Assembly: GCF_003334765.1 (NCBI RefSeq) | Contig: NZ_QOWT01000051.1 | From: Escherichia coli | Lineage (GTDB): Bacteria; Pseudomonadota; Gammaproteobacteria; Enterobacterales; Enterobacteriaceae | Strand: one strand, 5' to 3' | Length of the DNA stretch: 19,576 nt | Part shown: in pieces, positions 1 to 19,576 of the stretch | Layout of the letters: every line of letters begins with the position of its first letter | Position numbering within the stretch: the stretch's first letter is position 1 | The notes under the pieces: model-generated | The model's database searches: none | What the model saw: the letters and a program-made list of their open reading frames with translations, nothing else | Told to the model about the DNA's origin: nothing | Made by a program: the position numbers and the translations under genes

Positions 1-8482: not shown

Positions 8483-9340
8483 TCAGGGGGAAGCTGTGGC
8501 CAGCCGGCTGTAATTGCGGTTACGCGACAGAATCATGCGCTCCTTCACACGACGCTCCACTTCACGTTTTACCGCCTCACGACTGGCAGTGAAGCGCCCT
8601 TCCGAGATTTCACGCGTCAGCTGTCGTTTCACCAGGGTGACGATATCCTGACGTTCCCTGCCCGCATCACGACGCGCACGGGCACGCTTTATTCCCCGGG
8701 ACTTAAGCTCTGTCTGGTAACTGCGGAAACGCTCACGCACAAAACGCCAGGCTTTCGCTATCAGTTCATCCATACCCAGGGTATCCAGCCCCTGCTTTTT
8801 GCGCTGTTTGTTTTCCCATACCACACGGCTGCGGCGCGCAGCTGCCACTGCATCCTCAGACACATCAAGGGCGGCAAACAGCGCCAGTGTGAACGTGATA
8901 TCGGTCGGAATGTAGCACCCGATAAGCGGGTCATATTCCGTCTGGTAGGTAATCAGTCCCAGCTCTGACAGGGACGTCAGGGCCCGGGTGGCCCGGGTGA
9001 TGGAGAGTTTTCCTGCACCGGACTCTGTCGCCAGTCCGCACTCAATGGCCAGCGTGGTGATGGAACACTGGACGCGGTTGGCCAGCGGGTCATAATGGAA
9101 ACACAGCCCCTGCAGCAGCGCATCAATAGCCCGTCGACGCAGCACCGGTGGCATGCGTCGACGCAGACCACGCGAACGGGCATGCGCCACATGAATAGCG
9201 AAATCAAAACGGGAGCTGAAGCCCACCGCTTTTTCCATCAGTTTTTCGCAGAACTTCAGCGTTCCGGCACCTTCACGGGGTGTGAACACCGGATTCGGGT
9301 TCTTTACCTGGCGGTAATACGTTTGGTGAAGATCAGTCAC
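8483..9340 (-). CDS. repA1: IncFII replication initiator RepA1
   Basis: Near-identical to the recalled R100/R1 RepA1 ([40 protein letters not shown]...[12 protein letters not shown]). The likely start is the GTG giving MTDLHQ (285 aa); the track ORF 8483..9352 begins four codons earlier. Confidence 0.95.
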
Positions 9341-9407
9341 ACCATCCTGCACTTATGTTGCACAGAAGGAGTGAGCACAGAAAGAAGTCTTGAACTTTTC
9401 CGGTCAT
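9333..9407 (-). CDS. tap: RepA leader peptide Tap (repA6), translationally coupled to repA1
   Basis: 24-codon [27 protein letters not shown] whose TGA overlaps the repA1 GTG start (GTGTGACTG); size and position match the IncFII tap peptide. Confidence 0.6.
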
Positions 9408-9418
9408 ATAACTATACT
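9390..9418 (+). promoter_or_regulatory. CopA antisense-RNA promoter
   Basis: -35 TTGAAC, 17-bp spacer, -10 TATACT, directed opposite to repA mRNA. Confidence 0.55.
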
Positions 9419-9425
9419 CCCCGCA

Positions 9426-9511
9426 TAGAGCAACAGCTTCTATGCAGTTTCTTGTTAGCCCCGGTAATCTTCTCTTAGTCGCCAAACCTGGTGAAGATTA
9501 TCGGGGTTTTT
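9426..9511 (+). ncRNA. copA: CopA-like antisense RNA (copy-number control)
   Basis: About 85 nt from the predicted start to an intrinsic terminator: long stem CCCCGGTAATCTTC/GAAGATTATCGGGG followed by TTTTT. Lies in the repA leader between copB and tap, antisense to repA mRNA. Confidence 0.6.
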
Positions 9512-9566
9512 GCTTTTCTGGCTCCTGTAGATCCACATCAGAACCAGTTCCCTGCCACCTTACGGC

Positions 9567-9578
9567 GTGGCCAGCCAC
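9567..9578. promoter_or_regulatory. Candidate CopB operator at the repA promoter
   Basis: Inverted repeat GTGGC-ca-GCCAC between copB and the CopA region, where CopB is known to repress PrepA in IncFII plasmids; exact promoter elements not resolved. Confidence 0.3.
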
Positions 9579-9644
9579 AAAATTCCTTAAACGATCAGTA
9601 ATCTAGCACTAATCTTCTGAACACTCAAGAATGTAAGCCCATCA

Positions 9645-9899
9645 TCACATGCATCGTTTTTGCGCTTCACTTTTTATCAGTGCGGTCAGAACTTCAGCCT
9701 GGGTCAGGCCATCTTCATTACACATTTGCATGAGCATGGCCTTATACTTTGGTTCGAGAAATACTTTTACTTCCTTGAACGAAGCTCTTTTACGGGCCAC
9801 TGATAATCTTTGTTTCTCTGCATCAGAAAGCGGATTCCCCTTTCTGTATGCTCGTTTTGCGCCAGATGAGGAAGTCACTGTATTTTCTGTCTGCGACAT
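9645..9899 (-). CDS. copB: Replication regulatory protein RepA2/CopB
   Basis: 84-aa ORF MSQTENTVTSSSGAKRAYRKGNPLSDAEKQRLSVARKRASFKEVKVF..., matching recalled IncFII CopB; upstream of the copA/tap/repA1 cassette. Confidence 0.9.
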   Translation of the reverse strand: MSQTENTVTSSSGAKRAYRKGNPLSDAEKQRLSVARKRASFKEVKVFLEPKYKAMLMQMCNEDGLTQAEVLTALIKSEAQKRCM

Positions 9900-10078
9900 C
9901 TCGCCTCCTCAATACTTAAACAGGGATCGTTTCGCAGAGAATACTACAGTTTTTTGAAATCAGCGACTTGAAAGTTGTGACGATGATCTGTGTTGGCGCA
10001 CAAATCATGTCTGATTACGACCGTTTAATGTAATTTTGATAATAAAATGACTGAAAAGTAGGAAATGCTTTAACCAGG

Positions 10079-10110
10079 GTACCGGCCCCGGGCGGGACCG
10101 GCAGTTTCTA
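10079..10110 (-). terminator. 3' stem-loops of the hok/srnB-like mRNA
   Basis: Downstream of the toxin stop on the minus strand: hairpins GGGGAC-ggaa-GTCCCC and CCGGTCCC/GGGGCCGG. Could be terminator and/or fold-back structures of a hok-type mRNA. Confidence 0.3.
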
Positions 10111-10195
10111 GCATTTCGGGTGTCTGCCCCTGAAATACCTCACACTTCCGGAAAGCGGGGACTTCCGTCCCCGCCCGGCAGCTTACTTCCGTGCT

Positions 10196-10330
10196 TCAGG
10201 CCAGAGTTACCTGCACCACTGTATTTCCCCTGTGAATATTCAGTTCACATAACTGTTCCCTGAATATCAGTGAAAAACACAACACCGTGGCGCACACGGC
10301 AAGCAACCCGATAAGGGTATATTTCGTCAT
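10196..10330 (-). CDS. srnB: Hok/Gef-family type I toxin (SrnB-like), C-terminally shortened
   Basis: 44-codon ORF MTKYTLIGLLAVCATVLCFSLIFREQLCELNIHRGNTVVQVTLA, close to recalled F-plasmid SrnB. The canonical C-terminus LAYEARK is replaced by an early TGA; restoring 2 nt (CTGGCCT-AC-GAAGCACGGAAGTAA) would recreate it. Below the ORF-track length cutoff. Confidence 0.75.
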   Translation of the reverse strand: MTKYTLIGLLAVCATVLCFSLIFREQLCELNIHRGNTVVQVTLA

Positions 10331-10335
10331 AAACT

Positions 10336-10365
10336 TTGACATCTTTGCAAAGAAGAGGCTAGAAT
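10336..10365 (+). promoter_or_regulatory. Promoter for a Sok/SrnC-like antisense RNA
   Basis: Near-consensus -35 TTGACA, 18-bp spacer, -10 TAGAAT on the strand opposite the toxin, overlapping the toxin start and firing into its leader; the RNA 3' end was not located. Confidence 0.5.
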
Positions 10366-11150
10366 CAGTAGTGCATCATGCAGACCTCACGAGTTAATGG
10401 ATTAACGAGTGGGGTCTTCGCATTTCTGAAACCTGCGTCTTATTCAGCCATTCTTCGGTCATCTGCAGCAGTTTTCTTGCATCGTGACTTCTGAGCAACG
10501 GAATGCCAGCCTGCCTCAGAACCTCTTCCAGAAGAGTATCCCAGCATCTGCGTTCCGAACGTAAATGACTGTCATCAGCCAGCTATACTGCTGCAACAAT
10601 ACTGAACGAACGCCGTTCAACGATAACCACATCGACATGCACTGAGATACCATCCTGAATAACTGCCACCACTGGCGCGATCAGATATTAGTTGTCTGGA
10701 GATTCAGGGGACAACCTAACTTGAGCCCGCTATAGCGCGAAGCCGAAAATTATTGTTCGTATGCTCCCGCTGGTCCAGAATGGGAATTCCCTCTGGCTGA
10801 TGTTGAACTGTCATGGAGAATTGAAACTTGTTTAAGACTTTGGCAGCCTACTGTTTTTAATACACCCAATAAGGTATGAAGATGAAACTAGGGAAGTTAA
10901 TACCGCCATGAAAAGATAAATAATACCCGTGGAATATATTTCCTCATGTTACTCTCCATATCAAATAAATGGCACCTGTATTTCAGACATCCTGAATATT
11001 ACAGCACACATTGAACAACACCTTATTTTGTGAAATTAATCACAAAATATAAAATCACGACTTAATACGGAAAAAACTCTGTGCTACTCAGAACTGTCCG
11101 GTCATACTGCCCGACCGGATATTAAAAAAAGCAAATCTCATGCATTATTC

Positions 11151-11195
11151 AGCCTTCTGAATCCCTGGAGTAATGAAGGCTGCTTTTTTCGTTAC
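11151..11195 (+). terminator. Intrinsic terminator-like hairpin
   Basis: Stem CAGCCTTC/GAAGGCTG with a 17-nt loop followed by CTTTTTTC on the plus strand, after an AT-rich region with no convincing ORF. Confidence 0.3.
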
Positions 11196-11413
11196 ACCCT
11201 TCCCCGGCTGCGCCGGTGGCAGTGTTCAGCCCTTTTTCGGGCAAACTGCTGCCAGTCTGTCCGGGGCGCAACACCGGCAGCCCGTCGCCATGCTTCTGCC
11301 GCTTCCATCCAGCGTCCACTGACCTCCAGAATAACGGCCCGGCTTCCGGCACGCTGCCAGCGCCAGACCTGACCGTTCCGTGAACTGTTTCTGAATCCAT
11401 TCATCTTTATCAC
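11192..11413 (-). CDS. Hypothetical small protein downstream of finO
   Basis: 73-aa ORF (MIKMNGFRNSSRNGQVWRWQRAGSRAV...) in the position of the small conserved ORFs found downstream of finO in F-like plasmids; overlaps an alternative-frame ORF at 11149..11400; no recognisable motif. Confidence 0.3.
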   Translation of the reverse strand: MIKMNGFRNSSRNGQVWRWQRAGSRAVILEVSGRWMEAAEAWRRAAGVAPRTDWQQFARKRAEHCHRRSRGRV

Positions 11414-11535
11414 TCCTCTTTAACCCGTCAGTATTATGGTGTTAAATAATCTACTGAATTGGCTTCCTTTCGGGTACGGAAGTTATTTCCTTTTAAGCCT
11501 TATTTCCCTGCCTCCTCTCTGATGGAGGCTTTTTT

Positions 11536-12096
11536 TTATTTCTCATCAAGCACGGCCTGAAGTTCTGCCTTTATCCGGTTCTGGCGGCGGATTTTATCCA
11601 GACGCGCTGCGGCATACGCTTCCTCCTCCTGAGAAATATGCTCCGTCACATACCCTTCCGTGTCATACCGGCAGGCACCGGCTTTCATGGCACACAGATA
11701 GCTTTCTGAACGGGTGATGGCCTTCAGCGCCCTGCGCAGTTTTTTATGCGAGAGCGGGATATTCCGCTGCGCCACGTCTTCCAGTAACACGTCCCGGATA
11801 CCGCAGGCCAGAAGCCGGGGCGTGTCACCGTCAAACAATCCCGGCCACCAGGGTTTCAGGGTATTCACGGCCTCATCCAGCGTGGGCAGGTTCAGATAAA
11901 TGGACAGTGCCTGTCTGGCCTGCGCTTTTTTTGCCGCCAGCTCTGCTTCCCGGGCTGCTTTCTCGGCCAGCTTCTGCTTTTTCACCTTCCACTTTGGTGG
12001 CGTGGTGACATTGATGATGGTTTTCCGGCTGCGGACAGGCGTCTCCCCTTCCGTTTTCCGCTTCAGTGTCAGTACCGGTCGCTTCTGCTCTGTCAT
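11536..12096 (-). CDS. finO: Fertility inhibition protein FinO (ProQ/FinO-family RNA chaperone)
   Basis: 186-aa ORF essentially identical to recalled F/R100 FinO ([50 protein letters not shown]...). Confidence 0.95.
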
Positions 12097-12150
12097 GCTG
12101 TGTTCTGCCTCTGACGAATCATCCTGTTACGGTCAAAGATACCACACCCG

Positions 12151-12500
12151 TCACAGCGCCAGAACGCCCAGCACAGCCAGATGACAGGCGTAGAATACCG
12201 GGAAAAAATCCCCGGGCCAGAAACGGGGTAATGATTTTCCTGCACACGACACCAGACCAACGGTCAGCACCGTCATCAAAAGACCAGCCACCGCCGCTGC
12301 ATCACTGGTGGCAAGGTTAAGCGCCGGAATAACAGCCAGCAGGCAGGCGACCAGCGCCAGACGTTCCGCTCTGTCTTCCGCCCGGTACAGCCGGTGGCTG
12401 ACTGCCAGCATCAGCAGCCCGGCAATGCCGTAACTGGTGCCGGACAAGGGCCCCCACAGGGCCATCAGAAGAATGGCCGCTGCTGTACGCCACCCGGTCT
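12151..12500 (-). pseudogene. traX: traX 3' fragment (pilin acetylase), 5' part deleted
   Basis: Encodes GWRTAAAILLMALWGPLSGTSYGIAGLLMLAVSHRLYRAEDRAERLAL...FYACHLAVLGVLAL, matching the C-terminal 115 or so residues of F TraX. The frame is entered without a start codon at about 12498, where it abuts the traI fragment. Confidence 0.85.
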
Positions 12501-12951
12501 ATCACATAGCGGTCATGACTGCGTGTCTCCGGGTTCCACTGCTCCATCACCATCCCCGGACGGTACATATCCCGCAGATAACGGCTCCGGCTGTCCAGCC
12601 AGACCGGTGACAGTGCAGTCATGGTCACCTCAGGGTGTCCGAGCACGCCCTGCGTTTTCAGCTCACTGCGAATGGCCTGTGTCAGTATGGCCTGTTCCCG
12701 TACCCCGCTGACCTGTGCCACGCTCTCTTCTCCGGCTTTCACGCTGGCCGCAAAATCTCCGGCCAGCCGGGCATAGCGGACATTACGGTCCGGTTCACTG
12801 ATGATGGTGGCCGGTCGCTGTTCTCCCCCCTGCCAGCGATATGTGTTCACCCCGGCATCCTTCATGGCCATCAGCGCACTGCCTGTACCGGTTCGCTGCC
12901 CGCTGTCGGTTATCAGGACCTGTACGTTATGACGTGCGGCACCATCCAGCC
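12501..12951 (-). pseudogene. traI: Internal fragment of relaxase/helicase gene traI
   Basis: In-frame segment ARHNVQVLITDSGQRTGTGSALMAMKDAGVNTYRWQGGEQRPATIISEPDRNVRYARLAGDFAASVKAGEESVAQVSGVREQAILTQAIRSELKTQGVLGHPEVTMTALSPVWLDSRSRYLRDMYRPGMVMEQWNPETRSHDRYVIDRV matches recalled F TraI. Both flanks of track ORF 12317..13129 are out-of-frame read-through. No relaxase N-terminus and no oriT. Confidence 0.7.
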
Positions 12952-13280
12952 GGAATGATGCCACGCTCTGCCAGCATGTTGAGTGCTGCCAGTCGGCGAC
13001 CACCTGCGGCGACACCGTAACGGTCACCAGGCAGGGTATGCACGACCAGATTCTGCAACAGGCCAACGCCCTTAATGGACTCCGCCAGTTCGCTGACGGA
13101 CTCTGCGGAATACGGCACCGTGCGCACATTCAGCGGTGATTTAATCAGTGAAGCCAGCGGCACACTCACTTCCTCCGTCTGCGCCAGCAGGGCAGACAGG
13201 ACTGTTTCCTGCGTTTTTACAGATTTAAGGCTTGCTTTGCGGGTGGTTTCTGGTTCACACTTCGTTACAGGCATAATCAT
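12952..13280 (-). pseudogene. 5' fragment of a ParB-like nuclease-domain gene (F leading region)
   Basis: Track ORF 12927..13280: ParB/Srx-type N-terminal domain (GLLQNLVVHTLPGDRYGVAAGGRRLAALNMLAERGIIPA), then non-homologous residues and a stop right at the junction with the traI fragment. Full-length homologs are much longer. Confidence 0.6.
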
Positions 13281-13332
13281 CCCCTTATAATTGCTTATGT
13301 CCTGCCGGACGTTCGCGCGTCCGGCACCTCTC

Positions 13333-13593
13333 TTACTTAAGAATCCCGAAATCCCTGATGTACCGGTTCATCCAGTACCCGGCACAGTCCTCAAAATTCC
13401 AGGAGCGCCAGATCAACGTGCCATCCTGACGGGCAACCAGGCGAAAATGCGTTCCCTGATCATCCTCGATAAAGACATTCCGGTACTGTGCGGCAACGGC
13501 TTCAGCCTGTTCGCGGGTAAAGGAGCCGTCAGGCAGCCCCTGAAATATTCTGAAATATTCGCTCATCCTCATCTCTCCGGTGATGCCCCGCAC
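13333..13593 (-). CDS. Conserved small leading-region protein, function unknown
   Basis: 86-aa ORF ([86 protein letters not shown]) between the ssb remnant and the ParB-like fragment; no recognisable catalytic motif. Confidence 0.5.
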
Positions 13594-13621
13594 TGGACGG
13601 GGCGGTTGTCACTGTCTTAGT

Positions 13622-13885
13622 TCAGAACGGAATGTCGTCATCGAAGTCATACGCGGGTTCAGACGGCTGCTGAGGCTCCGGCTGCGCGGCCTTACGTCCA
13701 CGGCCTTTCGTTTTCGCGCCACCTTTTTTCGTCGCGTCAGCACTCTGTGGCTGCCCATTCTGCTGAGGCTTCGGTTGCGCCTGAGCGTTCTGCTGTGGTG
13801 CACTCCCCAGCATCTGCATGGTGCCCGTGGTCTTAACAAGAATTTCAGTGACGTAACGGGTGATACCGTTATCTTCCCAACTACG
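13622..13885 (-). pseudogene. ssb: ssb 3' remnant (plasmid SSB C-terminal region with acidic tail)
   Basis: Track ORF 13622..13924: from about residue 14 it matches the end of the SSB OB-fold and linker ([27 protein letters not shown]...) and ends with the hallmark tail DFDDDIPF. The first 13 residues are not SSB-like and the upstream 270 nt an SSB N-terminus would need are occupied by the methyltransferase gene. Confidence 0.7.
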
Positions 13886-13923
13886 GGCAGACGGGCATTT
13901 ATCCTCCCGCCAGCCCTGTGTCA

Positions 13924-14487
13924 TCAGGCACGCAGACGAATAATCATCGTCGGGACATCGGTATAAGCAAACGTGCCGCGCGGCAGCTCCTCGCGGACGT
14001 CAGAAAACGGTAACAGCTTCTCCTGCTGGCGCGGCCCGTTCAGACAGACGGCAACCAGCACGCCACCCGGACGCAACAGGGAAAAAGCCCGCAGGATATG
14101 CCGGATATCCTGCCCGTGACTGAACGGCGGATTCATGATAACCCGGCTGTAATACTGCACCGGCTGCCATTCCATGAAGTCGCCACACTGAACCCTGACA
14201 CCGTTAAAATTTTCCCGCAGATACCGGACCAGCCCGCTGTTAATCTCCACCGCATCACACATGGCCTCCGGCGCGGTATCCCGAATCGCCCGCAGTATGG
14301 CCCCGGTGCCGGCAGAGGGTTCCAGAATGTGATCACGGTTGCTGATTTCCGCCAGCGTCACCAGGCGATCACAGACCGGGGCAGGAGTCACAAAAAGCTG
14401 AGATTCAGCCCGGATTTCAGCAACCGGCGCGACGTTATCCAGCCTTGCACGCATCAGCCGGATACGTTCTCTTAACTGACTGTGCAT
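13924..14487 (-). CDS. Small class I SAM-dependent methyltransferase (leading-region orphan MTase, amino-MTase NPPF motif)
   Basis: 187-aa ORF with SAM-binding motif [12 protein letters not shown] and catalytic-type motif IMNPPFSHG; its stop overlaps the start of the ssb-remnant ORF. Substrate (DNA vs RNA) cannot be decided from sequence alone. Confidence 0.7.
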
Positions 14488-14533
14488 GTCATTATCTCCG
14501 TCATCCCCCGGGGATTTCCCGGGGGGATATACC

Positions 14534-15895
14534 TTATTTCTGTGGGATTTCCGTGATTTTCATGTCGGTAATATACACATTCACCAGGCGGAAATTATTG
14601 TCCATTGTGCGGCGGTAGCGGTATGCCCCGTGGTCTTCTGTCTCTGCCACACTGCGCACGGCCTTACAGTCCCGGGGCAGGGCGGCCCACTGCGCCTTTG
14701 TCATTTCCCGGAAACCTTCCCCCGGATAGTTGACTACCGGCGGACGCTTCGCGGCCTGACTGGCGACGGCAGCCTCTTCTGCCGATGGTGCTTTGTAGTC
14801 CGTGATGCGATCGGGCGTCACTTTCATCGTGCCGCTGTACCCGAGAAAACTGTAATTCGGCGTTGTGACTGAACTCACCGCCCCGTTGCTTTTGTTCACG
14901 CGGATGATGGTCAGCCACTCGCCCCGGCTGAAAACCTGTCCGCCCGGCTCAAAATCCTGTGTCCGGGTAACCACGCCGCCGCTTTCGTCCAGCATGGCAC
15001 GCTCATAGATCAGGCGGTTCTGATAGTGGTTAACCCAGCGTTGCTGATGCTGAATCTGCCGTTCATGACAGCGGATCGCAATTTCGCGGGCCTGCTCCGT
15101 GGTGATGATGTCATCATCCAGGGCCGACCATAACGATCGACTTCCTTCATACTGGCTTTTTTCTGCCGGGCGCGGATACGTATCCAGCGGGAAACAGGCG
15201 CTGATATGGTCATGACTGCTGATGAGTTTTGCCATATTCAGATCCAGCGATTCAGCCCGCCACATCGTCAGATATTTCTGCGACTGCGCGATGGTCTTTT
15301 CAGCCTTGCGCAAATCAGCTTCGATTTTTTTGATACGACGCCAGCGAACGTCCGGGCGTTCTTTATACTTCGCGTGAAGCAGTGCCGACCGCGCCCGCTC
15401 CTCCCAGTATTCCGCACGTTCAAAGAGCATCACGGCACGTTTCATGCCGTTTTCAATACGCTGCGCATCACGACGGGCGCGGCGTTCGCTGTGATGCCCC
15501 ACAAGAATGGGCTGACCGGGCGGGATCATCGCGGCCAGTCTTTCCACTTCATCAAGTGCCTGTGCGGATTCACTGGCCCGCTTTCCGCTGTATCCGGTAA
15601 ACCGCTCCGCCCGTGCTTCCTGACGTTCAGCGAGCGTGCTGTCTTCATCCTCAATCTCTCCGGCAAGTGAGAGGAGCACGTCTTCCCGGCCCGGTGTCCA
15701 GGCTGGCGCGACAAACAGCGCCTGTTTGGGTGCCCAGCGAAAACCGGCATCATGCACTTTTTTATACGTCTCCGGGTCAAGACGTGACGCGGCATACAGG
15801 CGCAGTTTGTTGTCATCCGGTGAGTAGGTCGCGCGGTACATCTGCACAGGGCTGGCGGCTTCCGGGGCGGTCATGGTGATTGCTGCTAATGTCAT
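14534..15895 (-). CDS. Large conserved leading-region protein of unknown function
   Basis: 453-aa ORF, no transmembrane or catalytic motif recognisable by eye, charged and possibly coiled-coil central region. Position and orientation match conserved large ORFs of IncF leading regions; family not assigned. Confidence 0.55.
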   Translation of the reverse strand: MTLAAITMTAPEAASPVQMYRATYSPDDNKLRLYAASRLDPETYKKVHDAGFRWAPKQALFVAPAWTPGREDVLLSLAGEIEDEDSTLAERQEARAERFTGYSGKRASESAQALDEVERLAAMIPPGQPILVGHHSERRARRDAQRIENGMKRAVMLFERAEYWEERARSALLHAKYKERPDVRWRRIKKIEADLRKAEKTIAQSQKYLTMWRAESLDLNMAKLISSHDHISACFPLDTYPRPAEKSQYEGSRSLWSALDDDIITTEQAREIAIRCHERQIQHQQRWVNHYQNRLIYERAMLDESGGVVTRTQDFEPGGQVFSRGEWLTIIRVNKSNGAVSSVTTPNYSFLGYSGTMKVTPDRITDYKAPSAEEAAVASQAAKRPPVVNYPGEGFREMTKAQWAALPRDCKAVRSVAETEDHGAYRYRRTMDNNFRLVNVYITDMKITEIPQK

Positions 15896-15946
15896 AAAAT
15901 GTTCTCCTTCCGTCTGTTGCCGCCCCTCGCGGGGCGGCTCACCTCA

Positions 15947-16177
15947 TCAGTTAAAAGCGCGTTTCAGTTCGAGTGTGCGGAGCACCTGCCCGAAGGCCGT
16001 GTTTTTCATGGCGGGGATGTGTACACCACGCCCCCGGTGAAAACTCCGGGCTATGTGTCGCCCGAAGGCTTTCAGCACGGGGTCAATTTCCGGCGCGGGG
16101 ATGTCTTCGCGTCTGAAACGGGGATGACGGCGGGGCTTTACAGCCGCTGCGGAAGGTGAAACAATGCTTACAGTCAT
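15947..16177 (-). CDS. Hypothetical small basic protein
   Basis: 76-aa ORF upstream of the 453-aa gene on the same strand, overlapped by an 86-aa plus-strand ORF (15899..16159); coding status uncertain. Confidence 0.25.
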   Translation of the reverse strand: MTVSIVSPSAAAVKPRRHPRFRREDIPAPEIDPVLKAFGRHIARSFHRGRGVHIPAMKNTAFGQVLRTLELKRAFN

Positions 16178-16239
16178 AAATGGATTCCTTATGACAGTTT
16201 GGTAACAGTGCCTTAAAGACTGGTTGCACAGTCTCTTCG

Positions 16240-16268
16240 GCGTGGATTAAGCAGGTCCCTGACCTGCT
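16240..16268 (+). terminator. Terminator-like hairpin
   Basis: GCAGGTC-cct-GACCTGC followed by TTTTTTC on the plus strand. Confidence 0.3.

Positions 16269-19576: not shown

Follow-up and report, generated by a model that had tools for sequence, protein, structure and literature searches.

A degenerate srnB/srnC toxin–antitoxin allele beside the IncFII replicon of an Escherichia coli plasmid

The srnB/srnC locus and its plasmid setting

The DNA analyzed, hereafter the window, is a 19,576-nucleotide stretch of an E. coli contig (NZ_QOWT01000051.1). On its minus strand, blastn comparison with plasmids F and p417H-90 delimits a 5'-truncated segment homologous to srnB/srnC at 10037..10441. From 10441 to 9901, the window is 92.9% identical to F and 91.5% identical to p417H. 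The edge of the module at ~10036/10037 was located against R100-type plasmids, which do not carry srnB. The first-pass annotation had placed the locus at 10079–10440, in good agreement with the homology, which runs from 10037 to 10441. The segment is orthologous to the srnB/srnC of F-like plasmids and occupies the same conserved site, with the finO region on one side and the IncFII replicon (copB/repA2, CopA, and repA1) on the other. In F also the module lies upstream of copB/repA2, and gene order is identical in annotated relatives. Judged by its sequence, the locus is a degenerate allele of the known srnB/srnC type I toxin–antitoxin module of F-like plasmids. The srnB/srnC genes of F, in the RepFIC region, were reportedly described by Akimoto and Ohnishi and, in 1991, by Nielsen et al.

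The full IncFII replication control region is present at 8483-9899, with the IncFII RepA ORF (8483-9352, minus strand), the CopA antisense RNA (9425-9515, plus strand; Rfam, 91 bits), and the copB/repA2 regulator (9645-9899, minus strand). On the other side of the module lies FinO (11536-12096). Between finO and a DUF2726 remnant described below, AS-pc02 ("Antisense to pHK01_099"; 11111-11295, plus strand) gives a full-length Rfam match of 214 bits (E = 2e-56). Beside finO, positions 12151-13280 hold only short ORFs, adjoining a ParB-like leading-region ORF; as related plasmids annotate traX and traI at this position, the transfer operon appears to be mostly deleted there. CP088797.1, the closest full match to the 391-nt locus, is typed as non-mobilizable. 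A second addiction module, of type II, is found near the replicon, in the form of a RelE/ParE-family toxin ORF (7020-7567, minus strand) with an antitoxin-like ORF upstream; a 3'-5' exonuclease ORF (6093-6974) adjoins it. An ORF for a GntR/MocR-type PLP-dependent regulator (239-1537, minus strand) is adjacent to the ORFs of cytochrome bd-type ubiquinol oxidase subunits I and II (1817-4227, plus strand). This region (239-4227) is plasmid-borne and is common to CP057477.1 at 98.9% identity. The right end of the window (17013-19314) carries IS66-family ORFs encoding a transposase, a TnpB-like protein, and an accessory protein. A search with the whole window returned no single plasmid matching it over its full length.

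When a hok-family locus is functional, its toxin mRNA is stable but kept inactive by pairing between a 5' element, tac, and a 3' element, fbi. The mRNA refolds upon 3' trimming, and ribosomes translating a leader ORF are then led to the toxin start. Access to the ribosome-binding site (RBS) of the leader is blocked by an antisense RNA that is short and unstable. When the plasmid is lost, the antisense RNA disappears first and the cell is killed.

Lesions in the toxin arm

The minus-strand ORF 10196..10342 encodes MSKFMTKYTLIGLLAVCATVLCFSLIFREQLCELNIHRGNTVVQVTLA. From the canonical toxin ATG at 10330, it specifies a truncated SrnB of 44 aa ending in TGA (10196..10330; stop codon 10198-10196); an alternative in-frame ATG at 10342 would give 48 aa. 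In tblastn, the ORF is 95.5% identical to F SrnB over 44 aa (E = 1e-25). It is assigned to the Pfam family HOK_GEF (PF01848) with an E value of 5.8e-9, residues 9-47 aligning with positions 2-40 of the 42 in the model. The kinship with hok-family loci proposed in the first-pass annotation is borne out by both results. Reference peptides of PndA, HokE, HokA, HokB, and Hok are more distantly similar to the ORF. A search with SrnB and these same peptides revealed no second hok-family gene in the window. The scores against the NCBIfam models NF007290 (HokA, 34.1 bits) and NF007279 (Hok family, 24.9 bits) are below the cut-offs of 89 and 73, but the canonical 49-aa SrnB likewise falls under them (32.9 and 31 bits), so these cut-offs are non-discriminating. 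The protein is identical to RefSeq WP_023144756.1, a "Hok/Gef family protein."

Where F (NC_002483) and p417H-90 read GCCTACGAAGCACGGAAGTAA, the window reads GCCT--GAAGCACGGAAGTAA, with a 2-nt deletion (AC) between 10198 and 10197. The deletion creates a TGA stop directly after VQVTLA, and YEARK is consequently lost (44 instead of 49 aa); putting AC back restores the LAYEARK* end. Alignment with F and p417H thus agrees with the initial description of a toxin that follows SrnB through VQVTLA, stops five residues short, and regains LAYEARK upon insertion of 2 nt. The periplasmic C-terminal tail of Hok/Gef proteins, with its A-(Y/C)-E motif, is incomplete, the ORF stopping exactly at the position of the Tyr codon (Hok Y48). 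This periplasmic C-terminus was proposed as the toxic domain of Gef/HokC, according to a passage of PMC8509063 citing that work. In R1 Hok, the substitutions M46I and Y48N and C-terminal extensions all lead to loss of killing (PMC9841398). Conversely, the E49A substitution leaves Hok toxic, toxicity was seen for 42 of 45 diverse Hok homologues tested, and whether a peptide is toxic is not predictable from its sequence (bioRxiv 10.1101/2025.08.07.668861). Because of this unpredictability, the case for a dead toxin rests mainly on the lost expression signals and not on the truncation.

The comparison set comprised 14 truncated-lineage sequences and 22 canonical alleles. Of the latter, 18 could be parsed by script, 12 of them with a readable leader. 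As the sampled loci had been chosen by exact protein identity, conservation of the ORF is uninformative in this set and only the non-coding variation is informative. The toxin Shine-Dalgarno (SD) region is mutated (10340..10346, minus strand). It reads AAAGATG in the window, whereas the 18 parsed canonical alleles have (A/T)G(A/G)GAGG, 9 nt before the toxin ATG, so that relative to the canonical sequence GAGAGG has become AAGATG.

The residual mok-like leader ORF, ATG ATG CAC TAC TGA (10365..10379, minus strand), encodes MMHY* and does not reach the toxin start, its stop lying 34 nt upstream of the toxin ATG. It ends after four codons because of an 8-nt deletion between 10375 and 10374, flanked by GCAC repeats when set against the closest parent allele; this deletion accounts for the interrupted leader frame that had already been noticed. 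The SD of the leader, GTGAGG (10385..10390, minus strand), lies inside the target hairpin complementary to SrnC, a hairpin seen in the fold of the F mRNA. In the 12 readable canonical alleles, the leader either spans 68 aa in the frame of the toxin or is a 19-aa ORF overlapping the toxin start by ATGA. These two forms (loci L003, L005, and L019-L038) differ by a 1-nt indel. Their presence in both canonical and truncated alleles suggests that the leader matters for delivering ribosomes to the toxin start rather than for the peptide it encodes. The stop 34 nt short of the toxin is restricted to the sub-lineage of the window. The parent sub-lineage has a 63-aa leader that shares the reading frame of the toxin and reaches its start; by this feature, the presumed decay is less complete there.

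The largest lesion, a fusion at the 5' end, had escaped the first-pass annotation, which based its case for decay on the 2-nt and leader differences, both of which stand. Homology to canonical srnB breaks off abruptly at 10441. Immediately upstream, alignment and PGAP identify the 3' fragment of a DUF2726 (yihA-type) gene (10442..10682, minus strand), a pseudogene that is 92.6% identical to the 3' part of the DUF2726 gene and that PGAP describes as frameshifted, with an internal stop and a missing N-terminus. In R100-type IncFII plasmids, the DUF2726 gene stands directly upstream of copB and srnB is absent. A three-way alignment yields a clean junction at 10441/10442 (...GGCTGAATA/AGACGCAGG...). 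The fusion falls at ~+31 of the mRNA, and DUF2726 sequence stands in place of the srnB promoter and the initial ~30 nt. As the homology ends at 10441 with DUF2726 sequence upstream, the locus has lost its native promoter as well as tac and the 5' strand of the first hairpin. The canonical TGGTATTAT promoter region is absent and with it a promoter proper to the toxin mRNA. Among the 22 sampled canonical alleles, 21 keep an extended -10-like TGGTA(T/C)TAT and the 5' end GCGGGTGTCTGAGCCTTTCTGG (GGCGGGTGTCTGAGCCTTTCTGGTTCAGGC). No promoter-like site was detected on the minus strand between 9900 and 10700. Substitutes for the promoter or for tac upstream of 10441 were sought by promoter scan, by a search for fbi complements, and by folding, and none was found.

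In the minimum free energy fold of the F mRNA, nt 1-12 (tac) pair with nt 356-372 (fbi, CAGACACCCGAC), and nt 18-24 form a 5' hairpin with nt 42-48. The window has kept the fbi element CAGACACCCGAA (10115..10126, minus strand) without its partner. In the 19.6 kb, the only complement of fbi is its own opposite strand, and in folds from seven candidate upstream starts fbi never paired with a 5' end. In silico, tac being deleted, the tac-fbi pairing is thus missing from the window. Among the other loci, L025 (GCA_013076035.1 contig) shows a compensatory pair of changes, GGCGGG to GGCAGG in tac and CACCCG to CACCTG in fbi. The 3' GC-rich hairpin of the srnB mRNA, CCGGTCCCGCCCGGGGCCGG (10082..10101, minus strand), forms in the F mRNA fold, and 16 of the 18 parsed canonical alleles carry it with the same spacing to the toxin ATG. 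It is absent in L024 and L027, two canonical 49-aa alleles with CCGGTCCCCTGGCTAAGG in place of CCGGTCCCGCCCGGGGCCGG. L027 is carried by a 4.9-Mb contig, and the loss of the hairpin suggests a separate decay in a chromosomally integrated copy.

The antisense gene and the distribution of the allele

On the plus strand, the srnC promoter TTGACA-18-TAGAAT (10336-10365) agrees with the consensus at 11 of 12 positions. It is the only site with at least 11 of 12 consensus positions in the 19.6-kb window, and shuffled sequences contain on average 0.14 such sites. At the same position, the parsed canonical alleles all have TTGACC-18-TACAAT. A single G-to-T substitution accounts both for the loss of the toxin SD and for the change of the antisense -35 box from TTGACC to TTGACA, the two signals sharing this base pair. 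The near-consensus -35 box is therefore a by-product of the substitution that destroyed the SD.

The predicted SrnC antisense RNA (10372..10432, plus strand), whose start was deduced from the -10 box, has the expected layout, a hairpin (10378-10423) separating a short 5' tail from a trailing AUUUCUG. It folds with -21.8 kcal/mol (z = -4.4), and the hairpin sequence is invariant across seven aligned sequences representative of the lineage. At the sequence level, a promoter followed by a terminator-like hairpin overlapping the leader RBS makes up a cis-encoded antisense gene. The early suggestion that the opposite strand carries a promoter of the Sok/SrnC type is in keeping with the consensus score, the canonical position, and the Sok-like hairpin downstream. 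Since this promoter and hairpin have been kept, transcription of SrnC probably continues. In the window sub-lineage, the leader deletion shortens the 5' single-stranded tail of the predicted RNA by 8 nt. According to Thisted et al. in 1994, the 5' tail of Sok is said to be the first contact site with the target. In a permissive Rfam scan, RF01794 (sok/hok-leader) reached 17.6 bits (E = 0.16), below its gathering score of 59. We took this match, whose proposed 5' end (10529) is inside DUF2726-derived sequence, as probably due to chance. At gathering thresholds, Rfam retrieved AS-pc02 and CopA only, with no match at the srnB/srnC locus.

Alternatively, the remnant might be kept for its antisense RNA. 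Transcribed from an improved promoter, SrnC might act as an orphan antitoxin, neutralising the srnB mRNAs of competing or co-resident F-like plasmids, so that the host would survive their displacement (anti-addiction). The lineage-specific change from TTGACC to TTGACA brings the -35 box to the consensus, while promoter spacing, hairpin, and tail are intact. By inspection, the predicted RNA agrees with canonical SrnC over ~52 contiguous nt, which should allow it to pair with canonical srnB mRNAs, and such targets are very common in the host range, an srnB-like locus being matched in 2018 of 5426 complete E. coli genomes. However, the -35 change is the very nucleotide that destroys the SD, which makes selection on srnC unnecessary to explain it, and the 8-nt deletion has removed most of the SrnC 5' single-stranded tail in the window sub-lineage. 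We regard this protective role against rival srnB as unlikely; it is the only mildly novel possibility that the locus offers.

The truncated allele is common in sequenced IncF plasmids, real but ordinary. A 91-nt stretch around the 2-nt deletion is found with at least 99% identity in 389 of the 2786 matching PLSDB plasmids. The 10441/10442 junction is present in 364 plasmids and the 8-nt leader deletion in about 18 PLSDB plasmids. Among complete-genome records of E. coli, 418 fall within the identity bands of the truncated lineage, and 40 reach at least 99% identity to the 391-nt locus. The 44-aa protein occurs on more than 1000 contigs and in 6963 index blocks, compared with 28525 blocks for the F-type 49-aa protein.

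The truncated lineage is nearly clonal, with low divergence. AAAGATG replaces the SD in all of its alleles, and the junction, the SD change, and the 2-nt deletion occur together in every sampled member. Conversely, the 8-nt leader deletion and the change of the -10 box from TACAAT to TAGAAT are found only in the window sub-lineage (the window, L001, L008, L014, and L017). Independent indels were observed in L011 and L016, whose 3' UTR lacks 24 nt and whose leader lacks 1 nt. L018 has an extra 15-nt deletion at the junction.

Decay of the killing function

Four lesions are seen in the toxin arm. Through recombination or deletion, a DUF2726 fragment was fused at ~+31, eliminating the promoter together with tac and the 5' strand of the first hairpin. 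The SD mutation is the second lesion, and the third is the 2-nt deletion, which ends the peptide at the conserved Tyr position (Hok Y48). Only in the window sub-lineage, a fourth lesion, the 8-nt deletion, ends the leader after four codons. From these features of the sequence, we infer that the toxin is not made and that the locus no longer kills. Deep mutational selection of R1 hok has shown that substitutions destabilizing the tac stem abolish killing, as do mutation of the mok start codon and premature mok stops upstream of hok (PMC9841398). By analogy, each of the four lesions is of a kind that would suffice to inactivate the toxin arm.

Several observations speak against decay and for a killing system that is still active and would make a shorter toxin from read-through or cryptic transcripts. 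Apart from its truncation, the 44-aa ORF is undamaged in thousands of assemblies, PGAP calls an intact gene, and HOK_GEF is matched up to position 40 of the 42 in the model. The allele is abundant, as the 6963 index blocks attest, an in-frame ATG is available upstream at 10342, and the leader of the parent sub-lineage is fused in frame with the toxin, as in the 68-aa form of F. Read-through from the region of finO, the ANR-family regulator, and DUF2726 could still supply an mRNA. Nevertheless, the promoter, tac, and the toxin SD are lost, and in the window the leader is cut as well; in R1 hok, each of these kinds of lesion abolishes killing on its own (PMC9841398). Moreover, the peptide ends at the Tyr whose substitution inactivates Hok. 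Continued killing by the shortened toxin appears very unlikely in the face of these losses. Short indels can be artefacts of sequencing or assembly, an alternative left standing by the first-pass annotation. For the 2-nt and 8-nt differences, such an origin is practically excluded by the recurrence of the same allele in hundreds of independent assemblies (389, 364, and 18 plasmids, 40 records, and more than 1000 contigs).

We consider it likely that the locus is a decaying srnB/srnC module on an IncF plasmid, in which the toxin arm is dead and SrnC is probably still transcribed. The attenuation suspected in the first-pass annotation is upheld, with lesions beyond those it listed, whereas its suggestion of chromosomal fixation does not apply to a locus carried by an IncF plasmid beside the IncFII replicon.

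With F srnB/srnC, the window shares the position and spacing of the antisense promoter, the target hairpin, fbi, and the 3' hairpin. It differs from F in the absence of the promoter and of mRNA nt 1 to ~30 (tac and the first hairpin arm), in its SD (AAGATG for GAGAGG), and in its toxin devoid of YEARK. The leader has 4 codons in the window and 68 aa in frame in F, and the antisense promoter boxes are TTGACA/TAGAAT instead of TTGACC/TACAAT, with a predicted SrnC 5' tail 8 nt shorter. The hok loci of the E. coli K-12 chromosome were reportedly found by Pedersen and Gerdes in 1999 to be inactivated by IS insertions or other lesions. As in those loci, rearrangements and point mutations would here have abolished killing but left toxin ORFs and antisense genes recognizable. 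The K-12 loci are chromosomal, whereas the locus in the window is plasmid-borne and would have been inactivated by a 5' deletion or fusion and small indels. The R1 hok/mok/sok system belongs to the same family by Pfam HOK_GEF, the window toxin being 36% identical to Hok over 36 aa. R1 and canonical srnB share their architecture, with a leader ORF, an antisense RNA directed against the leader RBS, and pairing of the 5' and 3' ends. They differ in that R1 mok is a 70-aa out-of-frame ORF (PMC9841398), whereas the srnB leader is in frame with the toxin or overlaps it by ATGA. Our literature search yielded nothing specific on the truncated allele, on its decayed state, or on srnB in ST131-type plasmids, and the pEC958 paper does not mention srnB.

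The 44-aa ORF is labeled by annotation pipelines as an intact "Hok/Gef family toxin," but it should not be counted as an active killer. About one in every six or seven srnB loci in public plasmid data belongs to the truncated lineage, and inventories of toxin–antitoxin systems on IncF resistance plasmids probably over-count active killer modules in this lineage. Should the orphan antitoxin role of SrnC prove true, a widespread IncF lineage, comprising hundreds of sequenced plasmids, would be resistant to one layer of the competition between plasmids. Nothing here alters the understanding of hok-family systems, of which srnB/srnC has been known since the 1980s-1990s. What this allele would provide is a clear plasmid-borne case of stepwise decay of a type I toxin–antitoxin module, in which a single nucleotide is common to the toxin SD and the antitoxin -35 box.

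Follow-up and report, generated by a model that had tools for sequence, protein, structure and literature searches.

In the FinOP system of plasmids R6-5 and R100, FinO binds the terminator stem-loop and 3′ tail of the antisense RNA FinP, shields FinP from RNase E, and makes it pair faster with the mRNA of traJ. FinO is not allele-specific, as seen in the fi+ phenotype. In the F plasmid, finO is split by IS3. An orphan finO has been described on Shigella pINV (PMC6489325); finO has also been noted on pO157 (PMC2806823, PMC7175801), as have finO, traX and traI on O104:H4-type pAA plasmids (PMC9598891), and non-mobilizable Salmonella plasmids carry a finO pseudogene at a deletion border (PMC11229322). 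In addition, a protein of this family can act on the RNA of another replicon: FinO of the Salmonella plasmid pSLT has RepX, an RNA of the unrelated pRSF1010, as a ligand and influences the replication of that plasmid (El Mouali et al. 2021, PMC8136791). Here, we describe an intact finO on a 19,576-nt stretch of Escherichia coli DNA (contig NZ_QOWT01000051.1, assembly GCF_003334765.1), referred to below, at its full length, as “the window”. Orphan finO genes on decayed F-type plasmids are already known, and only the deletion layout described here is new.

The gene lies at 11536..12096 on the minus strand; the original prediction of an intact finO with its own frame at this place gave no strand. 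It is one ORF of 186 aa, with an ATG at 12096 and a TAA at 11538–11536; the frame has no internal stop and has the length of reference alleles. The product matches the NCBIfam model NF010317 (“fertility inhibition protein FinO”) over residues 1–186 of 186 (363 bits against a cutoff of 136, E 2.7e-109), and has the Pfam domains FinO_N (PF12602, residues 1–62, 2e-39) and ProQ/FinO (PF04352, residues 73–177, 3e-26). Compared with the crystallised R6-5 FinO (PDB 1DVO, residues 33–184), 148 of 152 residues are identical (~97%, E 1.5e-95), the four differences being A54T, L124M, A159V and A162E (window to 1DVO). These matches are far beyond chance, and the ORF, NCBIfam, Pfam and 1DVO evidence agrees in bearing out an intact finO. 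The protein resembles R6-5/R100 FinO in its 186-aa length, its FinO_N plus ProQ/FinO layout, and its PPKW motif with Trp36 and basic C-terminal helix residues, features that we take from the FinO structural literature to be important. From the ~97% identity to the characterised protein, we infer that the product would bind RNA, protect FinP from RNase E, and promote duplex formation.

The map position is also that of R6-5/R100 finO: the gene closes the distal end of an F-type tra region, with traX upstream of it and the RepFIIA replicon downstream. The order from finO to the replicon is collinear with that in two conjugative IncF plasmids, pE1246_1 (NZ_CP025574.1) and NZ_LS992194.1. Directly downstream of finO is a gene for an ANR-family small regulator (11192..11404, minus strand; NCBIfam NF033650; WP_001301409.1 in relatives), itself part of the conserved finO-to-RepFII backbone, followed by a hok-type toxin gene (10196..10342, minus strand), copB (9645..9899, minus strand), the CopA antisense RNA (9425..9515, plus strand; Rfam, 91 bits) and repA of the RepFIIA replicon (8483..9352, minus strand). 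The ANR and hok-type toxin genes are separated by a DUF2726 gene remnant (10441..10682). Near this remnant, the thermonuclease and hha genes of other F-like plasmids are missing, likewise in pE1246_1; since pE1246_1 lacks both, their loss is older than the tra deletions described below.

Several RNA signals surround finO. Antisense to the ANR gene is AS-pc02 (RF02876; 11111..11295, plus strand), which scores 214 bits (gathering score, 40). A strong intrinsic terminator (GCCUCC-8 nt-GGAGGC-U8; 11510..11537, plus strand) lies right against the finO stop codon; it is oriented towards finO and does not terminate finO itself. The finO–ANR spacer (11405–11540, plus strand) folds as two hairpins ending in this terminator, with a z-score of only −1.96, and a 28-codon hydrophobic ORF (11436..11522) overlaps the folded spacer. 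On the finO strand, a promoter scan revealed no consensus-like promoter upstream of finO, and no minus-strand terminator-like site lies between 13975 and 12097. The only visible route of finO transcription is therefore read-through from the leading-region genes, by which finO may be expressed. For comparison, finO mRNA is reported to be differentially expressed on pO157, which lacks tra (PMC11125564).

We mapped the deletions by blastn and three-way alignment against NZ_LS992194.1 and pE1246_1. Relative to pE1246_1, three deletions total about 39.7 kb, each with a short microhomology at its junction. The first (J1; 12491..12495, CACCC) joins the interior of traX to the interior of traI, with the loss of 3,670 bp (pE1246_1 116175–119844). 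The second (J2; 12947..12950, CAGC) joins the interior of traI to the leading region downstream of a DUF905-family gene, and is by far the largest, with 34,945 bp gone (pE1246_1 80767–115711). The third (J3; 13884..13887, CGGG) joins the interior of ssb to a point upstream of the end of a methyltransferase gene, with 1,088 bp gone (pE1246_1 78738–79825). By annotation and Rfam, the J2 interval in pE1246_1 holds the 5′ part of traI, traD through traY, traJ, FinP, traM, oriT, and leading-region genes such as psiB. It had been predicted that finP and traJ were both in the deleted region; synteny with the tra+ relatives agrees, placing traJ, FinP, traM and oriT in the 34.9-kb gap at ~12950. The microhomologies at J1–J3 are a sequence signature of illegitimate recombination, not of IS-mediated loss. 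With its near-identical tra+ comparator, the window is a clean case of microhomology-mediated deletion.

What is left of the transfer region is a set of fragments. A 54-nt spacer separates finO from a traX 3′ remnant (12151..12495, minus strand) of 345 nt, i.e., codons ~134–248 plus the stop codon, with the 5′ 402 nt deleted; tblastn matches TraX residues 134–249 at 97%, NCBIfam matches TraX 145–248 of 248, and blastn matches to NZ_LS992194.1 and pE1246_1 stop at 12495. Beyond J1 is an internal traI fragment (12496..12946, minus strand) of ~0.46 kb, corresponding approximately to TraI residues 520–675 of 1756, with both ends of the gene missing and hence no relaxase N-terminus; it is 98.5% identical to NZ_LS992194.1 and 99.1% identical to pE1246_1 by blastn, and NCBIfam TraI models match an internal stretch only. 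A 270-codon ORF (12317..13129, minus strand) spans these junctions, running from a leading-region start through the in-frame traI fragment into out-of-frame traX. We considered and rejected the assignment of this ORF as traX, since NCBIfam shows an internal TraI stretch (in residues 60–217 of the ORF only), as expected of a chimera made by deletion. Further upstream, the DUF905-family leading-region gene (13333..13566, minus strand) is 100% identical to pE1246_1 (extract L003, 8387–8620), and an ssb 3′ remnant (13622..13887, minus strand; 266 nt) encodes SSB residues ~86–175, as judged by the NCBIfam plasmid SSB model and blastn. The remnant sits in a 100-codon ORF born of J3 (13622..13924, minus strand), whose start overlaps the methyltransferase stop codon; the OB fold of plasmid SSB is missing from the product of this ORF, which consists solely of the disordered linker and the C-terminal tail. 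Two leading-region genes follow, for a SAM-methyltransferase (13924..14487, minus strand) and a DUF3560 protein (14534..15895, minus strand). Segmental tra loss that leaves border fragments, here of traX, traI and ssb, is also seen on other decayed conjugative plasmids (PMC11229322, PMC9185392). On the decayed Salmonella plasmid, finO is the border pseudogene, whereas in the window the border is ~400 nt upstream and finO is whole (PMC11229322).

The known partners of FinO are missing from the window. At the gathering score, CopA and AS-pc02 are the only Rfam matches; relaxing the cutoff to E ≤ 1 brings in a sub-threshold AS-pc01 match and a chance PK-repZ match, with neither FinP (RF00107) nor the traJ leader (RF00243) found in the window. 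This negative result is meaningful because the same models detect both RNAs, at ~93–121 bits, in two tra+ relatives. In tblastn searches of the window, TraJ, TraM and TraD gave only noise, TraX matched with residues 134–249 only, and TraI matched with an internal stretch only. Likewise, a 2.4-kb query of oriT-traM-finP-traJ DNA from a relative gave only noise in the window by blastn at word size 7. A complete finP/traJ locus beside finO, the observation that would have spoken against orphan status, was thus looked for in the window by Rfam, tblastn and blastn, and none was found. In contrast to the R6-5/R100 FinOP system, the locus has no FinP, no traJ mRNA leader, no traJ, and no tra operon to be controlled; instead, as in a decayed F-like plasmid, the window has remnants of transfer genes, while mating-pair genes, oriT and the relaxase domain are gone. 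Along the full length of the closest relative plasmid that is complete (82.5 kb), neither FinP nor the traJ leader was detected, and neither traJ nor traM is annotated. The conclusion that finO is an orphan in cis is thus supported both in the window and across this entire relative.

Among complete E. coli genomes, the window is matched best by virulence plasmids of the enteroaggregative pAA type: AF58 plasmid 2 (NZ_OZ547039.1), which carries aggR, aap, aatPABCD and AAF/I genes, pANT_425, and the pAA plasmids of IAL7252 and IAL7250. Judged by these matches, the window has the backbone of a pAA-type IncFII virulence plasmid from enteroaggregative E. coli. PLSDB and 5,426 complete genomes of E. 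coli yielded no record with the same set of junctions. We distinguish three deletion layouts on one near-identical pAA backbone. Type A is the layout of the window. In type B (AF58, pANT_425 and pB16EC0481-1), only 45 nt upstream of finO are kept; next come 676 bp that match neither reference and are annotated as fragments of TraC-family or coupling-protein genes, then a hok/sok segment and a truncated methyltransferase gene. In type C (IAL7252), 492 nt of traX and 2.6 kb of traI are joined to a truncated DUF3560 gene. We rejected the possibility that the layouts are nested derivatives of one another; because each keeps DNA that is missing from the others, they arose independently from a tra+ ancestor. 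The tra-side breakpoints of the three types lie 45–547 nt upstream of the finO start, whereas those on the leading-region side range asymmetrically wider, over ~7 kb (regions compared: window 12097–13930; L006, NZ_OZ547039.1, 11824–13830; L007 14097–21055; L008 6912–10070). In the regions that we read of other pAA relatives, tra is present as fragments only. The window adds another way in which self-transmissibility was lost from a pAA-type virulence plasmid. At another site (L005, 3401–3601), the pAA relatives have a gene for a further ANR member, Aar, which gives them two ANR paralogues. AF58 has a second F-type plasmid (NZ_OZ547040.1), and its two F-type plasmids encode identical FinO (WP_000139341.1) and ANR (WP_001301409.1) proteins; in the finO/ANR segment, the DNA of NZ_OZ547040.1 differs from that of the window at 19 of ~1,600 positions.

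Orphan finO genes are far from rare. Among the best 5,000 PLSDB matches to finO, 4,938 carry ≥80% of the gene, and 541 of the plasmids are typed as non-mobilizable and 506 as mobilizable, such that at least a fifth of the finO-bearing plasmids in this set are typed as non-conjugative. A probe spanning the ANR gene, finO, traX and the 3′ part of traI matches 4,079 records among complete E. coli genomes, 3,245 of which carry ≥80% of it. Among the remaining records, sampled at even steps, finO is truncated in H188 and H190, is an orphan with different breakpoints in H187 and H189, and is also found in the pO157 arrangement. We saw an orphan finO directly in AF58 plasmid 2, pANT_425, the IAL7252 pAA plasmid, pB16EC0481-1, ETEC1701 and S. 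flexneri pINV. In an ETEC AIDA-I plasmid, a TraU fragment is joined ~60–70 nt upstream of finO, and in S. flexneri pINV, traX, finO and the ANR gene are kept while the functional tra genes are gone. Like the window, pINV, pO157 and O104:H4-type pAA plasmids have an intact finO beside RepFII, with traX and fragments of traI or traD, and the rest of tra gone. Their breakpoints differ from those of the window, which has its own three-junction layout, and traX is truncated in the window but intact in pINV and pO157.

An intact gene on such a plasmid calls for an explanation, and the degree of identity to the tra+ comparator suggests a simple one. The window finO is identical to the copy of conjugative pE1246_1 at 560 of 561 nt, the single difference being synonymous; the 637 nt downstream of finO are 100% identical, the traX and traI remnants differ at 1 of 399 and 4 of 463 positions, respectively, and the leading-region flank is 99.96–100% identical. 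With finO one synonymous base from a tra+ copy, there has been no time for it to decay, and its open frame is therefore uninformative with regard to selection. Comparison of the layouts does not help, since finO has 0 of 561 nt differences among pAA plasmids with the three deletion layouts, and the comparison is thus uninformative on decay by point mutation. The gene is also close to the replicon, ~1.2 kb from the hok-type toxin gene and ~1.6 kb from copB; on the simplest reading, finO is intact because the deletion is recent and because it sits beside the RepFIIA replicon, which must be kept. We consider it probable that the intact finO is a relic of recent tra deletion with a target only in trans. 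The gene would be the last complete one of an F-type transfer region lost through three short-microhomology deletions, and its product would have no target in cis, given that FinP and traJ are not encoded on this plasmid segment. If FinO is expressed, its sole well-founded activity would be the allele-independent one, in trans: it would join the pool of FinO that represses any co-resident F-like plasmid with its own FinP. Of the two options put forward in the original prediction, neutral persistence is thus the better supported, by the recency of the deletion; the other, a role on other RNAs, fared worse, with no FinP-like RNA found in the window.

Activity in trans could itself have been the object of selection. 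Under this alternative, a non-transferable virulence plasmid keeps finO to damp the pili and transfer of co-resident or incoming F-like plasmids, and so cuts the cost and the male-specific phage sensitivity borne by the shared host. We judge this unlikely for the window, although some of the biology is in place: FinO is allele-independent, F-like plasmids supply their own FinP, and a finO transcript has been reported on pO157 (PMC11125564). Moreover, AF58, the host of the closest pAA relative, holds a 70-kb conjugative F-like plasmid (NZ_OZ547040.1) with traJ and FinP, so action in trans is possible there; however, that plasmid has an intact finO of its own encoding an identical protein, making the pAA copy redundant in that host. 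On four unrelated or independently deleted plasmids, finO is spared by margins of only ~45, ~70, ~400 and ~547 nt between its start codon and the upstream tra-side breakpoint, as erosion up to a selected boundary would give. Yet in the evenly stepped E. coli sample, breakpoints fall within finO (2 in 561 nt; H188 and H190) at a similar rate per base to traX plus the spacer (5 in ~800 nt), and the finO of non-mobilizable Salmonella plasmids is a pseudogene at the deletion border (PMC11229322). Pairwise dN/dS of finO is 0.11–0.17 even in comparisons with the long-orphaned pINV copy, values that hint at selection but that are low throughout the seven alleles compared and, with orphan and tra+ branches inseparable, are not assignable to the orphan branch; and the single synonymous difference from the tra+ copy leaves intactness silent on the matter. 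The broader proposal that the orphan finO genes of pAA, pINV, pO157 and ETEC plasmids are all kept by selection, with repeated independent tra deletions stopping short of finO because its product is of use in trans, either for damping the transfer, pili and phage sensitivity due to co-resident F-like plasmids or for controlling a FinP-like RNA of another replicon, strikes us as slightly more doubtful again. If orphan FinO were selected, virulence plasmids unable to transfer themselves would take an active part in regulating the conjugation of co-resident resistance plasmids, and the role of FinO would reach beyond the element that encodes it.

It is highly improbable, in our view, that FinO has been re-used for other RNAs so as to affect copy number or plasmid maintenance. 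The precedent is FinO of pSLT and its effect on pRSF1010, and several structured antisense RNAs are encoded near finO in the window; candidate targets on the same plasmid would be CopA, a hok-associated antisense RNA, AS-pc02 and the plus-strand two-hairpin element, or else, on another replicon, an IncQ RepX-like RNA. The precedent differs, however, in that pSLT keeps FinP and traJ, whereas neither a RepX-like nor a FinP-like RNA was detected in the window by Rfam at E ≤ 1 or by a hairpin scan, and FinO is highly selective, with FinP and RepX accounting for 99% of the sRNA reads in Salmonella RIP-seq (PMC8136791). FinO ligands have a purine-purine (A-G) mismatch below the terminator stem and an unpaired 3′ tail (PMC12001967). 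CopA has two stem-loops but an A-U pair where FinO ligands show the mismatch, the terminator at 11510–11537 is flanked by pyrimidines, and a crude hairpin scan of the window using an A...G flank rule yielded no candidate with the FinP-like layout of two stem-loops. The few hairpins flagged by this rule were rejected as FinO ligands, being short hairpins in coding regions or an artefactual sub-hairpin of CopA. Lastly, a traJ/finP locus could lie elsewhere on the same plasmid, beyond the 19.6-kb window, in which case finO would not be an orphan. The window is only part of a plasmid of likely 80–95 kb, and its exact junction set has no counterpart among the complete sequences searched. Nevertheless, we give this scarcely any chance: a clean deletion bounded by two short microhomologies has removed the interval that contains traJ and finP in the syntenic tra+ relative, the 82.5-kb relative lacks FinP, the traJ leader, and annotated traJ and traM throughout, and other pAA relatives have tra fragments only, in the regions read.

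Elsewhere in the window, the sub-threshold AS-pc01 match (16172–16272, plus strand; 72 bits, just under the gathering score of 79) lies beside a 76-codon ORF (15947..16177); AS-pc01 and AS-pc02 are antisense RNAs reportedly first described on plasmid pHK01. Positions 16407–16947 are one copy of a ~0.45–0.55-kb repeat (90–96% identity), of which F-like relatives have three or four copies in their leading regions (in pE1246_1 extract L003, at 3910–4377, 9231–9669 and 12631–13016). These repeats, annotated in relatives as frameshifted ssb-like pseudogenes, may be leading-region single-strand promoter repeats. An IS66-family element occupies 17013–19500, with a broken transposase frame (a 325-codon ORF at 17013..17990; tnpC is frameshifted in relatives), and conjugative pE1246_1 shares this insertion at the same site, which ties the two backbones together. 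At the other end of the window, a cargo block (239–5641) adjoins the replicon. It encodes a MocR-like aminotransferase-domain protein (239..1537, minus strand), a cytochrome bd-type oxidase pair (1817..3217 and 3217..4227, plus strand) that scores well under the cutoffs for chromosomal cydA/appC, a DUF2474 peptide, and a 393-codon ORF (4460..5641, minus strand) that is annotated in relatives as a frameshifted U32 peptidase.

Follow-up and report, generated by a model that had tools for sequence, protein, structure and literature searches.

An F-like plasmid of Escherichia coli that very probably lost its transfer region through microhomology-mediated deletions, one of them ending at a recurrent traI breakpoint

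We analysed a stretch of E. coli DNA of 19,576 nucleotides (hereafter the window, meaning that stretch at its full length) and found in it the remains of an F-like transfer region. Three microhomology-mediated, RecA-independent deletions, which together come to 39.7 kb, have very probably stripped an IncFII-type F-like plasmid of the transfer region and of part of the leading region, and with them of F-type transfer and mobilisation. The remaining DNA is non-coding debris (the 3′ end of traX, a piece of traI for amino acids 520–674, the 5′ end of a ParB-like gene and the 3′ half of ssb) together with an intact, orphan finO.

The window carries an F-like plasmid backbone. The genes of the affected region all lie on the minus strand and are listed below from 11.5 to 16 kb; their Pfam assignments were taken from identical genes in sister loci.

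11536–12096, minus strand: finO, intact, 186 aa (from the list of open reading frames; Pfam FinO_N and ProQ on the identical gene in sister loci)
12151–12495, minus strand: 3′ remnant of traX (traX nt 403–747), including the stop at 12151–12153 (BLAST against traX of pE1246_1, 1 mismatch)
12491–12953, minus strand: internal remnant of traI, nt 1560–2022, aa 520–674, 463 bp (BLAST, 99.1% to traI of pE1246_1)
12947–13280, minus strand: 5′ remnant of the ParB-like leading-region gene, 334 nt, about 111 codons (100% to pE1246_1 6434–6767)
13333–13566, minus strand: DUF905 gene of the leading region, adjoining ssb, intact, 77 aa
13622–13887, minus strand: 3′ remnant of ssb, nt 257–522 (match to pE1246_1; a sister plasmid has an intact 173-aa SSB)
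13924–14487, minus strand: class I SAM-dependent methyltransferase gene, intact (from the list of open reading frames), followed in minus-strand order by a DUF3560 gene

With its 5′ 402 nt gone, traX is reduced to 345 nt, and Pfam TraX matched the 104-aa open reading frame (ORF) of the TraX C-terminus (checked in locus L011). The traI remnant is part of the vestigial-helicase/ssDNA-binding region and includes neither the relaxase domain nor the active helicase; its ORF matched only Pfam ssDNA_TraI_N and TraI_2B in sister loci. The complete ParB-like gene is about 1.96 kb long, its product is named “ParB/RepB/Spo0J family partition protein” in related records, and the 115-aa ORF of the remnant matched Pfam ParB_N in sister loci. 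In the window, an ORF of 117 aa for the ParB N-terminus enters traI out of frame and ends at a stop at 12927, and the traI reading frame likewise passes out of frame into traX. The ParB-like/traI/traX fusion is therefore one of DNA and not of translation. At the ssb remnant, a 100-aa ORF (13622–13924) places the C-terminal part of SSB behind 13 non-ssb residues, which are encoded by retained DNA just downstream of the methyltransferase gene. The N-terminal half of SSB proteins, the half deleted here, forms the OB fold.

An IncFII replicon adjoins finO. Rfam detected CopA (9425–9515) and AS-pc02 (11111–11295) and no other family in the window, while IncFII_repA, RepA1_leader and the regulatory RepA were identified in identical sister loci. 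The plasmid family additionally has FIA/FIB-type replicons. The nearest insertion sequence (IS) is of the IS66 family, at about 17–19.5 kb, more than 3 kb from the junctions.

Each flank by itself has relatives at 99–100% identity. To map the junctions, the window was compared by BLAST with pE1246_1 (NZ_CP025574.1), in which the leading region is complete and the tra operon intact (reference locus L008). The reference locus is the reverse complement of the window, and the plus strand of the window is the transferred (T) strand. The match consisted of four collinear blocks, whose overlaps are the microhomologies.

Window 10347–12495, L008 48001–45846: finO and traX nt 403–747, 99.4% identity
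Window 12491–12953, L008 42175–41713: traI nt 1560–2022, 99.1% identity
Window 12947–13887, L008 6767–5827: ParB-like nt 1–334, DUF905 and ssb nt 257–522, 100% identity
Window 13884–18621, L008 4738–1: methyltransferase onward, 99.98% identity

The three junctions between these blocks are as follows.

Junction A, 12491–12495: CACCC (plus strand), 5 bp, traX nt 403–407 being equal to traI nt 2018–2022; 3,675-bp deletion of traI nt 2023–5271 and traX nt 1–402
Junction B, 12947–12950: CAGC, exact over 4 bp, with 6 of 7 bases matching through 12953; 34,952-bp deletion from ParB-like nt 335 to traI nt 1559
Junction C, 13884–13887: CGGG, 4 bp; 1,092-bp deletion of ssb nt 1–256 and the upstream intergenic region, found in a sub-lineage only

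A first-pass annotation had read positions 12151–13280 as a three-part fusion of a ParB-like 5′ fragment, an internal traI fragment and a traX 3′ end, and BLAST against pE1246_1 placed every piece where it had been proposed, on the minus strand. The estimated 450 bp of traI and 350 bp of traX came to 463 and 345 bp, and the junctions put at about 12498 and 12951 lay within 3–7 bases of the mapped ones. Alignment to the intact reference gave exact breakpoints for both, with microhomology of 4–5 bp and no IS remnant. Junction C, which lies just outside that interval, 37–40 nt beyond the methyltransferase stop, had been missed.

A base-by-base comparison explained all bases at joints A, B and C by the two parental flanks with one repeat copy kept. 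The same alignment revealed no IS remnant or filler at any of the three, so the joints do not have the form of IS-mediated adjacent deletions. Collinear flanks, a short direct repeat and a single remaining copy are the hallmarks of microhomology-mediated, RecA-independent deletion.

The same A and B junctions were present in at least 12 independent assemblies or read sets, most of them with an intact ssb, which demonstrates that they are inherited. A 270-aa ORF (12317–13129) crosses both junctions, and its exact protein is recorded as EIG68448.1 (“protein traI”) on the 80.6-kb contig JH660546.1 of Escherichia sp. 4_1_40B. That contig is 99.98–100% identical to window positions 2317–19502, except for its intact ssb and the region upstream of it. 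Fifteen contigs, drawn from several NCBI assemblies as well as public sequencing runs, carry the 184-aa ORF across junction A; most of the nine places listed have the intact 173-aa SSB. The 117-aa ParB-fragment ORF had no exact record, the overlapping 270-aa and 184-aa ORFs being recorded instead. By comparison, the 100-aa SSB fusion ORF, which marks junction C and thus the form with all three junctions, occurred in four places. Since A and B are found in many assemblies, mostly with intact ssb, the ssb deletion at junction C is later than the other two. Sister plasmids have decayed further: finO is absent or shortened to 73 or 147 aa, and DUF3560 is broken.

This distribution bears on whether the fusion is a chimeric contig that unites fragments from separate places. 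The window comes from a short draft contig (19.7 kb), and the exact three-part fusion was found neither in PLSDB nor among the complete RefSeq E. coli records, as might be expected of an artefact. Against this, identical junctions recur across no fewer than 12 assemblies and read sets of independent origin, among them contigs of 63–80 kb, the junctions already existed in an assembly released years before under a different project, and the junction sequence was one and the same in every locus bearing it. An artefact is so improbable that misassembly, which the first-pass annotation had named among the findings that would overturn it, can be considered ruled out.

Three other plasmids were considered and rejected. 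pB16EC0481-1 and pVE-T2_1 are the nearest complete candidates for the three-part fusion, and their joints differ. pSCU-318-1 has the closest backbone, but it was discarded as an ancestor, since the traI segment is missing from it and a group II intron occupies its ssb–methyltransferase interval.

Deletion by replication slippage or microhomology at hairpin-induced pause sites is a classical form of illegitimate recombination in E. coli plasmids. The window resembles such cases in its repeats of 4–5 bp with one copy kept, in the absence of a recombinase site and, at junctions A and C, in a template hairpin whose base marks the donor end; it differs from typical slippage in the great size of its deletions (up to 35 kb), and the stalling at a hairpin is a prediction. 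We suggest that the nascent strand slipped or switched templates at each deletion. At junction A, synthesis probably stalled at a T-strand template hairpin just beyond traI nt 2022.

Two deletions, as the first-pass annotation proposed at a minimum, suffice for the part of the region between finO and the ParB-like gene: 3,675 and 34,952 bp account exactly for its difference from the near-identical intact plasmid. A single complex event fits these figures too. In that case, two template switches within one replication-restart episode (of the MMBIR/FoSTeS type) would have produced junctions A and B together, with the traI piece as a templated island. We consider this possible but rather doubtful. 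In its favour, the assemblies and proteins searched included no intermediate with just one of the window's junctions A and B, and the ParB fragment lay directly upstream of the 184-aa junction A ORF in every contig shown (9/9). Both junctions have microhomology of 4–5 bp, and the intervening piece kept its orientation. However, a missing intermediate in databases is weak evidence, and stand-alone joints between traI nt 2022 and traX exist in plasmids that keep traI nt 1–2022 and traD (ETEC NZ_LR883051.1 and pCTXM-2269), which shows that junction A is viable by itself.

The functions lost can be read from the annotation of the reference. The junction B interval takes in what is missing of the ParB-like gene, along with psiB, a hok/sok module, DUF932, an SLT transglycosylase, oriT, traM, traJ, traY, traA, the full set of pilus and mating-pair genes, traD and traI nt 1–1559; junction A took the active helicase and the C-terminal domain of TraI. 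Thus oriT, traM/J/Y, the pilus and mating genes and the relaxase N-terminus, reported missing at first pass, lie in the deleted interval of the reference and not in the window, and the controls for their detection were positive. Even with up to 3 mismatches allowed, the window gave no match to the F/R100-type nic sequence, and the R100-type nic pattern was recovered in the reference at L008 13006–13022 (minus strand), inside the junction B interval. According to Rfam, FinP and the traJ 5′UTR are absent from the window, and both were detected, together with sok, in pE1246_1. The FinOP/traJ circuit is therefore not complete, and finO is an orphan whose partners FinP and traJ have been deleted. 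Neither TraD nor any product of traA through traG appeared in the window's ORF list or in similarity searches; only aa 520–674 of TraI are left in the window, the TrwC-type relaxase N-terminal domain and the active helicase being gone.

Since an F-type oriT, the relaxase domain, TraD and the pilus genes are all missing, neither self-transfer nor mobilisation via the F pathway, as by an F-like helper plasmid, is expected. We found no tra or mob genes in the window, nor within about 10 kb past each of its ends in sister or similar-backbone contigs, of a replicon of 63–80 kb. This flank was followed for about 2.5 kb in sister contigs and for about 10 kb further per side, so that about 40 kb of the 63–80 kb replicon was covered in all. 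Its genes comprise a group II intron, a resolvase, a transposase, a NACHT protein, an integrase and Rep3. The first-pass statement that the replicon can neither transfer itself nor be mobilised thus stands for the window and roughly 20 kb of flanking DNA, and for the entire 63–80 kb replicon we infer it, as we do that the plasmid is locked into its host. The lineage was found in many samples and hence spreads somehow, possibly by clonal expansion. Once conjugation was lost, the genes of the leading region (ssb, the ParB-like gene, psiB and others) would have become functionless and would have begun to decay.

Next, we compared junction A with related proteins and plasmids. Among the homologues of the junction A ORF were many fusion proteins in which the TraI part ends exactly at ...ETRSHDRYVIDRV (V674) and the tails differ. 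The tails were mapped onto the reference, and complete plasmids and contigs were mapped likewise. This revealed that many deletions share traI nt 2022, after codon V674, as their upstream end: about 20 different partners follow it downstream, and the traI alleles concerned are divergent. In traX, the partners lie at nt 47–50, 272, 405, 408, 427, 441–444, 462–468, 555–562 and 606–610; in traI, they lie at nt 2161, 3269, 3484–3490, 3604, 3970, 4052, 4703–4706 and 4733. Further partners are the region upstream of the uilS hydrolase and the flank of an IS256-family element. The complete plasmids with this endpoint include ETEC NZ_LR883051.1, pO55 (NC_017657.1), pCTXM-2269 (NZ_MF535908.1), p5735-2 (NZ_CP154889.1), NZ_JBUXMI010000002.1, NZ_JBYMBY010000004.1 and NZ_JBWJYS010000002.1. 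Both traI alleles at the position (GTGATAGAC and GTTATCGAC) have it, in sequences 93–99% identical to the reference. Four of the five joints measured at the DNA level had microhomology of 2–5 nt inside the terminal GGGTG, and in the fifth (pO55) the match to the reference covers 2 nt and lies downstream of the break. For a sixth partner, no position on the reference was obtained.

A single partner was found for each of the other traI donor positions (nt 483, 1557, 1821 and 2280), and the end of a group of dog plasmids at nt 2280 indicates that the searches were able to reveal other endpoints. Acceptor sites recurred at traX nt 405–408, 438–444 and 606–610 and at traI nt 1432–1447, 1552–1564 and 1873; at least five upstream partners are joined to traI nt 1552–1564, where junction B of the window lies. 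A search with TraI 675–834 returned no fragment that starts at codon 675 behind foreign sequence, only frameshifted native traI from error-rich assemblies. With such reciprocal fragments missing, the hot spot has one side only. Non-native continuation beyond nt 2022 was seen in only 2 contigs of one metagenome scan. We found no report of a hot spot at traI nt 2022 in a literature search.

Two groups of complete plasmids illustrate the recurrence. The ETEC plasmids NZ_LR883051.1 and NC_014232.1 join traI nt 1–2022 to the 3′ end of traX; they share the traI breakpoint of the window, with a traX partner 36 bp away and a microhomology joint. In contrast to the window, they keep traI nt 1–2022, traD and the upstream genes, and their traX partner is nt 441–444 instead of 408. 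Since the flanks differ from those of the window at 24 positions over 811 bp, mostly in the traX 3′ end, the two events are probably independent, as judged by sequence divergence. The remnant in the pO55/pO157 lineage (NC_017657.1) likewise holds an internal traI fragment that ends at nt 2022–2024 and stands between two joints, followed by traX and finO. It differs in that its fragment spans nt 1261–2024, its downstream partner is traI nt 4733, so that the traI 3′ end and the whole of traX are left, and its upstream partner is traK, with oriT and traM through traE kept.

Selection might also have held on to the 463-bp traI piece for a cis site, a small RNA or a TraI 520–674 peptide, given that many unrelated remnants keep traI nt ~1600–2022 with both flanks lost and that a 184-aa ORF spans the piece. 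Selection in place of mechanism would then account for the halt of deletions at both of its edges. This is highly improbable. Selection could not set a single-base boundary common to about 20 partner types; other remnants stop earlier (codons 609–661) or have no traI at all (pVE-T2_1); the searches were seeded with the traI piece itself, an ascertainment bias; and no Rfam family matches the piece.

The DNA just past the breakpoint offers a candidate cause. On the T strand, traI nt 2027–2036 are predicted to pair with nt 2042–2051 in a stem of 10 bp with one G·T pair and a loop of 5 nt, and a second predicted hairpin at nt 2045–2063 overlaps this one. The first hairpin starts 5 nt past the donor end of junction A and has a predicted energy of −9.1 kcal/mol, which was equalled at 2.5% of random positions. 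The best local hairpin at junction A ranked 71st of 33,264 windows between oriT and traX. The hairpin at the junction C donor has a predicted energy of −8.0 kcal/mol, equalled at 3.3% of random positions, and the one at the junction B donor is unremarkable (−4.8 kcal/mol, matched at 28% of random positions).

With middling confidence, we propose that F-like plasmids have a one-sided, sequence-intrinsic hot spot for deletion at traI nt 2022 (...GACCGGGTG^, after V674), where a DNA 3′ end is repeatedly made at this exact base. The end could come from a stall of the leading strand at the T-strand hairpin (nt 2027–2051) or from a site-specific nick at the hairpin base, and it would then rejoin through microhomology of 2–5 nt to sites up to several kb downstream. 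In an IncFII plasmid, replication would probably pass through the tra operon in the direction of transcription, an assumption that the FIA/FIB-type replicons of the plasmid family make less secure. If so, the leading strand is copied from the T strand, and the nascent 3′ end left by a polymerase that stalls at the base of the hairpin would be ...GGGTG(ACAG), exactly the end seen in the joints.

Other sources of the fixed end were weighed against this. A lost IS at traI nt 2022, removed with adjacent DNA by transposase or by IEE-type excision, would leave junction A as its scar; this is unlikely. The precision of the traI end to the nucleotide and the variable partners would suit it, and so would the adjacent deletions reported for IEE-dependent excision, whose joints show microhomology and whose sizes range from a few bases to over 40 kb (PMC9943667; bioRxiv 10.1101/2023.06.07.543989). 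In the metagenome contig L026, in addition, a segment containing an IS256-family element abuts nt 2022, and the end of an IS3-family element lies at nt 1602. Nevertheless, we found no plasmid with an IS at nt 2022 between native traI on either side. The same endpoint in two divergent alleles, at 93–99% identity, would call for repeated insertion at one base, and the hot spot is one-sided, with no codon-675 fragments behind foreign upstream partners. A site-specific nick at nt 2022, followed by run-off of the fork, may also generate the end. TraI acting at a pseudo-nic site was rejected as the source, as the match to the nic region by eye is weak and termination of transfer there would keep the wrong side of traI; the pseudo-nic idea survives only as a nick plus fork run-off. 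Chi sites were discarded as a cause of the fixed endpoint, with no GCTGGTGG on either strand of the 48-kb reference locus and only 7-of-8 matches at traI nt 2070–2205.

The collapsed region is a further case of a well-documented fate of F-like plasmids, in which conjugation is lost and transfer-only genes then decay. At least 25% of classical F-like plasmids are without essential tra genes, and massive deletions that leave traI, traX and finO arose repeatedly and independently (PMC5102898). The tra-deleted plasmids of the F-like group (MOBF12, group A) from Shigella and E. coli O104:H4 (Fernandez-Lopez et al. 2016, PMC5102898) share with the window an IncFII-type backbone with the distal tra end (traI, traX, finO) beside the replicon. 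In them, too, the pilus genes, the coupling protein and oriT are gone, the deletions are recurrent, and transmission is presumed to be impossible. In the window, by contrast, traI and traX are cut to 463 and 345 bp, the upstream break lies in the ParB-like gene, and deletion of ssb has begun. The recurrent endpoint at traI nt 2022 is the only feature that might surprise a plasmid specialist.

The collapsed region is of small practical value. Replicon or relaxase typing would not mark this plasmid as transmissible, and the junctions are precise markers for tracing the plasmid lineage. If traI nt 2022 is indeed a hot spot, F-like plasmids would have a built-in weak point at which the relaxase is lost repeatedly and independently, and this could help to explain why remnants of traI, traX and finO are common. 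It would also supply a concrete, testable cause for the recurrent tra deletions that earlier comparative work found puzzling.

At junction A, which joins traI to traX (window 12491-12495), the deletion leaves traI at nt 2022, corresponding to position 42175 of L008, the locus of the intact close relative pE1246_1 (NZ_CP025574.1). Deletions joined to some 20 distinct partners downstream share this exact base as their endpoint. The endpoint is one-sided, is present in divergent traI alleles, and is carried by many complete plasmids, among them an ETEC plasmid, pO55, pCTXM-2269 and p5735-2. It lies at the base of a predicted T-strand hairpin (traI nt 2027-2051). In the metagenome contig OLQG01006656.1 (L026), a traI fragment comprising nt 1602-2025 (contig 2241-2664) borders the terminus of an IS3-family element on one side. 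On its other side it meets a segment with an IS256-family transposase, and this contact falls exactly at nt 2022. The IS256-bearing segment recurs in pCV839-15-p2, beside an IS21 fragment.

Discrete sites in traI also gather the acceptor (downstream) ends of upstream deletions, with several different partners per site. In L008 coordinates, these sites are:

traI nt 1255-1261, acceptor site
traI nt 1432-1459, acceptor site
traI nt 1513-1516, acceptor site
traI nt 1552-1564 (window 12947-12953), acceptor site
traI nt 1873, acceptor site

The upstream partners are the ParB-like gene, the psiA region, traB, traC, traD, traG, traK and traW. Positions 405-408 and 438-444 of traX are likewise reused, by different donors. 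At junction B, where the ParB-like gene is joined to traI, the first ParB-like ORF of pE1246_1 (112 aa) ends 5 nt from the junction position. In that plasmid, which is otherwise intact and conjugative-looking, the ParB-like gene of the leading region has already been broken up into three ORFs of 112, 351 and 154 aa (L008 6434-8398).

Junction C (window 13884-13887) marks a third deletion, about 1.09 kb long. This deletion truncated ssb, of which only nt 257-522 remain, and removed the region upstream of ssb; the junction falls 37-40 nt beyond the methyltransferase stop. Junction C is limited to a sub-lineage, and SSB is intact (173 aa) in sister plasmids. A group II intron (ltrA) lies between ssb and the methyltransferase gene in two close relatives:

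L007 (pSCU-318-1) 4331-7576, group II intron interval
L002 (TO217 plasmid 3) 1265-4791, group II intron interval

The interval that bears the intron in those relatives is the one lost at junction C in the window lineage. The immediate sister plasmids lack an intron in this interval.

A repeat of about 470 bp at window 16407-16874 has two further copies in intact relatives (90-96% identity), one upstream of ssb and one upstream of the hok/psiB region. Both fall within deletions B and C, and therefore a single copy is left in the window. The repeat may be a leading-region single-strand promoter or initiation element.

The window also carries a block of cargo genes not typical of F-like plasmids (239-4227), consisting of a small DUF2474 gene and the following:

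239-1537, minus strand, PLP-dependent aminotransferase
1817-3217, CydA-like cytochrome bd oxidase subunit
3217-4227, CydB-like cytochrome bd oxidase subunit

CP057477.1 has the same block, as do many metagenome contigs.

Finally, finO (window 11536-12096) is intact, whereas FinP and traJ have been deleted. Since finO is N-terminally truncated, reduced to 73 aa or lost in sister plasmids, our results suggest that selection on this gene is now absent or weak.

Follow-up and report, generated by a model that had tools for sequence, protein, structure and literature searches.

[quoted passage not shown] This question is raised by the minus strand at 13622-13924 of the window, i.e., the whole stretch of Escherichia coli DNA that was analyzed (19,576 nucleotides), where the program-made list of open reading frames (ORFs) holds an ATG-to-stop ORF of 100 codons. 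The original prediction described it as an ssb gene reduced to linker and acidic tail behind a 13-residue non-SSB N-terminus, more probably a deletion scar than a decoy for SSB-interacting proteins. The ORF is a fusion, and its parts and immediate neighbors are arranged as follows.

13622-13924, minus strand: fusion ORF, consisting of 13 codons of a hypothetical ORF, ssb codons 87-173 and a stop codon (ORF list and comparison with the intact plasmid pE1246_1)
13886-13924, minus strand: codons 1-13, the native start of a 76-residue hypothetical ORF, WP_127904487.1 (intact plasmids)
13625-13885, minus strand: ssb codons 87-173, encoding the end of the OB fold (about 27 residues), the disordered linker and the acidic tip (tblastn, NCBIfam and PDB alignment)
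13625-13648, minus strand: acidic tip DFDDDIPF at the C-terminus (SSB-Ct), the motif on which SSB-interacting proteins dock (translation; PMC3594151)
13924-14487, minus strand: intact gene for a class I SAM-dependent methyltransferase of 187 residues, directly upstream
13333-13566, minus strand: intact DUF905 gene (yfjA of F), directly downstream (named after PMC9849209 and the F annotation)

The ATG of the fusion ORF (13924-13922) has its A in common with the TGA of the methyltransferase gene, giving TGATG, so that the predicted overlap between the new N-terminus and the upstream stop codon is indeed present. Both parent sequences encode the arginine at position 14, SSB proper begins at residue 87 of 173, and fusion residues 14-100 correspond to SSB residues 87-173, which comprise the hairpin that ends the DNA-binding fold, then the disordered linker and then the DFDDDIPF tip. 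In an alignment to solved E. coli-type SSBs from the PDB, the retained C-terminal part of the OB fold (RSWEDNG...TMQMLG, about 27 residues) matches their residues 87-114, and the tip is identical to the E. coli-type tip; the ORF thereby has both the linker and the DDDIPF ending of an SSB tail. Translation, NCBIfam and tblastn all agree with the proposal that the ORF is distal SSB including the acidic tail. The further proposal that nothing but linker and tail was kept is correct for these two parts, but not in its ‘nothing but’, given the OB-fold residues that precede them. A protein of exactly these 100 residues has been deposited as CAM3803322.1 under the name ‘Single-stranded DNA-binding protein’.

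The 13 N-terminal residues are non-SSB, as had been stated, but they are the start of an annotated hypothetical ORF of intact plasmids, in which WP_127904487.1 shows the same TGATG overlap with the methyltransferase stop codon. This ORF crosses a trinucleotide repeat that codes for a run of leucines (3830-3900 of the pE1246_1 region, L001), and the repeat is deleted from the window. The length of the leucine run differs among plasmids (P0001 versus P0009), and the 90%-identity cluster to which the 76-residue ORF belongs is heterogeneous, with methyltransferase fragments among its members. The hypothetical ORF is probably non-coding, as the variable run suggests a simple repeat rather than a conserved protein. 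The methyltransferase upstream of it differs by a single amino acid from WP_001403466.1 of pE1246_1.

Against PRK13732, the NCBIfam model of plasmid SSB (175 positions), fusion residues 13-100 align to positions 86-175 with E = 2.2e-45. At 154.7 bits the alignment does not reach the cut-off for full length (265), and the score against the general SSB model TIGR00621 (34.9) is below its cut-off of 53.95. When the SSB of an intact plasmid was compared by tblastn with the whole window, only residues 87-173 were found, at 13885-13625 and with 100% identity; SSB residues 1-86, or any other 5' part of ssb, are present nowhere in the window. The fusion ORF does not encode the complete N-terminal OB fold (about residues 1-112) required of a PF00436-type SSB, as 86 of the roughly 112 residues of this DNA-binding, tetramerizing fold are gone. 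In E. coli SSB, residues 1-86 hold the ssDNA-contacting equivalents of Trp40, Trp54 and Phe60, together with oligomer interfaces. Because of this loss, the fusion product would be expected neither to bind ssDNA nor to form tetramers, and would thus be unable to work as an SSB. A single-sequence AlphaFold model of the fusion showed no confident fold (pLDDT 59.5, pTM 0.22), which is weak evidence by itself. Restoration of a full-length ssb by correction of a single base was considered as well and is ruled out, codons 1-86 being absent from the whole window by tblastn.

We further analyzed the locus by comparison with pE1246_1 (NZ_CP025574.1), the best match in PLSDB to window 13300-14600, as the reference intact plasmid. 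Alignment of the window to 50 kb of this plasmid gave a map of three deletions.

13884-13887, no strand: deletion junction 1, with microhomology CCCG (4 bp, as read on the minus strand) and 1,092 bp missing (comparison with pE1246_1)
12947-12953, no strand: deletion junction 2, with exact microhomology GCTG, 6/7 bases matching, and about 34.95 kb missing
12491-12495, no strand: deletion junction 3, with microhomology GGGTG and about 3.68 kb missing (the 3' part of traI and the 5' part of traX)
12927-13274, minus strand: truncated ParB-like gene (N-terminus of yfjB, 115 residues of about 650), cut by junction 2

Over window 13300-14600, pE1246_1 is 99.9% identical, but in two pieces that together span 2,393 bp as compared to 1,301. 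Base by base, the methyltransferase side agrees up to position 3717 of the pE1246_1 region and the ssb side from position 4806, and the flanks of junction 1 are 100% (941/941) and 99.96% identical. CCCG is present in both parental flanks. The breakpoint alignment that had been suggested as a check thus places codon 13 of the hypothetical ORF against ssb codon 87, with both breakpoints in unique sequence outside the Frpo-like repeats of this region (see below). An intact orthologue stands at the same place in a near-identical plasmid and a defined segment of it is missing here, as in a pseudogene. Relative to this intact plasmid, 1,092 bp have been cleanly lost at a microhomology of 4 bp, which upholds the earlier preference for a deletion scar. 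The length lost is 3 x 364, and since it is a multiple of three and the frames on the two sides match, the 100-codon ORF reads through the junction in frame, an outcome with a 1-in-3 chance. The anatomy of the junction suggests a single RecA-independent, microhomology-mediated deletion, e.g., by replication slippage, which would have joined codon 13 of the ORF that follows the methyltransferase gene to codon 87 of ssb.

When PLSDB was searched with this part of the window (13300-14600), at least 5,000 F-like plasmids matched, and 3,138 of the 5,000 best-scoring records contain 80% or more of the 1,301 query bases. Among the records listed with both halves, these are always separate and span about 2.3-2.5 kb compared to 1.3 kb here, with a methyltransferase-ssb distance about 1.0-1.2 kb greater than in the window; in intact F-like plasmids in PLSDB the two genes do not abut, which was the second check that had been proposed. 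The junction itself was searched for with three queries: no record covered 80% of a 151-base query in one piece among 72,556 PLSDB plasmids, none covered 80% of a 211-base query in one piece among 5,426 complete E. coli genomes, and an exact junction 28-mer had no match in JGI metagenome contigs. In a collection of 15 billion proteins, the exact 100-residue protein was found on seven near-identical contigs of one plasmid lineage; the carriers are the NCBI assembly GCA_965137835.1, the Logan assemblies ERR271232, ERR14335420 and SRR25039416, and a small number of other samples. One gene order is common to the three loci that are long enough to show it, namely DUF3560, methyltransferase, fusion ORF, DUF905, truncated ParB gene and a TraI or TraX remnant, and at the two longest carrier loci FinO and IncFII repA are visible too. 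Four carrier loci are 99.8-100% identical to the window, and the only three mismatches fall in the last 13 bases of the shortest contig (L005), outside the ORF. With contigs this close to identical, the lineage is too young for a signal of selection on the ORF. The junction has been seen in independent sequencing samples and is located in unique sequence outside repeats; it is therefore real, and belongs to one recent clonal plasmid lineage. Such a sporadic, one-lineage distribution, rather than conservation, is that of a gene remnant.

The 1,092-bp piece that was lost contains the rest of the hypothetical ORF, a homologue of Frpo2, the ribosome-binding site of ssb and ssb codons 1-86. The strong ssb Shine-Dalgarno sequence AGGAGA (about 4539-4544 of the pE1246_1 region) is inside it. 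In F, positions 362-1086 (of 1,088) of the deleted segment match the sequence directly upstream of ssb plus the 5' part of ssbF at 94%, and a further region (L007, 11563-12012), just ahead of hypothetical and DUF932 genes, at 90.5%. The genes upstream of ssb in classical F are different ones (DNA methylase, DUF1380 and antirestriction genes), but there too about 480 bp of intergenic sequence comes before ssb, and it is this sequence that the deleted segment matches at 94%. About 440 bp of the segment is repeated elsewhere in the leading region, and the core repeat (439 nt), when folded as ssDNA, forms a long hairpin of -139 kcal/mol (z = -12.7 relative to shuffles). The region upstream of F ssb is the Frpo2 of Couturier et al. 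(PMC9849209), with Frpo1 as the second kind of region; both are single-stranded promoters that act on the incoming strand, and deletion of Frpo2 abolishes early ssb expression (PMC9849209). By the 1,092-bp deletion, most of ssb and all of its own expression signals have thus been removed. The intact relative has three Frpo-like copies (L006, about 3750-4220, 7099-7537 and 12391-12858) that are 84-96% identical. The only Frpo-like element that now lies ahead of the fusion ORF is the following.

16407-16874, minus strand: Frpo-like repeat (single-strand promoter) that has been retained upstream of the hypothetical-DUF3560-methyltransferase block

With the F region upstream of ssb this repeat shares 93% identity, and with the deleted copy 90.7%; its ssDNA fold reaches -136 kcal/mol (z = -9.8). 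Further out, at about 16975-19502 of the window, IS66-family sequence (tnpA, tnpB and a truncated transposase) adjoins the leading-region block, an arrangement shared with pE1246_1; the last 75 or so bases of the window no longer match that plasmid.

Junction 1 had been counted as a third rearrangement in the leading region, and there are indeed two more microhomology deletions in the same block. Junction 2 joins codon 110 or so of the ParB-like yfjB to the middle of traI, with loss of the rest of yfjB, psiB, psiA, hok, oriT, traM-traD and the 5' part of traI. Junction 3 joins a 463-bp internal traI fragment (12491-12953) to the 3' part of traX, and FinO downstream (11536-12096, minus strand) is intact. 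The retained flanks of the three deletions are 99.1-100% identical to the intact plasmid, hence these deletions are recent. The plasmid still has an IncFII replicon, hok, FinO, a ParE-type toxin and cargo genes, and it cannot transfer or be mobilized via an oriT of its own. Beside the IncFII replicon, window 1-8522 holds cargo that includes cytochrome bd oxidase subunits, a PLP-dependent aminotransferase-family protein, a 3'-5' exonuclease (RNase T family) and a RelE/ParE toxin; it is 98.9% identical to CP057477.1, a plasmid from cattle feces, and a plasmid-borne cyd operon is an unusual cargo.

The sequence ahead of the fusion ORF bears on whether it is expressed. When the printed sequence was read by eye, no Shine-Dalgarno-like sequence was found in the 35 bases before the ATG, and no sigma-70-like promoter was found on the coding strand over 12800-17100. 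The retained Frpo-like element needs transferred ssDNA, and a plasmid without oriT and tra cannot become incoming ssDNA, so that this element would stay idle. For these reasons, expression of the fusion ORF is improbable. The loss of the original signals (the Frpo2 homologue and the ssb Shine-Dalgarno sequence), with no new Shine-Dalgarno sequence or sigma-70 site, is again a property of a gene remnant. A terminator-like hairpin followed by a T-run, recognized by consensus match only, is located at 14091-14113 (minus strand) inside the methyltransferase coding sequence; as this stretch is 99.96% aligned, the hairpin is probably also in the intact relative, and should it be functional, still less transcription would reach the ssb remnant.

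Taken together, we hold with high confidence that the ORF is a non-functional remnant of a plasmid ssb gene, left by a deletion in a decayed, non-transferable F-like (IncFII) plasmid. The deletion at junction 1 took place in an IncFII plasmid that two further microhomology deletions have deprived of oriT, psiB, psiA and nearly all tra genes. Leading-region genes do their work in the recipient just after transfer; because this plasmid can no longer transfer, they would be under no selection here and would be free to decay. Some features of the locus point the other way, namely the intact in-frame ORF, the perfect SSB-Ct tip, the one Frpo-like element still upstream (16407-16874), and the start/stop overlap with an intact upstream gene, which can allow translational re-initiation.

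Apart from the Frpo-like element, these features are what would support a working product. The ORF could share a transcript with the DUF3560-methyltransferase block, and termination-reinitiation at TGATG could give a low level of translation, so that a tail-only peptide would titrate SSB-interacting proteins; we judge such expression improbable by a wide margin, and we give as little credence to its suggested consequence, in which a monomeric, mostly disordered peptide ending in DFDDDIPF competes against host SSB for ExoI, RecQ, PriA and RecG. The frame is intact, its start overlaps the methyltransferase stop codon and its SSB-Ct is perfect. The SSB-Ct by itself docks onto partner proteins, and small molecules that compete with it inhibit bacterial growth (PMC3594151; PMC10164576). 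However, the ATG has no Shine-Dalgarno sequence before it, and both Frpo2 and the ssb ribosome-binding site have been deleted. The Frpo-like element that remains is active only on incoming ssDNA (PMC9849209), in a plasmid that has neither oriT nor tra, and in vegetative donor cells leading-region proteins are below detection (PMC9849209). The N-terminus comes from an ORF whose variable leucine run, derived from trinucleotide repeats, looks non-coding, and the junction is confined to one clonal lineage, with no independent recurrence in PLSDB, E. coli genomes or JGI metagenomes. A monomeric peptide would also be without the tetravalent, DNA-bound tails of SSB, and a small disordered peptide of this kind would be likely to be degraded. 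A search of the literature gave no report of a natural tail-only SSB or of truncated plasmid ssb genes. If the peptide were expressed, it would be a natural SSB-tail competitor, and of wider interest.

Two other explanations would remove the fusion altogether, or make it ordinary. One is that the real plasmid has an intact ssb and that the junction arose in sequencing or assembly, e.g., by collapse between Frpo-like copies, and three Frpo-like repeats (84-96% identical) and a trinucleotide repeat can confuse short-read assemblers. The breakpoints, however, are in unique sequence outside these repeats, and at least four different sequencing samples, with assemblies from two sources (NCBI and Logan), all show this junction, which leaves this explanation very little room. 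The other, that a short SSB-tail gene following the methyltransferase gene is the normal arrangement of a plasmid subfamily, is suggested by the tidy overlap of start and stop codons and by nothing more. With the two halves separate in the listed PLSDB records and no one-piece match to the junction in PLSDB or in the E. coli genomes, it has next to no probability left and is already refuted within the collections searched. An overlap of methyltransferase and ssb as the usual state of intact plasmids is thereby ruled out, on the PLSDB and complete E. coli genome searches.

A deletion remnant of ssb, as preferred here, is of a kind already known: an unremarkable scar left by gene decay, which very probably does not work as a gene. 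Its value is as a base-level record of one F-like plasmid lineage losing leading-region functions, in which ssb and its single-strand promoter were lost after, or along with, the loss of oriT and tra. This fits the view that leading-region genes such as ssb, psiB and yfjB are of use only while the plasmid is entering a new host. For annotation, CAM3803322.1 is best flagged as a truncated remnant, since its deposited name over-states what is a 100-residue ORF.

The closest known system is the plasmid SSB of F-like plasmids (ssbF or ssf; PRK13732; WP_000290849.1 in pE1246_1), whose residues 87-173 are 100% identical to fusion residues 14-100. The two have in common a lysine/arginine-rich linker of plasmid type, the DFDDDIPF tip and an orthologous gene position, directly before DUF905 (yfjA). 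Unlike the ssb of F-like plasmids, the fusion ORF is without residues 1-86, a ribosome-binding site of its own and the Frpo2 promoter, and its scores do not reach the family cut-offs. With synthetic SSB-Ct peptides and their small-molecule mimics it shares the DDDIPF ending; these are laboratory reagents that compete with the binding of SSB to its partners, whereas the fusion is a natural ORF with a putative product. The locus as a whole compares best with decayed, non-conjugative F-like plasmids, which likewise show several deletions at microhomologies of 4-5 bp, have lost oriT and tra, and keep ParB-like, TraI and TraX remnants beside an intact FinO and an IncFII replicon. Relative to these plasmids, the sole distinction of the present one is a junction that happens to be in frame and that keeps a recognizable protein-interaction motif.
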